Positions 1 through 64,000 of a stretch of 64,000 nt of DNA are shown here, piece by piece (within the stretch, counting starts at the first letter, position 1; each line of letters begins with the position of its first letter). The stretch lies in assembly GCA_964549615.1 (NCBI GenBank), contig CAZJVP010000051.1, forward strand, positions 32,001 to 96,000, in the 5' to 3' direction. The notes below the pieces were generated by a model that ran no database searches, had not been told where the DNA came from, and saw only the letters and a program-made list of their open reading frames with translations. The stretch is from an uncultured Thermococci archaeon. Its GTDB lineage: Archaea; CAYQAE01; CAYVLA01. The position numbers and the translations under genes are program-made.

Positions 1-1267
1 CTCCCATATTGGTCTCGTATGCCTGGGTTATTGGGATGCCCATCTTGAGAGCCCGGGCCATGCCCGACATCGCCCGGATCACCAAGGGCGTCTCTTGGGC
101 CACGGTGTAGGTGACAGTGTTGTTCGTCCCGATCCCCAGCCCATTCAGCGTTTCGGTTATGTCCAGGGCCGCCGGGTAGCCCCCTGCAACCTTGAACACG
201 ATGTTCGGCCGGCCGCGCTCCATCTTGGCATCATACCCCCAGGTCAGTTGACGGTCGTATTCCGAGAGGAATCTTGACGCGGCCGAGTAGATCTTGAGCG
301 CATCCGCAAGGCTTCCGTCGAGGCTGTGGGCAACGTTCGGGTTGAGCTGGTAGCTGACCATCCCGTGGTGGAACTTGGATGCCAGGGCTATCGGCCTGAA
401 GACGACCAGGTTGGGCCAGAGGGCAATCATCGTTGCCTGCATGGCGATCTCGTCGCCCCGTTTCTGGGGAGAACTGAACCACTCCTTGTGTTGGCGCACA
501 ACCTTGCCGAACTCATGCCAGAGCGAGGGGTCGTCCTCATAGGCCTTCGCCGCGAGCACCGGATTCGTTGACACCTGCACGAAGCCGAGATGTCGGAGCC
601 ATCTGAGGCCGATGGCGTAGTCGTTGCCCAATTTGCACATGCCTCGGGCCGAGATCTTGTAGTACACGGTCTCCCTCAGGGCATTCCTCGTGGCTTGGAG
701 GAATGACAGAACGGGTGAGTTCTGGTCGATCCTGGCCTCGACTTCCTCAGCGATCTTGGCCATCATGCCAGCGCCCTTCATGATCTTCTTCATGTCAGCG
801 AGCATCCTCTCGACCACCGCGGCCCCGACCGGGTGCTTTCCATCGTGGTTCTGCGCCTCGGTCTTGGCGAAGGTCCCAAGGGCCTGCACGATGATGGAGT
901 ACGCGTCATCGCACTCGGAACTGGATAGCCCGACTATCTTGGGCTCGATGCCGCTTAGGTTGAACCCGATCTCAAGCATGACTTCGTAGGTACGCGCCCT
1001 ATCCAGTACCTTTCTCTTCAACTCCGCCGCGCGATCCTCCCGATGGATCTCGGCCTCGAGGAAAACGAGGTTTAGCTGTCTGGTTACGTTGCCCACGACT
1101 TCCATGAGGTTTCCCCGCATCTCCGGGGACAGCAGGTGGTCAGCAGCAGTCTGCGGATGTCCGGCCAGCGCGAGGGCGACGACGTGTCCTGCATGGTCCA
1201 AACTCGTCGGAGGGCTCAGATCCTCGGGCTGGGACTGGAAGACGATCTCCCTGAACCTGTCGGTCAA
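1..1267 (-). CDS. Transaldolase-family protein with long N-terminal extension (runs off the window edge; absent from the ORF track)
   Basis: Manual minus-strand translation gives GFVQVSTNPVLA, GMVSYQLNPNVAH, PNIVFKVAGG (candidate Schiff-base Lys) and GIGTNNTVTY, matching transaldolase motifs. Probable TTG start at 1267, shortly after an in-frame TGA. Confidence 0.75.
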   Translation of the reverse strand, partial: MTDRFREIVFQSQPEDLSPPTSLDHAGHVVALALAGHPQTAADHLLSPEMRGNLMEVVGNVTRQLNLVFLEAEIHREDRAAELKRKVLDRARTYEVMLEIGFNLSGIEPKIVGLSSSECDDAYSIIVQALGTFAKTEAQNHDGKHPVGAAVVERMLADMKKIMKGAGMMAKIAEEVEARIDQNSPVLSFLQATRNALRETVYYKISARGMCKLGNDYAIGLRWLRHLGFVQVSTNPVLAAKAYEDDPSLWHEFGKVVRQHKEWFSSPQKRGDEIAMQATMIALWPNLVVFRPIALASKFHHGMVSYQLNPNVAHSLDGSLADALKIYSAASRFLSEYDRQLTWGYDAKMERGRPNIVFKVAGGYPAALDITETLNGLGIGTNNTVTYTVAQETPLVIRAMSGMARALKMGIPITQAYETNMG

Positions 1268-1506
1268 TGTCTCACGCCCTTTCAGGCCACCTCATGGGCA
1301 TGTCTTCAAAAATCTATTTCACGACATCGATCTGGGGCACGGTCGGCTTCATGGAAGCTGTAGGGCCCTTGACAAGGAAGCGTCATTCTCTGGAAGTGTG
1401 CTTCGTGTTCGTACGGGAGTCTCCAGAGTTCGATCTTCGTCGCGATGTGCATCCAACCGGTTAGGAATACTTAAGAGGCCTGTCGCCGAGCACGGCGGCA
1501 ACGCCC

Positions 1507-2538
1507 ATGGCATCAGGGCAGAGGCAAATGGCGAGAGGAATCCTTCTAGCAGTTGTTGTTCTGGTCCTCGTGAGTCCCAATCCGCTCGCGGGCCAACAGG
1601 GCTCAAACGTCACGAAGCCGCTCTTGCTGGTCTACTCTCAGGGCGAGCCGGCTTACGGCCGAGAGCTCGCCAACATTCTGTCCGGAGATCCGCGCATCGA
1701 TGCGCAGATCCTTGTCCTCACGGACCCCGATCTGTTCAAATCCATGCTGTACTTCCCAAGCGTCAAGGTCGTCCTGGCTGTCTTCAACCATGACAAGGAC
1801 GAAGGGCTGGGGGAGCATCTGCAGAATTTCTTCGAGGGGGGCGGAGGTATGGTCGGATTGGGGTTTGCAGGATGGCAGACCACCACGCGGCAGGCGAGCC
1901 AGACGGTCTTTCCGCTGAACGCAAGCTCCTACATCGTGGGTAGCTACAATGCCTCGGCCAGGGCATATATGCACGATCTCTACGTCGACGAAGCCCATCC
2001 CATCAGCCGGGATATCGGTGACTTCACGGCTTACACCCACAAGGTTTTTGTGAGCGCGGACAAGGCTTCAGGTCAGCAGCTGTCTGTGAAGTCCGAGGGT
2101 GAGGTGACCGTCGTCTATCGTGACGCAGCGCTCAATGCCCCAGCTGTGGTCGTATATGAGGCCGCGGGGGTCAGCGTGACCTTTGCGTGCTTTGCGGGCG
2201 ATTCGGTCGAGAGGGCGCCGACATACTTCGGACGTTTCACGAGCCGGGAGGAGTTCAGGAAGCTTCTCAGGAATTCGATTGCCTGGGTCTGGGCAAGTGA
2301 GCGGCGATATGGGAAAACGATGTCCAGCGCGCTGGCCCGATTCGCGGAGGAAGCGCATGAGGCCGATGAGATCAGGGCGCAGGCCGAGCTTTCAGCAAGG
2401 CAGCACAAGACTCACCGGTTGCTGAGGACCGTGGCGATTGCGGCGTTGGCCGTCCTCGGCGTGGGTGCCATCCACCGGAAGTGCTTTGCTCCATCTTCCC
2501 GGAAGACGACCGTCGAGGAGCAGGCAAAGGGCGGGTGA
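1507..2538 (+). CDS. Secreted/membrane-anchored protein with class I GATase-like domain and C-terminal TM helix
   Basis: N-terminal signal peptide, FFEGGGGMVGLG motif, helical segment, then a hydrophobic helix and basic tail. Confidence 0.7.
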   Translation: MASGQRQMARGILLAVVVLVLVSPNPLAGQQGSNVTKPLLLVYSQGEPAYGRELANILSGDPRIDAQILVLTDPDLFKSMLYFPSVKVVLAVFNHDKDEGLGEHLQNFFEGGGGMVGLGFAGWQTTTRQASQTVFPLNASSYIVGSYNASARAYMHDLYVDEAHPISRDIGDFTAYTHKVFVSADKASGQQLSVKSEGEVTVVYRDAALNAPAVVVYEAAGVSVTFACFAGDSVERAPTYFGRFTSREEFRKLLRNSIAWVWASERRYGKTMSSALARFAEEAHEADEIRAQAELSARQHKTHRLLRTVAIAALAVLGVGAIHRKCFAPSSRKTTVEEQAKGG

Positions 2539-2573
2539 AGAGTTGCAGCGCAAGGACGTGGCTGAACTTGGAG

Positions 2574-3452
2574 ATGAAGCAGGTGGTTGACCGAAGGCTC
2601 GTCGGCATAGTCGCGATCGCCTTCGTTCTGTCCTCCGCAGGGTTCAGCCTCTTCGTTGGCGAACGCGTCGAGTCTCCAATAGAAGTGATCAGGAACGAGT
2701 GGAACTTGCCAACCGACTCCAAGGGCATCTACAGCATGCCGAAGACGGAGGGCCGCTACACGTATTCGCTGGGACTGGTGGTCCGGAAGCCCTTTGAGAA
2801 ACTGGAGCTACTCTTCGCAACCCTGAAGAATTCGTCGTTCAAGATGGTGGGCGGTGAAATCCCGCCATCGGCCTCGGCCAGGGAGCGATTCGGGGCCATC
2901 GTCGAGCTTGGCAACATGACCTCGGTCATCGAAGGGTATGCCGAACGGTACCACATGCGCTTGGAGGAGCACGAGTTCCGCGCCAAGGTCGGATCGCGGG
3001 AGTACGAGGGATTCGTCGTCGACCTCACCTGGCCGATCGTGCCCGTCGCGCCGGCGGCCGTCCAGCACGGGCTTCCCACCGTGCACGCGCTGCTCTTCGA
3101 CCCGAACGGCACGGCGCTCCAGTACTATCGCGGTTTTCCGGACTTCTTCCTGTCCAGGAACGAATCGATAATCGATCTCACGATACAACGTAACCAAAAC
3201 GTCACGAAGTTCTCCCAGAGGACCACCCAGCAGGGAACGAGCCTCCTCATGAAGGACGCCCCCGCGCTGGGCAGGCTCGCATTCAGGGATCTTCGGAAGG
3301 AGGATCAGATCTTCGTAACGGTTGCCGTCAACTCGGCCGACCCGGATGCCATGTATCAGGCGACGCCCGCGAGGGACACGATGATCCACATGATCCTTGT
3401 CTTCATCGACGGTGAGTGCTATGACGTGTTCGTTTCGCCCATCATATGGTGA
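2574..3452 (+). CDS. Hypothetical membrane-anchored protein
   Basis: Co-oriented ORF in an apparent operon with an N-terminal TM (LVGIVAIAFVLSSAGFSLF). Start uncertain (2481-2574). Confidence 0.65.
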   Translation: MKQVVDRRLVGIVAIAFVLSSAGFSLFVGERVESPIEVIRNEWNLPTDSKGIYSMPKTEGRYTYSLGLVVRKPFEKLELLFATLKNSSFKMVGGEIPPSASARERFGAIVELGNMTSVIEGYAERYHMRLEEHEFRAKVGSREYEGFVVDLTWPIVPVAPAAVQHGLPTVHALLFDPNGTALQYYRGFPDFFLSRNESIIDLTIQRNQNVTKFSQRTTQQGTSLLMKDAPALGRLAFRDLRKEDQIFVTVAVNSADPDAMYQATPARDTMIHMILVFIDGECYDVFVSPIIW

Positions 3453-3453
3453 G

Positions 3454-4731
3454 ATGGCGAGGCCGGCCTTGTGTAGGAGATCCTTGGGAGCGGATCGAGG
3501 GATCGCTAGATCTTTTCGCCTTGCAGTCGCGCTTCTTGCCGCTGCCTATCTGTCTGGCTGCTGCTGCGCCGAGCCGAAGGTTGACCCTGAGAGCGGAAGG
3601 ATCAGGCTGTTGCTGGTCGGAGAGGCAACGTCGGGCGGCAACACCTTCGTCGTGAGCTTGCTAAGATCGGACCCGCGCATCAGCCACTACGCTACGATCT
3701 ACGGAGGAGCAAGCGCGGAGCCGGATGCTGCGAGGAGATACGTGCGCATCCACTTCCCTAGGACGGCGGGACGGCTTGCCTCAAGCATCGACGTCATCGA
3801 GTACATGGATGCCCCTCCCTGGCTGTTCACCGATGACCAGCAGGTCTGGATTCATGACTCGATCAGGGACAGCGGCATGGGGCTTGTCCTTGTCGAGATG
3901 GGCTGGCACACCTGCTACTACGCTTGGTGGTCGTGCAACTGCCCGTGGGATTGGATTAACTCTCCCATCTACCAAGCATGGCCGATGGACGTGGTCCTTG
4001 AGAAGATCATCCAGACATCGACCTACATCGAGATAGTGGAGAGGACGCCCGTCGTTGATCTTCCGGACATCGAGCGCACTCCTTACCAAGGAGCACTTTA
4101 CGTCGGTGTCGTCATTGCTCGTCCGGGCTCCAAGGTTCACGCAAGATGGCGGGTCGGCAAGGAGGATGCGATCGTATCCACAACCTACGGCAAGGGGACC
4201 ACGTTGTCGCTACCATCGGGATGGGACTGCATCCCCTCGGACATGATGAGAAACTGGAAGTACTTCATAGACTTCGTTCTGAACAGCGTTTACTATGCAG
4301 CGAACGTCCCGATACCGGAGGATCCGGAACTGGCCCACAGCCTCAGGGCGGCCTTCACACAGTTCTTTGAGCAGAAAACCCTCATGTTATCCTTGCTGGA
4401 TTTCATCGATAGGTTCGGCGCGAATACGAACCCCCTCCACAAGATGATCGACGACCTAGAGGCGAAGAACAAGGAGGCAGGCAGGCTCTACATGCAGGGC
4501 GACTATGCCGGCTCATGGGAGTCGGTGCGGGAAGCCTTGGATGGATTGGCCAAGATCTCCAACGAGTCCGCCAAGCTTCGAAGGAAGGCCCTCTTCTGGG
4601 TGTTCGTCACCGAGTACCTTGCGGTCTCAGGTACCTCCATGGCTTGCGGCGTCGTACTTTGGACGGTGATGGTTAGGAGGCGCTACTACAGGGAGGTCAA
4701 GACAACCCGTCTTGAGACGCGCCTTGAGTAG
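3454..4731 (+). CDS. Membrane-anchored GATase-like surface protein, paralog family member 1
   Basis: Signal peptide. Shares RRYVRIHFP, FIDRFGANT and LFWVFVTE-TM-RRRYYREV with 28248..29495 and 43185..44432. Confidence 0.75.
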   Translation: MARPALCRRSLGADRGIARSFRLAVALLAAAYLSGCCCAEPKVDPESGRIRLLLVGEATSGGNTFVVSLLRSDPRISHYATIYGGASAEPDAARRYVRIHFPRTAGRLASSIDVIEYMDAPPWLFTDDQQVWIHDSIRDSGMGLVLVEMGWHTCYYAWWSCNCPWDWINSPIYQAWPMDVVLEKIIQTSTYIEIVERTPVVDLPDIERTPYQGALYVGVVIARPGSKVHARWRVGKEDAIVSTTYGKGTTLSLPSGWDCIPSDMMRNWKYFIDFVLNSVYYAANVPIPEDPELAHSLRAAFTQFFEQKTLMLSLLDFIDRFGANTNPLHKMIDDLEAKNKEAGRLYMQGDYAGSWESVREALDGLAKISNESAKLRRKALFWVFVTEYLAVSGTSMACGVVLWTVMVRRRYYREVKTTRLETRLE

Positions 4732-5963
4732 TGGGCATTCTCGGCATCGTGCCTCAGCTGGGCGAATGGTCATTTTTAAGGCTGCGATCGGTCCGCCCTC
4801 CATTGTCCAAAGCAACCACGGGGCCCGAAGCTAGGGCCCTCTTTGCTGCCTCATTCGCGTACAATCTGGGCGCGGCGATGGCCGGCCTAGCCGCGATCCT
4901 CCTGGCCATCAGGTTGGAAGCGACGCCTTTGGAGCTCGGCCTTATCGGCATGATATGGCCGGCCTTCTACACCGTCGCATGCTTGTTCTCCGGGCCGCTG
5001 TCCGATCGGGTCTCGCGAAGGCTTCTTTGCTCGATCGGATGCGCGATCGCGTGCTCGGCCTACCTGCTGATGATGGAGGCGTCTTCACCGCGGCAGATAA
5101 TGCTCTTCGGGTTCCCCGTGGGAATAGCCATGTCCTTGTTCTGGCCTCCCCTGGAGGCTTGGCTTGCCGAGCTTTCGTCTCCTGCGGATCTGAGGAGGAA
5201 CTTCGGCGTCTTCAACATTGCCTGGAGTGCAGGAGCCGCACCGGGGCCCTTTCTCGCGGGGGTGGCCATCAACGTCGGCGTGCCTTTCGCGTTCGTTAGC
5301 AGCGTCTCTTTCATGGCGATTGCAGGCGTCATCGTGATGACGCGTAGGCCCGACGTTCGCAGGGATGCCAACACCCGACGACCACTTACCGCCGATGAGG
5401 ACAGCTCACGGAGATACCTGCACCTCGCTTGGGTTGCCAATTTCGGAACGTACTTCACGATCGGCATCATCAGGTCCCTCTTCCCGAAGCTAGGAGGGGA
5501 GCTGGGGATGAGCTCGCCATCCATCGGGAGCCTGTTGTCAACTATAACGTTCACCCAGGTGCTGATGTTCGCCTTGCTGCGTCGGACGTCAATCTGGCAT
5601 TACCGGATTGCGCCACTCCTTGTGTCCCAGTTCATATTGTTGGCCGGATCCCTCTTGATATATACGGGGACCAGGTTCGAAGGGTTCCTCCTGCCGATGG
5701 TGATGGCCGGAGGTTGCGCGGGGATTTCCTACTTCTCCAGCATCTACTACAGCATCAACACGCCCGTCCGGTTGGGTGCCAGAAGTGGCCTGCACGAGTC
5801 GTTGATCGGCCTCGGCGTTGTGGCCGGGCCTCTCACCGGGGGGATCGTGGCTCAGAGGTGGGGGCTGAGGAGTCCATATCTTCTTTCCGCCGCAGTCACC
5901 CTTCTCGGGATAGGTTGTCTAGCCTGCGTGGGGATCGCGCTTCGCACGGGACGGAAGAAGTGA
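4731..5963 (+). CDS. MFS transporter
   Basis: About 12 hydrophobic helices; motif A-like GPLSDRVSRR. Confidence 0.9.
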   Translation: MGILGIVPQLGEWSFLRLRSVRPPLSKATTGPEARALFAASFAYNLGAAMAGLAAILLAIRLEATPLELGLIGMIWPAFYTVACLFSGPLSDRVSRRLLCSIGCAIACSAYLLMMEASSPRQIMLFGFPVGIAMSLFWPPLEAWLAELSSPADLRRNFGVFNIAWSAGAAPGPFLAGVAINVGVPFAFVSSVSFMAIAGVIVMTRRPDVRRDANTRRPLTADEDSSRRYLHLAWVANFGTYFTIGIIRSLFPKLGGELGMSSPSIGSLLSTITFTQVLMFALLRRTSIWHYRIAPLLVSQFILLAGSLLIYTGTRFEGFLLPMVMAGGCAGISYFSSIYYSINTPVRLGARSGLHESLIGLGVVAGPLTGGIVAQRWGLRSPYLLSAAVTLLGIGCLACVGIALRTGRKK

Positions 5964-6060
5964 CACGAGAGCGGTCCCAGACGTTTCTGCGTCCGCTACA
6001 AAGTAGGAGGGCGGAAACGGTGCAGACACGGCTCCCTGCACGGTTGATGAAGAAGGGACG

Positions 6061-6157
6061 TGGGCCCGCGGGGAATTGAACCCCGGACCTTTGCCTGGTG
6101 GTACGACCACCATCCGGTTATCAGCCGAACGCTCTAACCAAGCTGAGCCACGGGCCC
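6061..6157 (-). tRNA. tRNA-Ile(GAU) with 22-nt non-canonical insertion (~6093..6114) at the 3' side of the anticodon stem
   Basis: GGGCCCG/CGGGCCC acceptor stem, GCTC/GAGC D-stem, TTCGG-CTGATAA-CCG, T-arm CGGGG-TTCAATT-CCCCG. The insertion contains a perfect TGGTGGT/ACCACCA hairpin. Confidence 0.9.
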
Positions 6158-6280
6158 TTTGCCCTTTGCGCCCGGCTACGGTTGAGCCAATAAAAATATC
6201 TCTAGGGCCAGCCGTCCATGGCGGTTCGAAAAAGTCCCATCCTAGGTCGGGGCCCCGCCAGGTGGCAAGCTCGGGGAATA

Positions 6281-6289
6281 GCTATAAGT
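6281..6289 (+). promoter_or_regulatory. Putative TATA box for apt
   Basis: CTATAAG about 30-35 nt upstream of ATG 6319. Confidence 0.4.
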
Positions 6290-6318
6290 CCGACGGCATA
6301 CCTCGGACAGGTGCGACC

Positions 6319-6849
6319 ATGAAGGCCGAGGACGTTAAACGTGCCATTCGAACGGTGCCCAACTTCCCAAAGAAAGGGGTCATGTTCAGGGACATAACCA
6401 CCTTGGTGAAGGACTACAAGACCTTCAGGTATGCGATAAAGAAGCTTGCCAGCATGTTCCTGGATGACGACATAGACGTGGTCGTTGGGATAGAGTCCCG
6501 CGGTTTCATCATCGGCGCCCCGCTCGCCCTGGAACTTTGCGCGGGCTTCGTTCCCGTCCGCAAGCCTGGCAAGCTGCCGTACAAGACCGTCAGGAAGGAG
6601 TACCGAACGGAGTACAGCCTGGACTCGGTGGAGATGCACGTCGACGCCATCAAACCCGGCCAGAGAGTTCTGATGGTCGACGATCTGATCGCCACCGGGG
6701 GCACGATGAAGGCGGCCATAGACCTCGTCGAGCAGCTGAAGGGCCAGGTCGTCGGAGTGGCGTTCGTCGTCGATCTGCCCGAGCTTCACGGAAAGGAGAA
6801 GCTCAAGGGCTACAGGGTCGTGAGCCTTGTCGAGTTCGAAGGGGAGTAG
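6319..6849 (+). CDS. apt: Adenine phosphoribosyltransferase
   Basis: IRTVPNFPKKGVMFRDIT, GIESRGF, RKPGKLP, and PRPP motif VDDLIATGGT. Confidence 0.95.
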   Translation: MKAEDVKRAIRTVPNFPKKGVMFRDITTLVKDYKTFRYAIKKLASMFLDDDIDVVVGIESRGFIIGAPLALELCAGFVPVRKPGKLPYKTVRKEYRTEYSLDSVEMHVDAIKPGQRVLMVDDLIATGGTMKAAIDLVEQLKGQVVGVAFVVDLPELHGKEKLKGYRVVSLVEFEGE

Positions 6850-6865
6850 CGCTCAGCAGGTGCCA

Positions 6866-6872
6866 TTTAAGA
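6866..6872 (+). promoter_or_regulatory. TATA box of tRNA-Ala
   Basis: TTTAAGA about 26-32 nt upstream of the tRNA 5' end. Confidence 0.6.
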
Positions 6873-6897
6873 AATGGCCGGAGTCACTTGGCTCGAT

Positions 6898-7027
6898 GGG
6901 CCGATAGCTCAGCCTGGCAGAGCACCGCCTTTGGGAAGGCAGGTTTGCTTCTCGGCGAGCGCAAGGCGGGGGCCGCGGGACAGGCACGATGTCTCGGCCT
7001 GCGCGAATTCAACTCCCGCTCGGTCCA
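6898..7027 (+). tRNA. tRNA-Ala(CGC) with two introns (33/34: 6932..6959; 53/54: 6980..7007)
   Basis: Acceptor stem GGGCCGA/TCGGTCC has the G3-U70 Ala identity pair. Both introns have perfect 4-bp central helices (CGCC/GGCG; CGCG/CGCG) with 3-nt bulges. The spliced product is a 74-nt cloverleaf. Confidence 0.9.
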
Positions 7028-7138
7028 TCCTTCTTCCACCGGGGTCTCGGGGCTGAACGATGCGGCCATGCCAAAGACCATTGCGCCCACATTGCTCAGC
7101 ACCCGAGCCTACACCCAGGCGCGACTGCCCAGTTGGCC

Positions 7139-8335
7139 CTACTGGGTCTGCAGCCAATTCGCCCTCCGCCCTATCTGCGCCATCTTAACGAAGAACGAGC
7201 AGATGATGACGCCCGTCAGTGCGGTCACGACCAGGGGGGTGAGCCCCTCGGCGGGGCTGATGATGAAGTTGAGTGCCCTGTGAAGCACTATAAGGAATAT
7301 CACTAGCGATGTCCCCAGGACCATGTAGTTCCACATCCTAGCGTCCCTCTCGAAGTAGTTGTCGACCATCTTGCCAAGGATGGTCAGGACGACGATGGAC
7401 AGGATGAAGGGGAATGCGTGCACGGTGTACAGCTCGAGGAAGAACTCGGACCCGTAGTTTGGCGCGGTTATGACCCGGTATATGATCACAGCGGCGGCGA
7501 CGATGGCCAGAAGTATGGATGTCATGTAGCTGTAGAAGGTGAGGCGTCCCTCGGACCCGGTCTCCTTCAAGGTAGCGTATACCCCTTGCAGGTATCTCAG
7601 CAGAGTGGAGAAGTGCTTGTCGAGCCCGAAGCCTATCGCGAAGAGGTAGCCCCCGACGACGAAGATCACTGCAGCCAGACCCACCAGCAGCGGAGCCTCG
7701 GCCACGCTTGCGAGAGAAAAGATCACGAGCGCAAGCCCTGGAAGCCCGAGGAATGTCCTTGCCCTTTTCGGGTCGGAAGCGATCTCGGAAAGGTATCTCG
7801 TGATGATCAGGTAGGTCTCTTCCAACCTCTCGCTCTGCTTGACAACGACCCTCTCGGTCGCCGTTATGTTCACCTTGTCCTTCAGGAGAGGGATTATCTG
7901 TTCGTCCTCCAACCCGTCCGAGACGAAGATGGTCTCGTCGGGGGAGATCCTCTTCACAACCTCATCGAGTTGCCTGGATATCTTGACGTCCGACTCAACT
8001 CCAACGTCGCGGTCGCCCGTGAGGGTGGCGACCTCGACCTGCACCTTTTCCTTGTTCTTTATGGCTGACTCCGTTATCGAGTCCGCCAAGCCCACCGCCC
8101 TGAGAATGGAGTTGACATCGCTGTCCTCCGCATCGACTAGTCCAAGCTGGATGGCTGCCTTGAGGTTCTCTTCCCTTCCGATGACGGGTCCCTGCAGCCG
8201 AGCCTTCCTCCCGAGGTCATCGTCGCGGTCGACGCAGAGCACCATGATGCGCTTCAAGTACCTCGGCCCCGCAAGATCTACAGCTGGCGCAAATTTTGAT
8301 AAAGGTTTCTTAGCACTTCCTCCCCAGCGTCCCAT
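7139..8335 (-). CDS. DUF373 family archaeal membrane protein
   Basis: VLCVDRDDDLGRK, DSDVNS, VSDGxEDE and VVVKQS motifs followed by several TM helices. True start probably near 8246-8258. Confidence 0.85.
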   Translation of the reverse strand: MGRWGGSAKKPLSKFAPAVDLAGPRYLKRIMVLCVDRDDDLGRKARLQGPVIGREENLKAAIQLGLVDAEDSDVNSILRAVGLADSITESAIKNKEKVQVEVATLTGDRDVGVESDVKISRQLDEVVKRISPDETIFVSDGLEDEQIIPLLKDKVNITATERVVVKQSERLEETYLIITRYLSEIASDPKRARTFLGLPGLALVIFSLASVAEAPLLVGLAAVIFVVGGYLFAIGFGLDKHFSTLLRYLQGVYATLKETGSEGRLTFYSYMTSILLAIVAAAVIIYRVITAPNYGSEFFLELYTVHAFPFILSIVVLTILGKMVDNYFERDARMWNYMVLGTSLVIFLIVLHRALNFIISPAEGLTPLVVTALTGVIICSFFVKMAQIGRRANWLQTQ

Positions 8336-8602
8336 GCTATGGAAGGATGACTGCGTCTAGCCTTATCTGGGACTTTGTCCGCAGAGCTTCCTCCGTCCCC
8401 TACGCCTCGATGGCGTGATCCCTGCACCCGGTTGCCGCAGGACCAGATCGCGTATCGACGACATGAACCGCGGAGCCGCAGATGGTGCGTCTGTACCCCC
8501 CGTAGCGTTAACGCAAGCGGCAGTCCGGAAAGAATTTTATGAGGCCGGCCGAAGCTTGGTTCGGCGGTCTTCTTGGAGCGGCGGGTTTTCCAGCGTGACG
8601 GG

Positions 8603-9865
8603 ATGACCATCGTCGAGAAACTGCTCAGTTGGTCATCCGGCGCGGAGAGGGCCCGCCCGGGCATGATCGTCGAGTCGCGCCTCGATCTCGTCCTTGTGAA
8701 TGACGTGACCGGTCCCCTAGCCATCGAGCAGTTCCGAAAGATCGGCGTGGGACGGGTTTTCGATCCCTCCAGGATCGCGCTAGTGATGGATCACTATGCC
8801 CCGAACAAAGATGTCCAGTCCGCTGCCCAGTCAAAGATGCTCAGGGAGTTCGCGCGCGAAATGGGCATCAAGAGCTTCTGGGAGATCGGCCGCTGCGGCA
8901 TTGAACACGTTCTCCTTCCGGAAGAAGGCCTCGTGAAACCCGGCATGATAATCGTGGGGGCCGACTCACATACATGCACCTATGGTGCGCTGGGAGCGTT
9001 CGCGACCGGGATAGGATCAACGGAGGCGGCCGTCGCAATGGCGACCGGGAAGTGCTGGTTCCGGGTGCCGGAGTCGCAATCCTACCGCATCGACGGCCGG
9101 CTGGACAGATACGTGACGAGCAAGGACGTGATACTCACAATCATAGGGAGGATCGGCGTCGAGGGCGCTTCGTACATGTCCATGGAGTTCTCAGGCTCAA
9201 CCGTGGAGGCAATGAGCCTGGACAGTCGCGCCACGATGTGCAACATGGCCATAGAGGCGGGAGCGAAGTGCGGCATCGTCGAGCCGGACGAGGTAACGCG
9301 TCGATACGTGTCCGAAAGAACCGCGGACCTGATCGAGGTCGAGAACCTATTCAGCGACGAGGACTGCCGGTATGCCGCGACCTTCGAGTTTGCTGCCGGT
9401 GAGATCGAGCCCGTGGTGGCGCTTCCACCCCTGCCATCCAACTGCGTGCCAGCGGCCGAAGCATCGAACGTGAAGGTGGACCAGGCCTTCCTGGGCTCCT
9501 GCACCAACGGCAAACTTGAGGATCTGGCCTTGGCGGCGGAGATCCTGAAAGGCGAGACGATCCACCCGAACGTACGCATGATCGTGATCCCTGCAACCTG
9601 GAGGGTATACCGAGAGGCGATGGAGAAGGGCTATCTGTCCATCTTCCTGGACGCCGGGGCATGCATCTCCTGCCCGACCTGCGGCCCCTGCCTCGGCGGC
9701 CACATGGGCGTACTGGCCGATGGCGAGAGGTGCATAAGTTCGACGAACAGGAACTTCGTCGGCAGGATGGGAAGCCCCAGATCGGAGGTGTACCTAGCAT
9801 CTCCGGCGACGGTTGCGGCCAGCGCGATCACCGGACATGTAACCGATCCGAGGACGATACGATGA
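8603..9865 (+). CDS. leuC: 3-isopropylmalate dehydratase/homoaconitase large subunit
   Basis: MTIVEK start, DH, GADSHTCTYGA, GSCTNG, CGPCLG, STNRNFVGRMG. Confidence 0.92.
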   Translation: MTIVEKLLSWSSGAERARPGMIVESRLDLVLVNDVTGPLAIEQFRKIGVGRVFDPSRIALVMDHYAPNKDVQSAAQSKMLREFAREMGIKSFWEIGRCGIEHVLLPEEGLVKPGMIIVGADSHTCTYGALGAFATGIGSTEAAVAMATGKCWFRVPESQSYRIDGRLDRYVTSKDVILTIIGRIGVEGASYMSMEFSGSTVEAMSLDSRATMCNMAIEAGAKCGIVEPDEVTRRYVSERTADLIEVENLFSDEDCRYAATFEFAAGEIEPVVALPPLPSNCVPAAEASNVKVDQAFLGSCTNGKLEDLALAAEILKGETIHPNVRMIVIPATWRVYREAMEKGYLSIFLDAGACISCPTCGPCLGGHMGVLADGERCISSTNRNFVGRMGSPRSEVYLASPATVAASAITGHVTDPRTIR

Positions 9866-10347
9866 TCGGGAGAGCGCACGTGTTCGGCGACAACGTGAAC
9901 ACCGACGTCATAATACCGGCTGCCTACCTCAACACCTACGATCCCTTGATCTTGGGAAGGCATGCAATGGAGGGGATCGATCCTGGATTCAGCTCGAGAG
10001 TACGCAAGGGGGACATCATCGTTGCCGGAGCAAACTTCGGCTGCGGGTCAAGCAGGGAACATGCGGCGATCGCCATCAAGGCGTGCGGGATATCGGCCGT
10101 TGTTGCCTCCAGCTTCGCCCGGATATTCTTTCGGAATTCGATCAACATCGGCCTCCCTGCCCTAGTTGCGGAGGAGGCACGCTCGGTGAGGGAAGGGGAC
10201 GAGCTCGAGATCCTACTGGACGATGGTCTGATAAGGAACTTGACCAAGAACGAGGTGTACAGGTTCTCCCCGCTTCCGGAATTCGTCATCGAGATCCTCA
10301 GGGACGGAGGTTTGCTCGAGCATACAAGGAGAAGGCTTGGACGGTGA
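9862..10347 (+). CDS. leuD: 3-isopropylmalate dehydratase small subunit
   Basis: GDNVNTDVIIP, NFGCGSSREHA, SFARIFFRN; ATGA overlap with leuC. Confidence 0.92.
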   Translation: MIGRAHVFGDNVNTDVIIPAAYLNTYDPLILGRHAMEGIDPGFSSRVRKGDIIVAGANFGCGSSREHAAIAIKACGISAVVASSFARIFFRNSINIGLPALVAEEARSVREGDELEILLDDGLIRNLTKNEVYRFSPLPEFVIEILRDGGLLEHTRRRLGR

Positions 10348-11443
10348 TTGCATGTACAAGGTTGCCGTGGTCAGGGGCGATGGTATAGGCCCCGAGGTCA
10401 TCGAGGAAGGCCTCAAGGTGCTTCGCGCGGCTTCTGAGGCTTGTGGTCTGCAGTTCGACTTCGTGGAGGCTGATGTGGGGGGCGAAACCTATCTGAGGAC
10501 TGGAAAGGTCATTCCGGATTCCTCAAGGGACATATTGGATGAGTGTGACGCCATCTATTTCGGGGCGGTTGGCCTTGAGCCGCAGCGGCTCGAGCCCGGC
10601 ATCGCCGAGCAGGCGATCTTCCAGATCAGGTTCAGCTATGACCAGTACGTTAACCTTCGCCCGACCAAGCTTTACCCTGGCCTTGAGCAGTACATCCCGT
10701 TGAGGCCGGAGATCGCGGCCAACGGCATCGACATCCTCATCGTGCGGGAGAATACCGAGGGGCTGTACTGCAGGCAGGGCGGGGTGTTGCGCGGGGAATG
10801 CCCCAGCGGCGGAGATGTGGCGACCAACCTGATGGTCTACACGCGGAAGGGCGTCGAAAGGGTGATCAGATACGCCTTCGACCTAGCCCGCAGGAAGGGC
10901 AGGAGCAGGGTGACGAACGTGGACAAGGCAAATGTCCTGGTGTGCAGCCAGTTCTGGAGGTCCATATTCCAAAATATCGCGGCCTGCTATTCCGGCATCG
11001 AAATCGAGCACGCCTACGTCGACGCCTTCACGCAGTGGGTGTTGAGAAACCCCTCCCACTACCAGGTCGTCGTGACGGAGAACATGTTCGGGGACATAAT
11101 CTCAGACCTAGTTGCGCCCCTGTCAGGGAGCCTCGGGATGATGCCGGGAGGCAACATCTGCCCGGGTGGGAAATCGATGTTTGAGCCGATCCACGGCTCG
11201 GCTCCCCGCCTTGCAGGGAGGAACGTGGCGAACCCGATCGCGACGATACTGGCCGGAAAGATGATGCTTGAGGAAGCCTTTCATGAAGTGGAAGCGGCGA
11301 ACCTGATCGAAACGGCGGTCGCCAGTGTCCTCAGTGAGGGCAAGGTGAGGACGTATGATATCTGCGGGAAGAGGCCCGGCGAGGCCGCGACCACATCCCA
11401 GATGGGAGACGCCATTGCCAGGAAGGTGCGGGAACTGGGCTAG
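10337..11443 (+). CDS. leuB: 3-isopropylmalate dehydrogenase (isocitrate/isopropylmalate dehydrogenase family)
   Basis: [41 protein letters not shown]. Confidence 0.88.
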
Positions 11444-12138
11444 CCGCCACAGATCCTCCTCTTCACGTTCGGGTCCGCCGCAGCCAGACGTCTCAGGACG
11501 TCCTCAAATGACTCGCCGGGCAGGAGCTCCCTCTTGAGATACACGCCCGTCCTTCCCACCGAGTCACGCCTCGAGAGGACCTCTATCCTCTCCTTGACGA
11601 TGTCCAGTCCAACCCCGATCTTCTTTGCCACCACGGCCTCCTGGCCCACGATGCTGGTTTCCACATGGCCGTCCGCCACTGGCTCGATGAGCATGAGTCG
11701 CTTGTCTACCCCAGGGGTTCTCAAGCCGCTCTCGATTCCCTCCAGGTCGAGGGCTCCTCCGAAGGCGTAAAACTGCTCCTCGACTGCAGTGGGCTTGACG
11801 AGCGGGAAGGTCACGGATACGTCATCCTCCAGGTAGATATGCCCCTTGATCAGGTGCCAAGGCGTCGCCTGGACGATCTCCCTCCTCAGGATGGGCAGCT
11901 CTCCCAGCGCGATCTCCACGACGTAGGACGGAACCTGGTGAAGCAAGACCACGTCCACGTCGCTCCTGCTATGCACGTCGCCCCTGGCGATGCTTCCGTG
12001 AACGTAGGGAGAGTGGTCGGCCAGCCTTCTCATGAGGAGCTTGGCACTTTCCCTCTTTTCCCTGAGAAGCGCCCAATGCGACTCCGAGTAGCGAACGATC
12101 CGCGTTGTTGGTCTTGAAACCGTCTTCTCCCTTACCAA
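11440..12138 (-). CDS. Archaeal Pol-beta-superfamily nucleotidyltransferase
   Basis: HGSIARGDV..SDVDV signature; GVDKRL and GRTGV motifs. Confidence 0.85.
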   Translation of the reverse strand: MVREKTVSRPTTRIVRYSESHWALLREKRESAKLLMRRLADHSPYVHGSIARGDVHSRSDVDVVLLHQVPSYVVEIALGELPILRREIVQATPWHLIKGHIYLEDDVSVTFPLVKPTAVEEQFYAFGGALDLEGIESGLRTPGVDKRLMLIEPVADGHVETSIVGQEAVVAKKIGVGLDIVKERIEVLSRRDSVGRTGVYLKRELLPGESFEDVLRRLAAADPNVKRRICGG

Positions 12139-12147
12139 CCAACCAGC

Positions 12148-12519
12148 CTATTCAGCCTTCTCTTTCGGTTCGAGTATGCTGAGGACGTCCTTCCAAGCGG
12201 CATGGAAGCCCTTCTCGTATTCCCTGACGAACGGCGCGTTCCTCCTTCTCCTGAACTCGCTGACCATCTCCCTCTTCTGTTTTCCGGTGAAACTTCCGGC
12301 GAGGATTCTGAAGATAAGGGAGTCGACGTTCTTCTCAAAGACCGAGATCCTCATCCCTTCAAGGGCCTTCCTATACCCCCGGCCAAACTCGGTATCCTTA
12401 AGCTTGATGGCCTCCAACGCGGCCTCCGCCCCCTTGGCGTCCTGGGACACTAGAGACGAAACGAACTTCGTCAAAGTCTCGACGTTGCTGGATCCACCCG
12501 CAAGTCTCCTGGCCGCCAT
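12148..12519 (-). CDS. Conserved hypothetical protein
   Basis: ORF directly upstream of the nucleotidyltransferase with repeated RGYxxALxG / KGFxxAW helices. Confidence 0.6.
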   Translation of the reverse strand: MAARRLAGGSSNVETLTKFVSSLVSQDAKGAEAALEAIKLKDTEFGRGYRKALEGMRISVFEKNVDSLIFRILAGSFTGKQKREMVSEFRRRRNAPFVREYEKGFHAAWKDVLSILEPKEKAE

Positions 12520-12563
12520 CGGATCGCTTTCCTTTAAGAAAGGGCTCATAAAAATTTGAGCGG

Positions 12564-13580
12564 ATGAGCATGTGTACGAAACTGCCCTTTGGCAAGGTTG
12601 ACCCGGAGTGCCTGACCAGGTACGTCTTCGACCGGTTGCCGCCTCCCTCGGAGAGGGTCGTCGTTGGCCCGTCCGTGGGCGAGGATGCGGCGATCATAGA
12701 TATGGGCGGGCTGGAGGGGACCTACATGGTGGTCTCGTCGGACCCGATTTCCGGCGCGGAGAGTGAGATCGGGCGATACGCGGTCCACGTCAACGCAAAC
12801 GACGTCGCCACCGCTGGGGCAAGGCCGTCCCTGTTTGCGACAAACCTGATGATGTCTAGGTCGGCGACGCCCAGAGATCTTAAGGTCCTGTTCGGCCAGA
12901 TCTGTGAGGAATGCGCGGCACTGGGGATATCGATAGTTGGAGGCCACACCGAGGTATCGCCGATCGATAGGACCATAGTCTCCTCGACGATGATCGGGTT
13001 CGTCGCGCGGGATGCACTGGCTCGCAGGCCCATCGAACCCGGGGACGTGCTGATCCTAACCAAGGGGGCGGGGATAGAGGGCACCTCGATAGTGGCGTCG
13101 AAGAGGGGGGAGGAGCTCGCCCGTCTTCTCGGACGCGGTTTGATCAGGCGCGCCCGGGCCTTCTCACGCAAGATCAGCGTGGTGCCCGAGGCGATGATCG
13201 CGGCTGAAGAACGGGTCAAGAGGATGCACGACCCGACCGAAGGAGGGGTTCTCGGCGGCCTATTGGAGATGTGCGTGGCGAGCCGAATCTCGGCTCGCGT
13301 TGATCCCGCAAGGATTCCGATCGCCCCGGAAACGAAGGCAATTTGCGAACGCCTTGGCATCGACCCGCTGAAGCTGATAGGCTCCGGCAGCCTGCTCTGC
13401 ATTTTCTCGTCCCAGGCGGCGCGGAGGGTGCAACGAAGGTTCAGCAAAGCCGGGATTCCTTCAGCGCGGATAGGGATAGTGGAGAAGGTAGGCAAACCCA
13501 AGCTCGTGCTGATCGCTGAGTCTGGCGAGGAGGAGCTGAAGCAGTTCCCGCCCGACGAGCTCTGGGGCGCTATACTGTAG
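12564..13580 (+). CDS. AIR synthase-related (PurM/HypE/ThiL fold) protein
   Basis: GEDAA, SSDP, NANDVA, GGHTE, MHDPTEGG. Confidence 0.88.
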   Translation: MSMCTKLPFGKVDPECLTRYVFDRLPPPSERVVVGPSVGEDAAIIDMGGLEGTYMVVSSDPISGAESEIGRYAVHVNANDVATAGARPSLFATNLMMSRSATPRDLKVLFGQICEECAALGISIVGGHTEVSPIDRTIVSSTMIGFVARDALARRPIEPGDVLILTKGAGIEGTSIVASKRGEELARLLGRGLIRRARAFSRKISVVPEAMIAAEERVKRMHDPTEGGVLGGLLEMCVASRISARVDPARIPIAPETKAICERLGIDPLKLIGSGSLLCIFSSQAARRVQRRFSKAGIPSARIGIVEKVGKPKLVLIAESGEEELKQFPPDELWGAIL

Positions 13581-14976
13581 GCTGCACGCGTGCGCCCGGG
13601 CCCCTTAGCTTGCCCTTGGCGGCGTCGTCGGCAACGGCCAAAGCTTTCTCGTAGAGCTTCTTATCAATGAATCCCTGGCTGACCAGGTCTATCAGGCTGG
13701 TCTCGTCGATGATCTCCGTCTTTCCTGAAGGCCTGATCACGACGTCTATCTCCAGGTCGATGTAGCGAACCTTTCCGGGATAGAACTCAACGGGGGTGTT
13801 TATGTTGATGAGTCTGCCCTTCAGGAGGTCCGCGGCCGAGTAGTAGGAGTTCACATAGTACCATTCGCCCCGTACCATCTCGGTGATCGCGTAATCGCCC
13901 TCCTCGATGTCCACGTTCAAGCCGTCATATCTTCCGCTGCCCACCATCTTCCTCCTCAGTACCAGCCGGTCTTCTCCCAGTTCCTGGACGAGGCCTTTGA
14001 GGTGGATGGTCTGGCCATCGGCCTTGACATGCTCCACCGTGTAGAAGTACGTGTCCAGCCTGCTGAAGATGGCCTCCTTCAGCGCCTTGTTTGCCTCATC
14101 CCTGCCAACCTTCTCCATCAACTTCTCAGCCACGTCGACCGCCACAGAGTACGTCTCGCCCATGGACTTTATCGCGTGGTGGTTCTCCACCGTGGGAGCA
14201 ACGGAGGATCTAAGCTCATCCAGCTTGCGCCTCGCCTCGCCACCGAACTCAAAGGAGATGAACTCCTCTCCGGAATAGAGCGGGTTGGACAGGGACATCT
14301 CGACCTCGTCGGCGGCCCTTCTGAGGTTGTCGACGTCCTGGGCAAGTTGCTGCGGATCAGCTCCTTCAGCTGCAGTTCTCCAGAGCAGGCCCCACCCTTC
14401 AGGCTTCAGCTGCTTGCCCAGGGCGATGAGCTCGTCTCGCTTCGGCCCCTTGATCTTCTTGCTTACCTTCACCCCGTCGTCCGAGAGCAAGACCGCGTAC
14501 TTGCCCGGAAGGTTTATCTTCATGTCCAGGACGGGCTTCTTCCCGCCCATGGGGATGGATCTGATCTGCACCTTGATGTCCTCGTCCTCCTTGATGACGC
14601 GCGTTGTGTTGGAGAACGGTAGGTAGCCGACCTCGTCGTCGATATCGACGAAGGCAGCTTTCAGCCTGCTGTCAACCTTCTGCACAGTGCCAAGGTAGAC
14701 CGCGTTGAGATTGATCTTGGAGTCGCGCTTCACGATGTCGAGGAAGCTTTCGATCAGCGCGTCCTTGACCGCCGAGACCGCCTCCAGTTCCCCGGATACC
14801 ACTATGCCGCTTCCGTCCTCGGTGCTGTTTATCTCAGCCCCCGCCGGGGAGAGGTCCCGGTCCGATTCGAATTTCTGGGCCAGCTCCTCGGAGGCCTGGC
14901 TGAGCGTGAAGCCCTTCTCAAGGAACAGCTTGGAGAGTGCGGTCGAGTATATGCCCCTTATTCGCACGGACGTCAA
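13570..14976 (-). CDS. RNA-binding protein/ribonuclease FAU-1
   Basis: VRIRGIYSTALS start, RNase E/G-like S1 region, WRTAA, HHxIK, and DUF402 C-terminus (NINTPVE, YIDLEIDV). Confidence 0.9.
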   Translation of the reverse strand: MTSVRIRGIYSTALSKLFLEKGFTLSQASEELAQKFESDRDLSPAGAEINSTEDGSGIVVSGELEAVSAVKDALIESFLDIVKRDSKINLNAVYLGTVQKVDSRLKAAFVDIDDEVGYLPFSNTTRVIKEDEDIKVQIRSIPMGGKKPVLDMKINLPGKYAVLLSDDGVKVSKKIKGPKRDELIALGKQLKPEGWGLLWRTAAEGADPQQLAQDVDNLRRAADEVEMSLSNPLYSGEEFISFEFGGEARRKLDELRSSVAPTVENHHAIKSMGETYSVAVDVAEKLMEKVGRDEANKALKEAIFSRLDTYFYTVEHVKADGQTIHLKGLVQELGEDRLVLRRKMVGSGRYDGLNVDIEEGDYAITEMVRGEWYYVNSYYSAADLLKGRLININTPVEFYPGKVRYIDLEIDVVIRPSGKTEIIDETSLIDLVSQGFIDKKLYEKALAVADDAAKGKLRGPGARVQPTV

Positions 14977-14992
14977 TGTTCCACCACCGGTG

Positions 14993-15118
14993 TGGGGGGG
15001 CCGGGATTCTCAGAGAAAACCTTGGTTTTCGTCTTTTGAACCCGAGTCGCCGGCTCCCATTCGGCGATTCTAAGCCGGAAGGGTGTCCAAGTTATGGACC
15101 AGACTACCCTACCCCCCC
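14993..15118 (-). tRNA. tRNA-Pro(UGG) with three introns (D-arm ~22/23: 15083..15093; 33/34: 15060..15071; 59/60: 15007..15034)
   Basis: Removing 11, 12 and 28 nt at BHB-type junctions (GTCC/GGAC, CGGC/GCCG, TTCA/TGAG) gives the 75-nt GGGGGGGTAGGGTAGTCTGGTCCATCCTTCCGGCTTTGGGAGCCGGCGACTCGGGTTCAAATCCCGGCCCCCCCA. Confidence 0.92.
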
Positions 15119-15151
15119 GGGTCTCTTTGTGGTCCGGCTTGGAGCCGGCTG

Positions 15152-15161
15152 GTATAAAAAT
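15152..15161 (-). promoter_or_regulatory. TATA box of tRNA-Pro (possibly also driving FAU-1)
   Basis: Minus-strand TTTTTATAC about 35 nt upstream of the tRNA 5' end. Confidence 0.6.
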
Positions 15162-15397
15162 TCTATCATGGGCAGGCCTTCAGGGCGGATTTCACCTTCC
15201 TTGGTCGATGCTGCCCTGCTGAGCATGCCTTCGCGAAGGACATGCCATCTCATAGCCGTCAGGTTGGGCACCAACGACCTGGCTGGGCATTTGTGGGGCT
15301 CGCGCGTGGCCTCTTGAGATCGCGGAAGCGGAGGAGCGATTTATCAACGCTCGGTCGGCCTAATCGACAGTTCCTCACATTCATCTTCGGTGATGCC

Positions 15398-15790
15398 GTG
15401 GCCATCTACCAGGGTAAGTCCGGAAGGAAGAGCACGGGCGGAAGGTACAAGCCCCACCACAAGAAGCGTCGGTTCGAGCTGGGCAGGTTCCCGGCTGAGA
15501 CGCGGATAGGGGAAAGGAAGCTGCGGATCATAAGGACCAGGGGGGGCAACATCAAGCAGAGGCTGATGGCCTCACAGTTCGCCAACCTCGTGGAATCCCC
15601 GGGCCAGAAGGCGAGGCTGGTCAAGATCCTCACCGTGAAGGACAATCCCGCCAGCCGGGATTTCACAAGGAGGAACATCATCACGAAGGGAGCCATAATC
15701 GAGACGGAGGCCGGGCTGGCCCGCGTGACGTCCCGGCCCGGGCAGGACGGCGTGGTGAACGCCGTCAAGGTTGAAGCGAAAAACGCCTAG
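15398..15790 (+). CDS. rps8e: 30S ribosomal protein S8e
   Basis: [46 protein letters not shown]; GTG start after a GGTGA ribosome-binding site. Confidence 0.97.
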
Positions 15791-16680
15791 GGTCTTATCC
15801 CCAGCTCGTCGATGGTCAACAGCGGCATCAGCTCGATCCCGAACTTTGACCTCAACAGCTCGGCTGCGCCCTCCTTTCTGTCCACAACGCAGGTTACCCT
15901 GACGACCCTGGCCCCCGCTGCCTGGATCGTCTCCACGCAACCCACCAGGGACCCTCCTGTGGTCGCAACATCATCGATCAGGAGCACCCTGTCTCCCTTG
16001 CCCATCTCCCCCTCCACCCGCTGCTGGGTGCCATGGGCCCTCTCGCCCTTCCTTATCATCGCGTAGGGCAGGTTTCCCCTCATCGCTACAGCGACGACCA
16101 GGGGTACGGCGCCAAGCTCGGGCCCCGCGACCATGTCGATATCCTTGAGGTAGAGTGCTTCGATGAGCCTGGAAACGAGTGAAAGAGTCCGGGGGCGTGT
16201 GATTATCCTCTTCATGTTCAGATAGTAGGTGCTCTTTCTACCTGAGGTCAGGGTGAAATCGCCGAACAAGAGGGCGTCCTGCCTCGTGATTCGTATCAGC
16301 TCCTCCTTGAGTTCATCCACGCCCAGAATTTCGTACTCGTCGTAGCAGGAGGTATATCCTTTGTGGCACGCGGGCCCGGCCTGCTCGACATCCAGCAGAA
16401 TCGAGTCTCCGTCGCAGTCGATCTTCAGACCCTTGAGGGCCTGCGTCGACCCGCTTTCCTCTCCCTTCACCCACAGTTTCCGCCTGCTCGTGCTCCAGTA
16501 GGTCACCTTTCCGGTGGTCAGGGTTGCGAGGACGGCCGCCCTGTCCATGTAGGCCTGCATGAGGATTTGGCCGGTTGCCCAATCTCGAGCGATCGCTACC
16601 ACAAGATCATTTTCCGCCAGCCTGCGCTTGAAATCGAGCCTTTCGAGCACCTTGTTGGCTTCCTGCGTGGAAAGCTTCAT
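15787..16680 (-). CDS. Fusion of phosphoribosyl-AMP cyclohydrolase (HisI) and orotate phosphoribosyltransferase (PyrE)
   Basis: N-terminal half has [22 protein letters not shown] and [11 protein letters not shown]-terminal half has [22 protein letters not shown] and [10 protein letters not shown]. One continuous frame. Confidence 0.9.
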
Positions 16681-16897
16681 TGTCCCGCCTTTGCCGACAG
16701 GATGATTTAACGCTTTTCGACCTCGAGCTGGTCGCGTTCTAAAGATCTGCCTGCGTCTTCTCCCTAAGGCGGATCTGGCGAAATGCGAAAGGAATGATCT
16801 CTGCTTCGGCCCTGGCGCCTTCACAGTTAAGAGACGCGTTGCGTGACACGGATCGTTGGCTTGCTCTAATCGCGATCTTGGTGGAAGTCATCATGCA

Positions 16898-17887
16898 ATG
16901 CTGGGGTGGATTTCGGCCCGGTTGAAGCGGAGGAAGTCCAAGATCGCTGTGGCTCTGATCTTGATCGTGCTGATCGGACCGTTTCTCGTTCCGGTACCGC
17001 CCCTCAAAGACACGGTCCCTCCGCTAGAGCTTGCCGATCCAGACAGTCTCTTCGCGGATGTGAACGGGATATCGGTGCACTACAAGATGCGCGGCAGCGG
17101 CAAGCCCGCCATCGTACTGCTCCACGGCTTCGGCGCCAGCCTCTTTTCATGGAGGGAAGTCCTTCTTCCCCTTGCGCAGAACCACACGGTGGTTGCATTC
17201 GACAGGCCTGCCTTCGGCCTCACGGAGAGACCGCTTCGTGGGGATTGGGTCGGCGAGAACCCATACACCGCTGAGGCCCAGGTCAGGTTAACTTTTTCCC
17301 TCATGGACAGGCTGGGTATCGAGAAGGCTGTGATCGTAGGACACTCAGCAGGAAGTGCGATTGCTCTCTTAGCTGCCTTGGAGTTCCCGGCTAGGGTGCA
17401 GGCCCTAGTGTTGGTGGATCCCGCCTTGGGGTCGGGGCATGGGGGCTCCTTGATCCGCGCGCTCTGCAGCGTGCCCCAGATCCGACGTCTGGCTCCTCTG
17501 TTCGTGCGATCCATCCGGAGCTGGGGCAAGAGGATTCTCGTGCGGTCCTGGCATAACTCGTCGCGCATAACTGAAGAGATAATGGCTGGATATACGAAGC
17601 CTCTCCGCGCAAAAGACTGGGATCTGGGGCTCCTGGAGTTCGCGCTTGCAGCAAGGCCCACCAAGATCAGAGAGAAGCTTTCGTCCATCGCCCTGCCGGT
17701 CCTGGTAGTCACGGGAGACGACGATCGCGTGGTGGCGCCGGAGGAGAGTGCCCGCCTGGCGCAGGAGATGCCCAATGCCAGGTTGGCCGTGATTCCGCGT
17801 TGTGGCCATATCCCTCAAGAGGAATGTCCCCTCGCTTTCCTTGAGGCGGTGCAAGACTTCCTGCGGCGGCTGCCGTGCGTGCCATGA
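16898..17887 (+). CDS. Membrane-anchored alpha/beta hydrolase
   Basis: LLHGFG, GHSAG nucleophile elbow, GDDD and GH catalytic residues; N-terminal TM. Confidence 0.9.
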   Translation: MLGWISARLKRRKSKIAVALILIVLIGPFLVPVPPLKDTVPPLELADPDSLFADVNGISVHYKMRGSGKPAIVLLHGFGASLFSWREVLLPLAQNHTVVAFDRPAFGLTERPLRGDWVGENPYTAEAQVRLTFSLMDRLGIEKAVIVGHSAGSAIALLAALEFPARVQALVLVDPALGSGHGGSLIRALCSVPQIRRLAPLFVRSIRSWGKRILVRSWHNSSRITEEIMAGYTKPLRAKDWDLGLLEFALAARPTKIREKLSSIALPVLVVTGDDDRVVAPEESARLAQEMPNARLAVIPRCGHIPQEECPLAFLEAVQDFLRRLPCVP

Positions 17888-18013
17888 GATCCCGAAATCG
17901 CTCGACGGTTTGGTTCGCGGGATGTAACGGGCTTAACCACGGAGAGTCGTTCTGTGGGATCCCTACGTCTTCATGGGCGGGGTCCGGCTCGGGTAGGCAG
18001 GAACTGAACTCTG

Positions 18014-18026
18014 GAAAAATTTAAAT
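18014..18026 (+). promoter_or_regulatory. BRE + TATA box of tRNA-Phe
   Basis: GAAAAA-TTTAAAT about 25-35 nt upstream of the tRNA. Confidence 0.7.
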
Positions 18027-18050
18027 CAAATTCTGCCCCGGCCTAGCTAG

Positions 18051-18143
18051 GCCGAGGTAGCTCAGAGGGAGAGCGCCGGACTGAAGGCCTTCGAACAGGG
18101 GTCCGACATCCGGGTGTCGCGAGTTCGATTCTCGCCCTCGGCA
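18051..18143 (+). tRNA. tRNA-Phe(GAA) with canonical 37/38 intron (18087..18107, 21 nt)
   Basis: GCCGAGG/CCTCGGC acceptor stem, CCGGA-CTGAAG[intron]A-TCCGG, T-arm GCGAG-TTCGATT-CTCGC. Confidence 0.93.
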
Positions 18144-18181
18144 CTCTTTCTTCAGAGCTCTGCCAGGCCTCCGGTCCGAAA

Positions 18182-19795
18182 CTACGACACCAGCGTGACT
18201 CCGGGTATCAGCGGTATGTCTATCCCTTTGCGGAAGAAGCGCATCGAGTGCTCGTAGATCCCTTTCTCCGTGAACATCATCCTGATCCAGGTGCTTGGCC
18301 TGCAGAAGACGCCCCAAGGTAGCTTGAAGGGAGGCCCTCTCCTGATGTCCCAAAGCCTTCGGACGGGCCCTTTGCCGTCGATCTCCATCAGGTCGTAGCT
18401 CAGCCTCCTGTAGTCCCACTCCCCGCCAGTGAGGTCGGAGGCGAGCTTGATCCACCAGGGCGGGGAGCTGTCCTTGATGAGCGGCTCGGGGTCGCAGTCG
18501 AACTTCTTCCCGAACTCCCGGGACACGTCCATCATCCTGCCCGGCCAGTCCCGGTTGCCGATGCCGGTCATGATGTTGATGGCCGCCGTCTCCACCGCGA
18601 TCGGGTCCTTGCTTGCGCACGCGAAGCCGCCGAACTTGCGGGCGCCGAAGATGAGCGGTCCCTCGCCTTCCTGGCCGACGATCCCCGACAGGAGCCCGAA
18701 GCTCTTGGTCCCGTTCTTCGCCAGGAGATTGTGGACGGTTCCATTCAGGCTGGCCGCCCGGCTGGCCACGTAGCTCATGGCCATGATGAGGGTGACGAGG
18801 TTGTTTCCCTCAAGATGGTGGGGGTCGACCTGCATCAGCCACTGGCCTTCCTCTTTGTAGGCCTTCATGGGGGAGGTGGATTCCATCCCGTTCGTCACGA
18901 TGACCTCCCTTGACTTGGTCTCTTTCAGCTTCCTGACGCGCAGCACCTCGTACTTTATCTCCGGGTCGGGCGTGAAGTCGAAGGCCTCTGACGCCTTCTT
19001 CTGGTCGAAGTAGGCGAAGGGCATGCCGTGGGCGTGCCACCTGTTCTGTTTGGGGTTCCACCCGATCGCCGAATTCTTGACGCACAGCGTGTACATGGTG
19101 TTGTTATGCATCTTGGCAATGGGCAGGTTGAGGAAGTAGTTGTACTTCTCCTCCAGGAGGGACTGCGGGATCCGCGTCTTGGTGAAGAATCCCAGGTCGT
19201 TTCCCTTCGTCTCCAGGGGGTACTCGACCAATGGCTCCTCCTCGGCATAAAGGTCGATGAAGTAGACCTTGCCCTCGTACCCGGGCCTTGAGAAGACGTG
19301 CGCGTATCCATTTTCCAGGAAAGCCCTTGGGGTGCCTCCCTCCCACAACATCGTCTCGCCCAGGTGTACCTCTCCCACCCGCATATCGAGCAGCGCATCG
19401 ATCGCGCCCGCAACTACCGCCGGCTGCGTTGCGATCGGCTGCAGGTCAGGGTCGGTGACTATCTTGTTCCTTGCCAATATGGGCCTGCACAGCGGGCTGT
19501 TGTAGAAGACGCCTACGAATCCGGTATTGTTCGGCTTGACGAGGACCTTCGCCCCGTCAACCGGCTCATCCTTGAAAAGTTCCCTCGTGAGCAGATAGGA
19601 GGCGGCATAGTTTGCCGAGACCGGTTCCCGCCTGCCTGCGCTGACGAGATGAACGGTGGTCTTGCCCGAACCGAGGGACTTGACCTCCCTGGGTTTGATC
19701 TCCCTCGGTTTCCTGTACTTGGAAACGTTGACCTTGGGGACCAGCCATCCTTCCTGAGGTTTCAGCCATTCCTTTGGGTCATGCTTTGTGAACAA
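18182..19795 (-). CDS. DUF362-like domain protein
   Basis: VLVKPN, TQPAVV, NLPIAKMH, TLCVKN, GQEGEGP and SKDPIAV motifs. Confidence 0.75.
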   Translation of the reverse strand: MFTKHDPKEWLKPQEGWLVPKVNVSKYRKPREIKPREVKSLGSGKTTVHLVSAGRREPVSANYAASYLLTRELFKDEPVDGAKVLVKPNNTGFVGVFYNSPLCRPILARNKIVTDPDLQPIATQPAVVAGAIDALLDMRVGEVHLGETMLWEGGTPRAFLENGYAHVFSRPGYEGKVYFIDLYAEEEPLVEYPLETKGNDLGFFTKTRIPQSLLEEKYNYFLNLPIAKMHNNTMYTLCVKNSAIGWNPKQNRWHAHGMPFAYFDQKKASEAFDFTPDPEIKYEVLRVRKLKETKSREVIVTNGMESTSPMKAYKEEGQWLMQVDPHHLEGNNLVTLIMAMSYVASRAASLNGTVHNLLAKNGTKSFGLLSGIVGQEGEGPLIFGARKFGGFACASKDPIAVETAAINIMTGIGNRDWPGRMMDVSREFGKKFDCDPEPLIKDSSPPWWIKLASDLTGGEWDYRRLSYDLMEIDGKGPVRRLWDIRRGPPFKLPWGVFCRPSTWIRMMFTEKGIYEHSMRFFRKGIDIPLIPGVTLVS

Positions 19796-19851
19796 TCTCC
19801 GTCGCCTCCTGCATGCTTCCGGTTGATGCGCAATCCAGAGTTAGATAAGTG

Positions 19852-20898
19852 CTATCCTCCGCCGTGATATCTGTCGTAGAAATCCAGTATCTCCTTTGGG
19901 GTGGCCGTTCCGGTCGTCCCGATCTTCTTTATCGTGACTTTGGCTGCCATGTCGCCGATCTCGGCAGCCTCAAGTAGGGTCGCGCCGCACGCCAGCGACC
20001 CCGCAATGCCCGCATCAACAGTATCGCCTGCTCCGCAGGTGTCTATCTCGCCCCCGATGACTACGGGGGGGACTTGTTGGACGGCGTCGCGATCGAATAT
20101 GGTGATCGCCTTCGGCCCTCTCTTGACGAACACCGGCTTGCCCAGGAGAGAGTTAAGCGTGCGCCCGGCCTTCTCGACGACGTCGTCGGGTGGAAGGCCG
20201 GCCATGCTATCCTCGTAGAGCCCTGTGCCCACCGTGGCCTCGTACTCGTTGGGGGCGGCCATCGTGTTCTTGAAGAGCTGTATTCTGACCCTGCTGTCCG
20301 ATATGATGGGCATATCGACCTCTCCAGCGATCCTCACCAGCTCTTGCAAGACCTTCTTGGTTATCACGGCGATCCCTGGCTTGTCCGCATAGTCGGCGAT
20401 GATCATAGCATCCACCAAGTCCTTGGCCTCGTTGAGCGATTCCAAGATCCTGTCCTCGCTAGCCTTGCTTATGGGGGAGACGTTCTCGATGTCCACCCTG
20501 CCAACCTGCTGTATTCGGCTTCCATGGGCAGAGGCGAAAAACTTCTCGAAGGTCGGAGTCACCCTGGACTCATCGACGACGATGTACCGGGTGTCCATCT
20601 TCCGGGCCTTGAGCTGCTTGGTGAGTTCGAACCCATGTAGATCCTCTCCGAAGACGCTGATGGGATACGTCTTGGGCCCGAAGTCCGCCACGTTTGCGCA
20701 TACGTTCGCCCCGCCGCCCGGCGAGTAGGTATCGGCTCCCCTTCCTCTGAGCCTCACGATCGGAACGGGAGCTTCCCTTGCTATCCCTTCCATGGTCCCG
20801 ATTCCGTATCTGTCAAGGTAAAGGTCACCGATCACTGCGATCTTTCGCTTGGATGCCTTGGATAGTATCTCTTGGAGCCTACTTCTGGAAATCGTCAC
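19852..20898 (-). CDS. PfkB-family sugar kinase, RfaE/HldE kinase-domain-like
   Basis: VIGDLYLDRY, REAPVP, PGGGANV, PNEYE, DTCGAGD. Confidence 0.85.
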   Translation of the reverse strand: MTISRSRLQEILSKASKRKIAVIGDLYLDRYGIGTMEGIAREAPVPIVRLRGRGADTYSPGGGANVCANVADFGPKTYPISVFGEDLHGFELTKQLKARKMDTRYIVVDESRVTPTFEKFFASAHGSRIQQVGRVDIENVSPISKASEDRILESLNEAKDLVDAMIIADYADKPGIAVITKKVLQELVRIAGEVDMPIISDSRVRIQLFKNTMAAPNEYEATVGTGLYEDSMAGLPPDDVVEKAGRTLNSLLGKPVFVKRGPKAITIFDRDAVQQVPPVVIGGEIDTCGAGDTVDAGIAGSLACGATLLEAAEIGDMAAKVTIKKIGTTGTATPKEILDFYDRYHGGG

Positions 20899-20963
20899 GC
20901 GGATTTCTCCTCGGCCGCAAGTTCGGACGCATGCTTGAAAACTCTCACGATCGGACCGAAAGC

Positions 20964-21869
20964 CTAGCGGCCCAGCGTCGTTTGCCGGGGGCCTCGGTCG
21001 AGGGAGCTGGCGATCGCGCCGATCGCCCTGCCGACCGTTGCCTCCGAAAGTTTCATGTCCCGGACGAGGTAGGCATGCGCGGCCGTCGGGTCAGGCCGCC
21101 GCAAGGACGATCTCCAGGCTGGGTTGACAGGCGGGTCTAGGTAGTACCTCTTGATGCGTAGAAACGTTCTTTCCATTTCGCCGTCCAGCCCCATCTGGGC
21201 TAGGACCGCGCTTATCGTGCGGAAGGTTCTGAGAAGCCGAAGGGATCTCTTCGGGCCCAGCCCCTTCACTCCGCCAGGGTTGTAATCCGTACCACTGAGA
21301 AGGGCCAGATCTATCAGCTGCCCCAGGTCCATGTCGAGTTTCTCAAGCACCTCCGGGAGGGCGCACGTCTCCGCACCCGTCTTGGACAGACGTATGATCA
21401 TCCGTGAAGCTCCAAAAAGCAGGGCATCGAAGTCGTTGGTCAGGGCTGCCCAGCACCCTCGTTTGGTCATGTATGCGGCCTGAGCCTCTGCTTCCTCAGG
21501 AGCCTGTACCCAGGGGACGCCCAGCACGTCCAGCGCCGCCTTCATCTGCTGCTTCATGGTCTCATCCAGGATGAAGCCCCTTCTTGCAGCCTCGACCGAG
21601 CGCTTGCGCATGGTCTCGTCTTTCAGTGCGGGCGTCTCCCCGTCGAAGACGAAGATGGGTCTGAGGCGGACTTGGCAGAGGGCCGCGACCTCGTTGCAAA
21701 GTCCGATGAGGTGACCGATCACCAGGCCGTCGGAGTTCCTGTACGGGGAACCGGTCGAGTCCCTGATCTGGAACAGGTGCCTATAGATCAGGTTCGCGGT
21801 GTCCACTGCCACCGTCCGCGACGCCAGAGCCGACGCCTCGACGTACGTGCGTGGAACGAGCTTCCCCAA
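20964..21869 (-). CDS. Divergent FEN1/XPG-family flap endonuclease
   Basis: AVDTAN, FVFDG, EAEAQAA, NDFDALLFG, GTDYNPGGVKGLGPK, C-terminal RQTTL. Confidence 0.85.
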   Translation of the reverse strand: MGKLVPRTYVEASALASRTVAVDTANLIYRHLFQIRDSTGSPYRNSDGLVIGHLIGLCNEVAALCQVRLRPIFVFDGETPALKDETMRKRSVEAARRGFILDETMKQQMKAALDVLGVPWVQAPEEAEAQAAYMTKRGCWAALTNDFDALLFGASRMIIRLSKTGAETCALPEVLEKLDMDLGQLIDLALLSGTDYNPGGVKGLGPKRSLRLLRTFRTISAVLAQMGLDGEMERTFLRIKRYYLDPPVNPAWRSSLRRPDPTAAHAYLVRDMKLSEATVGRAIGAIASSLDRGPRQTTLGR

Positions 21870-21891
21870 CTTCGCCCCCGTGGTGATCCCT

Positions 21892-22293
21892 CTAGCCCTT
21901 GATGATGTTGATCTCCAGTCTGCGCCGTCTTGGGCCGTCGAACTCGCAGAAGAAGATGGCCTGCCAGGTCCCGAGGCTCAGCCTCCCGTCCCTTATGGCC
22001 AAGGTCACCGAGTGGCCCAGAAGGCTGGACTTTATGTGGGCGGCGGAGTTACCCTCGGCGTGGCGGTAGGAGTTCCCCCAGGGCACAAGCTTCTCGAGCT
22101 TCGCCATTATGTCCTCGACGACGTCTGGGTCGGCACCCTCATTGATCATGATGCCGGCCGTGGTGTGGGGAACACAGATGACGCAGATGCCCTCGTCGAC
22201 CTTGCTTCCGCGGACGGCCGACTCGACGCGGTCGGTGACGTCCAGGGCTTGGGTTCTGGAAGAAGTGCCGATCTCAAGCTCGCAAGCGATCAT
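21892..22293 (-). CDS. yjbQ: YjbQ family (secondary thiamine-phosphate synthase) protein
   Basis: PHTTAG, NE, YRH.EGNSAAHIK, LGTWQ, EFDGPR. Confidence 0.92.
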   Translation of the reverse strand: MIACELEIGTSSRTQALDVTDRVESAVRGSKVDEGICVICVPHTTAGIMINEGADPDVVEDIMAKLEKLVPWGNSYRHAEGNSAAHIKSSLLGHSVTLAIRDGRLSLGTWQAIFFCEFDGPRRRRLEINIIKG

Positions 22294-22407
22294 TGCCGTC
22301 TGCCCTTCGAAGCCGGTTCGGACCTAGCTTATCTTTGCTTTCATCTGGGCATGCGATGCTGGCTGAACAACATTAAAGATCGAAACGCCAAAGATGGCGC
22401 CATCCCG

Positions 22408-23178
22408 GTGGTTTCCGTTCCACTTTTCGATCGCCTGAAGTACAGGGCGGGCATATTCGATCTGCGCGGGACCCTCGTCGATCTGGATGGTCGCTACAAG
22501 AAAGTCCTCTATCTGAAGACCGTAAGGGATTTCGGAAGGCGAACAGGCAACCGGTATTTGAGTTCATTCAACGAATCCGACTTGGAGCAGCTTCTCAGGA
22601 TGAGTGCCTCCAAGAGGGCCGAGGCATTGGAGCGGTTCGGGCTGGACCAGGAGACCTTCAACGAGGCCTGGCTCACTGACGATGCCCTGGCGATCAGGAT
22701 GAGGTACAGCCAGGTGCAGCCCGATGCTCGCGTGCTTCGGGTACTAAAGAGCAAGGGGGTTAAGCTTGGGATCGTGACCTCGGCCGTGAAGAGGGCCGCC
22801 GACATGGACGTGGGCCTACTGAAGGGCAAGATCGGCAGCAGGATATTCGACGAAGTCGTGATGACCTCCTACGAGCCAACCCTTGCGCCCAAGCCCGATC
22901 CATCCGCCATAAGGGCCTGCATGGCGAGGATGTCCGTCTCGCCCGACCAGACCTTCGGGGTTGGCAACTCTGACCGGGACATCGCCGCCTACAAGGCCGC
23001 AGGCATCCTCGACATCCTGATAGAGAGGCCAGGCGCGCTGGAGATGGGGGCTTCCGTAGAGAGAGGGTTGAAAGCGTCGATCAAGATCTCCAGCCTCGAG
23101 GAGCTAATCCCCATAGTCATACAGAGGGGATGGGTGTCAAGGCTCCTGTGGCGTCGACCCGTGCCTTCGGCGGTCTGA
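22408..23178 (+). CDS. HAD-superfamily hydrolase (atypical motif I)
   Basis: FDLRGTLVD, IVTS, KPDP, VGNSDRD. The N-terminal 200 aa in the ORF track is an antisense overlap with yjbQ. Confidence 0.8.
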   Translation: MVSVPLFDRLKYRAGIFDLRGTLVDLDGRYKKVLYLKTVRDFGRRTGNRYLSSFNESDLEQLLRMSASKRAEALERFGLDQETFNEAWLTDDALAIRMRYSQVQPDARVLRVLKSKGVKLGIVTSAVKRAADMDVGLLKGKIGSRIFDEVVMTSYEPTLAPKPDPSAIRACMARMSVSPDQTFGVGNSDRDIAAYKAAGILDILIERPGALEMGASVERGLKASIKISSLEELIPIVIQRGWVSRLLWRRPVPSAV

Positions 23179-23223
23179 TCCTCCTCCGAGCTCAGGCCGG
23201 GGGCTAGACCGAGCCTTCACAGC

Positions 23224-24414
23224 TCAGGCCAGGCCTAGGTCCCTGTTGATCTCCTCTTGGTATACCTCCACCTTGCAATCCAAGATGTCCTTGATGCTCA
23301 CCACTTCGCCCGTTGCAGAGGACTCGAATATCCCCATCGGGAGGGCTTCTGCTTCGGCGCCGAGCCGGCCATCGACCTCCACCTTGCCTCCGTCGAGCAC
23401 CGCCCTGGCGAAATCCCAGATCTCGATCGCCACCGTGGAGTTGAAGTCCCGTCTCATGCCGATGCCTCCTGGGAAGAGCTTAGCCTTCTGGTCGTCGCTC
23501 AGCTCTCTCAGCATCCAGCGTATGAGCCCGTCGACCGGCACGACGTGCTGACCGGGAACGTCCTCGGTCATGCTGCAAAGGCCCTTGTCCCAGCCCACGG
23601 ATCCTCTTGAGCCGTAGATGACCCTCTGCTCAAGGGACTCTCCCGGCGCGACGTTGCTCCAGGTCCACACCCCGCTCGACCCGCTCTTGAACTTCATCAG
23701 GGCGAGGCTCAGGTCCTCCACCGTGTACGGTGTCGGGTCCTTGCGCTCCGGCCACGAGCCGTACCTTACGCGCTCTAATGTCTTGGTTATCGCCGCCACC
23801 TTGTCTATGGGTCCCATGTTGTAGATGAAAAGGTCCGCATAGTGCACCCCCCCATCCAAGATCCAGCCCCCTCCAGCCTTCATCTTGTCGTGTCTCCAGC
23901 CCCATGCACCTAGGGAGTAGCTCAGCTGCTGCCAGAATATCATCCTTGGGTCCCCGATCTTTCCGGTGGAGATTGCCCAGTTTATAGCGCGGTTCTCGGC
24001 ACCCCTGCGATAGTTCTCGGCAACCGCGAGGATGAGGCCGTGGTCGTCGGCGGAGTCTATCATCGCCTTGCAGGCGCGCATCGTAATGCCCAGAGGCTTC
24101 TCCACGATGACGTGCTTTCCGGCCTCCATGCAGGCCAGTGCAATGGTGTGGTGGGATCGGTGTTCGGTGCAGATGTCAACTGCATCGATCTCCTCGGAGG
24201 CCAGCATCTTCTCGAGGTCCGTATACGCCTTAGGCATCTGCTTCTGAAACGCTGCTAAGTCTTTCGCCCTCTTCTGCGCAGCACCTTCGATCAGGTCGCA
24301 TGTTGCAACGACCTGCACGTCCGTCAGGCCCGCCGCGTTTAGCTGCCGAAGGCCCTCTACGTGGGCCCCAGATATTCCGCCGCACCCGATGAGTGCCATC
24401 CTGAGGGCAGCCAT
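23224..24414 (-). CDS. Gfo/Idh/MocA family oxidoreductase
   Basis: IGCGGI, GKHVIVEKPL, GGGWILDGGVH. Confidence 0.92.
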   Translation of the reverse strand: MAALRMALIGCGGISGAHVEGLRQLNAAGLTDVQVVATCDLIEGAAQKRAKDLAAFQKQMPKAYTDLEKMLASEEIDAVDICTEHRSHHTIALACMEAGKHVIVEKPLGITMRACKAMIDSADDHGLILAVAENYRRGAENRAINWAISTGKIGDPRMIFWQQLSYSLGAWGWRHDKMKAGGGWILDGGVHYADLFIYNMGPIDKVAAITKTLERVRYGSWPERKDPTPYTVEDLSLALMKFKSGSSGVWTWSNVAPGESLEQRVIYGSRGSVGWDKGLCSMTEDVPGQHVVPVDGLIRWMLRELSDDQKAKLFPGGIGMRRDFNSTVAIEIWDFARAVLDGGKVEVDGRLGAEAEALPMGIFESSATGEVVSIKDILDCKVEVYQEEINRDLGLA

Positions 24415-24500
24415 CTCGGTCACTGGCGCGCGCCTCGGTCCGGGCAAATATAAATGAGAACCGCGAGCCTCTTCAGGCTTGGCCGGCCCTACCAGCGTGG

Positions 24501-25358
24501 TCAATGACCTTTGCCCGCCTCAACGGGTCGGTCGCCGGCAAGCTGGGCTGGCGCTTTGGCGAAGTAGGTGACGATGACCAACCATGCCATGAAGAACCCG
24601 AAGCCGATCGCCGTGTGATAGTTCACCGCGACTTGGCCCCAGGCGATCACAGCGAAGACCACCGCGACGAGCCTCATTATGCTCGCAAGGTAGAATCCGA
24701 GCAGCGCTGCCGCGATCCAGCCCAGCTTCCTCGCGGTACTCTGCTTAGATTCGAGTATCGGGACGCACCCTATGAAGGCGAAAGCCATTATGCCCTTGAT
24801 GCCGGTGCAGCCATAATCGACCAAGAGCCCGCTCGGCGTGGAATCGGGAAGGAGGATCTTTGCTCCTTGGCTGGTGACCCGTCCACCGAGCATCCTCACC
24901 AGGGAGGCGACTACGCTGGCTAGCGTCTCTGCATAGCCCATGCGGTCGACGCAGAAACGTTCAACCGAGTAACCGGCGCCGATGATCCCGAGGAAGAGAG
25001 CGGGAACCCAGAAGACGACCAAGGGCCGGTAACCAAATAGCATTAGACAGAGGGCGAGGAAGACGCCGAGCATATCGAAGAGGCCGAAGATTCGGCTGGC
25101 TGGGTCTTGCAACAAAGACCTTATGACAACGCCGGCAATGAGTGCGGCGCCTAGAGCAACCTCCCAAAGCCTCGGCCTTTGCGCCAGACGGGGGTCCTTC
25201 TCCAAGTCACCCCATCTGAAGCCAAACCAGATCACCATGGTGAGTGGAACGACCCAGAAATACGTCCGGCTCGTGTGAAGCACGTAGAAGGTGAAGGGGT
25301 TGAGCAAGGCTAGGCAGAACAGGATGAGCAGCAGATGGAGTCGGCGCAGGGTCACCAT
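24501..25358 (-). CDS. Exosortase/archaeosortase-family transpeptidase
   Basis: Multi-TM protein with VDYGCTGIKG (Cys), SIMRL (Arg) and NYH (His) in the order of the exosortase triad. Confidence 0.8.
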   Translation of the reverse strand: MVTLRRLHLLLILFCLALLNPFTFYVLHTSRTYFWVVPLTMVIWFGFRWGDLEKDPRLAQRPRLWEVALGAALIAGVVIRSLLQDPASRIFGLFDMLGVFLALCLMLFGYRPLVVFWVPALFLGIIGAGYSVERFCVDRMGYAETLASVVASLVRMLGGRVTSQGAKILLPDSTPSGLLVDYGCTGIKGIMAFAFIGCVPILESKQSTARKLGWIAAALLGFYLASIMRLVAVVFAVIAWGQVAVNYHTAIGFGFFMAWLVIVTYFAKAPAQLAGDRPVEAGKGH

Positions 25359-25689
25359 CGTCCCTCCAAACGCCTTGGGCCGCGGCGTGTTTAATGCTTG
25401 CCCCTGCGGGAAGCGGGGATCGGGAAGGTCTCAATCCTGGGCCTGGACGCCTCCTGGCCGGGCCCGCCGGGCATGCACCTACAAGCAGGAAAGCGCGATT
25501 TTAGGCCGCATGCGCGGTCGCGGGACGTTAGAGCACGGATGATGGAGCGCGGATGTTAGAGCGCGCATGGCAGTCGAACGGCAACGTCACGAACCAAACC
25601 GTCCAAGATCCAAGCATGCCCGCCCACGGGAACCCCCCGACGTTGACCGGAAATCCCTTGACAAGAGATAAATACCGATCGGGCGGTGC

Positions 25690-28077
25690 GTGATGGGTGG
25701 GCGCCGAAGGATGAGCCGGCATATCCATGTCCTGCTCGCAGGGTTGGGTTTTCTGTGTCTGCTGCATCTGTGCATCGCCGACGCTGTGCAGACCTACATG
25801 GTTCCGATGAGGGATGGGGTGAGGCTGGCAACGGATGTCTACCTGCCGAGCGGGCAGGGCCCTTGGCCGACCATTCTAAGCCGCACCCCGTATGGCAGGT
25901 TCAGGATCGACGAGCTGACCGGGCGCGGCTACGCCGTGGTGACCCAGGACTGGAGAGGCTACTACGGATCCGAGGGCATCAAGATGCCTTTCGAGTCGGA
26001 TGGCTGGGGCGACCTCCAAGATGGGTACGATACGGTGGAGTGGATAGCGAGCCAGAACTGGTCGAACGGCAAGATCGGCACGTGGGGAGGATCGGCGCTG
26101 GGAATAACGCAGAACCTCATGGCCGGAAGCTACCCTCCACACCTCGTCTGCCAGCACATACTTGCCGGCGCGTCCGACCTCTACTCCCAGATGTTCTTCC
26201 AGGGCGGCGTCTTCCTGAAATCCATGGTGGAGTCCTGGTGGGCCGTGCACGGCACGCCCGAACACCTCGCGGAACTGCTGGCGCATCCCAGCTACGACCC
26301 AAGATGGGAGCTCTTGAACTCCGAGACGAGGGTCTCAGGAATGGCCTACCCCGCCCTGCATGTAGGCGGGTGGTACGACATCTTCCTGCAGGGCACCATA
26401 AACGCCTTCATGGAAAGGCAGTACAACGGCGGTCCGGGCTCGAAGGGCAACCAGAAGCTGGTCATTGGCCCCTGGTGGCACGGGGGGTTCGGAAAGACCA
26501 CGCAGGGTGAGCTGACCTTTCCGCCAAACTGCGTCTACACCGATGACTGGCTCGATACCTTCCGGCTCTACGACTACTGGCTAAAGGGCATCGACAACGG
26601 CTATACAGCCATTCCGACCGTTCGCTACTACGTGATGGGCGATGTTGACGATCCCTCGGCGCCAGGCAATGAATGGAGGTCTGCGGATGGGTGGCCCATC
26701 CAGCACACCAACATCTCCCTTTACCTATCCGAAGTTGGCCTGAGCTTCCAGCCCGGCCCGGCCGGCGCAAGAAGCTACCATTATGATCCGAACAACCCTG
26801 TCCCCACCGTCGGGGGCGCTAATCTGGTTCTTCCATCAGGTCCGATGGATCAAAGGAAGGTCGAGGAGAGAAGCGACGTGCTCGTCTTCACAAGCGAGCC
26901 CCTGGACTACCCCGTGGAGGTAACCGGGAGGGTCTTCGTGGAGCTCTTCGCATCATCATCGTGTCCCGACACCGACTTCATGGCTAAGCTGACCGATGTA
27001 TATCCCGACGGACGTTCGATGCTCGTGCTTGATGGGGCAATCCGTGCGCGACACAGAAACTCGATGGAGGCGGAGGATTTCATGGAGCCGGGCAACGTCT
27101 ACGAATTCAGGATCGATCTATGGTCGACCAGCATCGTGTTCAACAAGGGACACAGGATCAGGGTCGACATAACGTCCAGCAACTACCCCAGGTTCGATCC
27201 CAACCCCAACACGGGACATCCCTTCAGGGCCGACGCCGAGACGAGGATTGCCAATAACACCGTCTACTATGGGGAGCTGTACCCTTCGAGGATCGTATTG
27301 CCCTTGGCCGGCCCGGACACGGATGGCGATGGCCTCTACGACATCATGGATCCCTTCCCCCGCCGCGCCGGGCCGATGCCGACGCTGGAGGAAATGCACG
27401 GGGAGATGCAATCCCTAGATGGCTTGATCGCCTCGGTCAAGGACCTCAAGCTGCTGCGCATCTTGGAGGAGGGCAGCCGAGTTGCGAAGGCACGCTTGAC
27501 GGAAGGCGACCTAGTCGCCGCAGGGCACTTGGTGGACACCCTGGAGGCATGTCTGCCCTACGACCCCTACGAGATCTCGCTCGCGGAGGCGCGCGGGCTT
27601 GTGGACGCTGCTCTCGACGAGGCATCTGCGGCTTTGCGCGAGGGCAGGCTCCTAGACACGATCGAATGCGTACGGACGGGTTGGATGCTCGGTACCCTCA
27701 GGACCGGACTGGAGGGGGGTCGCGCGGGTCCCCTCCTCCGCTACCTCTCGGAAGCTCTGGACCTGTTGAGGGCCGGCCGATGCTCCGATGCAGGAAGGCT
27801 TGCGGGGTGGACCAATCGAACTGATGTCAGGTCGCTGGCCGTGAGAATCCAGATCGCCAAGGAGGCAGGGGCCGCCCCATCGGATCTGGCGATGATCGAG
27901 TCGATGATGGACTCGGCGAAGGACAGGTTCCTGCTGCGTCAGTTCGCTGGCTCGGACTCGATGCTCGCGATCATCGATCAGAGGCTTGCAAGCTTGGGAT
28001 TCCCGGTGGCCGAGAGATGGTCCCTCGCGTGTCTGGTTGCGGCCCTGCTGACGTATGGAAGGCGCAGGATCGTCTGA
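25690..28077 (+). CDS. Secreted CocE/NonD (peptidase S15) hydrolase with C-terminal helical domain and putative sorting signal
   Basis: MRDGVRLATDVYLP, RTPYG, QDWRG, GGSALG, GWYD, IGPWWHG, ITSSNYPRF, DTDGDG; C-terminal PVAE-TM-GRRR. Confidence 0.9.
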   Translation: MMGGRRRMSRHIHVLLAGLGFLCLLHLCIADAVQTYMVPMRDGVRLATDVYLPSGQGPWPTILSRTPYGRFRIDELTGRGYAVVTQDWRGYYGSEGIKMPFESDGWGDLQDGYDTVEWIASQNWSNGKIGTWGGSALGITQNLMAGSYPPHLVCQHILAGASDLYSQMFFQGGVFLKSMVESWWAVHGTPEHLAELLAHPSYDPRWELLNSETRVSGMAYPALHVGGWYDIFLQGTINAFMERQYNGGPGSKGNQKLVIGPWWHGGFGKTTQGELTFPPNCVYTDDWLDTFRLYDYWLKGIDNGYTAIPTVRYYVMGDVDDPSAPGNEWRSADGWPIQHTNISLYLSEVGLSFQPGPAGARSYHYDPNNPVPTVGGANLVLPSGPMDQRKVEERSDVLVFTSEPLDYPVEVTGRVFVELFASSSCPDTDFMAKLTDVYPDGRSMLVLDGAIRARHRNSMEAEDFMEPGNVYEFRIDLWSTSIVFNKGHRIRVDITSSNYPRFDPNPNTGHPFRADAETRIANNTVYYGELYPSRIVLPLAGPDTDGDGLYDIMDPFPRRAGPMPTLEEMHGEMQSLDGLIASVKDLKLLRILEEGSRVAKARLTEGDLVAAGHLVDTLEACLPYDPYEISLAEARGLVDAALDEASAALREGRLLDTIECVRTGWMLGTLRTGLEGGRAGPLLRYLSEALDLLRAGRCSDAGRLAGWTNRTDVRSLAVRIQIAKEAGAAPSDLAMIESMMDSAKDRFLLRQFAGSDSMLAIIDQRLASLGFPVAERWSLACLVAALLTYGRRRIV

Positions 28078-28247
28078 CGCCGCCGTCTGGATCCTAGTTG
28101 GTGTCAAGAGGGTTGAGCACCGGTACGAAGATCGGGTGAGGCGGACGCGGCCGCCTCCGCCGAATCACTGTCTCCGGATGGGAGTGAGGAACGCCGGAAA
28201 AAGAGTTAAGAGGTTCCACAAGAGACGCACACTGCGGAGGGGGTAGG

Positions 28248-29495
28248 ATGCGGCCTTGGCAGTTTCCGGGCTGCCTCATACAAGGCTTTGTTGCGCTTGC
28301 CTTGCTTGCGCCGGCCTGCCTAGGAGCCGGAAGGCTCAACATCTTGGCCATCGGCCAGGTAATGCCCGGCGAATGCTTGGTCCCGATGTGGTTTGACGCC
28401 GATCCGCTGGTGAGCTACGTCCTCATACCGACCGATATCGACGTCATGGGCGGACAGGGCGTCGCGGGACAGCGCGTCATGGAGGATGCATGGCGCAGGT
28501 ACATAAGGATCTACTTCCCAAAGACCAGGCAAGCTCTTGTCCAGGGCTTTGAGTTCCTCGTTTTCCCCGACGGATACATCGAGCCCTTCACCGCCGCCCA
28601 GAAATCCGACATCAGGTACGCGTTGGAGAACGGCCTCGGGGCCTTCGTGACGATGGGCGGGGACCTTTCGGGTCCGACATACAAGTCCTATCCAGGTTGG
28701 AAGAACTCCGTGCTTTACGAGCTCATGCCCGTCGAGTTGACCGACAACATGAGGCAGGATGGATCTGTTTTCACCATCAAGGTGCTCAAGGATGACCCTG
28801 CCGTTCTTTCGGCTTTCATTCCCTTCGGCATAGAAAGGGTACCCGGATCCGGTTTCACCTACCTATATCCCAGGGAAGGCGCCACGACTTGGGCCCGGCT
28901 TTTCTCCAGCGGACTTCCCTTAGGGGCGCCAGGCGCCTGGCTTGTGTCCTGGAGGTGTGGGCCCAATGGCGGGGACTTCTGGACGGTTGCGGATGACCTT
29001 GATCATCCGTGGTGGTCGTTCCAGCGAAACCAATACAATATGGACATATTCCTCAACATTCTTCTGTATTCGACCGGCCGCAGGCTCCCCGACGACATCC
29101 TCCTGATCCATGACCTGCGGAATCGCTACTGGAAGTACAACCAGGAAAAACTCTTGTTGATGTCGCTGCTTGAGTTCGTGGATAGGTTCGGGGGAAACAC
29201 GCGGTCGATCGAGAACGAGATAGGGGCAGTGGACCAGGAGAAGGAGACGTCGTTTGACCAGTATAGGCGCCAGGAGTTCAGCGAAGCATTGGACACGATA
29301 GACGCAGCCATAAAGAGGATCCTAGAGACGGCAAACAACGCAATGAAGCTGAAGGACCGCGCCTTGATGTGGGTATACGTGACGGAGTGGTCTGCCGTTA
29401 CGGGGACGCTGGCGGTGTCGGGCTTGGTGGTCTACAGCCTCCTGGTGAAGAGGAGACTGTACAAGGAAGTGAGGGTTACTCGATCGGGAGCCTAG
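28248..29495 (+). CDS. Membrane-anchored GATase-like surface protein, paralog family member 2
   Basis: Signal peptide; RRYIRIYFP, GLGAFVTMGG, GWKNSVLYELMPV, WVYVTEW-TM-RRLYKEV. Confidence 0.8.
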   Translation: MRPWQFPGCLIQGFVALALLAPACLGAGRLNILAIGQVMPGECLVPMWFDADPLVSYVLIPTDIDVMGGQGVAGQRVMEDAWRRYIRIYFPKTRQALVQGFEFLVFPDGYIEPFTAAQKSDIRYALENGLGAFVTMGGDLSGPTYKSYPGWKNSVLYELMPVELTDNMRQDGSVFTIKVLKDDPAVLSAFIPFGIERVPGSGFTYLYPREGATTWARLFSSGLPLGAPGAWLVSWRCGPNGGDFWTVADDLDHPWWSFQRNQYNMDIFLNILLYSTGRRLPDDILLIHDLRNRYWKYNQEKLLLMSLLEFVDRFGGNTRSIENEIGAVDQEKETSFDQYRRQEFSEALDTIDAAIKRILETANNAMKLKDRALMWVYVTEWSAVTGTLAVSGLVVYSLLVKRRLYKEVRVTRSGA

Positions 29496-29528
29496 AAAAG
29501 TGGGTCTCGCCTTTTCCCCGTCGGTTGC

Positions 29529-30488
29529 TTAGGCTAGTGCTATCAATCCCACCCCGAGGGCCATGATCGCCGCCGCGATGAGCTTCAGGTTGGTTCTCTC
29601 CTCCCCCAATATCTCGAAGCCGAACAGGACCGCGAACATGATCGACGTCGAGCGAAGCGAGATGACGTATGAGACCTCGACCGTTCGCATGGCAAAGAGG
29701 ACCAAGAGATACGAGAAGATGCACAGGAAGCCCACCGCGATGGCTTGCCTCCAAGATTTCGACGCGCCCATCCGCATCCTCGCAAGTCCGTAGCGTCTGA
29801 GGAAGAGCGGTGAGAGGAGCAGGCCGCAGACCGTAAACGTCAGGTAGAGGTAGACCACGGGGTCGACCAGCGAAACGCCGACCTTGTCTATGGTCTGATA
29901 GAAGGATATGCAGAGACCCGTCGCGATCGCTGCTGCGGATGCGGGGCTTGCCAACCTGGCAGCCGTTTGCCCGAGAGACAGCCCGCCCTTGGCCGGTTGA
30001 TGGAAGAGATAGATGGATAGCATTGTGAGCAGAATTCCAGCCCAGCCGATGCTCGAGGGTCGCTCCCCAAGCAGCATGAGCGCCCAGGTCAGCGTGAGGA
30101 CAGGCGCCAGCCCCCTGGCCAGAGGGTAGGCGTGGGACAGATCACCCCGGGAGTAGCTCCTTCCAAGGAGCAAGAAGTAGAAGCAGTATACCGAGCCGGT
30201 GCCGAGGATGCACATCCATCCCTGCCAGGGGATATCCGTGCCGGGCGCGGTCAGGAGGAAGAGAGGAGTGTACAGCAGTATCGCAGCCCAGACATACAGA
30301 AATGAGAAGAGTGCTTTGTCTTCGGACTTCTTGAAAAGGAGGTTCCAGTAGGCATGGAGCAGGGCGGAGACCAAGACGAGGGCCACTGGGAATAGGATCG
30401 TACGATCACCGGCGGGTGCAGGTACGAGATACCCGGGGATATGAATCTCCTGTCGATCCCCATCGAGAACGCTGATATTCCAGAGCAC
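29529..30488 (-). CDS. EamA/DMT family transporter
   Basis: LVSALLHAYWN, GDLSHAYPLARG; about 10 TM helices. Start probably ~30400. Confidence 0.88.
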   Translation of the reverse strand: MLWNISVLDGDRQEIHIPGYLVPAPAGDRTILFPVALVLVSALLHAYWNLLFKKSEDKALFSFLYVWAAILLYTPLFLLTAPGTDIPWQGWMCILGTGSVYCFYFLLLGRSYSRGDLSHAYPLARGLAPVLTLTWALMLLGERPSSIGWAGILLTMLSIYLFHQPAKGGLSLGQTAARLASPASAAAIATGLCISFYQTIDKVGVSLVDPVVYLYLTFTVCGLLLSPLFLRRYGLARMRMGASKSWRQAIAVGFLCIFSYLLVLFAMRTVEVSYVISLRSTSIMFAVLFGFEILGEERTNLKLIAAAIMALGVGLIALA

Positions 30489-30591
30489 AATCTCGAGTTG
30501 GGATCATGCGGTGGCGGGTTGATTTTGGTCCCAGTGTCAGGGGCGAGCGCTCACAAAGCTTTTTGAAAATCCGTCTCCAGTTGAGGTTCGC

Positions 30592-32616
30592 ATGTGGCGC
30601 GTCGAGGTCGCAGAGAACCCGGACTGGGGGTACGCCAGGAATCTCCAACTCGTCCTCAAGACGCATCTTGCGGAGTATTCGTCCTCCGTCTTTTCCGTCC
30701 CACTCGAGGCAGGCGGCCTGAGGTACTATGGCGGAAACAGGGACTATTCATGGCAGGGCTTGATCGTCGGTCCGATCGACGGCGTCCTATACAAGACGCT
30801 TGACGGGCTGTTCTACTCAACGGGGTCTCAGCTCGCGGCGAGGCATGTCTGGTACCAGCCCGGCGAGTTCTCGTACGGATATGAAGATCCGGCCGGACAG
30901 GCATTCGTGGTCAGGATCGCTTTGGATGACCTGCAGGGACGAATCTTTCTGAGGGCTGCGGCAAACAAGCCCTGCTGGTTCGCCGTCCCGCTGGATCTTA
31001 GGCCGGCGGAGAGGTGGACCGAGGCCAGCTACGCGGTCCGTTGGCTCGAAGGGAGCGTCGTGATCCAGAGCGACGCAGCGCCCGTTACGGTCACGATGCG
31101 AGGCTTCAGCGCAAGGCAGGACCTGAACATGTCCCTGAACTGGAGGTACAAACTCGGCGACGGGTTCAGGGAGATCAGGGACGGGCTCGTGGCCTTTTCT
31201 GAGCACCGACGGCCGATCCATCTGCCCTTTGCGCTCTACTGCCCAAATGGGCTTCTGGAGGTTCAGGTTGACGCTGAACCGCGCCTGCCGACAAACCTTC
31301 CTCGGGCGGAAAGTCGCGCTGCGGTTCGCCTGGGAACCGGCAGGGTGGCCCAGGCCTTACGGTTGCGCATCGAGAACCTTGGCACCTTCGGAATCCCCGT
31401 CGCCGGAACATGGTTTCCCGAGGCCGGAGCCTGGTGGTTCAGGAAGCCGTGGATCAGGGACGCGATCGAGGGGCTGAGATGGAACATCAGGACCTACGTA
31501 GAGATCCTCGGGCGCTCTGGCCCCGTGGGTTCGCTGGTGCTCGGGCTGCTGGACCTGCTCGAATCCCGCGGGGGGCTTCCCATCATATACGGCGAGGGGG
31601 GATGCTTTTCAAGCGATGCGCCGCCGCTCCTTCTGACCGTTGCTTGTGAACTGGCCCGTCTAGGTCAAAGCCGGAACCTTGCGCTGAGGGCCGTTGACGT
31701 GGCGCGACATGTCTGCGAAAATCTTCTTGCTGGCAAATCCGTCTCAGGTTCGGTCTTGGCAGACTCCGTCATCTGCTGCCCGGCGAGTTCATCTTGGCTC
31801 GATTCCGTCATCTCTCTGGGCGGCATTAGATGGCCCACCAGGATTCCGCGATCTTGGGCCGCAGAGGGCCTTGATCCGCGCTCAAGCGAGTTCGGGTTGG
31901 TCGAGGTCAATGCCCTCTACATCGAGTCGCTTGGCAGGGTGCTCGAGTGCGCGGCGGAGATGGGCCTCGGTGTGTCGGCCGTACTGGAGCAGGTGGCCGG
32001 GGAGCTCGTCCACGGGTTCAAAGCCCGTTTCAGGCGGCAAGACTCCCTCCCCTTCTTGACGATCGTGCCAAGCCATGGGCTCGCCGATCCCACTCCGGGC
32101 TCCCCCGCCCTGGTGAGCCTGGCATGCCTGAAGGACTCGATCTATACAAGAAACGAGCTGAGCCGACTTTGGAACCAGGCTAGGACCGATCTGTTGGTCG
32201 AAAGAACGCCAATGGTTCTGGGAGGTGGAAGGCTTCCGTTCGGGGTCTTGGTCAGGGCAGGCGAAAGGCGCCCCTACCTCGGTGATGAGGAGTACCACGG
32301 CCCCACCGTCTGGCCAAGGGATACGCCCTATCTCATACGCCTGCTTGAGGCGACGGGGGGAGATGTCAGAGGCATCCTCCTAAACAATCTTGACCACATG
32401 ATTGCCGAGGGGGCCTTCGGATACTGCAGCGAGCTGTTTAGCCTGCCGGTGGGGTGCGCGGCGGGTGGGATGTCGGACAATCCGGTTCCTGTGAAGAACC
32501 CGGCCCAGTACTGGAGCCATTGGTGCGACCCCTACCTGGACCATCTTCGCGATCTTGGGCTTAGGTCGCTAGGTCGGGAAAAAGCTGTTGAGCGGAACGC
32601 AGTTCAGGCCGACTAG
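30592..32616 (+). CDS. Amylo-alpha-1,6-glucosidase/glycogen-debranching-like (alpha/alpha)6 protein
   Basis: AGAWWF..PWIRD, SSDAP, SWLDS, VEVNAL, YHGPTVWP, SELF, AQYWS; lies in the glycogen cluster. Confidence 0.75.
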   Translation: MWRVEVAENPDWGYARNLQLVLKTHLAEYSSSVFSVPLEAGGLRYYGGNRDYSWQGLIVGPIDGVLYKTLDGLFYSTGSQLAARHVWYQPGEFSYGYEDPAGQAFVVRIALDDLQGRIFLRAAANKPCWFAVPLDLRPAERWTEASYAVRWLEGSVVIQSDAAPVTVTMRGFSARQDLNMSLNWRYKLGDGFREIRDGLVAFSEHRRPIHLPFALYCPNGLLEVQVDAEPRLPTNLPRAESRAAVRLGTGRVAQALRLRIENLGTFGIPVAGTWFPEAGAWWFRKPWIRDAIEGLRWNIRTYVEILGRSGPVGSLVLGLLDLLESRGGLPIIYGEGGCFSSDAPPLLLTVACELARLGQSRNLALRAVDVARHVCENLLAGKSVSGSVLADSVICCPASSSWLDSVISLGGIRWPTRIPRSWAAEGLDPRSSEFGLVEVNALYIESLGRVLECAAEMGLGVSAVLEQVAGELVHGFKARFRRQDSLPFLTIVPSHGLADPTPGSPALVSLACLKDSIYTRNELSRLWNQARTDLLVERTPMVLGGGRLPFGVLVRAGERRPYLGDEEYHGPTVWPRDTPYLIRLLEATGGDVRGILLNNLDHMIAEGAFGYCSELFSLPVGCAAGGMSDNPVPVKNPAQYWSHWCDPYLDHLRDLGLRSLGREKAVERNAVQAD

Positions 32617-32625
32617 GAGGCAGGG

Positions 32626-32958
32626 TTACCGCAGGCGGCTTTTCCGGAGTCTATCAAGCCTTCCGTCGACGGCCTTTCGAAGCATGGCGCGCAGCTCCTC
32701 GCCTTTCAGCCCCTTCTCCCTTAGGCGGCCTACCTGCTTCGCCAGAACATCATCGCCGAGCGATCGTATCCAGTTCTCGAAGTCGCCCCTGTTGACATGG
32801 AACTCTATGGAGGCGATATCGATATCCTCGAGGGCCTTGGCAAAGCTCGGCAGACCCGTCGCAGATCTTCCCGTGTAACGGTCGATGTCGGTGTAGAAGT
32901 AGAACGCCTTCTCGCCCGGCACATCCTCAAGCAGCTTCTCCGTCTTCGATTTGGCCAT
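32626..32958 (-). CDS. DUF5752-like small protein
   Basis: VPGEKAFYF, SIEFH, DFENWI motifs. Confidence 0.8.
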   Translation of the reverse strand: MAKSKTEKLLEDVPGEKAFYFYTDIDRYTGRSATGLPSFAKALEDIDIASIEFHVNRGDFENWIRSLGDDVLAKQVGRLREKGLKGEELRAMLRKAVDGRLDRLRKSRLR

Positions 32959-33175
32959 GTAGGTCCCCCCTGGAACCTCGCACGGTTGGTGATGAACCTG
33001 TTTATAATTCTTCCTGCCGCAGGCGCGGAAGCCTCAATTCTGTCCACGACAAGCAAGCTTGGCTCTGATGACGAAGGAATCGTCGGCATTGAAAAGGCAG
33101 GCCATCCCCGGGGGATCATCTATTAGAATGATGCCGGATCCTGCGTATTGTGAGATCGCAGGCAGGAGACTGCTG

Positions 33176-34420
33176 ATGAGGATAGCCTTCTTCGCTTGGG
33201 AGTACCCCCCGGTCGTGGTCGGCGGGCTGGGGATGTATGCTGAGAACATGGCCAGGGCTATTGTGGAGCTGGGGCACGACGTCGCGGTGTTTGCCCTCAA
33301 CAACGGGCAGCTGCCCACGCGGGAGATCATGAGGGGAGTCGAGGTTCACAGGCCCATCATAACCGATGCGTCCAAGATCTTTCCCCTCCTCTCAGAGGAG
33401 CTGAGGGGCTGGGGGGACAATGTGAAGTTCTTCAGCGACTTCTTCCAGTACAACCTGCTGTCCGCCTCGAAGTTGGTGAACAGTCTGGCCAAAAAGGAAG
33501 GATTCAGGTACGACCTCGTAAGCTTCCACGACTGGCTCAACAGCGTTGCCGGGCTGATCACCAAGGACGAGCTGAAACTGCCCGCCGTCTTCCATGCCCA
33601 TTCCACGGAATGGGGTAGAACCGGGGGCGGGTCCGCCATCGTGAACCGGCTTGAATGGGAGGCTGCCACCCGGGCCGATTCGATCATTACGGTGAGCCAC
33701 GCCATGAAGCGGGACCTCGTCGACCACAGCTGGCCTGAGGACAAGATACACGTCATTTGGAACGGCATAGACCCCCAGACCTACGATCCCCGTTCATGCG
33801 ACCCGGCTGATACGCAGTCCTTGAGGGCTGCCTACGGCATCGGGGAGGAGGACGAGATGATCCTGTTCGTCGGCCGGCTCACGTGGGTGAAGGGTGCCAA
33901 GAACTTGGTGCAGGCGATGCCGCAGGTCCTGAGCCAGCATCCTAAAGCCAAGCTTGTCCTGCTCGGAGAGGGGGAGGAGCAAGCCGAGTTGCAGGCCCTG
34001 GCCTCGAGGCTGGGCATAGGGGATAGACTGCGGTTCCGCTTCCAATTCGTGCCCGAGCGTGAAAGGGTCGCCCACTACGCGGCGGCGGATCTGTGCGTTT
34101 TCCCGTCGATATACGAGCCATTCGGCATAGTCGGCTTGGAGGCGATGGCGATGGAGAAGCCGCTGGTCGTCGGCGCAAAGGGCGTCGTCGGACTGAGGGA
34201 GCAGGTGGTCCCCTCGGGCCCGGACCAGACGGGCATACACGTTGACGGCAACAGCCCCATGGATATCGCATGGGGCATCATGGCGGCGCTGAGCGACAGG
34301 GAGAGGGCGAGGAGCTGGGGCAGGAACGGAAGGAGGAGGGTCCTGCAGCATTTCACCTGGAGAAGGGTTGCGGAGCAGACGATCAGTCGCTACGAAGAAG
34401 CGATTCAAGCTCGCGGATGA
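33176..34420 (+). CDS. GT4 glycosyltransferase (glycogen-synthase-like)
   Basis: WEYPP..GGLG, HDW, HSTEWGR, FVGRL, YEPFGIVGLEAMA. Confidence 0.9.
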   Translation: MRIAFFAWEYPPVVVGGLGMYAENMARAIVELGHDVAVFALNNGQLPTREIMRGVEVHRPIITDASKIFPLLSEELRGWGDNVKFFSDFFQYNLLSASKLVNSLAKKEGFRYDLVSFHDWLNSVAGLITKDELKLPAVFHAHSTEWGRTGGGSAIVNRLEWEAATRADSIITVSHAMKRDLVDHSWPEDKIHVIWNGIDPQTYDPRSCDPADTQSLRAAYGIGEEDEMILFVGRLTWVKGAKNLVQAMPQVLSQHPKAKLVLLGEGEEQAELQALASRLGIGDRLRFRFQFVPERERVAHYAAADLCVFPSIYEPFGIVGLEAMAMEKPLVVGAKGVVGLREQVVPSGPDQTGIHVDGNSPMDIAWGIMAALSDRERARSWGRNGRRRVLQHFTWRRVAEQTISRYEEAIQARG

Positions 34421-34468
34421 TCCGCCGGCTGCTTAAGGTTCGAAGACTTTTCGGGATGTGGTCGGGTC

Positions 34469-36010
34469 ATGCCGGATATCTGTCTCGGGTTCGAGGTCCA
34501 CCAGCCGTTCAGGATAGATGGAAGCTTCCGTGACGAACTCGCCAGGGGGAAGAGGCTGGGGAAGCTTCTCGACGTCTATTTTGACAACAGGCTGAACCGC
34601 GACGTGCTCAAGAGGGTTGCCGCGAAGTGTTACCTCCCTGCCAACGAGATCGTCCTAAGGGAGATCGACGAGCTGAAGGATATGGGGCGGGAGTTCAGGG
34701 TGGTCTACAGCCTCTCGGGGGTTTTGGTGGAGCAGTTGGAGCGGTGGGCGCCCGATGCGCTTGCGACCTTCAGGCAGCTCGCAGAGACGGGCCGGGTGGA
34801 GTTTCTCGCCCAGACCTACTACCACTCGCTGTCGAGCCTCTATTCCTCCGAGAGAAGCGAGTTCATCGAGCAGGTGCGGCTTCATGTTGCGCTCATGCGG
34901 GATGTGTTCGGCCTGGAGCCAAGGGTGTTCGAGAACACGGAATTCATCTACAACGACGAGATCGCGAGGGTCGTCCAGGGGATGGGTTTTGCGGGCATGT
35001 TCACGGAGGGCCGTCCGAGGATACTTGGGTGGAGGTCGCCTAACCACGTCTACAGGGCGGGCGGGTGTGGCATAGCCGTTCTGCTCAGGAACCACGTATT
35101 GTCCGACGACATAGCATTCAGGTTCTCGGCCCGGGATTGGCTGGAGTGGCCCCTGACCGCCGACAAGTATGCTTCGTGGCTCTCGGCAACCGCGGGCGAG
35201 TGCGTGGTCGTATTCATCGACTACGAGACCTTTGGGGAGCATCACTGGCCAGAGACCGGGATACTTGAGTTCCTGAGATGGTTGCCGATCGAGGTGGCCA
35301 AACAGGGGAACCTCTCCTTCAAGACGGCGTCCGAATTGATAGCCTCTCACCAGCCCGTCGGGGAGGTCAGCGTCGCTCCACTGGATACGGTCTCCTGGGC
35401 GGATGCCGACGGGACGACGAACGCTTGGTTGGGCAACGATATGCAGAGGACATCGTATCATGCTTTGAGGAGGATGGAGCCTTGGGTGAGGAGGACTGGA
35501 AACCAGGAGATACTGAGGCTCTGGAGGCTTCTTCAGACCAGTGACCATCTCTACTATATGTACACCCAGCCGGGAGCATCGGGTCTCGTCCATGGATACT
35601 TCAGCTCGCAGCCGCCGGCCAGGGCGTTCAGGGCGTTCATGAGGATACTCTCAAGCTTGCAGAAGAGGACGGCCCAGCATCTCGCGGAGCCCTACGCGAC
35701 TTCCGCCCGACTTCTCCGTGCCGTCCCGCCGGACGTGGCCTTCCATTTCCACGAGGATGGGAGGTACATCGATCTCTCGGCACATTCTCTGGAGGAGTTC
35801 CACGATGCCCTAGCTCTCGCCAGCGACCGCTCGATCCTGTTTCACAGCAAGTCGAAGGATTTCGAAAGATGGGTCGGCGGCACCATAGGCGATGTCAAGC
35901 TTGCGCGGCTCATCCGAAGGATTGCAGGAACAAGCGCATCTGAGCTCCGAACCAATCTGAGAGGATGCGTAGAGGGGAGGTTGAACGAGCTAAAGCTAGG
36001 GTCCTGCTAG
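34469..36010 (+). CDS. GH57 alpha-amylase/glucanotransferase with C-terminal DUF5752-like domain
   Basis: FEVHQP, QTYYHSL, ENTE, DYETFGEH, TSDHLYYM; C-terminal VPPDVAFHF..DFERWV. Confidence 0.9.
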   Translation: MPDICLGFEVHQPFRIDGSFRDELARGKRLGKLLDVYFDNRLNRDVLKRVAAKCYLPANEIVLREIDELKDMGREFRVVYSLSGVLVEQLERWAPDALATFRQLAETGRVEFLAQTYYHSLSSLYSSERSEFIEQVRLHVALMRDVFGLEPRVFENTEFIYNDEIARVVQGMGFAGMFTEGRPRILGWRSPNHVYRAGGCGIAVLLRNHVLSDDIAFRFSARDWLEWPLTADKYASWLSATAGECVVVFIDYETFGEHHWPETGILEFLRWLPIEVAKQGNLSFKTASELIASHQPVGEVSVAPLDTVSWADADGTTNAWLGNDMQRTSYHALRRMEPWVRRTGNQEILRLWRLLQTSDHLYYMYTQPGASGLVHGYFSSQPPARAFRAFMRILSSLQKRTAQHLAEPYATSARLLRAVPPDVAFHFHEDGRYIDLSAHSLEEFHDALALASDRSILFHSKSKDFERWVGGTIGDVKLARLIRRIAGTSASELRTNLRGCVEGRLNELKLGSC

Positions 36011-36229
36011 GATCTCGTCTCGTCGCCTTTGCCATTTGCGTAATGCCGGCAGGAAGGGTGACCAGATATTTTTATGGAAGGCTCACCGTTGGTTCCCAGC
36101 TGCGGTTGGGACCGCGGTCGCCGGGAAGCGATTCCTGGGGATATGTTGTGGGCGGCTCGCGGTCGGAAGGTCACGCTTGGTCCGTGGAGACTGTGATAGG
36201 ATTGCGCCAAGGGGGTATACGCTTTTAGA

Positions 36230-37390
36230 GTGGCCATGCTTGCGTGGGAGTCCCTCTATACGGTCCAAGTAGGCGGGCTTGCGGTGGCGGTGAGCAACCT
36301 GGCGGAGGAGCTTGCTCGCGCCGGACACGAGGTCCACTATTTCACCCGAAGGGCGCCCGGGCAGCCGGGGTACATGGAGATCAATGGCGTCCACTACGAG
36401 ACCTTCCCATCCGATCCCGGGCTTGGCACTTACGCGTTTGCACACAGCCTCTCGATGTCGATCGTCGATGGCCTTCACCAGGTCGAGAGACATGTGGGGG
36501 AGTTCGACATAGTGCACGGGCACGACTGGCTGATGATCGATGCCCTGCACGCCCTGAAGAATGAGGGCCGACCGGTCGTCCTCACCTATCATTCGACCGA
36601 GTACGGTCGGAACGGGGGAGCATTCGGCAGCTGGCCGGAGTTCGCGCAGATCTCGGCGGTAGAGCGACGTGGGGGAGCCATCGCGGACCGGGTGACCACG
36701 GTCTCGCGCTGCATGAAGGAGGAGCTGAACTTCCTCTACGGGATTTCGCCGGGCAAGATAGACGTCATTCCCAACGGGATAGATCCGCTCAAGTTCAGGC
36801 TCAAGCTCGATCCCGGCGCGACGAAGCAGAGGTACGGCCTACACCCGTTGGCGCCGGTGGTGATGTTCATCGGAAGGCTGGAACATCAGAAAGGGCCGGA
36901 TATTCTGGTGGAAGCGATTCCCAAGGTCCTTGCGAATAGATGGGATGCGAGGTTCATCTTCAGCGGGCGGGGCAGCATGAGGAGCTACCTTGAGCGCAGG
37001 GCCGGTGAGCTCGGGGTTGCACACGCCGCGAAATTTCTCGATTTCCTGCCGCACCGGGACTTCATCGAGCTTCTCAACTCCTCAGATATAGTGTGCCTGC
37101 CCAGCAGGAACGAACCTTTCGGGATAGCGCTTCTCGAGGCATGGGCTGCCGAGAGACCCGTCGTGGCGGCAGACGTTGGGGGTTTCGGCGAGAACATCGA
37201 GGACTCCGTGGACGGTATCAAGGTCCTTCCGAACCCAGATTCCGTTGCCCGGGGAATCAACTACCTGCTCGATTCGCCCGAGCTCATGCGGAAGATATCC
37301 CAGGGCGGTGCCAGGAAGGTCAGGCAGTTCAGCTGGGAGAAGGCCGTATCCAAGCTGATTGGCACCTATTCCGCGGTCTTGCACGGATAG
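36230..37390 (+). CDS. GT4 glycosyltransferase (glycogen-synthase-like), second paralog
   Basis: WES...VGGL, HGHDW, HSTEYGR, SRNEPFGIALLEAW. Confidence 0.9.
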   Translation: MAMLAWESLYTVQVGGLAVAVSNLAEELARAGHEVHYFTRRAPGQPGYMEINGVHYETFPSDPGLGTYAFAHSLSMSIVDGLHQVERHVGEFDIVHGHDWLMIDALHALKNEGRPVVLTYHSTEYGRNGGAFGSWPEFAQISAVERRGGAIADRVTTVSRCMKEELNFLYGISPGKIDVIPNGIDPLKFRLKLDPGATKQRYGLHPLAPVVMFIGRLEHQKGPDILVEAIPKVLANRWDARFIFSGRGSMRSYLERRAGELGVAHAAKFLDFLPHRDFIELLNSSDIVCLPSRNEPFGIALLEAWAAERPVVAADVGGFGENIEDSVDGIKVLPNPDSVARGINYLLDSPELMRKISQGGARKVRQFSWEKAVSKLIGTYSAVLHG

Positions 37391-37422
37391 CCTCTGCCGA
37401 GCCTTGACGGGCCGGTTTCGCC

Positions 37423-39192
37423 CTAAAGGTAGGCCTCGGTGACGTACCGGTACATCATCCTGTTGCTGTTGAAATAGTAGGCTATCTTGCCGATCGAGTT
37501 CTTCATGAGCTCGATCCACTCGCTCCTTCTCTGGTAGAAGGTTGGGCCTATCACGTAGGAGAGCTTGCCGTATAGGTCGTCGAGTTCCCGGCTGCGGCGG
37601 GCCTCGGGGCTCAGACTCTCCTCGGGTGCCGGTCCTATGGACCAGCCGGTCACGCCCTCGATGCATCCCTCGACCCACCAGCCGTCCAAGACGCTGAAGT
37701 TAACCACGCCGTTGTGGGCCGCCTTCATGCCGCTGGTCCCGGAGGCCTCGAAGGGCGGTAGGGGCGTGTTCAGCCAGACATCGACCCCGGCGGTGAGCTT
37801 GGCCGCCATCTGCATGTTGTAGTCCTCGAGGTACACGATGGGGATCTCGTTGCCGACCTCCCTGATGTGTCCGTGGATCTCCTCTATGAGCTGCTTGCCC
37901 CAGGTATCCTTGGGGTGTGCCTTCCCGGCGAACACGGCTTGTATCCGATGCTTCCTATTCGCGTCCTTCAGCCTTTCCAGATCCGCGAAGAGGAGGTTGG
38001 GTCGTTTGTAGGCGGTCGCCCTGCGCGCGAAACCGAGGGTCAGGACGGTGGGATCAAGGTTGATCTCTGTCTTCTTCCAGACGAAGTCAAGAAGCTCCTT
38101 CTTGGCCTGCATATGCGCGTCCCAGATCTCTTCATCCGGGATGATATCGACCCTCACGAGCAGGGCAGGCTCGTTTGCCCAGCCGGGCAGATACCTGTCG
38201 TACAGCCTCCTCATGCTCTCGCACGTCCATGTGTAGGAGTGCACGCCGTTGTTGATCGCGGTGATGTGGTGCCCCGGGAAGAGCTGCATGGAGAGATCCC
38301 TGTGCCTGTTGGCAACGCCGTTGACGTACTTGCTGAGATTCAGGGCAAGTGCGGTCATGTTCAGCTTGTCCCGTCCGCCAAGCTGTTTGAGCAGATCCAA
38401 CGGTATGATCGGCCCCATGATGGCCTGGACGAGGTCGTAGGGGAACTTGTCATGGCCCGCCTCAACCGGGGTGTGGGTGGTGAATATGCACAGGTCCCTC
38501 ACCGTGTCTGGAGCCATGCCGTTCGCGCGGAGAAGCTCGACCGCCAGCAGGCTCGAGTGGCCCTCGTTCATGTGGTATCGGCTGACCTTGAATCCCGCCG
38601 CCTCCAGCATGCGCACGCCGCCGATGCCGAGGACGATCTCCTGCTTCAACCTATACGCCTCGTCGCCGCCGTAGAGATAGTCGGTGATCGCCCTGTCTTG
38701 GGGCGCGTTGCCGTCCACATTCGTGTCCAGGAAGAGGATTGATACCAGCCCGCCGGTGGGGCTGACGTGATCATAAAGCCACGCCTTCACGCGAACCTCC
38801 CTGCCCTCTATCTGCACCCTGACCTGACAGGGAAGCTCGTTCATGAACTTGGCAGGATCCCATTCCACGGGCTCCTCAATCTGCTTGCCTTCCTTGGTGA
38901 TCCTCTGCCTCAGGTAGCCCTTCCTGCTAACCAGCGAAACCGCGACGAGCGGTATCCTCATATCTGCGCTTGACCTTATCGTATCGCCGGCCAGTACCCC
39001 CAGTCCGCCGCTGTAGGTGGGCATGTCGTCGTTCAACCCGATCTCCATCGAGAAGTAGGCTACCCTCTTTCCCTCCAAGAAGGCGTGCCGGCAGTAGTCG
39101 CTGCAGAAGCGGTATGTCCTTCCGCGCACGTCGACCTTGTGCCTGTCTGGATCGTCTCCAATGGGGACTCCGCACTGCGGATCGATGAACAT
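37423..39192 (-). CDS. glgP: Alpha-glucan phosphorylase with N-terminal YHS/TRASH domain
   Basis: AYFSMEIG, YSGGLGVLAGD, HMNEGH, FARRATAYKR, EASGTSGMK; N-terminal DPQCG..YRFCSDYC. Confidence 0.92.
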   Translation of the reverse strand: MFIDPQCGVPIGDDPDRHKVDVRGRTYRFCSDYCRHAFLEGKRVAYFSMEIGLNDDMPTYSGGLGVLAGDTIRSSADMRIPLVAVSLVSRKGYLRQRITKEGKQIEEPVEWDPAKFMNELPCQVRVQIEGREVRVKAWLYDHVSPTGGLVSILFLDTNVDGNAPQDRAITDYLYGGDEAYRLKQEIVLGIGGVRMLEAAGFKVSRYHMNEGHSSLLAVELLRANGMAPDTVRDLCIFTTHTPVEAGHDKFPYDLVQAIMGPIIPLDLLKQLGGRDKLNMTALALNLSKYVNGVANRHRDLSMQLFPGHHITAINNGVHSYTWTCESMRRLYDRYLPGWANEPALLVRVDIIPDEEIWDAHMQAKKELLDFVWKKTEINLDPTVLTLGFARRATAYKRPNLLFADLERLKDANRKHRIQAVFAGKAHPKDTWGKQLIEEIHGHIREVGNEIPIVYLEDYNMQMAAKLTAGVDVWLNTPLPPFEASGTSGMKAAHNGVVNFSVLDGWWVEGCIEGVTGWSIGPAPEESLSPEARRSRELDDLYGKLSYVIGPTFYQRRSEWIELMKNSIGKIAYYFNSNRMMYRYVTEAYL

Positions 39193-39391
39193 ATGTCGTG
39201 ACCTCTCAGGTCAAGTCGCGCGGACGCCGACGCCCACGTTGGCTTGGTACCTTGGAAGAGCACGGTTGCTGGGTGACCCTTGAAAATGGTTCCGCCAAAA
39301 AGGATGGTAAGTTGGAAAAAGGACAGCCAAGCATTCGACCGCCAGAGGTTGGACCCTTTGCTAGGAGGCTTGCAGAGCCCCGTGCGGCGCC

Positions 39392-40306
39392 TCAGGGCTG
39401 CCCGCCTCCGAGTTCTATGGCCTTCCTGACGAATCCGCCCGACCTCTTGAGGAGTTCCGATGCTTTTTCACGGTCCTGACCGGTCTTGGCCATAACCAGG
39501 GCGACCTTGACGTTGTACCCTGCGTCTTGCAACAATCGGTCGGCTTCGCTCGGCGAAAGGCCGGTCGTCAGGGCAAGGATCTTCCTTGCTCTCGAGCGCA
39601 GCTTCTCGCTCCAGGGTTGCAGGTCGACCATCAAGTTGCCGTAGACCTTTCCTAGCTTGATCATGGACGCTGTGCTGATCATGGTAAGAATGAGCTTCTG
39701 GGCCGTTGCGGCCTTCATGCGGGTCGATCCGGCAATGACCTCGGGCCCGGTGGGGACGGATATGCAGAGGTCGCATAGATCGGATAGCTCGGAGTTGGGC
39801 GTGCAGTCTATGCCCACCGTTCGTGCGCCAACCTCCTTGGCCCGCTTGAGGGCCGCAACGACCCAGGGGGTCCTCCCGCTTGCCGCAAGGCCGATCACCA
39901 GATCACCCGCGCGGACCCCGGCCTCGGACACGGCCTTCATTCCATCGGCCGCGCTGTCCTCGGCGCCCTCCTTTGCGCGAAACACCGCGTCAGGCCCTCC
40001 CGCGATGAGACCGCGGACTAGGTCAGGGGGTGTCCTGAACGTAGGCGGGCACTCCGCCGCGTCGATGATCCCGAGCCTGCCGCTCGTGCCGGCGCCCACG
40101 TAGAAGATTCGGCCGCCGGATCTGATCGTCTTGACGTATCGATCCACGGCCTCGGCAATCAGAGGGATCCTGGAGGAAACGACGATGGGAACCGACTTGT
40201 CCTCCTCGTTGATGAGGGTCAGGATGTCGACGGTCTGCATGGAGTCGATGTCCTTGGTCTTGGGATTCCTCGCCTCGGTCAGCAGCCTGTCCAAGTCAAC
40301 GCCCAT
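39392..40306 (-). CDS. murQ: N-acetylmuramic acid 6-phosphate etherase
   Basis: TEARNP, GAGTSGRLG, DAAECPPTF, EGAED, GPEVIAGSTRMKA, GKVYGNLMVD. Confidence 0.93.
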   Translation of the reverse strand: MGVDLDRLLTEARNPKTKDIDSMQTVDILTLINEEDKSVPIVVSSRIPLIAEAVDRYVKTIRSGGRIFYVGAGTSGRLGIIDAAECPPTFRTPPDLVRGLIAGGPDAVFRAKEGAEDSAADGMKAVSEAGVRAGDLVIGLAASGRTPWVVAALKRAKEVGARTVGIDCTPNSELSDLCDLCISVPTGPEVIAGSTRMKAATAQKLILTMISTASMIKLGKVYGNLMVDLQPWSEKLRSRARKILALTTGLSPSEADRLLQDAGYNVKVALVMAKTGQDREKASELLKRSGGFVRKAIELGGGQP

Positions 40307-40506
40307 GTGCGATCATCCATCTTGGACAAAAAGGCCACCCGGCTCCTCTCAAAAAGTTGCGTGGCGACGGACAGCTCTTGCGGCTATGCCATGGGTCTAT
40401 GGTTCGTCTATGGCTCGTCTTGCACGGGACCCGGCTGTAAGACTATTCAACACCCGGCAAAGAGAAGTTTCGGAGGCCCGGATTTTTTGGCTTCGCGTGA
40501 TTCGGC

Positions 40507-40995
40507 ATGATCGTGCTAGGAGGCTTGGATGGCGGAGGCACGAAGACCCTGTGTGCCCTCGTCGATGAGAGCGGCAGGGTCCTGGCCTTGCATGCCTCAG
40601 TGACCATAGTTAGGGAAGCCGCGAAGAACCTTGCCGAGATGGTGAGGGCGGTGGCGAGGAAGCTGGGTGTTGTCGAGAATTTCGAGCTGGCGTGCGTCGG
40701 CGGCATGTTCCGTGATGGCGAGTTGATGCTTTCCGCCTTGGATGAAGAACTGAGAATGTTTGGGCTCAGGTGCAACCTCGTCGGGCCGGAACTTCCGCCC
40801 GTCGGGGGTGCTCTGCTGATCGCATCCACGATGCTTGGGGTGCCCAGCTCGAGCGGTTTCACCGCTAGGCTCAAGAACTCGTGCTACGCGTATGTGATGC
40901 GGCAGGAGAGTGTGCCCAGCCCGAGCGGTTTCACCGCTAGGCTCAAGGGGGGTCTTTCGGCGGCGTGGACGGTGACCAACCGATGGTTCGAATGA
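40507..40995 (+). pseudogene. Internally deleted BadF/BadG/BcrA/BcrD-type N-acetylglucosamine kinase
   Basis: GLDGGGTKT N-terminus joins directly to C-terminal AAxxLA, VGGMF and PVGGAL motifs; only 162 aa. Confidence 0.75.
40840..40947. repeat. Two 36-bp direct repeats (1 mismatch) separated by a 36-bp unique spacer
   Basis: GTGCCCAGC(T/C)CGAGCGGTTTCACCGCTAGGCTCAAG at 40840..40875 and 40912..40947; internal AGCGGT/ACCGCT palindrome. Confidence 0.9.
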
Positions 40996-43154
40996 GGAGC
41001 GGGCATACTGAGATCGCGCTGTCACCGAGGGACGGGTTCGGTTTCTCTTCCATCCTTGACCGCAGATCGGAATTTGACTGGATCAGGGAACCGGCAGGGC
41101 CGGGGCTCTGGAGGCTTACCGGCCTGACCCCAGAGGGAGAACGCAGGGTGATCACCTCCGGGGACGCAGGGATCTTGATCCTGGAGCGGTCTAGGCGTAG
41201 CACATCGCTCGGTTTTGAGGGCCCGGAGGGAATTGGGATACGGGTTGGCTTGGAGGCCCAGCAACGCGACCTTCTGCTCCTGCGGCTCGAGATGCTAACG
41301 ATGGATGGCCTCGCCGAGGTGGAGCGCCTGGACTTTCCGTGCCTCGCTGGCTTGGCTCTGCCCCCGGGGGATCCGGCGCTTTCCTACTTTGCCTTCCCGT
41401 TCGAGCAGGGCGTGCTCGTCCGCGATCCCGGGACGACGATTTTTGCGAACGAGGAGGCCAATTTCCGCCTTTCCGGCACCTACCCCGGCAACTGGTCCGT
41501 GCAGTTCGTTGCGTACGGGCAGCACGGCGGCCCCGGCCTGTACCTTGCAAGCTACGACCCCCTAGGGTGCGTAAAGAGGTTCGTTGCGGAAAGAGCCGCG
41601 GACGGCCGCATCGTGTTTTGGGTCGAAAACCATCTCGTTGACCCCACGCTTCCCGGCGCACTTCCATACCCGCTCGCTATCGGAACCTACGAGGGCTCGT
41701 GGCTGGATGCGGCTCGGATCTACGCGAGTTGGGCTTCGAAACAGAGTTGGTGTTCGCGCCGTGAGCTAACATCGGGAGCCAATGGCCGGTGGGCTCAATC
41801 AACCCCCGCGTGGATCTGGAATAGAGGTAGGGCGGCAAAGGTGGTTCCCAGCGTCCTGAAGCTGTCCGACTACCTCGGTCGGCCCGTGGCCCTAGACTGG
41901 TACTGGTGGCATGGAAATCCTTACGACACGTTGCTGCCCGAGTACCTGCCCCCGAGGGACGGGGAAGAGGCCTTCAGAGAGGCGATCCGTCGCATCCACC
42001 GGATGGGATCGAGGTGCATAGCCTACATCAACGGTCGCTGTTGCGATCTGGCCTCCTCCCACTTCAGCAGCTCCGCAGCCGTCTTCAAGCGGTCTGGCGA
42101 GGTCGAGGCCGAGACCTACTGCAAGTACACTGGCGCTCGGCTGGCGGTGATGTGCCCCGCGACGGAGTACTGGAAGAGCGAGATCACAAGCATCGTCTCC
42201 AAGCTCGTTGACTACGGCCTAGACGGGGTCTACATCGATCAGGTCGCGTCCGCTCCTCCGAGGCTCTGTTTCTCGGCAGGACACAACCACCCGAGGGGCG
42301 GGTGTCTGGCTTGGGCAGAGGGAAACAGGGCTCTGCTGAGCTCTGCAAGAGCGGCGGCGAAGGCTAGGAATCCCGAGGCAATGCTTTGCTCGGAGGGATG
42401 CTGCGAGGTTTACATGGACCTCCTAGACGCCTTCCTAACCCTTTCCCCCTCATTTGAGAGGATGGGGATGTTCCGGTCCCTTGGGGATTCTTGGGAGCCC
42501 ATACCCATGTTCAACAGCGTGTACCACCAGTTCGTGGTAACCTTCGGATCCTATGCATCGCTGGGCAATCCCCCCTATGACGAGCTCTGGCCGCCGAGGA
42601 CTTCAGCTGACGAGGCGGATCTCTCGCGGTTCACCGATCAGTTTGACTTGGAGGTCGCCCGGTGTCTCGTGTTCGGCCAAAAGCCGATGATCGCCAACTT
42701 CGAGCCTGGCCAATTGAAGCGGGCGAAGATGAAAAGGAGCCTCGATTTCTTCAGGGAGGTCTGCATGCTTCATGAACGCTTGGAGGACCACTTGGTTAGG
42801 GGTAGGTATCTCGGATCCCCGGAGGTCAGCGCCCCTCCGTTCAAAGTCCGTTGCTTCAGCAAGGGCATTTACACGCTTCCTGGACAATCGCGGACGACGG
42901 TCAGGACGGTCCCATCGATTCTGGCAAGCGCCTGGGAGGCTCCTGACGGATCGGTCGCTGTCGTTCTGGCAAACATATCGCCCCGCTTGCATCGAGTTCA
43001 ACTGGACCTCTCCAAGTTCGGGGTCACCAGCGACGCGAGATTGCTGCGCATCGAGCCGAGGGGTGGCGCACATCCTGGGCGGCAGTTGTCCGGGAGGAGG
43101 ATCACGGTCCGCGGCAAGCACGTCGTGGGGCTCAAGGCGGCCGAAGGGCGATGA
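40992..43154 (+). CDS. DUF6259-like putative glycoside hydrolase
   Basis: WYWWH..PYDT..PEYLP, YING, MCP, DGVYIDQ, C...HNH, SEG, IPMFNSVYH; ATGA coupling to the upstream ORF. Confidence 0.7.
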   Translation: MRSGHTEIALSPRDGFGFSSILDRRSEFDWIREPAGPGLWRLTGLTPEGERRVITSGDAGILILERSRRSTSLGFEGPEGIGIRVGLEAQQRDLLLLRLEMLTMDGLAEVERLDFPCLAGLALPPGDPALSYFAFPFEQGVLVRDPGTTIFANEEANFRLSGTYPGNWSVQFVAYGQHGGPGLYLASYDPLGCVKRFVAERAADGRIVFWVENHLVDPTLPGALPYPLAIGTYEGSWLDAARIYASWASKQSWCSRRELTSGANGRWAQSTPAWIWNRGRAAKVVPSVLKLSDYLGRPVALDWYWWHGNPYDTLLPEYLPPRDGEEAFREAIRRIHRMGSRCIAYINGRCCDLASSHFSSSAAVFKRSGEVEAETYCKYTGARLAVMCPATEYWKSEITSIVSKLVDYGLDGVYIDQVASAPPRLCFSAGHNHPRGGCLAWAEGNRALLSSARAAAKARNPEAMLCSEGCCEVYMDLLDAFLTLSPSFERMGMFRSLGDSWEPIPMFNSVYHQFVVTFGSYASLGNPPYDELWPPRTSADEADLSRFTDQFDLEVARCLVFGQKPMIANFEPGQLKRAKMKRSLDFFREVCMLHERLEDHLVRGRYLGSPEVSAPPFKVRCFSKGIYTLPGQSRTTVRTVPSILASAWEAPDGSVAVVLANISPRLHRVQLDLSKFGVTSDARLLRIEPRGGAHPGRQLSGRRITVRGKHVVGLKAAEGR

Positions 43155-43184
43155 GTTGGGCCGCGATGCTCGACGTCTTTGCGG

Positions 43185-44432
43185 TCATTCTTGACCTCGA
43201 GACTTGGTCGATCTGACTTCCTTGTAAAGGATTCGGCGGACGAGCAGGCTGTAGACCACAAGCCCCGACGCGAAAAGCGTCCCCGTCACGGCCGACCACT
43301 CGGTGACGTAAACCCACAACAGCGCCCGGTCCTTCAGCCTCATTGCATTGTTGGCAATCGAGGATATCCTGTCGAGCGCCTCCAGCATCGATTTGGAAGC
43401 TAGTGCGAAATCCTGCGTCCTGTATGCCTCAAAGGAATCCTCCTTCAACCGGCCCACGCGGGCTATCTCGGCCTCTAGCGTCCTTGTGTTTGCTCCGAAC
43501 CTGTCGACGAAATCGAGAAGCGAGAAGAGGAGCAACCGGTCCTCGTTATACCGCCAGTAGCGCATCCTGAGATCGTGGACGAGGAGCACGTCCTCAGGCA
43601 GCGAACGGCCCGTTGAGTGAAGAAGGATGTTCAGGAAGATGTCTATGGCGTACACGTTCTGGCTCAAACCGTGGACGGAGGACCACCACGTTGAGTCCAG
43701 GTCATCCGCGACAACCCAGAACAGGCCGCCGTTTGCACCAACCTTCCAGGATACGAGCCAATCGCCCGAGGCGCTCGATGGCAGGGTGGCGGATGAGAGC
43801 TTGCCCCAGAGGGTCGCTCCGGCCCTGGTCGTGAGGTAGGTGAAGGCGGAGGCTCCCCGGACGTTCTCAATTCCCAAAGGAACGAACATGGACAGGAGCG
43901 GTGGATCCTTCTTTACCACCTTGATGCTGAACGTCGACCCATCCTGCTTCATCTTGTCGTTCAGCTCGACGGGCAGGATCTCCTCCAGCACGGAGTTCTT
44001 CCAGCCGGGATAAGCCTTGCCCGTGGGGCTCGACAAGTCGCCTCCCATCGTCACGAAGGCTCCCAGGCCGCTTTCCATGGCGTATCTCATGTCGGCTATC
44101 TGGGCCGGCGTGAAAGGTTCGATGTAGCCGTCGGGAAACACGAAGAAGTCGAAGTCCTGGACGAGGGACTCGCGAGTCTTTGGGAAGTAGATCCTGATAT
44201 AGCGGCGCCAAGCCTGTTCCATCACGCGCTGGCCTGCCACGGCCTGGCCGGCCATGATGTCGATGTCCGTGGGGATGAGCACGTAATCCACCAGCGGGTC
44301 GGCGTCGAACCAGTAGGGTATGGGGGATTCGCCCGGCATGACCTGCCCTATGGCCAGGACGTTGATCCCCTCCGTGCAGATGACCGCCGTTGGGCACATG
44401 AGGACGGAGAGGAGAATCCAGATGTATTTCAT
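43185..44432 (-). CDS. Membrane-anchored GATase-like surface protein, paralog family member 3
   Basis: MKYIWILL signal peptide; collinear and highly similar to 28248..29495. Confidence 0.8.
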   Translation of the reverse strand: MKYIWILLSVLMCPTAVICTEGINVLAIGQVMPGESPIPYWFDADPLVDYVLIPTDIDIMAGQAVAGQRVMEQAWRRYIRIYFPKTRESLVQDFDFFVFPDGYIEPFTPAQIADMRYAMESGLGAFVTMGGDLSSPTGKAYPGWKNSVLEEILPVELNDKMKQDGSTFSIKVVKKDPPLLSMFVPLGIENVRGASAFTYLTTRAGATLWGKLSSATLPSSASGDWLVSWKVGANGGLFWVVADDLDSTWWSSVHGLSQNVYAIDIFLNILLHSTGRSLPEDVLLVHDLRMRYWRYNEDRLLLFSLLDFVDRFGANTRTLEAEIARVGRLKEDSFEAYRTQDFALASKSMLEALDRISSIANNAMRLKDRALLWVYVTEWSAVTGTLFASGLVVYSLLVRRILYKEVRSTKSRGQE

Positions 44433-44738
44433 GCGGCTAGCACCCAGGAAAGGCACAGCGGTCGTCTCGACGAGCTGTGGCGTGAAATCTCTCTTAATGG
44501 TTTCGAGGGTTGGTCGATCATTGGGGGGATCCGTTGACGTGTCGTCCGCCGCCCCCGTGGCACGATGCTCAAGCTGCGGTGCGGATGCGCGTGGGGTTTT
44601 CCACAACCCGAACAGGGACGGAACTCCAGAAAGTTCTCCGGAAGAGTCCCCGAACACGTTTTAAGACGGGAAACCCAACTACGTGCTTGGCCAGGGACAT
44701 TCCTGACGTTGGGTGTGAGGCAGACAAGGTGGTTCTGG

Positions 44739-45953
44739 GTGAGACGCGTGGGCGTGTGCCTTATGTTGCTTGCCGTGGCGTCCGCGGCCCTCATGGGCAC
44801 ATACCTCAAAGGTCGCGGGGATATGCCTGAAAATAAGACTGACTTTTCTGGAGGCGATGAGCTGCCCTACCCACAGGGAACACAATTCCCAATGATGCTT
44901 TACTCCGTGGTCGCGGAGGATCTGGTTTCTGTGAAGAACGAGGGGTTCAACCTCGTCCACACCTACAGCTTCGACAGGAGCTGGTTGGAGGACGTTCGCA
45001 GGGTAGGGCTCCATGCCGTGGTGCCGATCGGCGCCTATGATCAGGCAAGCCTTTGGAACGAACCGCAAACCGAGAACTTCGTGTCATCCTATGCGGATGA
45101 CTTCAGCGTCGCTTGGTGGGGTCTTCCGGAGGAGATGACGTGGACGGTGGATTGGAAGCTCAACCAGTTGGTGGATCTATCTTCCTGGGTACGTAGGTAT
45201 GATGCTAACAAGAGACCGACGTACGAGTACCTTGCGGGCAACTACATAGCTTACGACATACGGAACTACGTTCCCTACGTGGACATAATCGGCATTGGTG
45301 CGTACGTCGACTATAATGAACAGCCGCGGCAGTGGATAAGGTGGGCGGTGAAACAGGTCATAGACGGAATCACGCAGGCCGGGTTCAGCGTTGGCCGGGA
45401 CTACCTGGGCAGGGAGAGAGTGCCGGTGGCGGTTTTGCAGATGTTCATAGAGGGAGGGACGCATGTCCAGACGGGGCCGGAGTCCTACCATGATGTCTGG
45501 AGCGCGGTCTGCGCCGGCGCAAAGGGGATTCTAGTCTTCTCCCACAGTTATAGGGGACGTTTCGGCCCGGATGTCTATGAGGCCTTTGTCAAGGCAGCTC
45601 GCCAACTCACCGGGGAGCACGACCTTGGCAGGGTGGCGTTATTTGGACAGGATCTGCCAGGCATCGTGACCAATGTCATTTCGGGCCCCGCAACGACGCC
45701 ACCCTTCGACTCGTGGGGCGGCAAGGCCATCTCGTTTCCGACTATGAACGTGATGGCTCGAGAATATGAAGGGAAGAAGTACATCTTCGCGGTCAACGAT
45801 GTGGACGAGCCCATAACTGCCAAGTTTGCTAACCTGCCCCTTGAGGTGACCCGCGCCGTTGTGATCGACGAGGGCCGAACCATACCAGTTAGCGGGGCAA
45901 GCTTCGTCGACAGCTTTGGCAACTGGGGCGTTCACCTCTATTTACTCGAGTAG
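44739..45953 (+). CDS. Secreted/membrane-anchored putative TIM-barrel glycoside hydrolase
   Basis: Signal/TM segment; GFNLVHTY, WWGLPEE, VAVLQ, GAKGILVF; C-terminal beta-sandwich. Start uncertain. Confidence 0.6.
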   Translation: MRRVGVCLMLLAVASAALMGTYLKGRGDMPENKTDFSGGDELPYPQGTQFPMMLYSVVAEDLVSVKNEGFNLVHTYSFDRSWLEDVRRVGLHAVVPIGAYDQASLWNEPQTENFVSSYADDFSVAWWGLPEEMTWTVDWKLNQLVDLSSWVRRYDANKRPTYEYLAGNYIAYDIRNYVPYVDIIGIGAYVDYNEQPRQWIRWAVKQVIDGITQAGFSVGRDYLGRERVPVAVLQMFIEGGTHVQTGPESYHDVWSAVCAGAKGILVFSHSYRGRFGPDVYEAFVKAARQLTGEHDLGRVALFGQDLPGIVTNVISGPATTPPFDSWGGKAISFPTMNVMAREYEGKKYIFAVNDVDEPITAKFANLPLEVTRAVVIDEGRTIPVSGASFVDSFGNWGVHLYLLE

Positions 45954-46180
45954 GAGGAGGGTTTGGTGGAATGCGGGGCCATGCCAGTTCCTCGACTCTT
46001 TGGAGCATGCCTCAGCGCCACCACCAGCATCGGCGATACGGCGGGATGCAAGATGCGCATTCTCGATAAGCGCCGAATCCATTTTGCCCAAACATGCTGC
46101 TCCAGGTTCAGCCCCGGAGGAGGCCCCGGCGGGATCCGAACAAGGTTTGCCCCCTATGTTTCCCGCGACGAAAGATGGTT

Positions 46181-48463
46181 TCAAGACGATTGTGACCCGT
46201 TTGGCTCCCCACCATTCCGCCTCCGGCATATTCTGAGCGCACAGGATGACAATGGTGGCAATTTATGCTGGAACCGCACAGCCCCACCAAGGTGAGCGGC
46301 ACATGCAGAAGCAATCTCCTCCTGCGTCAATGCGTCGATTAGTGAGAATTGCCCGGCCGCTTTGATCCCGAAATATCCGGGCCACACCTCCACAACGACA
46401 GTCGTTGTACGCGTCTCGTTGTTGACCAAGTAGACCATCAGGTCTCTGCCTTTCCTGAAGCAGGAAATCAGATCGCTTGCATCAGTCGGGATGACCCTCA
46501 CTGGGCCTTTGGGAAGACTCTCCGCGAACGCCCGCAACAAGCCTGTAACGGTTGGATGGCTCAGCTTTATCTCCCCTGTTAGCCCGGTTCGGAGGACCAG
46601 CCCTTTACCAACTTGATTGATCACTATGGCCCCCGTCTTGCTCGCCGACCATATTCCCACCACGTCCGCAACCGTCGCCTTGAGGGAGCGGGAAGGTTCA
46701 GGCCTAGGATAAAGACCCGGCTTTGGAATGCAGGGCCGCTCCTGGAATATCTGCAGATCCCCCTCAGCTGGCTCCTGCGTCTCATGACTGCCCACCACCT
46801 GCATGTTGAACGGCTTGAGGCTGCTCGCATCTCCGTTCTCATCCTCCATCATGGAATCTGAACCGCACAGGAGCATCCCGCCATCCCGGATCCAGTCGGT
46901 CATGCCCCCTGCGGCACCCTTCCTTATGTTTCTCAGACAGCTGAAGCCGACGACGGCTCGATACCTGTGGGGGTGTTGGGCCATCAACGGCATAAAGTCG
47001 GCATAGGTCGGGTTGGCAGACAGGCCCATCCTGGAGAAGAACACGTACAGTTCGAAGAGTTCCCTCAGGCTCTCTTCACCACGGATCACGCTCGGATAGT
47101 TGTACGGGAGCATGATCTGGCCGTAGACTTCTTTTCCATCCTCAGACGCGAGGAAGAGCTGCCTTGCTTCGCGATTGATGCGGGCGGCCGCCTCGATCGC
47201 CTCCTCCTCGCTTAACGGCCTCTTCGGGCAAGCATCATCAGCGATGCCAGGAGGAAACCCCCAACAGACCAGTCCACTGGTTCCCCTCCCTATCGCCACG
47301 TAGAACTGTTGGAGGATCTCCTTAGCGGTCGGAGCTCTGATCGTGCTCATGTCGTAGCCGCTATAGCTTGAGGAAAGCTGGAACTGGCACATGATGGGCT
47401 TGCCCGTGATCAGGGATATGGACCGATAGGTCTCGAAGTCGAAGGCGTAGCCCCCTATGTTCCATGTGTCGCCCGATTCCATCGGGTAGGGGTCCATGAA
47501 GAGTACGTCGCACAGCTCGCTCACCTTCGCCCAGTCGGGGTACTCGGTCGCCCAGGAGGACCTGGGGTACTTCATGACGACGGACATCAGGGCATCCGGG
47601 ATGTACTCCCGAATGGTCGATCTCACGACCTCCATCCAGCCCATGAGGCCCTCGGTGAAGAACTGACTGAGTTCGTGCCAGAGCCGTTCGTTGCTCCGGT
47701 CCACGGGCAACGGGACTTCGGAGAAGGATCCATACGCGGTGTTGTGAGCGGCGTTGAATCGGCGTATGTCCTTGTAGATGCGCGGGAGATAATCGTCACA
47801 CCATGACCTGCGGCAGGTCTCGCAGTAGCAGAAGCCCCTGTCAACCGTATCGTTGTGGATCACGAAGATGGGTTGTCCGTCGTCGTCTAGGTAGGCATCT
47901 CTTCCCTTTATGCGAAACCTTGCCAGACAATCCTGAAACTCGTGACTGCGGGCATATCTATCGAGCAGTTGTTTGAGGCGGCCCCGCGTGTACCACCGGA
48001 CCTTCTCGCTTCTGAAGCACTCGTGGTAGTAGACCGTGTAGTGTAGGGTTCCGTCGGATTTCCTTTTCGCTGCATCGAGGTTCTTCCACAGCCATTGGGC
48101 GGGCAAGTTGTAACATACGGCCATGACCACCTTCAGCCCCTTCTCCCTTGCCAGGCCGAGCAGGCCCGCAAACGCTGCTTCGATCTCCTCCTGCAGCCTC
48201 GGATCAAAGGATAGCGGTTCCATCGTCTCGGGGGCATGTTTCGGGTACCAGAGCTGGGCGTGGGTCGTGCCCATAGTCGGATGTCGTGAGATGTCGAAGA
48301 GGTAGACCGCATTGAACCCCATCCTCCTTATCTTCTCCATGTCCTCCGCGATCTGGGCAGACAACTTGTTCGGCTCAAATCCTCCCGTCATGGCCTGGGG
48401 GAGGTACATCACCCCCAGCAGTCTCCTGAAGGAAGAATCCGGATGCTGCATACGATGAGGCAC
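46181..48463 (-). CDS. GH42/beta-galactosidase-like glycoside hydrolase
   Basis: GVMYLP, EDMEKIRRMGFNAV, CYCETC, Y.DI..FN.AHNT.Y.SFSEV.LP, MDPYP. The expected catalytic NE and E positions appear as ND and Q. Confidence 0.65.
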   Translation of the reverse strand: MPHRMQHPDSSFRRLLGVMYLPQAMTGGFEPNKLSAQIAEDMEKIRRMGFNAVYLFDISRHPTMGTTHAQLWYPKHAPETMEPLSFDPRLQEEIEAAFAGLLGLAREKGLKVVMAVCYNLPAQWLWKNLDAAKRKSDGTLHYTVYYHECFRSEKVRWYTRGRLKQLLDRYARSHEFQDCLARFRIKGRDAYLDDDGQPIFVIHNDTVDRGFCYCETCRRSWCDDYLPRIYKDIRRFNAAHNTAYGSFSEVPLPVDRSNERLWHELSQFFTEGLMGWMEVVRSTIREYIPDALMSVVMKYPRSSWATEYPDWAKVSELCDVLFMDPYPMESGDTWNIGGYAFDFETYRSISLITGKPIMCQFQLSSSYSGYDMSTIRAPTAKEILQQFYVAIGRGTSGLVCWGFPPGIADDACPKRPLSEEEAIEAAARINREARQLFLASEDGKEVYGQIMLPYNYPSVIRGEESLRELFELYVFFSRMGLSANPTYADFMPLMAQHPHRYRAVVGFSCLRNIRKGAAGGMTDWIRDGGMLLCGSDSMMEDENGDASSLKPFNMQVVGSHETQEPAEGDLQIFQERPCIPKPGLYPRPEPSRSLKATVADVVGIWSASKTGAIVINQVGKGLVLRTGLTGEIKLSHPTVTGLLRAFAESLPKGPVRVIPTDASDLISCFRKGRDLMVYLVNNETRTTTVVVEVWPGYFGIKAAGQFSLIDALTQEEIASACAAHLGGAVRFQHKLPPLSSCALRICRRRNGGEPNGSQSS

Positions 48464-48816
48464 GGAGACAGCCAGCGTCGCTTTTAAGGTTTAGGGTCCG
48501 CGGGCGGTCTCGACTGGGAGGCGCAAGCTGAGGTGACTACTGTGGAGAGAGCATTTTCCCGTACCGAGGTCGGCCTTCCGGGGGCACTCCAAAGAGAAGG
48601 CTGCCCGGTAGCGTTCGCGAAGCACTCGGTAGCGTCAGCTGCTCTCCATGTCCTAGGCACCCCCGCACAGGCTTCGGTGCATGGTTCCTCATGGTCAGAC
48701 CGGCCGTGAGATCGGCGCAACCCAGCTTGGGCAATGCGATCCGGGGACGATACGTTTATGGGCGACACCTCCGCGAACATCACGGTCACAAAGCCAGCTC
48801 ACAGGGGCCACCTCTC

Positions 48817-51084
48817 ATGCCGAAGATCGATCTAACGGAGGCCACGATCGTCGTTGGTGAAAGGGCCGGGCCTGAATCCCCAGCTGCTCAGGTTCTGAGG
48901 GAGGAAGTCCAGAAGCGGACGGGCATCCTTTGGGAGGTCAGCTGCGATTGGCCCAGCAAAGGGAACGTGATCGCCTTGGTAACCGGGGGATTGGACGACC
49001 TCGCCGGTCGCTTGATACCCCGTCGACAGGGAAAGGATCTTCCCGAGCGGCGGCCGGAGGGCTACAGGCTGTGTGTACAACGGCTGTCCCCCCGACGCGA
49101 CGTCGTCTGGATCGCTGGGGCTGACGGGAGGGGGGTTCTCTTCGGCGTCGGTCACCTACTGAGGCTCCTCATGCTTTCCAGAGGATCGGCCGAACTCGGG
49201 GAGCGGGTGGACCTTTCAACGGCCCCGGCCTATCCCATCCGAGGGCATCAGCTCGGGTACCGCGACACTGCGAACTCCTACGACGCTTGGACGGTGGAAC
49301 AGTACGAGCAGTACATCAGGGAGCTGATCATCTTCGGGGCGAACTGCATCGAGAACATACCGTTTCAGGGCAAAACCAGCGTGCTCATGAAGCTGCCCCG
49401 CCGTGAGATGAACAGGAGGCTGAGCGAGCTGTGTGCCAAGTACGACATCGACTACTGGGTCTGGACCCCGGCCGAGTTCGACCTTTCAAACGAGGCCCTG
49501 CGGCAGCAAGCAATCGAGCAACACGAACAGCTCTATCGGGACTGTCCGCGTCTGGACGCGATCTTCTTTCCGGGAGGGGATCCAGGCGGAAACCACCCGA
49601 GGCTGGTCATGCCGTTCTTGGAGGAGCTCTCCAAGCGCCTTAAGGTCCACCACCCGAAGGCGGGGATCTGGATCTCGCTGCAGGGATTCAGCCGGGAATG
49701 GGTCGAGTACTTTTTTGGGTACGTGGAAGAGCGTAAGCCGGATTGGCTGGCCGGCGTCGTGGCGGGCCCGAGCAGCCCTCCCATCGATATGACCAGGGCG
49801 CGTCTACCAAGGAGGTACAGGCTTCGCAACTACCCGGACATCACCCACACCGTACGGTGCCAGTTCCCGGTTCAGGGCTACGACCAGGCCTTTGCCCTCA
49901 CCTTGGGACGGGAGCCCTGCAACCCGAGGCCTACCTTCTATGCCCGGATCCACAACTTCTACGCGCCCTACACGGACGGTTTCCTATCCTACTCAGATGG
50001 CGCGCACGACGATCTGAACAAGGTCGTCTGGACAAGGAAGGCCTGGGACCCGGAAGAGGATGTCGGGAAGATCGTCCTTGGATACTGCCGTTTCTTCTTC
50101 GGGGCGGACGTCGCGGATGACGCCGCGGCGGGCATCTTTGCCCTAGAGAAGAATTGGGAGGGTCCGCTTGCCGCGAACATGACTGTCGAGAAGACCCTTG
50201 ATCACTGGAAGGATCTGGAGAGGAGGGCTCCGCATCTGGCCGGGAACTGGCGATGGCAGCTGTTCTTGCTCCGGGCCTACTACGATGCCTATACGCGCAG
50301 AAGGCTGATCTACGAAAAGGGCCTGGAGAGGCAGGCGATGGCGATCCTCGTGGATATGGACAAGATCGGGATTGACGTTGCCATGGAAAGGGCCCTGGAG
50401 ACCGTCAAGCGAGCCGATACGGAGCCCATCTGCGAAGATCTCAGACAGCGCATCGAGGATCTGTGCGAATCCCTCTTTCAGTCCATAGGACTCCAGACCA
50501 GCGTCGCTCGATATCACGCAAGCGGCTCCGAGAGGGGATGCGTCCTTGACTTCCTCCGCTATCCCCTCAACAACCGTTGGTGGCTGGAGGATGAGTTCGC
50601 AAAGATCCGGCAGATGACAAGCGAGGAGGAGAAGCGTTCGCGGCTGGAGGTGATCAGGACCTGGGAGAACCCTGGGCCGGGCAGCTTCTACGACGACGTC
50701 GGCAACGTAGCCAACTCGCCCCACGTGGATCCGCTGTACAACCTCGGGATCGGGTTTGCATGGTGGGATCGCGGCTACAGCAGGACGAGGCTTTCATCCC
50801 AGACCTACATCAACCGGCCCAAGCTTCGGTACGAAAACCTGGATCCGAACGGCAACTACCTGATCCGCGTCGCCGGTTTCGGCGAGGCGCTCCTTGAGGT
50901 CAACGGCGAAAGGATCCAGCCCACCCTGTACAACAAGGGGGAGGGCCAGTTCAAGGAGTTCCCCGTCCCGAAGCGGCTCCTGAAGGATGGGGTGATCGAG
51001 GTCACGTTTGCCAAGCCGGACGAGGACCACTTGAACTGGCGGCACCGGTCACGCGTCTCGGATGTCTGGCTGCTCAGGACCTGA
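48817..51084 (+). CDS. Putative glycoside hydrolase with GH67/GH115/GH20-like N-terminal domain
   Basis: PEGYRL, IAGADGRGVLFGVGHLLR, PAYPIRGHQLGYR, FFPGGDPG. Confidence 0.6.
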   Translation: MPKIDLTEATIVVGERAGPESPAAQVLREEVQKRTGILWEVSCDWPSKGNVIALVTGGLDDLAGRLIPRRQGKDLPERRPEGYRLCVQRLSPRRDVVWIAGADGRGVLFGVGHLLRLLMLSRGSAELGERVDLSTAPAYPIRGHQLGYRDTANSYDAWTVEQYEQYIRELIIFGANCIENIPFQGKTSVLMKLPRREMNRRLSELCAKYDIDYWVWTPAEFDLSNEALRQQAIEQHEQLYRDCPRLDAIFFPGGDPGGNHPRLVMPFLEELSKRLKVHHPKAGIWISLQGFSREWVEYFFGYVEERKPDWLAGVVAGPSSPPIDMTRARLPRRYRLRNYPDITHTVRCQFPVQGYDQAFALTLGREPCNPRPTFYARIHNFYAPYTDGFLSYSDGAHDDLNKVVWTRKAWDPEEDVGKIVLGYCRFFFGADVADDAAAGIFALEKNWEGPLAANMTVEKTLDHWKDLERRAPHLAGNWRWQLFLLRAYYDAYTRRRLIYEKGLERQAMAILVDMDKIGIDVAMERALETVKRADTEPICEDLRQRIEDLCESLFQSIGLQTSVARYHASGSERGCVLDFLRYPLNNRWWLEDEFAKIRQMTSEEEKRSRLEVIRTWENPGPGSFYDDVGNVANSPHVDPLYNLGIGFAWWDRGYSRTRLSSQTYINRPKLRYENLDPNGNYLIRVAGFGEALLEVNGERIQPTLYNKGEGQFKEFPVPKRLLKDGVIEVTFAKPDEDHLNWRHRSRVSDVWLLRT

Positions 51085-51261
51085 CGCTCGGGACGCACTC
51101 CGCATAGCCGCACGGGTGGACAGCCTCTTTCTGGCCCGCAATAAGGATCTTCTTGATGATCTCGCTCTGGCCTAAACGGGCTGGGACCCCCTGGTGAGGC
51201 CTACCTGATGGTCCATCGTCGCGATCCTCCCGTAGCTGCCGCTGACGTGGACCGGATGCGG

Positions 51262-51860
51262 CTAGAGCTTGATCGGCTCCTCGTCTAACTTCGTGATGTT
51301 CGTGATCTTGCCTCCATCAATTCGTCTATCCTGTCCTTCATCTCGGCCAACGGACGAGCTGGCCCCCGTAGCGTGACTGCAGAACCTCAAGGCCGAACGG
51401 CCTCCTCTCCTCAAGCCAGAGGGCCGTGTGAGCCTTGAGCCACCTGTCATGCGCTGGATGACCCTCGGGATCTCCTCGAAGTCCTGCGGAGCCCCTTCAC
51501 GTCCTTCTTCACGTACGCCTCCCGTGCTGTGCTGGGGGAGATCGACCTTCGCCTCAAGGACCTCCGCCAATCACTTGGCATGGGCGAACGACACCCTATC
51601 TGAGGGCGAGGCTCCCTTCGCGGCCTGGGCCATGAGATCCGATAGGGCCTTGATGCGAGGTCCAAGATGGGTCCCGGCGTAGTGCTCGGCGAAGATGCCC
51701 AGGAGGCAATCATCCCAAGGCATGGTCTTGCTGATGCTGGCCTTGGCTTGGATGCTTTCCTTGTCCCGACCCCGATAGTGATCCGGCCGCCCGGGCAGGC
51801 GCTCGCCTCAGACTGCCAACCTGTTCATCCGATATCACAGGGCCCCTGCGAAACGGTAAA
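51262..51860 (-). pseudogene. Frameshifted remnant resembling the C-terminal domain of GH20 beta-N-acetylhexosaminidases
   Basis: Fragments in shifting frames (SKTMPWDDCLLGIF, LAEVLEAKVDL, AYVKKDVKGLR, GKITNITKLDEEP) with in-frame stops. Confidence 0.45.
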
Positions 51861-51872
51861 GAGGCCCTGCTC

Positions 51873-52718
51873 TTGAGAGGCCTACTTGGTGGTCTTCTGA
51901 GGCTCAGCAATCCTGGTGGCCTCAACCAACAGTGGAAGCATCCCGAAGAGTTGAGGGCCCCGGCCTTCCGGATGATCGGGAACGTCTACTACGTCGGCAA
52001 CCTCAACGTGAGCAGCCATGTCATCGTGGGCCAGGCCGGCCATGTGCTCATCGACACGGGTTTTTCGACTACCGTTCCGCTCCTGGTGCAAAGCATCAGG
52101 CACCTCGGTTTCAAAGAGCGGGATGTGAGGATGATCCTCATCACCCACGGCCACGTCGACCACGCCGGCGGGGCAAGGAGGATGGCCAGGATCACAGGAG
52201 CCCCCGTGGCGGTGCACAGGCGGGATGTCCGGACCGTCGAAACCGGGAGCGAGCTGACCTGCGCCCACTACATCTACGGCATCGAGGATTTCGAGACCTT
52301 CAAGGTTGACAGGGTTCTCGAGGGTGGGGAGACGCTGCATGTCGGGGACATCGTAATCAAGGTTCACCACACCCCTGGCCACACGCCCGGCGTCTGCAGC
52401 TACGAGATCCCCCTGCATCATGAGGGCAGGAAACTCACGGCCTTCATCTTCGGGGGCCCGGGCCAGTGGACCTTCAAGCAGGAGAACAGGAGCCAGGGCT
52501 ACGAGGGTGATGTTGAGGAATACTCAAGGTCCCTGGACCACTTGGAGCGGATCAAGGTCGACATACCCTTGGGGGCCCACCCCAACCAGACCCGTACCTT
52601 CCAGAAGTACGAGATCCTCAAGTCCAACCCCGCCGGACCGAACCCGTTCGTCGACCCTGACCACTGGCCTGCCTTCATAGGCAAGCTGCGGGCCAGCCTG
52701 GCTTCCTTGAGGGGCTAG
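51873..52718 (+). CDS. Subclass B3-like metallo-beta-lactamase fold hydrolase
   Basis: PAFRMIGNVYYVG, LIDTG, THGHVDHAGG, HTPGHTPG, C-terminal GAH. Confidence 0.85.
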   Translation: MRGLLGGLLRLSNPGGLNQQWKHPEELRAPAFRMIGNVYYVGNLNVSSHVIVGQAGHVLIDTGFSTTVPLLVQSIRHLGFKERDVRMILITHGHVDHAGGARRMARITGAPVAVHRRDVRTVETGSELTCAHYIYGIEDFETFKVDRVLEGGETLHVGDIVIKVHHTPGHTPGVCSYEIPLHHEGRKLTAFIFGGPGQWTFKQENRSQGYEGDVEEYSRSLDHLERIKVDIPLGAHPNQTRTFQKYEILKSNPAGPNPFVDPDHWPAFIGKLRASLASLRG

Positions 52719-53065
52719 CGGCCGATCAGGCTGCAAGTTAGCGGCCATGTGTGGACGAGGCGAAACCGAGGACTTGCCGACGGTCGACCAACGCCTTGGT
52801 AGAGTGTCCTCGTTACCGAGAGACCGGAGCAAGAGCTAGGTGGATGCTGTTGGGTTGCCCTTGTTGATGGTCAGATACGGAGGCTTTTGATGGCAGTCAG
52901 GCATGCGGCCGTGTGTTGGGCGGTTTGTCTGATGGACCCTCGGCCGCCGGGAAATTGCCGGACGAGGGTTCGGAGACCTCACCTGACGAAATCTCTTTAT
53001 TGGGCGGGGAAGTCGGGACGCAAACGTTGTAGCGGTCTTTCACCTGGGAGCTGGCAGGAACTCCA

Positions 53066-55948
53066 ATGCGTCGCGTACTCGAATTCCCCCCGAAGTTTAG
53101 AATGTTGCGGCCAAGCGGAACGCTCATAATCACGAGCGATGAGGAAATGGAGAAGCTGGAGAAGGATCCCGGGATGAAGGTCCGGGCATTCGACTCCAGT
53201 TTCACTGACATCTGCCGCAACCTCCCCGGCAAGGGAGGCGCCCATGTCGATGTCGCGTACGACTTCTTCTTCGGGGGAAAAGAGCGGAAGTACTTCCCAA
53301 CCAGCGACCAATGCATCCAAACCTTCCGCGCGCTCCACGACATAGCAAAGCAGCACGGCCTGGGCTTCGGCGCCAGCGTAATGTCGCCCTTGGACCTGGG
53401 TCCTGCCTATTCGAGCCTTAAGGACCACTGCGGACAGACATGCCAGTTCCGGGAGGGAATGATAGACTCCGAGGGTCGATACGAAGTCAAGCTGCCCATC
53501 CAGCGTCGATGGTTCCACAACAAGGGCCCCGTCAACCTGACGGTGAACCACGTGGAGGCCTTCGCCTTCAGCGAGACACGGATCCGCGGCACGTCGTGCT
53601 GGCACGTGGATCCGGCCGAGATCCTGGACATCTCCTCCACCGCTAGGCTTGTGGTGGATGAGTCGACGCGGAAAACCAGCGGCTCGGGCTACAGCTTCGT
53701 TCAGGGCTGCATCGTGGGCAAGGCTGACGGATTGGGCAAACGAGACAGGGTCCTGGCTGTCATCGTCTACGATGTCGAAGAGATGGATTACTTCCACGCG
53801 GATGCATTGCCGTTCCTCAAGCAGGTGATTGAGGATCACGCCCGGGCAGGCATAAGCTACTCCAGCTTCTACTCTGACGAGATGCACATACAGTTCGACT
53901 GGGACCTCGGCGCCCACTTCGGCCCGACCGAGATCACCACGAGGTATCTAACCCCGGGGCTTGTCCGGGCCTACTGCAAGCGATATGGATCGGGGTACCG
54001 GGACTTCCACAAGTACTTGGTCTACTTCGCCTATGCGCAGCATTCCTGGGACGGCCCGGACTACTGGAGGCGGGGCGACCAGCACGTCCTGGGCCCGAGC
54101 CCCAATGGGATCTACCAGACCTGGAAGATGCGAAGGGACTACTTCCGTCTGCTGCAGGACCATGTCGTGGAGCTCTTTGTCCAGGCCAAGAGGTATGCCG
54201 AGAAGCTCTTCGGACATCGGATACTCACCCGGGCCCACGCGACCTGGCAGGAATCTCCCACCTGTGACCAGTTCGACCTTGGCGTCGGCTTCGGGGGCAA
54301 GTGTGGCACCGAGAAGATGGAGGTTCCCGTCTCGCGGTACGACTACACCCCTCGTTACGTCTGGTCCTCAAGCATCAGGGAGAGCCAGAGCGCCTGCTAT
54401 GACTACTTCCGCTGGGGAGACTACCTGACCGGCATGGGCACCGACCATCCGGAGGGCGGCTACATCGACCGCAACTACCACGGTGCGGCCCTGGCATGCT
54501 CTTTCGGGCACTACAACGAGCTTGACTACGGGTATTACGGCCACTGGGGCGCGCCCCGGGCGGTCTCCGATCGCGTGCACGACCTTGCCGCCGCGATGGG
54601 GCTCGGAGGAGGGGCAATGGCCCACGTCCAGGGCTGGCGACATCGCAGGTCGCCAGTCCTGTGTCTTTACCCCCTCGACCTCAACTACGTCGAGGAGCGG
54701 TTCGGCAGTTGGACGATACAGTACGGGTACGCGGACTACCTCACCGAGGAGAAGTTCGTCGAGCTTGTGCATGTCCTGCCCAACGGGCGCTTCCGCCTCA
54801 AGGACCTCACCTACGAGGCACTTGTCGTGCTCTTCGAGCCCCTGGTCCTTCGCAGGACCCTCGACGTCATCGAGAAGATCGTCAGGCAGGGAGGTACCGT
54901 TGTCTGGTGTAGCGTCCCCCCAGCCGTCTGCCTGGACGCCAGAGGCGATGTCAGGGCCCGGTTCCTCCGCATCTTTGGTCTGAGATCGGCCCGCAGGCCC
55001 CATCTGGGCATGAAGGCGAAGGACGCCATCGTGAGGTTCGAAGGTGCGCTCGGGGAGGTCCCAAGCCTCCGGATCCCGACCGACCTTCTTCCGGACCTCG
55101 TGTTTCCCGTGATTCCCCGCGGGTCGCAGCCCGTTGCCCGGGTGATGCTCGAAGGGAGGCGGAGGGTCGTCGGCGCGCTGCGCGTAACGCGGTCCGGGGG
55201 GAGAGCGCTCTACCTAGGCTTTCGCCCCAGGGACGACCAGTCTCGATCAACGCCAGACGCCCCAAGGACGCTTTTCCATATCCTTTCCAGTCTGGGGATC
55301 TACTCCGCCTGCGGCCCCGGAGCCGCGGAGTACGCCTCAAACACGAGCGACTACCTCGTCGCCGAGTCCCCAAACGGGGCGCTGTCCTTCGCCCGGCACT
55401 ACTGGAGCGTGGCCGAGAACTGGGCCGGCGGCTTCTTCAGGCCCAAGGATGAGTCATGCGATGAGTCTGCCCTGCCGCCGAGGCGGCTGGAACTAAGGGA
55501 CTTCAGGGTCGGGAAACGGGTCATAAACTACGCGGGCCTGTACAGGATGTCGTTCCTCGAGAAGGAGGGGAATCTGGAGGCCTTCTGCGGATTCGGCACC
55601 AAGGGCATCTCCATCGACGGTCCATCGGGTAGATCCTGGTTCGCATTCGCGGACGAACCGGTAGACCTTGCCTTCGCCCCCGTTCCCCGTGAGCGGCTGG
55701 CCAACGGCATCGAGAAGGCTTACTTCCTCCAGGCCAGGTCAGGGCAGCAAGCCGTCCGCCTGCCCATCCCTTTCGACCCTCGTCTTAGGCTATTGGTGGA
55801 CGAGAGGGAAGACGGATGCGGGTCCGAGGCCAGATCAAAGATAGCCCCTGCCGAGCAGGGGATGCTGGTAACGATCGTTCCTGAGGAGCAGGGGCGAAGC
55901 CTTTACCTCATCGTCGAGCATGCCGAGACGGAACCCTCGAGCCTCTGA
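53066..55948 (+). CDS. Large (960 aa) hypothetical protein, putative glycoside hydrolase
   Basis: Long ORF with typical codon bias; FYSDEMH, TDHPE, and a GATase-like middle region (YEALVVLFEP). Confidence 0.6.
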   Translation: MRRVLEFPPKFRMLRPSGTLIITSDEEMEKLEKDPGMKVRAFDSSFTDICRNLPGKGGAHVDVAYDFFFGGKERKYFPTSDQCIQTFRALHDIAKQHGLGFGASVMSPLDLGPAYSSLKDHCGQTCQFREGMIDSEGRYEVKLPIQRRWFHNKGPVNLTVNHVEAFAFSETRIRGTSCWHVDPAEILDISSTARLVVDESTRKTSGSGYSFVQGCIVGKADGLGKRDRVLAVIVYDVEEMDYFHADALPFLKQVIEDHARAGISYSSFYSDEMHIQFDWDLGAHFGPTEITTRYLTPGLVRAYCKRYGSGYRDFHKYLVYFAYAQHSWDGPDYWRRGDQHVLGPSPNGIYQTWKMRRDYFRLLQDHVVELFVQAKRYAEKLFGHRILTRAHATWQESPTCDQFDLGVGFGGKCGTEKMEVPVSRYDYTPRYVWSSSIRESQSACYDYFRWGDYLTGMGTDHPEGGYIDRNYHGAALACSFGHYNELDYGYYGHWGAPRAVSDRVHDLAAAMGLGGGAMAHVQGWRHRRSPVLCLYPLDLNYVEERFGSWTIQYGYADYLTEEKFVELVHVLPNGRFRLKDLTYEALVVLFEPLVLRRTLDVIEKIVRQGGTVVWCSVPPAVCLDARGDVRARFLRIFGLRSARRPHLGMKAKDAIVRFEGALGEVPSLRIPTDLLPDLVFPVIPRGSQPVARVMLEGRRRVVGALRVTRSGGRALYLGFRPRDDQSRSTPDAPRTLFHILSSLGIYSACGPGAAEYASNTSDYLVAESPNGALSFARHYWSVAENWAGGFFRPKDESCDESALPPRRLELRDFRVGKRVINYAGLYRMSFLEKEGNLEAFCGFGTKGISIDGPSGRSWFAFADEPVDLAFAPVPRERLANGIEKAYFLQARSGQQAVRLPIPFDPRLRLLVDEREDGCGSEARSKIAPAEQGMLVTIVPEEQGRSLYLIVEHAETEPSSL

Positions 55949-56184
55949 CGGTAGGCCGCGTCGCTTAAGCCCGGTCGCGGGTGCCGCCCTTTCAAAGCAT
56001 CGGAAAGGCTAGGCGGGCCCGGGACGCCGGAAAGCGCCTCCCTAGTCGTTGAGGTTCGATCCCGGTCCCTCCCTGCATCACGTCGGTCCATGGCTGCACT
56101 CTCTGTGTGAAGGCGCGCGCCATCCCTGCTTTGCGTACGAAACATCTATCACTGTCTGGCGGCAGGCCCGACGGGGGCAAACGA

Positions 56185-57108
56185 GTGGGCACCGAGGAAG
56201 GCGCGGTGGCTGCCCAAAGGGAGGAGATAGTCAGCCTTCTGAAGCGCTTCCAGAGGACCCCTCCTGGAAGCGAGGACCATATCGTTCTACACGAGGAAAT
56301 CCTGGAGAAGGCCAAGCGCCTAGGTAGAGAGGAGAAAAAGCAGCTCCAGTCGGAGCTCGAGAGAGTCCGGACCCAGATGGTCGTATCGCGTCCCACCTAC
56401 CTCCGCCCGGACTACTACAGACTGGTCACGATACTGCTCCACCGCCTGAGGCGACGGAGCTACGCCGACATAGAGCGGGAGATCGAGGACACACTGTCCG
56501 AGGTGGAGAAGGGCATCCGGGCCAACCACTTTCCCAGGTACCCGTCCTCCTATGTTAGGAGCATCAGGACGCTGCTCGTGGAGGCTGCGCGCTCCGAGGA
56601 GGCAGATCGCGCTCGCCTTTCCCGACTGGCGCGGAGATGCCATGAGGTGACGGAGGCGGTGTACTCCTACGAGTACGACAACGTCGAGGTGGAAGTCACC
56701 TCGACGAGGATCAAGGTATCGAGCCTGTTCACCCTTGGGGAGAGCCAGCGGAGCTACGTCCTGGAGTTCATATCGCCCGAGCTGGAGTACGGAGGAAGGA
56801 CATTTCTGAAACGGGAGGTCCTGGCCTATATGGCGAGGGTCGGCAGGCCTCTGTCCAGGGGCGAAATCGAGCGAGGAATAGACAGGAAGATCCCCTACTT
56901 CGGCCACATCATAGAGAGCCTGCTCAAGAAGTACATGGTGGTCCCCGTCCCGGGAGAGAACAGATATGAGCTGACCGGCACGGGGAGGAAGGTGGGTGAG
57001 GTCTACATCCACCTCCTTGAGCGGATGAGTGCCCGGCTCAAGCGCCCCGGCTCGGCCAAGCGCTTGGCCCGCGGCAGTTCCACGTCCATCCCACAGATCG
57101 CAGAGTGA
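56185..57108 (+). CDS. Hypothetical helical protein with C-terminal winged-helix domain
   Basis: Charged helical N-terminus; REVLAYM..PLSRGEI..YELTGTGRKV wing motif. Confidence 0.55.
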   Translation: MGTEEGAVAAQREEIVSLLKRFQRTPPGSEDHIVLHEEILEKAKRLGREEKKQLQSELERVRTQMVVSRPTYLRPDYYRLVTILLHRLRRRSYADIEREIEDTLSEVEKGIRANHFPRYPSSYVRSIRTLLVEAARSEEADRARLSRLARRCHEVTEAVYSYEYDNVEVEVTSTRIKVSSLFTLGESQRSYVLEFISPELEYGGRTFLKREVLAYMARVGRPLSRGEIERGIDRKIPYFGHIIESLLKKYMVVPVPGENRYELTGTGRKVGEVYIHLLERMSARLKRPGSAKRLARGSSTSIPQIAE

Positions 57109-57160
57109 ATCCTGTCTAGACGCTTCCACGAGCCGACCAGACGACCTCGGCGGCGCCGGT

Positions 57161-57898
57161 CTACCTGTAGAGCACCTGGCACTTGGGACAGAAGTAACTG
57201 ACCCTGTTCCTTTCTCCCGTGTTCTTGGTGATGACCCTGTCCCCAGAGGCCGGGCATCTCGGCTTTCGATAAATCCCGAAGATACCCCCGAAGCCCTTTC
57301 CCGCTTTCTCAACCTCGTATAGCCTTAGGGCGAATTCCCTGGTCCTCTGGGCGAGGTCCGAAAGCCCGTCGCGGGGAATGGCGGCCACGACGCTCATTGG
57401 ATGGATTCGGGCGTCGAAGAGGGCCTCGTTCTTGATCATGTTCCCCACGCCAGCGTAGATCTCCTGGTCCATGAGCACGTCGCATATCAGCTCGTCCGGC
57501 TTCTGGAGCGTCAGAGCAATGACCTTGTCCTTCTTCCAGCTCGGCCCGGTCACATCGATCTCGGGGTCGAAGGCCGGCCCAGTCAGCCCACCATCGATGA
57601 TCCGCACGGAGCAGTTGTAAAACCGCAATTTCCCGTCTTCAAGGTCAAGGCCCAGCCTCGGGGTCACCCCGGGCCTTTCCTCGTCGACGCGCCAGCTGCC
57701 GTACATCATGAAGTGAATCCTCACGTGGAAGTCGGGAAAGGCTATGATGAGCTGTTTTCCTCTGCTGAATATCTCCCGGATCACGAGGGAGTTCATCCGT
57801 GGGGCCTGGATCCTAGCACTGCCGAAGCTCTTGACGACCCTCTTGCCCTGGAATGCAGAAAGCCGCTCTGAGACGATTCTGACCATGGGTCCTTCCAC
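57161..57898 (-). CDS. Fpg/Nei (endonuclease VIII-like) DNA glycosylase
   Basis: (M)EGP, GKQL, IHFMMYGS, LMDQEIYAGVGNMIKNE (H2TH), C-terminal RVSYFCPKCQ zinc finger. Confidence 0.9.
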   Translation of the reverse strand: MEGPMVRIVSERLSAFQGKRVVKSFGSARIQAPRMNSLVIREIFSRGKQLIIAFPDFHVRIHFMMYGSWRVDEERPGVTPRLGLDLEDGKLRFYNCSVRIIDGGLTGPAFDPEIDVTGPSWKKDKVIALTLQKPDELICDVLMDQEIYAGVGNMIKNEALFDARIHPMSVVAAIPRDGLSDLAQRTREFALRLYEVEKAGKGFGGIFGIYRKPRCPASGDRVITKNTGERNRVSYFCPKCQVLYR

Positions 57899-58032
57899 GG
57901 CGGCTCTCTCGCCGCCAGGTTGAAATCTGCCCCCTCGCAGCCGGGGACACGCCAAGGCGGAGGCGGGTGCCATCCTGAAACAAGCACCCGCGGGATGAGG
58001 CAACGTATATACTGGTCCTCCGATGATCGGAC

Positions 58033-58464
58033 ATGGCAGGATGTCCATTCTGCGAGATAAGCTCTGGGGAGGCCCCGGCGAGCATCGTCTACCGGGACGC
58101 GAAGGTGATGGCCTTCATGGATCTGCGCCCGGCCAATCCGGGTCACGTCTTGGTCATCCCAAGGGAACACTGGGAAACCATACATGAGGTCCCCGATTCT
58201 ATCTTGGTCGACGTCTTCAGGATTGTGAAGCGCGTGGCTGGTGCGGTCAGGGAGGCAGTCAACGCCGAGGGCATCAACGTCATACAGAGCAACGGCAGAG
58301 CAGCGTACCAGATGGTGGACCATTTTCATGTGCACGTCATACCGAGATTCCAAGGGGACGCTATCTCCAAGACGGTCCAGGCTGTGCTGGCGCCACTGGA
58401 GTTTGAAACGGCGCAGAGGGAGGACCTGGACGAGGTGGCAGACCTCATCAGAAAGTCTCTCTGA
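58033..58464 (+). CDS. HIT family nucleotide hydrolase (copy 1)
   Basis: CPFC, GHVLVIP, HFHVH triad. Confidence 0.93.
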   Translation: MAGCPFCEISSGEAPASIVYRDAKVMAFMDLRPANPGHVLVIPREHWETIHEVPDSILVDVFRIVKRVAGAVREAVNAEGINVIQSNGRAAYQMVDHFHVHVIPRFQGDAISKTVQAVLAPLEFETAQREDLDEVADLIRKSL

Positions 58465-58652
58465 GCGGCAACGTGGGTGAATCACATCGGCATTGCGGTC
58501 CCGGGGCCGCTCCCCCTAACCAAGGGTGGATGATCGTGCTCCATCGGAGACTACTGGACCACAACAGATTTCAGAGGAGGCGCCAGGAGGCAGTCTACTG
58601 GGGATGAGATGGGGCTGCTGGGTAGAGAGGTTGGCCTGGCCTTGATCACCCA

Positions 58653-58901
58653 GTGCTTTTTTTCGGACTGTACGGCGTGGCATCCCCTTCCATACCGTTC
58701 GGCCTCCTCTGGATCGGGCTGATCGCAGGCTTCGTTTATGCAGCGGTTCAGGGCCGCAGGAAGAGGTTCACCTTCCTGACCCGGGCCACATCCTCTCCCA
58801 TCTCCCTTGTTCTTACCGGCTACTTCATTTCTGCCCCAAACCCAAACTGCAGCCGTGTGGTCTTTCCTCGGCGTGCAGAACAACACCGCTATCGCCGGTA
58901 A
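58653..58901 (+). CDS. Small hydrophobic ORF, possibly a membrane-protein fragment
   Basis: Two hydrophobic stretches and no clear start. Confidence 0.3.
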   Translation: MLFFGLYGVASPSIPFGLLWIGLIAGFVYAAVQGRRKRFTFLTRATSSPISLVLTGYFISAPNPNCSRVVFPRRAEQHRYRR

Positions 58902-59251
58902 AGAATGCCAAAGGGGATGGGACAGTTCGCCACAAAAACTCTGGCAAGAATCGCCCCCCATAATGACGATATCAGGGCAGCAGCAGCGATCTTCATCCTG
59001 ACGCAGCCAATGAACCATGGCACTCGGGGAGCTGCGGTTCGCAGCCATTGCAAATTTATGGGTTTCGCCTAGACGCGCAGCCTGCCTGCAGGAAGTCGTC
59101 AATCGCCATCACCGCCTAGGTGATTGCCTGCAATCGCATTCCAGAGGTGGCTCATCCCACTCTCACGAAGGGCAAGTTGTTCGAAGCTTGGGTTTCCATC
59201 CGCAAGGCGGCTTGATGGTCTTGCAGGGGGGAGCCGGTCTCAACCAGCACC

Positions 59252-59914
59252 TCAACTATGAGGAACCTGTTCAGCGACGGATAGAGCGAGGGCCTCCACC
59301 TGCTCCATGCTCATCTCAGTACTCGCCACGATCTGGTATAGCAGGTCTCCGGCTTGGAAGGTGGCTTGCTTATTCATGTTGCTGTGGGAGAGCATGACCT
59401 CGTGCCCCGCCATCGACTTTACTTCTGCGTAGGGGATCTCGTTTTGCTCGGCCCTAGCCACGATGTCTGCGACGCCTGGGCCGGTGTATGGCCGGGACAC
59501 CAGAAGGAAGAAGCCCCCGCTGTCGCACACTTGCCATATCTCGCCATCCTCATCCAGTTTGCCGGGGCAGTATATGAGGACCACATGTCGCCCCAACTCG
59601 CCAATGCTGACCCGGACGTCCGCCAAGCGGAGGCTCCCTGGGATGCTACGCGGGACGGGGATCGGAAACCCCATCTTGGTTACGGCGTCTTTGAGGCTTA
59701 CGCTCTGTCCCCACAACACCTTGATCGGTGCATACGGCTGCTGGATGCCGAGAGGCCCAGCCGAAGTCGCCCTCTGGCCATCTGCCCTCTTCTCGTTGAG
59801 GAAGTAGGCGGTGAGGCCCACCAAGGTTCCCATCAGGGCTCCGGCTGCAACAACCAAGGCCAAAGCCCTCCAGCCAACCACCCCTTCAAGCATCCTTGCA
59901 GTCTTTCCATACAC
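59252..59914 (-). CDS. Membrane-anchored protein with DUF4367-like extracellular domain
   Basis: N-terminal TM; SLKDAVTKMGFPIPVPRSIP; C-terminal EQVEALALSV. Confidence 0.6.
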   Translation of the reverse strand: MYGKTARMLEGVVGWRALALVVAAGALMGTLVGLTAYFLNEKRADGQRATSAGPLGIQQPYAPIKVLWGQSVSLKDAVTKMGFPIPVPRSIPGSLRLADVRVSIGELGRHVVLIYCPGKLDEDGEIWQVCDSGGFFLLVSRPYTGPGVADIVARAEQNEIPYAEVKSMAGHEVMLSHSNMNKQATFQAGDLLYQIVASTEMSMEQVEALALSVAEQVPHS

Positions 59915-59934
59915 CGTAGTGCATCCCTCCAGGG

Positions 59935-60605
59935 TCAGGGTCCGTGGCAATAGAACTCGTGGCTCGGACCTGAGGCGGGAACTCTTTGTAGTTGGCAAGG
60001 CGGGTCCGCGTGGTCCCAGTTCGTCGAGAAATACCAATGGTTCAGCCCCGCCCCTGCATACTTAAGATTCCACCAGTGGTACTCCATCTGGTTCTGGTTG
60101 TCGTGTGATTCGCACTGGGCAGAGGGGACCCCGTTCCTCAACGGAAAGTTGTATCTCGTGTTGTACACGTTTCCGTCGATGGGCGCATACCACGGCCCAT
60201 TGGGGTAATACCCCCTCGTTGTGTAGATCTTGAACTCATGATTGGTGCCGACGGGGTCATCGTTGCACCTATGGAATCCATACACCCCATTTTCGGTCCA
60301 GTCAAAGTAATAGTGCACCTGGGGGTAGAAGGCTTCCCTATAGGGGATCTTCCCCTGATGTTGCCCGATCTGATACCAGTCCCCGTTGGCCATGGTGATC
60401 GTCACGAAGGAGGCGACACCGCTCCAATCTGGTTCATAGACGATGTTGTTTTGAGCAATCACTTGGTATCCCTCGACTCCGTAGCTCTGGTCGCATGCTT
60501 CTCCAAGGCAAACCCACCAGCCTCCTTTCACGGCGAGCACGGTTACGATGGACGCAAAGCAAATGCTGCCGCCGAAGCCGCAAAGAGCTGAAACAACCTC
60601 GTCAC
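59935..60605 (-). pseudogene. Secreted beta-rich protein with frameshifted signal peptide
   Basis: GTG at 60605 opens a hydrophobic signal that stops in frame; the 201-aa body continues in another frame. Confidence 0.5.
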
Positions 60606-60645
60606 ATATCCCACCCGCCAGAAGTTTCCCTCCCTCTCCTTATGA

Positions 60646-61660
60646 ATGTTCCGGCCGGTGGAGAAAGAAGAAGTAGAAAAGGTGCTCATGTGCAGGGACT
60701 ATGCCCAGGGACACACAACCTACGACTGTCCCAAGTGTGGCCGCATCACTATCGTACCCTTCACGTGTAAGAGCCGCCTATCCTCGGCCTGTGGGAAGAA
60801 ACACACCGACAGATGGGCAGACAAGGTCAGCGCCGAGCTTCTGGAGGTAGCCCATCGGCACATGGTCTTCACCACACCAGACAAGCTCTGGCCCCACCTG
60901 GAACAACACCGATGGCTACTCAAGGACGTCATGGACACGGTCAAAACAGCGCTGGAGGAGGTGGTAAACCACAGGTGGAAAGCCCTCCAGATAGTCCCAG
61001 GGATAATCAAGTCCTCCACACCTATGGCAGGGAATTCAAGTTCAACCCCCACATCCAGGCCATAGTGACGGACGGGGACTCAGAGAAAGGGACTAGTACG
61101 GCGGGGAGAGGCGGATGGATGTCAACTTCTTTCCCTACGAGAAGCTGAGAAAGGTGTGGCAGCACCAGCTGGTCACAGGGATCAGGGAGAAACTCCCCCA
61201 CGACAAGGAGCTGCACAGCCTCCTGGACCAGCTCTACAGGGAGAAGGAGAACGGATTCTACGTCTACGCCAAGAGAAGGATCGAAGGCAAGGAGAAGGAG
61301 TTCATCTGCAGATACGTCGCAAGGTACGTCCGCCACCCAGCCATAGCTGAAACCCGAATAAACAGCTACAACCCGCACACCAGGATGGTCGAGTTCTGGT
61401 ACAGACACGACGACGACACGGAAACAGTGAGCATGCACGTCTACGAGCTCATAGGCAAGCTCATAGGACACATACCACCTAGACAGTTCAAGACGATAAG
61501 GTACTACGGCCTGTACGCCAGGAACAAGAAGAGAAAGATCCAAGATGTGCTGATTGTAGCTCACATTCTCATGAATGTTTCGCTACGAGTAGCGCCACGA
61601 GCGACGGGCGAGAAAAGTATAAATGGGGCCCTGTCTAAAGGCAAGACGGAGGGAGAATGA
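60646..61660 (+). mobile_element. Decayed IS91-family (Y2/HUH rolling-circle) transposase
   Basis: CPKC..PFTCKSR..ACG zinc domain, HRHMVFT, LHTYG..FNPHIQ, YVARYVRHP, HIPP..FKTIRYYGLYA; frameshifts near 61010 and 61110. Confidence 0.88.
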
Positions 61661-61995
61661 TGCAGCGCAGAATCTGGGCCTTCTTAGGCATCGGCATCCT
61701 AGCCTTCAGCCTCTCGTGTACCGTGTGGCTTCTCTGGTCGCGGAACCTCATTCTGCCAGAAGCTAGGGTCGAACTGATAAGGTGGGGCGATGGGGTCCGG
61801 GTGATTTGGACAGCGGAAGAACCGGGGACCGTCCTGTGGGTTAAGGGAACTGGGAACTATCCGAGACATCATCCCCCCAGCACATCGGGAGAGTCCTACG
61901 ATTTTCCCGGCCCCGCCCTCATACCGGACAGATTCATAGTCTGCACCCGCATAGGGAACAGCGTGAGATACGAGATCCACAGCCTGCATGAGTGA
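61657..61995 (+). CDS. Small membrane-anchored hypothetical protein
   Basis: GGAG ribosome-binding site, ATG, N-terminal TM. Confidence 0.55.
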   Translation: MMQRRIWAFLGIGILAFSLSCTVWLLWSRNLILPEARVELIRWGDGVRVIWTAEEPGTVLWVKGTGNYPRHHPPSTSGESYDFPGPALIPDRFIVCTRIGNSVRYEIHSLHE

Positions 61996-62004
61996 GGAAG
62001 AAGG

Positions 62005-62018
62005 AAAAAAAGAAAAAA
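62005..62018 (-). terminator. Oligo-T terminator downstream of 62042..62707
   Basis: Minus-strand TTTTTTCTTTTTTT about 25 nt after the stop codon. Confidence 0.55.
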
Positions 62019-62041
62019 GGAGGTTCACGTTATCCGTTGGC

Positions 62042-62707
62042 CTACCAAGTGACGTAGATTCCGTTAGACTGTATGTCGCAGTCCACCTCTGCCCACGCAT
62101 CGTCGCCCGATACTTTGTTCTCCGACTTTGTCTGCACATACACAGAACAGTCAATTATGGTGAACGTCGCTTGGATCGCCCACGGGCCATCGCACGCGAT
62201 ATCCACTTGGAACCATCCGTTGCCATCCGGACCCTCATTCTCTAAGTGTGTGTGATACTGCCCGCTGGTACATATCTGTCCATCGAAAGTATAGGTCTTC
62301 TCGTAGGTCTTGCTGTCTCGGTTATCCATCACCTTGAAGTGAACCTTGACATGGTAGCTTCCCCATCCCTGACCATCGGCCTGCAACGTAACCGGACCGG
62401 AAAAGTCGAACTCTGCATAGAGCGCTGCTCCGTTGCCTACCGGGTCCAAGAGAGAGCCGACTGTAATCGAGTCATAGTAGAATGTGTGGTACGACGACAG
62501 TTCTCTCAGGTTGTTCTCGCTCGGATACGGTTCGACATACTCGTAGGAGTTCGACGATGTCAGACTGCCATCGCCGTAACCGGGGTCGTACACGAACCAA
62601 TCTGCGCTGACGCCCGTGGAATAGAATCGGTCGCTGCCCGCAAACACGAGGACGGCTGAAACGAGGATAATGAGGTACGCTGCCAGAAACTTGTCATTTC
62701 TCTTCAA
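62042..62707 (-). CDS. Secreted beta-sandwich hypothetical protein
   Basis: GGAGGTG ribosome-binding site, TTG start, signal peptide, Tyr/Asp/Ser-rich; visibly lower GC than the core. Confidence 0.7.
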   Translation of the reverse strand: MKRNDKFLAAYLIILVSAVLVFAGSDRFYSTGVSADWFVYDPGYGDGSLTSSNSYEYVEPYPSENNLRELSSYHTFYYDSITVGSLLDPVGNGAALYAEFDFSGPVTLQADGQGWGSYHVKVHFKVMDNRDSKTYEKTYTFDGQICTSGQYHTHLENEGPDGNGWFQVDIACDGPWAIQATFTIIDCSVYVQTKSENKVSGDDAWAEVDCDIQSNGIYVTW

Positions 62708-63088
62708 AACTTACACCTCCTTTACAGTTTGTACGAATAGCGGAGGTGCAAGACAGACGAAGATCCGGACCAGCGCACTAACCCGTAACACTTATAGAAC
62801 GCCGCAGCCCTCTCTATGCGGGCCTGAATTCCGGTTCTACTCATCGGTGATGCACGCTCCGATTGTCCCGCAGCCCAAACTGCGGGACTAGGGCCGGACA
62901 GGAAACCCTATCCGGCTTTCCTACTTTTTTTGGCAGCCGCAGCCGATCAGAGCAGTCTCAAGCCCCTCATCATTCGCAGCCATCCCAGCACGATCGACAG
63001 CACATGTGTGCCCAAGGCGGCATCGGCCATCTCGGCTTAAAGCCGTCTCTTTACCCTCTCCTTGCTGAGACTTGTCCAGATCGCTCAT

Positions 63089-63136
63089 TGTGACTGTGAC
63101 TGTGACTGTGACTGTGACTGTGACTGTGACTGTGAC
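63089..63136. repeat. Microsatellite (TGTGAC)x8
   Basis: Eight perfect hexamer units. Confidence 0.97.
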
Positions 63137-63221
63137 GGTATCGTGGCGGATTGTGCCCAATCCGACAGTCGTGTATGGTACCTCATGGGCACAAGTGGTA
63201 GCGAATCCCCCACCAATGCAG

Positions 63222-63398
63222 CCCTCACGTGGAGGCCCGGGAAGGCGATGACCAGCTGCTTGCTCCCGCTGAATGCGTCCCTGATCACTAGTTCATCTTG
63301 GAGGCATCGATCTTCGCATCGACGAAGCTCCTGACGACCTTGCTGCCCTTGAACCCGGAGAGGCGCTCGGACACGATTCTAAGCAGGTGTCCTTCCAT
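63222..63398 (-). pseudogene. Truncated, frameshifted 5' fragment of a second nei-like gene
   Basis: MEGHLLRIVSERLSGFKGSKVVRSF then, in another frame, VIRDAFSGSKQLVIAFPGLHVR; collinear with the start of 57161..57898. Confidence 0.8.
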
Positions 63399-63544
63399 GG
63401 CCATCCCCTGGCCAGCGGTTTGAGATTTCCTCCTCCTTCAGGGCGCCTGCGCCAAAGCCCAAGGCGGTCTCGGGCACGGCGGAAAGGCATTAGGGGAGCA
63501 GGGAGCAAGACAACGTATTTAGCCAGTCCGCCCGATGATGGGCC

Positions 63545-63976
63545 ATGGCAAGATGTCCCTTCTGCGAGATAAGCTCCGGAGAGGCCCCGGCTAGCATCGT
63601 GTACCAGGATGCGGCTGTGATGGCCTTCATGGACCTGCGCCCGGCCAATGCCGGCCATGTCTTGGTCATCCCCAGGAAGCACTGGGAAACCATACACGAG
63701 ATCCCGGACTCAACCCTGGTCGACATCTTCAGGGTGGCGAAAAGGGTGGCTGGTGCGGTCAAGGAGGCCGTCAGCGCCGAGGGCATCAACGTCGTACAGA
63801 GCAACGGCCGGGCAGCGTACCAGATGGTGAACCACCTTCACGTGCACGTCATACCGAGATTCCAGGGAGATGCTATATCCAAGACGGTCCAGGCCGTTCT
63901 GGCGTCGCTGGAGTTTGACGTCGCACAGAGAGAGGACTTGGACGAGGTGGCCGAGCTTATCAGAAGGTCTCTCTGA
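63545..63976 (+). CDS. HIT family nucleotide hydrolase (copy 2)
   Basis: HLHVH triad; 20 differences over 143 aa versus copy 1 (manual count). Confidence 0.93.
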   Translation: MARCPFCEISSGEAPASIVYQDAAVMAFMDLRPANAGHVLVIPRKHWETIHEIPDSTLVDIFRVAKRVAGAVKEAVSAEGINVVQSNGRAAYQMVNHLHVHVIPRFQGDAISKTVQAVLASLEFDVAQREDLDEVAELIRRSL

Positions 63977-64000
63977 CGGATTGCCTAGGCGGACCACAGC

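Follow-up and report, generated by a model that had tools for sequence, protein, structure and literature searches.

Multiple-intron tRNA genes with non-canonical BHB introns were reportedly described by Sugahara et al. in 2007 and 2008 and by Marck and Grosjean in 2003. The sections of two reviews that treat multi-intron genes of this kind (PMC4090602, PMC4033280) place them in the Thermoproteales, in other Crenarchaeota and in the Thaumarchaeota. The genome studied here resembles the crenarchaeal and thaumarchaeal systems in having as many as three short introns in a single gene, outside position 37/38, relaxed HBh'/hBH motifs and a broad-specificity EndA, and the 53/54 position found here is among the intron positions named in the relevant part of PMC4090602. 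It differs from them in that the host belongs to a small hot-spring phylum and in that an epsilon-type homolog, not an (alpha-beta)2 endonuclease, is the likely enzyme.

A closer parallel for the enzyme is ARMAN-2 (Candidatus Micrarchaeum acidiphilum). The three-unit epsilon2 EndA of this organism cuts both strict and relaxed motifs in vitro, according to the portions of PMC3239211 and PMC3488258 that deal with its activity. The Tyr-Lys pair in its specificity loop is presented in an excerpt of PMC12397907 as strictly conserved and required for BHL substrates, and a role of the loop also appears in PMC3488258. Within the account that Kaneta 2018 (PMC5829648) gives of these enzymes, epsilon2 EndA is known from Micrarchaeum and Mancarchaeum only. 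A full-length homolog of the epsilon2 enzyme (E 2e-73), with the Tyr-Lys pair conserved, is present in the genome studied here, and T-loop introns occur in it at 53/54 and 59/60, as are described for ARMAN-2 tRNA-Pro(GGG) in passages of Fujishima 2011 (PMC3239211), Hirata 2012 (PMC3488258) and PMC12397907. In contrast to ARMAN-2, the host is not a member of the DPANN, and its genome, of 3.2 Mb, encodes a further EndA with two units; the enzymes here are known from sequence.

A marked rise in disrupted tRNA genes, comparable to that seen here, was described for Hadesarchaea YNP_N21 (Kaneta et al. 2018, PMC5829648, in the part concerned with that genome), and two relatives of the present genome are carried as Candidatus Hadarchaeota in public records. 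The disruption in YNP_N21 is tied in the same part of PMC5829648 to an EndA of the alpha4 type that has an L3 loop, whereas the present genome has the epsilon-type homolog. In split and tri-split tRNAs (Nanoarchaeum equitans tRNA-Glu and Caldivirga maquilingensis tRNA-Gly, as treated in PMC4090602) the piece that carries the anticodon is joined by the BHB machinery, as it would be here. These are, in the coverage of that review, the only documented route from a choice of joining to different anticodons. They are, however, assembled in trans from separate transcripts, whereas the present gene would give one cis transcript, in which each intron has a single supported pair of splice sites. By the taxonomy, the genome belongs to a phylum with just five genomes. 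A look-up of sequencing runs found its DNA in two hot-spring metagenome DNA runs, one of them perhaps its source, and in no RNA run. A literature search on the tRNA introns of this lineage found nothing beyond the main text of Kaneta 2018 (PMC5829648); supplementary intron-position tables were outside its scope. Set against these systems, the gene described below is a new example of an already known sort of disrupted tRNA gene.

The window, by which we mean the whole stretch of 64,000 nucleotides that was analysed, is matched at positions 6898-7027 of the forward strand by the Rfam tRNA model RF00005 (34.0 bits against a gathering score of 29, E 2.2e-5). The match covers model positions 1-71 and treats 31 nt of the anticodon loop and 35 nt of the T loop as insertions; it was recovered in the same place by an Rfam search of the whole genome. 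We read the locus, with a probability of roughly 0.9, as a functional tRNA-Ala(CGC) gene with a 130-nt precursor and two endonuclease-spliced introns of the BHB type. Its parts are as follows.

6898..7027, forward strand: complete tRNA-Ala(CGC) gene, made up of three exons separated by two introns, without an encoded CCA
6898..6931, forward strand: exon 1, with the 5' strand of the acceptor stem (including G3), the D arm, the 5' strand of the anticodon stem (CCGCC), U32 and U33
6932..6959, forward strand: intron 1, 28 nt, at 33/34, with an inner hairpin between 6933-6938 and 6948-6953
6960..6979, forward strand: exon 2, with the anticodon CGC (6960-6962), positions 37-38, the 3' strand of the anticodon stem, the variable loop and the 5' strand of the T stem
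6980..7007, forward strand: intron 2, 28 nt, at 53/54, with CGCG (6974-6977) facing CGCG (7002-7005) and CAGGC facing GCCTG
7008..7027, forward strand: exon 3, with the T loop TTCAACT, the 3' strands of the T stem and of the acceptor stem, U70 and the discriminator A73
6865..6874, forward strand: upstream box ATTTAAGAAA, at -33 to -24 from the mature 5' end

Read in order, the gene begins with GGGCCGA, the D arm, CCGCC and TTTGGGA, and ends with TTCAACT, CCCGC, TCGGTCC and A. The acceptor stem is therefore GGGCCGA/TCGGTCC followed by A73, and contains the G3:U70 pair that had been noticed at the outset. Removal of both introns leaves a cloverleaf of 74 nt, which ARAGORN calls tRNA-Ala(cgc) and in which the mature anticodon loop reads TTCGCAA in this genome. 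The upstream box ATTTAAGAAA is presumably a TATA-like promoter element, judged by the archaeal TATA consensus; the pattern ATTTAAGA(A/G)A stands at an identical distance in all eight distinct orthologs of the gene, with divergent flanks.

Splice sites were defined by a 4-bp central helix H, a 3-nt bulge on the 3' side of each of its strands and a cut after the second base of each bulge. For intron 1 the central helix is formed by CGCC (6926-6929) and GGCG (6954-6957), with 4/4 pairs and the bulges TT/T and AG/C (the slash marks the cut); the inner helix has 6 bp (GGGAAG/CTTCTC) and the outer helix h has 1 bp. The GGCG at the 3' end of this intron imitates the 3' strand of the anticodon stem. 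For intron 2 the central helix is CGCG/CGCG, again with 4/4 pairs, the bulges are GG/A and AA/T, the inner helix has 5 bp and the outer helix has 0 bp. In the strict hBHBh' motif, the substrate of alpha4 and alpha'2 enzymes, the 3' bulge is closed by an outer helix h with 2 bp or more; in all eight distinct orthologs there is 1 bp at intron 1 and 0 bp at intron 2. Both motifs are of the relaxed HBh'/BHL type, and since the outer helix is missing in both, neither is a perfect hBHBh'. The second intron had been put forward as a perfect BHB: its position and its complete central helix stand, while the word perfect does not. In the canonical intron geometry, as set out in the part of Yoshihisa 2014 (PMC4090602) devoted to it, the first two bases of the anticodon lie inside the 4-bp helix, an arrangement with which the cut rule used here is consistent.

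All loosely BHB-like site pairs in the precursor were listed (51 candidates) and every combination of them was tried. One combination alone gives a cloverleaf, with introns at gene positions 35-62 and 83-110 and the anticodon CGC. The cut rule had been calibrated on ten other genes of the genome, in which the outer helix is the anticodon stem; it produced correct 7-nt loops at their 37/38 introns, and in the present gene it restores U54 in the T loop. The preliminary description had placed the first intron at 33/34 on the CGCC/GGCG helix with these same bulges and had concluded that only splicing creates the anticodon. The motif is present where it was said to be, and the single cloverleaf solution, with its loop TTCGCAA, bears out both statements, the second in the sense that the anticodon would be joined to U33 only through splicing. 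Folding energies do not discriminate between the forms of the precursor: the minimum free energy of the single strand, -62 kcal/mol (z -1.54), belongs to a structure other than a cloverleaf, and the energies computed for the BHB conformer and the mature-like conformer are -37 and -32.7. A scan for bacterial promoters and terminators, which is not applicable to archaea, marked a 'terminator' that is the region of the anticodon stem and intron; it was rejected.

The whole gene, introns included, is present in all three of the genomes from the same family (91, 82 and 80% identity), and a search of 37 other genomes found no full-length copy. A metagenome scan with a pattern for the 3' end returned 21 contigs, six with the Ala(CGC) gene and the remaining 15 with tRNA-Ala(GGC)-type genes, or fragments, that have a homologous 53/54 intron. 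A contig pattern scan covered 80 loci of 99 matches: 78 were archaeal tRNA-Thr genes or bacterial tRNAs with no relation to this gene, and the other two were relatives that had been found before. In the genome from the sister family no ortholog of the Ala(CGC) gene was identified, the best match to the 5' exon being a tRNA-Lys(UUU) with a long intron. The resulting ortholog set comprises ten copies with eight distinct sequences, all from close relatives, in at least three genera.

Among the eight distinct sequences the central helix H has 4/4 pairs at both introns without exception. The inner helix of intron 1 varies from 3 to 6 bp, with changes on both sides at three pairs, and that of intron 2 from 4 to 6 bp, with one pair altered on both sides; intron 1 itself is 21-28 nt long. 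In a MAFFT alignment of the eight sequences 98.2% of the cells pair, compared with 28-46% when the partners are slid. None of 500 shuffles reached the covariation score, a count whose significance is overstated by the kinship of the sequences and which is not a probability. Exon 1 is invariant except at two D-loop positions. In every ortholog CGC follows directly after GGCGA(G/A), and in-silico splicing gives a mature loop TTCGC(A/G)(A/C), with an NGC anticodon, U33 and a purine at 37; G3:U70 (alignment columns 3/132) and A73 are likewise constant. The third base of the 5' bulge is T in five sequences and A in three, and that of the 3' bulge is C in all eight. This pattern is to be expected if the former base belongs to the intron and the latter is C34.

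The tRNA-Ala(GGC) genes of the three family relatives contain a canonical intron together with one at 53/54. The latter, seen in these three relatives and in the 15 metagenome contigs, is homologous to intron 2 of the Ala(CGC) gene, with which it has a CGCG/CGCG helix and a GCGCGAA end in common. From the sequences, the 53/54 intron would either be older than the split of the Ala isoacceptors or have been copied between Ala(CGC) and Ala(GGC).

An intron-less Ala(UGC) gene lies on another contig of the genome (C46:760-832). The genome was scanned for G3:U70, giving 57 raw hits, of which two have a T loop, namely Ala(UGC) and the gene at 6898-7027; the latter is thus the only Ala(CGC) candidate. 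This answers the question, raised in the preliminary description, of whether separate Ala genes exist: one does for UGC, and no second Ala(CGC) appears among the G3:U70 hits with a T loop. Among the Ala codons GCG ranks second in use, with 27.7 per 1000 codons over 740 long ORFs. Neither BLAST with the genes of relatives nor the G3:U70 scan found Ala(GGC) in the 104-contig assembly. Since that gene is present in all three family relatives, its absence is likely to reflect an assembly gap. The Pro genes of the genome, and two further genes with an apparent intron inside the anticodon, are listed below.

Contig C67, 3-94, reverse strand: tRNA-Pro(GGG), intron provisionally at 32/33
Contig C88: tRNA-Pro(CGG), read by eye
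Window 14993..15118, reverse strand: tRNA-Pro(UGG), introns at 22/23 (11 nt), 33/34 (12 nt) and 59/60 (28 nt)
Contig C11, 757-853, reverse strand: tRNA-Val(UAC), intron at 34/35, inside the anticodon, provisional
Contig C12, 7511-7617, forward strand: tRNA-Glu(UUC), intron at 34/35, inside the anticodon, provisional

The tRNA-Pro(UGG) gene in the window was missed by Rfam (E<=1) and by ARAGORN; the BHB solver followed by ARAGORN gives tRNA-Pro(tgg) as its product. Its 33/34 intron is built like intron 1 of the Ala(CGC) gene. A box TTTTTATA is located about 35 nt upstream of it.

Across the whole genome Rfam finds 35 tRNA genes. The solver reads ten of these as intron-less and most of the others as having one to three introns, and at least eight further multi-intron tRNA genes were found by hand. 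Other introns at 53/54 occur in the His and Gln genes, and at 59/60 in Gly(GCC) and Pro(UGG). The Ala(CGC) gene is typical of the tRNA genes of its genome. The BHB solver is home-made, and the intron positions given for the other genes are provisional; for the neighbouring tRNA-Ile (window 6061-6157) it wrongly gave a class-II 'Thr', and it returned no solution for Ser(GGA), a Leu, Asp, Pro(CGG) or a gene of 171 nt on contig C43. The tRNA-Ile gene (reverse strand, anticodon GAU) has, by Rfam alignment, a 23-nt insertion in the variable region. At window positions 18051-18143 (forward strand) ARAGORN assigns the label tRNA-Leu(aag), and removal of a 21-nt canonical intron gives tRNA-Phe(GAA). 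The 171-nt tRNA-like gene on contig C43 (6530-6718, reverse strand) has several insertions, the sequence GGGCTCCAG and a long insert with GATGAG; by these features it may be a tRNA-Trp(CCA) with a box C/D-type intron.

Standard tools do not give the Ala reading. ARAGORN in its default mode misses the gene and finds two other tRNA genes alone in the window, and Rfam at the gathering threshold over the whole window finds the same two other genes only. With introns allowed (-i), ARAGORN calls tRNA-Pro(tgg) i(40,37), in line with the unspliced anticodon loop, which reads TT-TGG-GA. The gene might on these grounds be a tRNA-Pro(UGG) in which a canonical intron follows position 37 and a further intron lies in the T loop, but the sequence makes this extremely improbable. 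The central helix at 37/38 has only 2/4 pairs and there is no inner helix, and no combination of introns leads to a UGG cloverleaf. The G3:U70 wobble pair is a determinant for AlaRS, whereas the three Pro tRNAs of the genome have G3:C70. The mature sequence has 61/74 positions in common with the Ala(UGC) of this genome and 59/74 with the Ala(GGC) of a relative, but only 47-48/74 with Pro(UGG) and Pro(GGG). We assign the identity as Ala because of G3:U70 and A73 and because the body is closer to the Ala isoacceptors than to Pro. The Pro family is moreover complete without this gene, since Pro(GGG) and Pro(CGG) are encoded elsewhere, and so is Pro(UGG), by the three-intron gene listed above. The unspliced 'anticodon' is TGG in only two of the eight distinct orthologs (TGA in three and AGG in three), so that the Pro look is a chance product of the first bases of intron 1 in this genome. 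The preliminary description was therefore right in naming tRNA-Ala(CGC) and not Pro(UGG), as the ARAGORN call on the spliced product, the G3:U70 pair and the similarity to the isoacceptors agree. What it called a disguise as tRNA-Pro(UGG) is real in the TT-TGG-G loop and in the -i miscall and fortuitous in origin. Misannotation of non-canonical introns as canonical is frequent, and 54 such cases were corrected by tRNAscan-SE 2.0, by the figures in the pertinent section of PMC8450103.

It had further been suggested that alternative splicing could alter decoding, either by a shift of one base that gives Ala(UGC) or by cleavage at 37/38 that gives an Ala-charged reader of UGG. The arithmetic works in this genome, where TTT followed by GCAAGG would yield a UUUGCAA loop, and a choice of anticodon on a common tRNA half is known from split tRNAs, as related in the passage of PMC4090602 on these molecules. 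The suggestion nevertheless finds no support in the sites or in their products, and we hold it to be hardly credible. The register-shifted site and the 37/38 site each have 2/4 pairs in the central helix and lack flanking helices. The shift would give AGC in three of the eight orthologs and there is no TGG in six of them, so neither alternative product is conserved. Ala(UGC) is already encoded by a gene that has no intron, and an Ala-charged Pro decoder would lead to missense incorporation. The enzyme is portrayed, in the structural passages of PMC12397907 and PMC4090602, as a 'molecular ruler' with a fixed spacing of its active sites and a symmetric model of the BHB. Since the anticodon would reach U33 only on ligation, a decoding switch at 33/34 can be imagined, in which minor or regulated cuts at neighbouring sites by one EndA paralog give Ala(UGC) or the Ala-charged UGG reader; it would tune or recode translation if true, and its chance of being so is minute. 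The low Rfam score (34 bits) and the failure of default tools could also point to a decaying, non-functional tRNA copy from which the insertions are never removed. This is very unlikely, if a shade less so than the readings just discussed: in the eight distinct orthologs the exons are nearly invariant and the intron helices are kept by compensatory changes, the promoter box is conserved, the gene is the sole Ala(CGC) candidate in a genome that is 99.5% complete, and comparable introns occur in most tRNA genes of that genome. A functional, constitutively spliced tRNA-Ala(CGC) gene thus remains the reading that we prefer.

The components for such splicing are encoded in the genome. Two EndA genes were found (PF01974 and PF02778), together with RtcB (607 bits).

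Contig C90, 41466-42674, reverse strand: epsilon-type EndA homolog, 403 aa (PDB 4FZ2, E 2e-73)
Contig C88, 58691-59872, reverse strand: second EndA, two-unit, 393 aa, C-terminal unit nearest to 3P1Z/3AJV (E about 1e-43)

Residues 29-403 of the first protein align with 22-387 of PDB 4FZ2, the epsilon2 EndA of ARMAN-2, collinearly and over the full length, and its KYKQ aligns with TYKV of the 4FZ2 specificity loop, which places the Tyr-Lys pair in register. Full-length homologs of the epsilon type occur in the three family relatives and in two small genomes of other families, and are absent from the sister family. Given the range that Kaneta 2018 (PMC5829648) states for epsilon2, a host of an epsilon-type EndA outside the DPANN may be new. 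The C-terminal unit of the second protein is most like the catalytic subunits of crenarchaeal enzymes.

The mechanism is that of the known BHB/EndA/RtcB pathway. In outline, the gene would be transcribed as a precursor of 130 nt with its two BHB-type introns. At the first, nucleotides 28-31 would pair with the intronic GGCG to form the 4-bp central helix, with the hairpin of the intron as the inner helix, and each of the two bulges would be cleaved after its second base, so that the intron is excised from between U33 and C34. The second, which lies between G53 and U54, would be handled by a motif of like construction on CGCG/CGCG. As neither motif has the outer helix, a broad-specificity endonuclease is needed; an enzyme of strict specificity would not cut them. 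The candidates are the epsilon-type homolog and the two-unit EndA, and RtcB would ligate the exons. The predicted product is a 74-nt tRNA with the loop UUCGCAA, G3:U70 and A73; AlaRS would charge it, and it would decode GCG. Splicing would be constitutive, and the UGG of the unspliced form accidental.

For annotation, the consequence is that the tRNA set of this genome is unreadable by default tools, ARAGORN misnaming the Ala(CGC) gene and several others. A miscall of the present gene produces a false absence of Ala(CGC) together with a duplicate Pro(UGG), and so invites false claims of codon reassignment. For the biology of these introns, the gene provides a well-conserved case of an intron directly before the anticodon, with a central helix formed by an intronic mimic of the anticodon stem. 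Its source is a barely sampled group from hot springs, which combines heavy disruption of its tRNA genes with an epsilon-type endonuclease homolog. As a broader reading, of the same minute probability as the decoding switch, an epsilon-type endonuclease in a small hot-spring phylum outside the DPANN may have led to an invasion of positions 32-35 by introns in at least five tRNAs; if this is true, several anticodon loops of the genome come into being only by splicing.

Follow-up and report, generated by a model that had tools for sequence, protein, structure and literature searches.

Does the apparently intergenic stretch at positions 14993-15118 of the window (the whole 64,000-nt stretch of archaeal DNA analysed here) conceal a tRNA gene, and do three separate introns account for its concealment? 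A preliminary description of this DNA had proposed that the stretch resolves into a 75-nt tRNA-Pro(UGG) once 11, 12 and 28 nt are removed. Our analysis found these coordinates and this excision to be exact and added the strand, which had been left unstated: the gene lies on the minus strand, with its 5' end at 15118 and its discriminator A at 14993. We estimate a probability of about 90% that this is a real and functional tRNA-Pro(UGG) gene with three introns, predicted from its sequence to be spliced, and that it is the sole gene for a UGG isoacceptor that we found in the genome. Charging with proline and use of the product in translation would be its predicted role. That archaeal tRNA genes may hold several introns, at most three, has long been established for Thermoproteales and a small number of other lineages (PMC4033280, PMC3218864, PMC8450103), and the earlier statement that triple-intron tRNAs are reported mainly from Thermoproteales agrees with what the 2014 and 2021 sources say of them (PMC4033280, PMC8450103). 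The type is therefore a known one; what is new here is its occurrence in a poorly sampled lineage.

The identity of the product was examined after in silico excision of the three inserts. The resulting 75 nt carry the anticodon UGG and the expected base at all 14 canonical positions that were checked (U8, A14, G18, G19, A21, U33, G37, G53, U54, U55, C56, A58, C61 and A73), the minimum free energy (MFE) structure has four arms and resembles a cloverleaf, and ARAGORN labels the product Pro(tgg). The acceptor stem is, as originally described, a pure homopolymer, in which seven G (15118-15112) pair with seven C (15000-14994). The D-stem comprises three standard pairs only, with U13.U22 unpaired, and the same D-arm occurs in both proline paralogues of the genome, which are described below. 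Besides the anticodon, the product shows G37, A73 and kinship with the genome's other proline tRNAs; G37, A73 and an NGG anticodon are what we take to be the identity elements for ProRS. The coordinates of all features are collected in Table 1, in which the tRNA positions 22/23, 33/34 and 59/60 follow our own numbering.

Table 1. Features of the tRNA-Pro(UGG) locus in window coordinates, with their structure and their variation among orthologues
Feature	Window position	Strand	Gene position	tRNA position	Content and structure	Variation among orthologues
tRNA-Pro(UGG), whole gene	14993..15118	-			126-nt precursor body, 75 nt once excised, CCA not encoded	
Exon 1	15094..15118	-	1-25		G7 acceptor 5' strand, U8, A9, D-stem 5' strand, D-loop, U22; matches the Pro(GGG) paralogue	only D-loop positions 16 and 17, in 8 distinct orthologues
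Intron 1, 11 nt	15083..15093	-	26-36	22/23	central helix GTCC/GGAC, 4 Watson-Crick pairs; h=1, h'=0; 5' site in 7-nt terminal loop, 3' site in bulge	loop nucleotides vary; length 11-13 nt
Exon 2	15072..15082	-	37-47		D-stem 3' strand, position 26, anticodon-stem 5' strand, U32, U33	none
Intron 2, 12 nt	15060..15071	-	48-59	33/34	central helix CGGC/GCCG (anticodon-stem 5' strand with intron), four Watson-Crick pairs; outer helix 3 bp (1 GC, 2 GU)	length 11-12 nt (11 nt in G003); loop part varies
Exon 3	15035..15059	-	60-84		anticodon UGG, G37, A38, anticodon-stem 3' strand, 4-nt variable region, T-stem 5' strand, T-loop 54-59	only T-stem 49 and 50 (TC vs CT), pairs with G65 and G64 kept
Intron 3, 28 nt	15007..15034	-	85-112	59/60	central helix TTCA/TGAG (3 Watson-Crick, 1 GU); outer helix is the T-stem, 5 bp; inner stem-loop of 8 bp with one bulged C	length 28-29 nt (29 nt in L038)
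Exon 4	14993..15006	-	113-126		U60, T-stem 3' strand, C7 acceptor 3' strand, discriminator A73	none
Putative BRE/TATA promoter	15151..15165	-			TTTTTATA at 15160-15153, -42 to -35 from mature 5' end	

The expectation that standard annotation would miss this gene was borne out for ARAGORN and for Rfam/Infernal, and our statement is limited to these two. Run with default settings or with -i, ARAGORN returned no gene at the locus, its search of the window yielding two other tRNAs only. The Rfam tRNA model at its gathering threshold left the locus unmatched in searches of both the window and the genome, and reported the same two tRNAs in the window. Even in a search of 351 nt, RF00005 gave no match to the unspliced locus at E<=10, as expected with three inserts. 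The standard archaeal annotator, tRNAscan-SE 2.0, includes an iterative search for tRNAs with two or three noncanonical introns (PMC8450103). A sweep of the genome anchored on T-arm and acceptor pairing, whose sensitivity may be judged from its recovery of 30 of the 35 tRNAs matched by Rfam, recovered the Pro(UGG) gene independently and revealed at least six further interrupted tRNA genes that had been hidden. Among the 35 tRNAs visible to Rfam, 28 span at least 83 nt. An annotation based on ARAGORN or Rfam would score this genome as lacking tRNA-Pro(UGG) together with about a third of its tRNA set.

For the enumeration of possible introns we applied the geometry of the bulge-helix-bulge (BHB) motif, in which a helix of 4 bp is followed on the 3' side of each strand by a bulge of 3 nt and cleavage occurs after the second bulge nucleotide, a register that derives from the canonical 37/38 intron. 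This geometry permits 142 excisions within the 126 nt, so by itself it constitutes weak evidence, and the frequency of such 4-bp helices is what could be said for a chance resemblance to a tRNA in intergenic DNA. When ARAGORN was run on all combinations of BHB-compatible excisions, however, it accepted 92 of 7140 at the real locus, whereas the 60 dinucleotide shuffles, with a mean of 3838 combinations each, yielded not one accepted tRNA. Taken with the conservation in eight distinct sequences and the paralogue matches across the junctions, both presented below, this leaves chance resemblance effectively refuted. The predicted fold of the precursor was also more stable than that of all 200 shuffles (z=-3.4). 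Acceptance by ARAGORN is not evidence for particular boundaries, because this locus and the control loci alike accept many excisions: the same procedure applied to two real tRNA control loci gave 62 and 176 matches, with many different anticodons. The boundaries of the tRNA-Pro(UGG) gene are fixed by comparison with paralogues and orthologues, which is evidence that makes no use of the splicing motif.

Each of the chosen boundaries does have a central helix of 4 bp in the BHB register. It had been claimed that every junction combines a helix with a 3-nt bulge, and this holds in full for the 28-nt insert only. In the window's genome intron 3 forms a strict hBHBh', with two 3-nt bulges around a 4-bp helix and helices on either flank; introns 1 and 2 do not. 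In the 11- and 12-nt inserts the 3' site indeed lies in a bulge beside the helix, but the 5' site falls in a terminal loop of 7-8 nt, an arrangement that fits the relaxed bulge-helix-loop (BHL/hBH) class of introns described in PMC5829648. The innermost pair of the central helix of intron 3, which is A-U in the window's genome, is an A.G mismatch in 5 of the 8 distinct orthologues. In the MFE structure of the precursor the hairpin of intron 1 and the inner stem of intron 3 are formed; the anticodon stem is kept in place of the central helix of intron 2, and a shifted register appears beside intron 3. Because the three motifs do not overlap along the precursor (they span gene positions 19-38, 39-63 and 74-118), no particular order of splicing would be forced.

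The two short introns bear on the question of how small an archaeal intron can be. From BHB geometry one may derive a structural floor of about 10 nt (1 + 4 + 2 nt and a loop of at least 3 nt), by which lengths of 11 and 12 nt would be essentially minimal; the earlier view that 11-12 nt is near the minimum intron size agrees with this floor, itself derived from geometry. We found no published minimum length for archaeal introns in the literature searched. If our reading is right, the gene offers a natural system in which to study minimum intron length, 11 nt being one above the floor, and it supplies well-supported examples of bulge-helix-loop introns, 11-12 nt long, that approach this floor.

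Paralogues in the same genome provided the first line of evidence for the boundaries. A BLAST search of the assembly with the in silico spliced product matched C67:3-94 continuously across the first junction. This locus is a tRNA-Pro(GGG) gene with one intron of 17 nt; ARAGORN miscalls it Arg(ccg), and a BHB-consistent excision leaves the anticodon GGG. It is uninterrupted across junctions 1 and 3, and its D-arm is identical to that predicted for tRNA-Pro(UGG) by excising gene positions 26-36. The T-arm/acceptor sweep uncovered a further hidden gene, tRNA-Pro(CGG), at C88:77580-77691, which carries inserts of 15 nt at 22/23 and 22 nt at 59/60, has an uninterrupted anticodon loop and is continuous over junction 2. 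A MAFFT alignment of the three unspliced proline genes places gaps in Pro(CGG) opposite precisely the 12 nt of intron 2, and in Pro(GGG) opposite precisely the 28 nt of intron 3. Each junction is therefore supported by some paralogue that lacks the intron in question. The spliced Pro(UGG) is identical to Pro(GGG) at 64/76 positions and to Pro(CGG) at 59/75, with the D-arm and variable region in common, and after excision ARAGORN labels the three products Pro(tgg), Pro(cgg) and Pro(ggg). Since the members of this trio have one, two and three introns at positions that are partly shared, they form a compact data set on the spread of introns among tRNA genes.

These comparisons also bear on the proposal that the locus has other boundaries or another identity, for example two larger excisions that would yield a Pro(GGG), or an 11-nt excision at gene positions 23-33. 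ARAGORN does accept other excisions, giving Pro(ggg), Val(aac) or Leu(tag), and the free energies of the products express no thermodynamic preference for the chosen boundary of intron 1, with alternative intron-1 products having similar or slightly better values. Excision of 23-33, however, leaves a C where both paralogues have T, and among the 11-nt options 26-36 alone has an in-register helix of four Watson-Crick pairs. A genuine Pro(GGG) gene is already present on C67, and other boundaries would place variable, indel-bearing columns in the mature tRNA. We consider such alternatives highly improbable, and retain the boundaries of Table 1.

The distribution of the variable columns was determined from orthologues. 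All three other genomes of the family have the locus, at 85-88% identity, and a pattern scan added five metagenome contigs, giving a set of nine sequences of which eight are distinct; 4 of 7 stretches from the genome collection and 7 of 12 from metagenomes were unrelated chance matches and were left out. The three inserts are present in every orthologue of the alignment. Variable columns number 4 of 75 in the exons and 25 of 54 in the introns (Fisher p=4.5e-8), figures that overstate independence, as the sequences are related and two of them (L028 and L034) are nearly identical to the window. The variable exon columns are the two D-loop and two T-stem positions listed in Table 1, and every indel falls in an intron loop. 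Standard pairing holds in 97.6% of cells for the pairs proposed, and this share drops to 41.6-70.5% once the partners are shifted by 1-3 columns. Covariation is sparse: most pairs never vary, and one double change was seen, from A-U to G-C in the inner helix of intron 3. The T-stem pairs 49-65 and 50-64 alternate between C-G and U.G. In the class-level relative G004, neither the 30 top-ranking Rfam tRNA loci nor a weak BLAST match (L018) yielded an identifiable Pro(UGG). The latter is a fortuitous resemblance in AT-rich coding sequence, and the locus with the best T-arm match in that genome was rejected as a Pro(UGG) candidate, ARAGORN calling it Gly(GCC).

With the orthologues in hand we considered whether only the 12- and 28-nt inserts are spliced, the 11-nt insert being retained in a mature tRNA with an enlarged D-arm. 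The motif of intron 1 is the weakest of the three, with its flanking helices reduced to h=1 and h'=0, and D-arm inserts are in fact left in 'mature' tRNAs by annotators, according to a recent preprint (bioRxiv 10.64898/2026.10.13.758758). The insert lies, however, within the 3' strand of the D-stem, and its retention would break that stem. Its 4-bp helix is invariant in the eight distinct orthologues while four loop nucleotides vary freely and the length ranges over 11-13 nt. Moreover, Pro(GGG) has no insert at this position and is identical across the junction, and the 15-nt insert of Pro(CGG), although of different sequence, still pairs to the same GTCC. Cleavage of such a motif also has a precedent in vitro, where endonucleases (EndA) bearing the broad-specificity loop cut a D-loop BHB intron and a BHL substrate, as described in PMC3241643. 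Retention of the insert therefore seems unlikely to us, and we take all three inserts to be introns.

Upstream of the gene lies an A/T-rich element that is kept in 9/9 orthologues while the flanks around it have diverged. We regard it as a putative archaeal BRE/TATA promoter, which would imply a leader of roughly 10 nt.

It had been left to be confirmed that no other Pro(UGG) gene exists in the genome. We found none among the ARAGORN calls, the 35 Rfam matches, the BLAST matches and the candidates of the sweep; the assembly is 99.5% complete by marker genes and is divided into 104 contigs, so absence is unproven and a second Pro(UGG) gene might lie in a gap. Several candidates required individual examination. 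The ARAGORN -i 'Pro' call at C30:7222-7337 reads as Lys(CUU), having a GGGCCCG acceptor strand, G73 and an intact anticodon hairpin. The call at positions 6898-7027 of the window reads as Ala(CGC), with G3.U70 and with excisions whose inner helices are of 6 and 5 bp; this gene has two 28-nt introns, at 33/34 and 53/54. The call at C54:39833-40578, which supposes an intron of 661 nt, is spurious, since tRNA-like ends are absent and Rfam gives no match. Short BLAST matches of the spliced product on C57, C41, C45, C15, C19, C18 and C14 were all to non-tRNA sequence, and the sweep candidates C20:36031-36247 and C30:73155-73287 were not tRNA-like. The intron search of ARAGORN thus names Ala(CGC) and Lys(CUU) 'Pro(tgg)' and Pro(GGG) 'Arg(ccg)', and mislabelling of this kind distorts inferences on codon usage and completeness for the lineage.

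These results must be set against the view that the locus is a decaying or silent tRNA pseudogene and that another tRNA decodes CCA/CCG. In keeping with that view, standard finders do not see the gene, and the genome does contain Pro(CGG) and Pro(GGG). Yet across three genera and five metagenome contigs the introns have diverged and the exons have hardly changed. Every canonical position checked is intact, the putative promoter element upstream has been maintained throughout, and our searches of the assembly revealed no further UGG isoacceptor. By standard wobble rules, CCA is read by neither a CGG nor a GGG anticodon. We hold a pseudogene to be quite improbable and favour a functional Pro(UGG) gene.

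How might such a gene be processed? It would probably be transcribed from its own BRE/TATA promoter, and in the 126-nt body of the precursor each of the three introns would fold locally into a BHB-type motif. Introns 1 and 2 would adopt minimal BHL forms, in which a 4-bp helix is closed by a loop of 7-8 nt holding the 5' cut site and the 3' cut site lies two nucleotides beyond the helix. The archaeal splicing endonuclease would then cleave on either side behind the second nucleotide of the bulge and RtcB would join the exons, with RNase P and 3' processing trimming the ends and CCA being added. Transcription, cleavage and ligation, like any assignment of an enzyme to a particular intron, are steps that we infer.

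The enzymes for such a pathway are present. RtcB is encoded in the genome (E=1.8e-182), and there are two EndA genes, one of 403 aa on C90 and one of 393 aa on C88. Both occur in the family relatives G001-G003; the class-level relative gave a single short EndA match only. The C90 protein is a three-unit enzyme, residues 29-403 of which align to 22-387 of PDB 4fz2_A (E=2e-73), the three-unit epsilon2 EndA of ARMAN-2 (PMC3488258). Equivalents of Y236, H251 and K282 and of the ASL lysine K161 are conserved (numbering of PMC3488258). From its chain of ~400 aa, the alignment of three units, the triad and the ASL lysine we predict that it is of epsilon2 type. According to PMC3488258 and PMC12397907, the relaxed motifs that the ARMAN-2 enzyme cuts in vitro include an intron in a T-loop, and the bulge is contacted by the enzyme's loop. 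The C88 protein is a two-unit enzyme whose catalytic unit aligned best to A. pernix 3p1z_B (E=2e-43), and its K-P-R matches the crenarchaeal loop residues K44 and R46 of PMC3241643. Both proteins look suited to relaxed motifs by virtue of their broad-specificity loops, an activity that we regard as putative. Among 201 sampled archaeal genomes, full-length homologues of the three-unit EndA were found in the 4 genomes of the family and in 11 of the 196 sampled from outside the phylum; these 11 genomes are all small (0.7-1.1 Mb). To our knowledge, a three-unit epsilon-type endonuclease has been described so far only from DPANN Micrarchaeota.

Comparison with known systems places the locus more precisely. 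As in this genome, Thermoproteales (Pyrobaculum and Thermofilum; Sugahara et al. 2008, as cited in PMC4033280 and PMC8450103) have up to three BHB-type introns per gene at noncanonical positions, many interrupted tRNA genes and an EndA with a broad-specificity loop. They belong to another lineage, however, and have separate alpha and beta subunits in place of the three-unit epsilon-type and fused two-unit EndA found here. With ARMAN-2 (Ca. Micrarchaeum) the genome shares a full-length homologue of the epsilon2 EndA, with triad and loop lysine in common (PMC3488258, PMC12397907), but the host here has a genome of 3.2 Mb and a second EndA. In Asgard lineages, tRNA genes are described as having on average over two intervening sequences each, and tRNAscan-SE often overlooks inserts in the D-arm (bioRxiv 10.64898/2026.10.13.758758). 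The multiple introns per gene, the D-arm inserts overlooked by software and the BHB-compatible boundaries are all paralleled here, and the definition of inserts against compact relatives in that work corresponds to our approach with paralogues. The Asgard archaea are nevertheless a different phylum, and their inserts have a median length of 22-23 nt as against the 11-12 nt seen here. Increased disruption of tRNA genes has also been reported for Hadesarchaea (Kaneta et al. 2018, PMC5829648), where, for Hadesarchaea archaeon YNP_N21, the trait is linked to an alpha4-type EndA with an L3 loop and not to a three-unit and two-unit pair. The lineage of the present genome is labelled Candidatus Hadarchaeota, a phylum of 5 species in the taxonomy used. 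In the main text of the papers searched we found no description of this gene or of a three-unit EndA in the lineage.

With the Pro(UGG) gene, triple-intron tRNAs are now seen in a poorly sampled lineage as well, alongside a previously undescribed pair of endonucleases of putative broad specificity. Whether this small, deep-branching lineage (5 species representatives; family genomes of 2.4-4 Mb) as a whole combines an unusual enzyme pair with a fragmentation of its tRNA genes comparable to that in Thermoproteales and Asgard archaea we would put at even odds. Should both EndAs be active with different preferences, they would represent a new and independent case of co-evolution between splicing endonuclease and tRNA genes. 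A eukaryotic nuclear tRNA gene in which these three arms likewise hold an intron apiece offers a parallel in arrangement, which is an analogy only, as the endonuclease complex is a different one. Within the present genome, the positions 22/23 and 59/60 are used by introns of more than one tRNA.

The insert pattern of tRNA-Pro(UGG) recurs in part in a proline paralogue of the source genome: both insert sites of tRNA-Pro(CGG) coincide with sites occupied in the UGG gene. This paralogue was detected by neither Rfam nor ARAGORN. We also identified a tRNA-Pro(GGG) gene, located at the end of its contig and labelled Arg(ccg) by ARAGORN -i.

Two genes that ARAGORN -i called Pro(tgg) were rejected as proline tRNAs. 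The first, lying in the window and predicted with a 37-nt intron, carries G3.U70 and reads as Ala(CGC) after excision of two 28-nt inserts, at 33/34 and 53/54, whose inner helices measure 6 and 5 bp. It scored only 34 bits with Rfam in the genome search and was absent from the window search at the gathering threshold. The second, on contig C30, was reassigned to Lys(CUU): its anticodon hairpin is intact, and G73 and the acceptor stem also point to this identity. The exon-1 pattern used to collect tRNA-Pro(UGG) orthologues from genomes and metagenome contigs also returned tandem tRNA-like repeats at two loci, which we regard as a chance match from an unrelated source.

Four more interrupted tRNA-like genes of this genome (loci L076-L078) were not seen by the Rfam model; their anticodons are by-eye assignments only. 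Standard tools detected two tRNAs in the window, Ile(GAU) and Leu(AAG), and because both are longer than the compact forms they probably contain introns as well.

Coordinates of the features discussed (C, contigs of the source genome G000, C51 being that of the window; L, locus stretches)
Feature	Position	Strand	Details
tRNA-Pro(CGG)	C88:77580-77691; L075:81-192	-	15-nt insert at 22/23, 22-nt at 59/60
tRNA-Pro(GGG)	C67:3-94; L074	-	single 17-nt intron at 32/33
tRNA-Ala(CGC)	window 6898-7027; C51:38898-39027	+	read after two excisions
tRNA-Lys(CUU)	C30:7222-7337	-	116 nt; two noncanonical inserts
Apparent tRNA-Gly(GCC)	C76:22638-22746	-	17-nt intron at 59/60; anticodon by eye
tRNA-like gene	C43:6548-6718	-	171 nt; multiple inserts
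Apparent tRNA-Gln(CUG)	C75:12828-12961	-	anticodon by eye
Class II tRNA	C88:26922-27062	-	
tRNA-Ile(GAU)	window 6060-6157	-	98 nt
tRNA-Leu(AAG)	window 18051-18144	+	94 nt
Tandem tRNA-like repeats	L035:6624-6800; L036:1082-1260		metagenome contigs; AT-rich source
Splicing endonuclease, three-unit	C90:41466-42674; L041:1195-2406	-	ARMAN-2-like (epsilon-type)
Splicing endonuclease, fused two-unit	C88; L040:1456-2637	-	crenarchaeal specificity loop
DUF402 + RNase E/G ORF	window 13570-14976	-	listed start TTG
Ribosomal protein S8e gene	window 15242-15790	+	divergent from tRNA-Pro(UGG)

The single source genome encodes two splicing endonucleases of different architecture, and both genes are kept across the family formed with three related genomes. 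In the literature consulted, descriptions of the three-unit type are confined to Micrarchaeota relatives.

With its start as listed, the DUF402/RNase E/G ORF begins only 17 nt 3' of tRNA-Pro(UGG) on the same strand, and its N-terminal coding sequence is also kept beside the tRNA in the orthologous loci. Given this spacing, shared orientation and conserved adjacency, the tRNA and the mRNA may be transcribed from a common upstream promoter.
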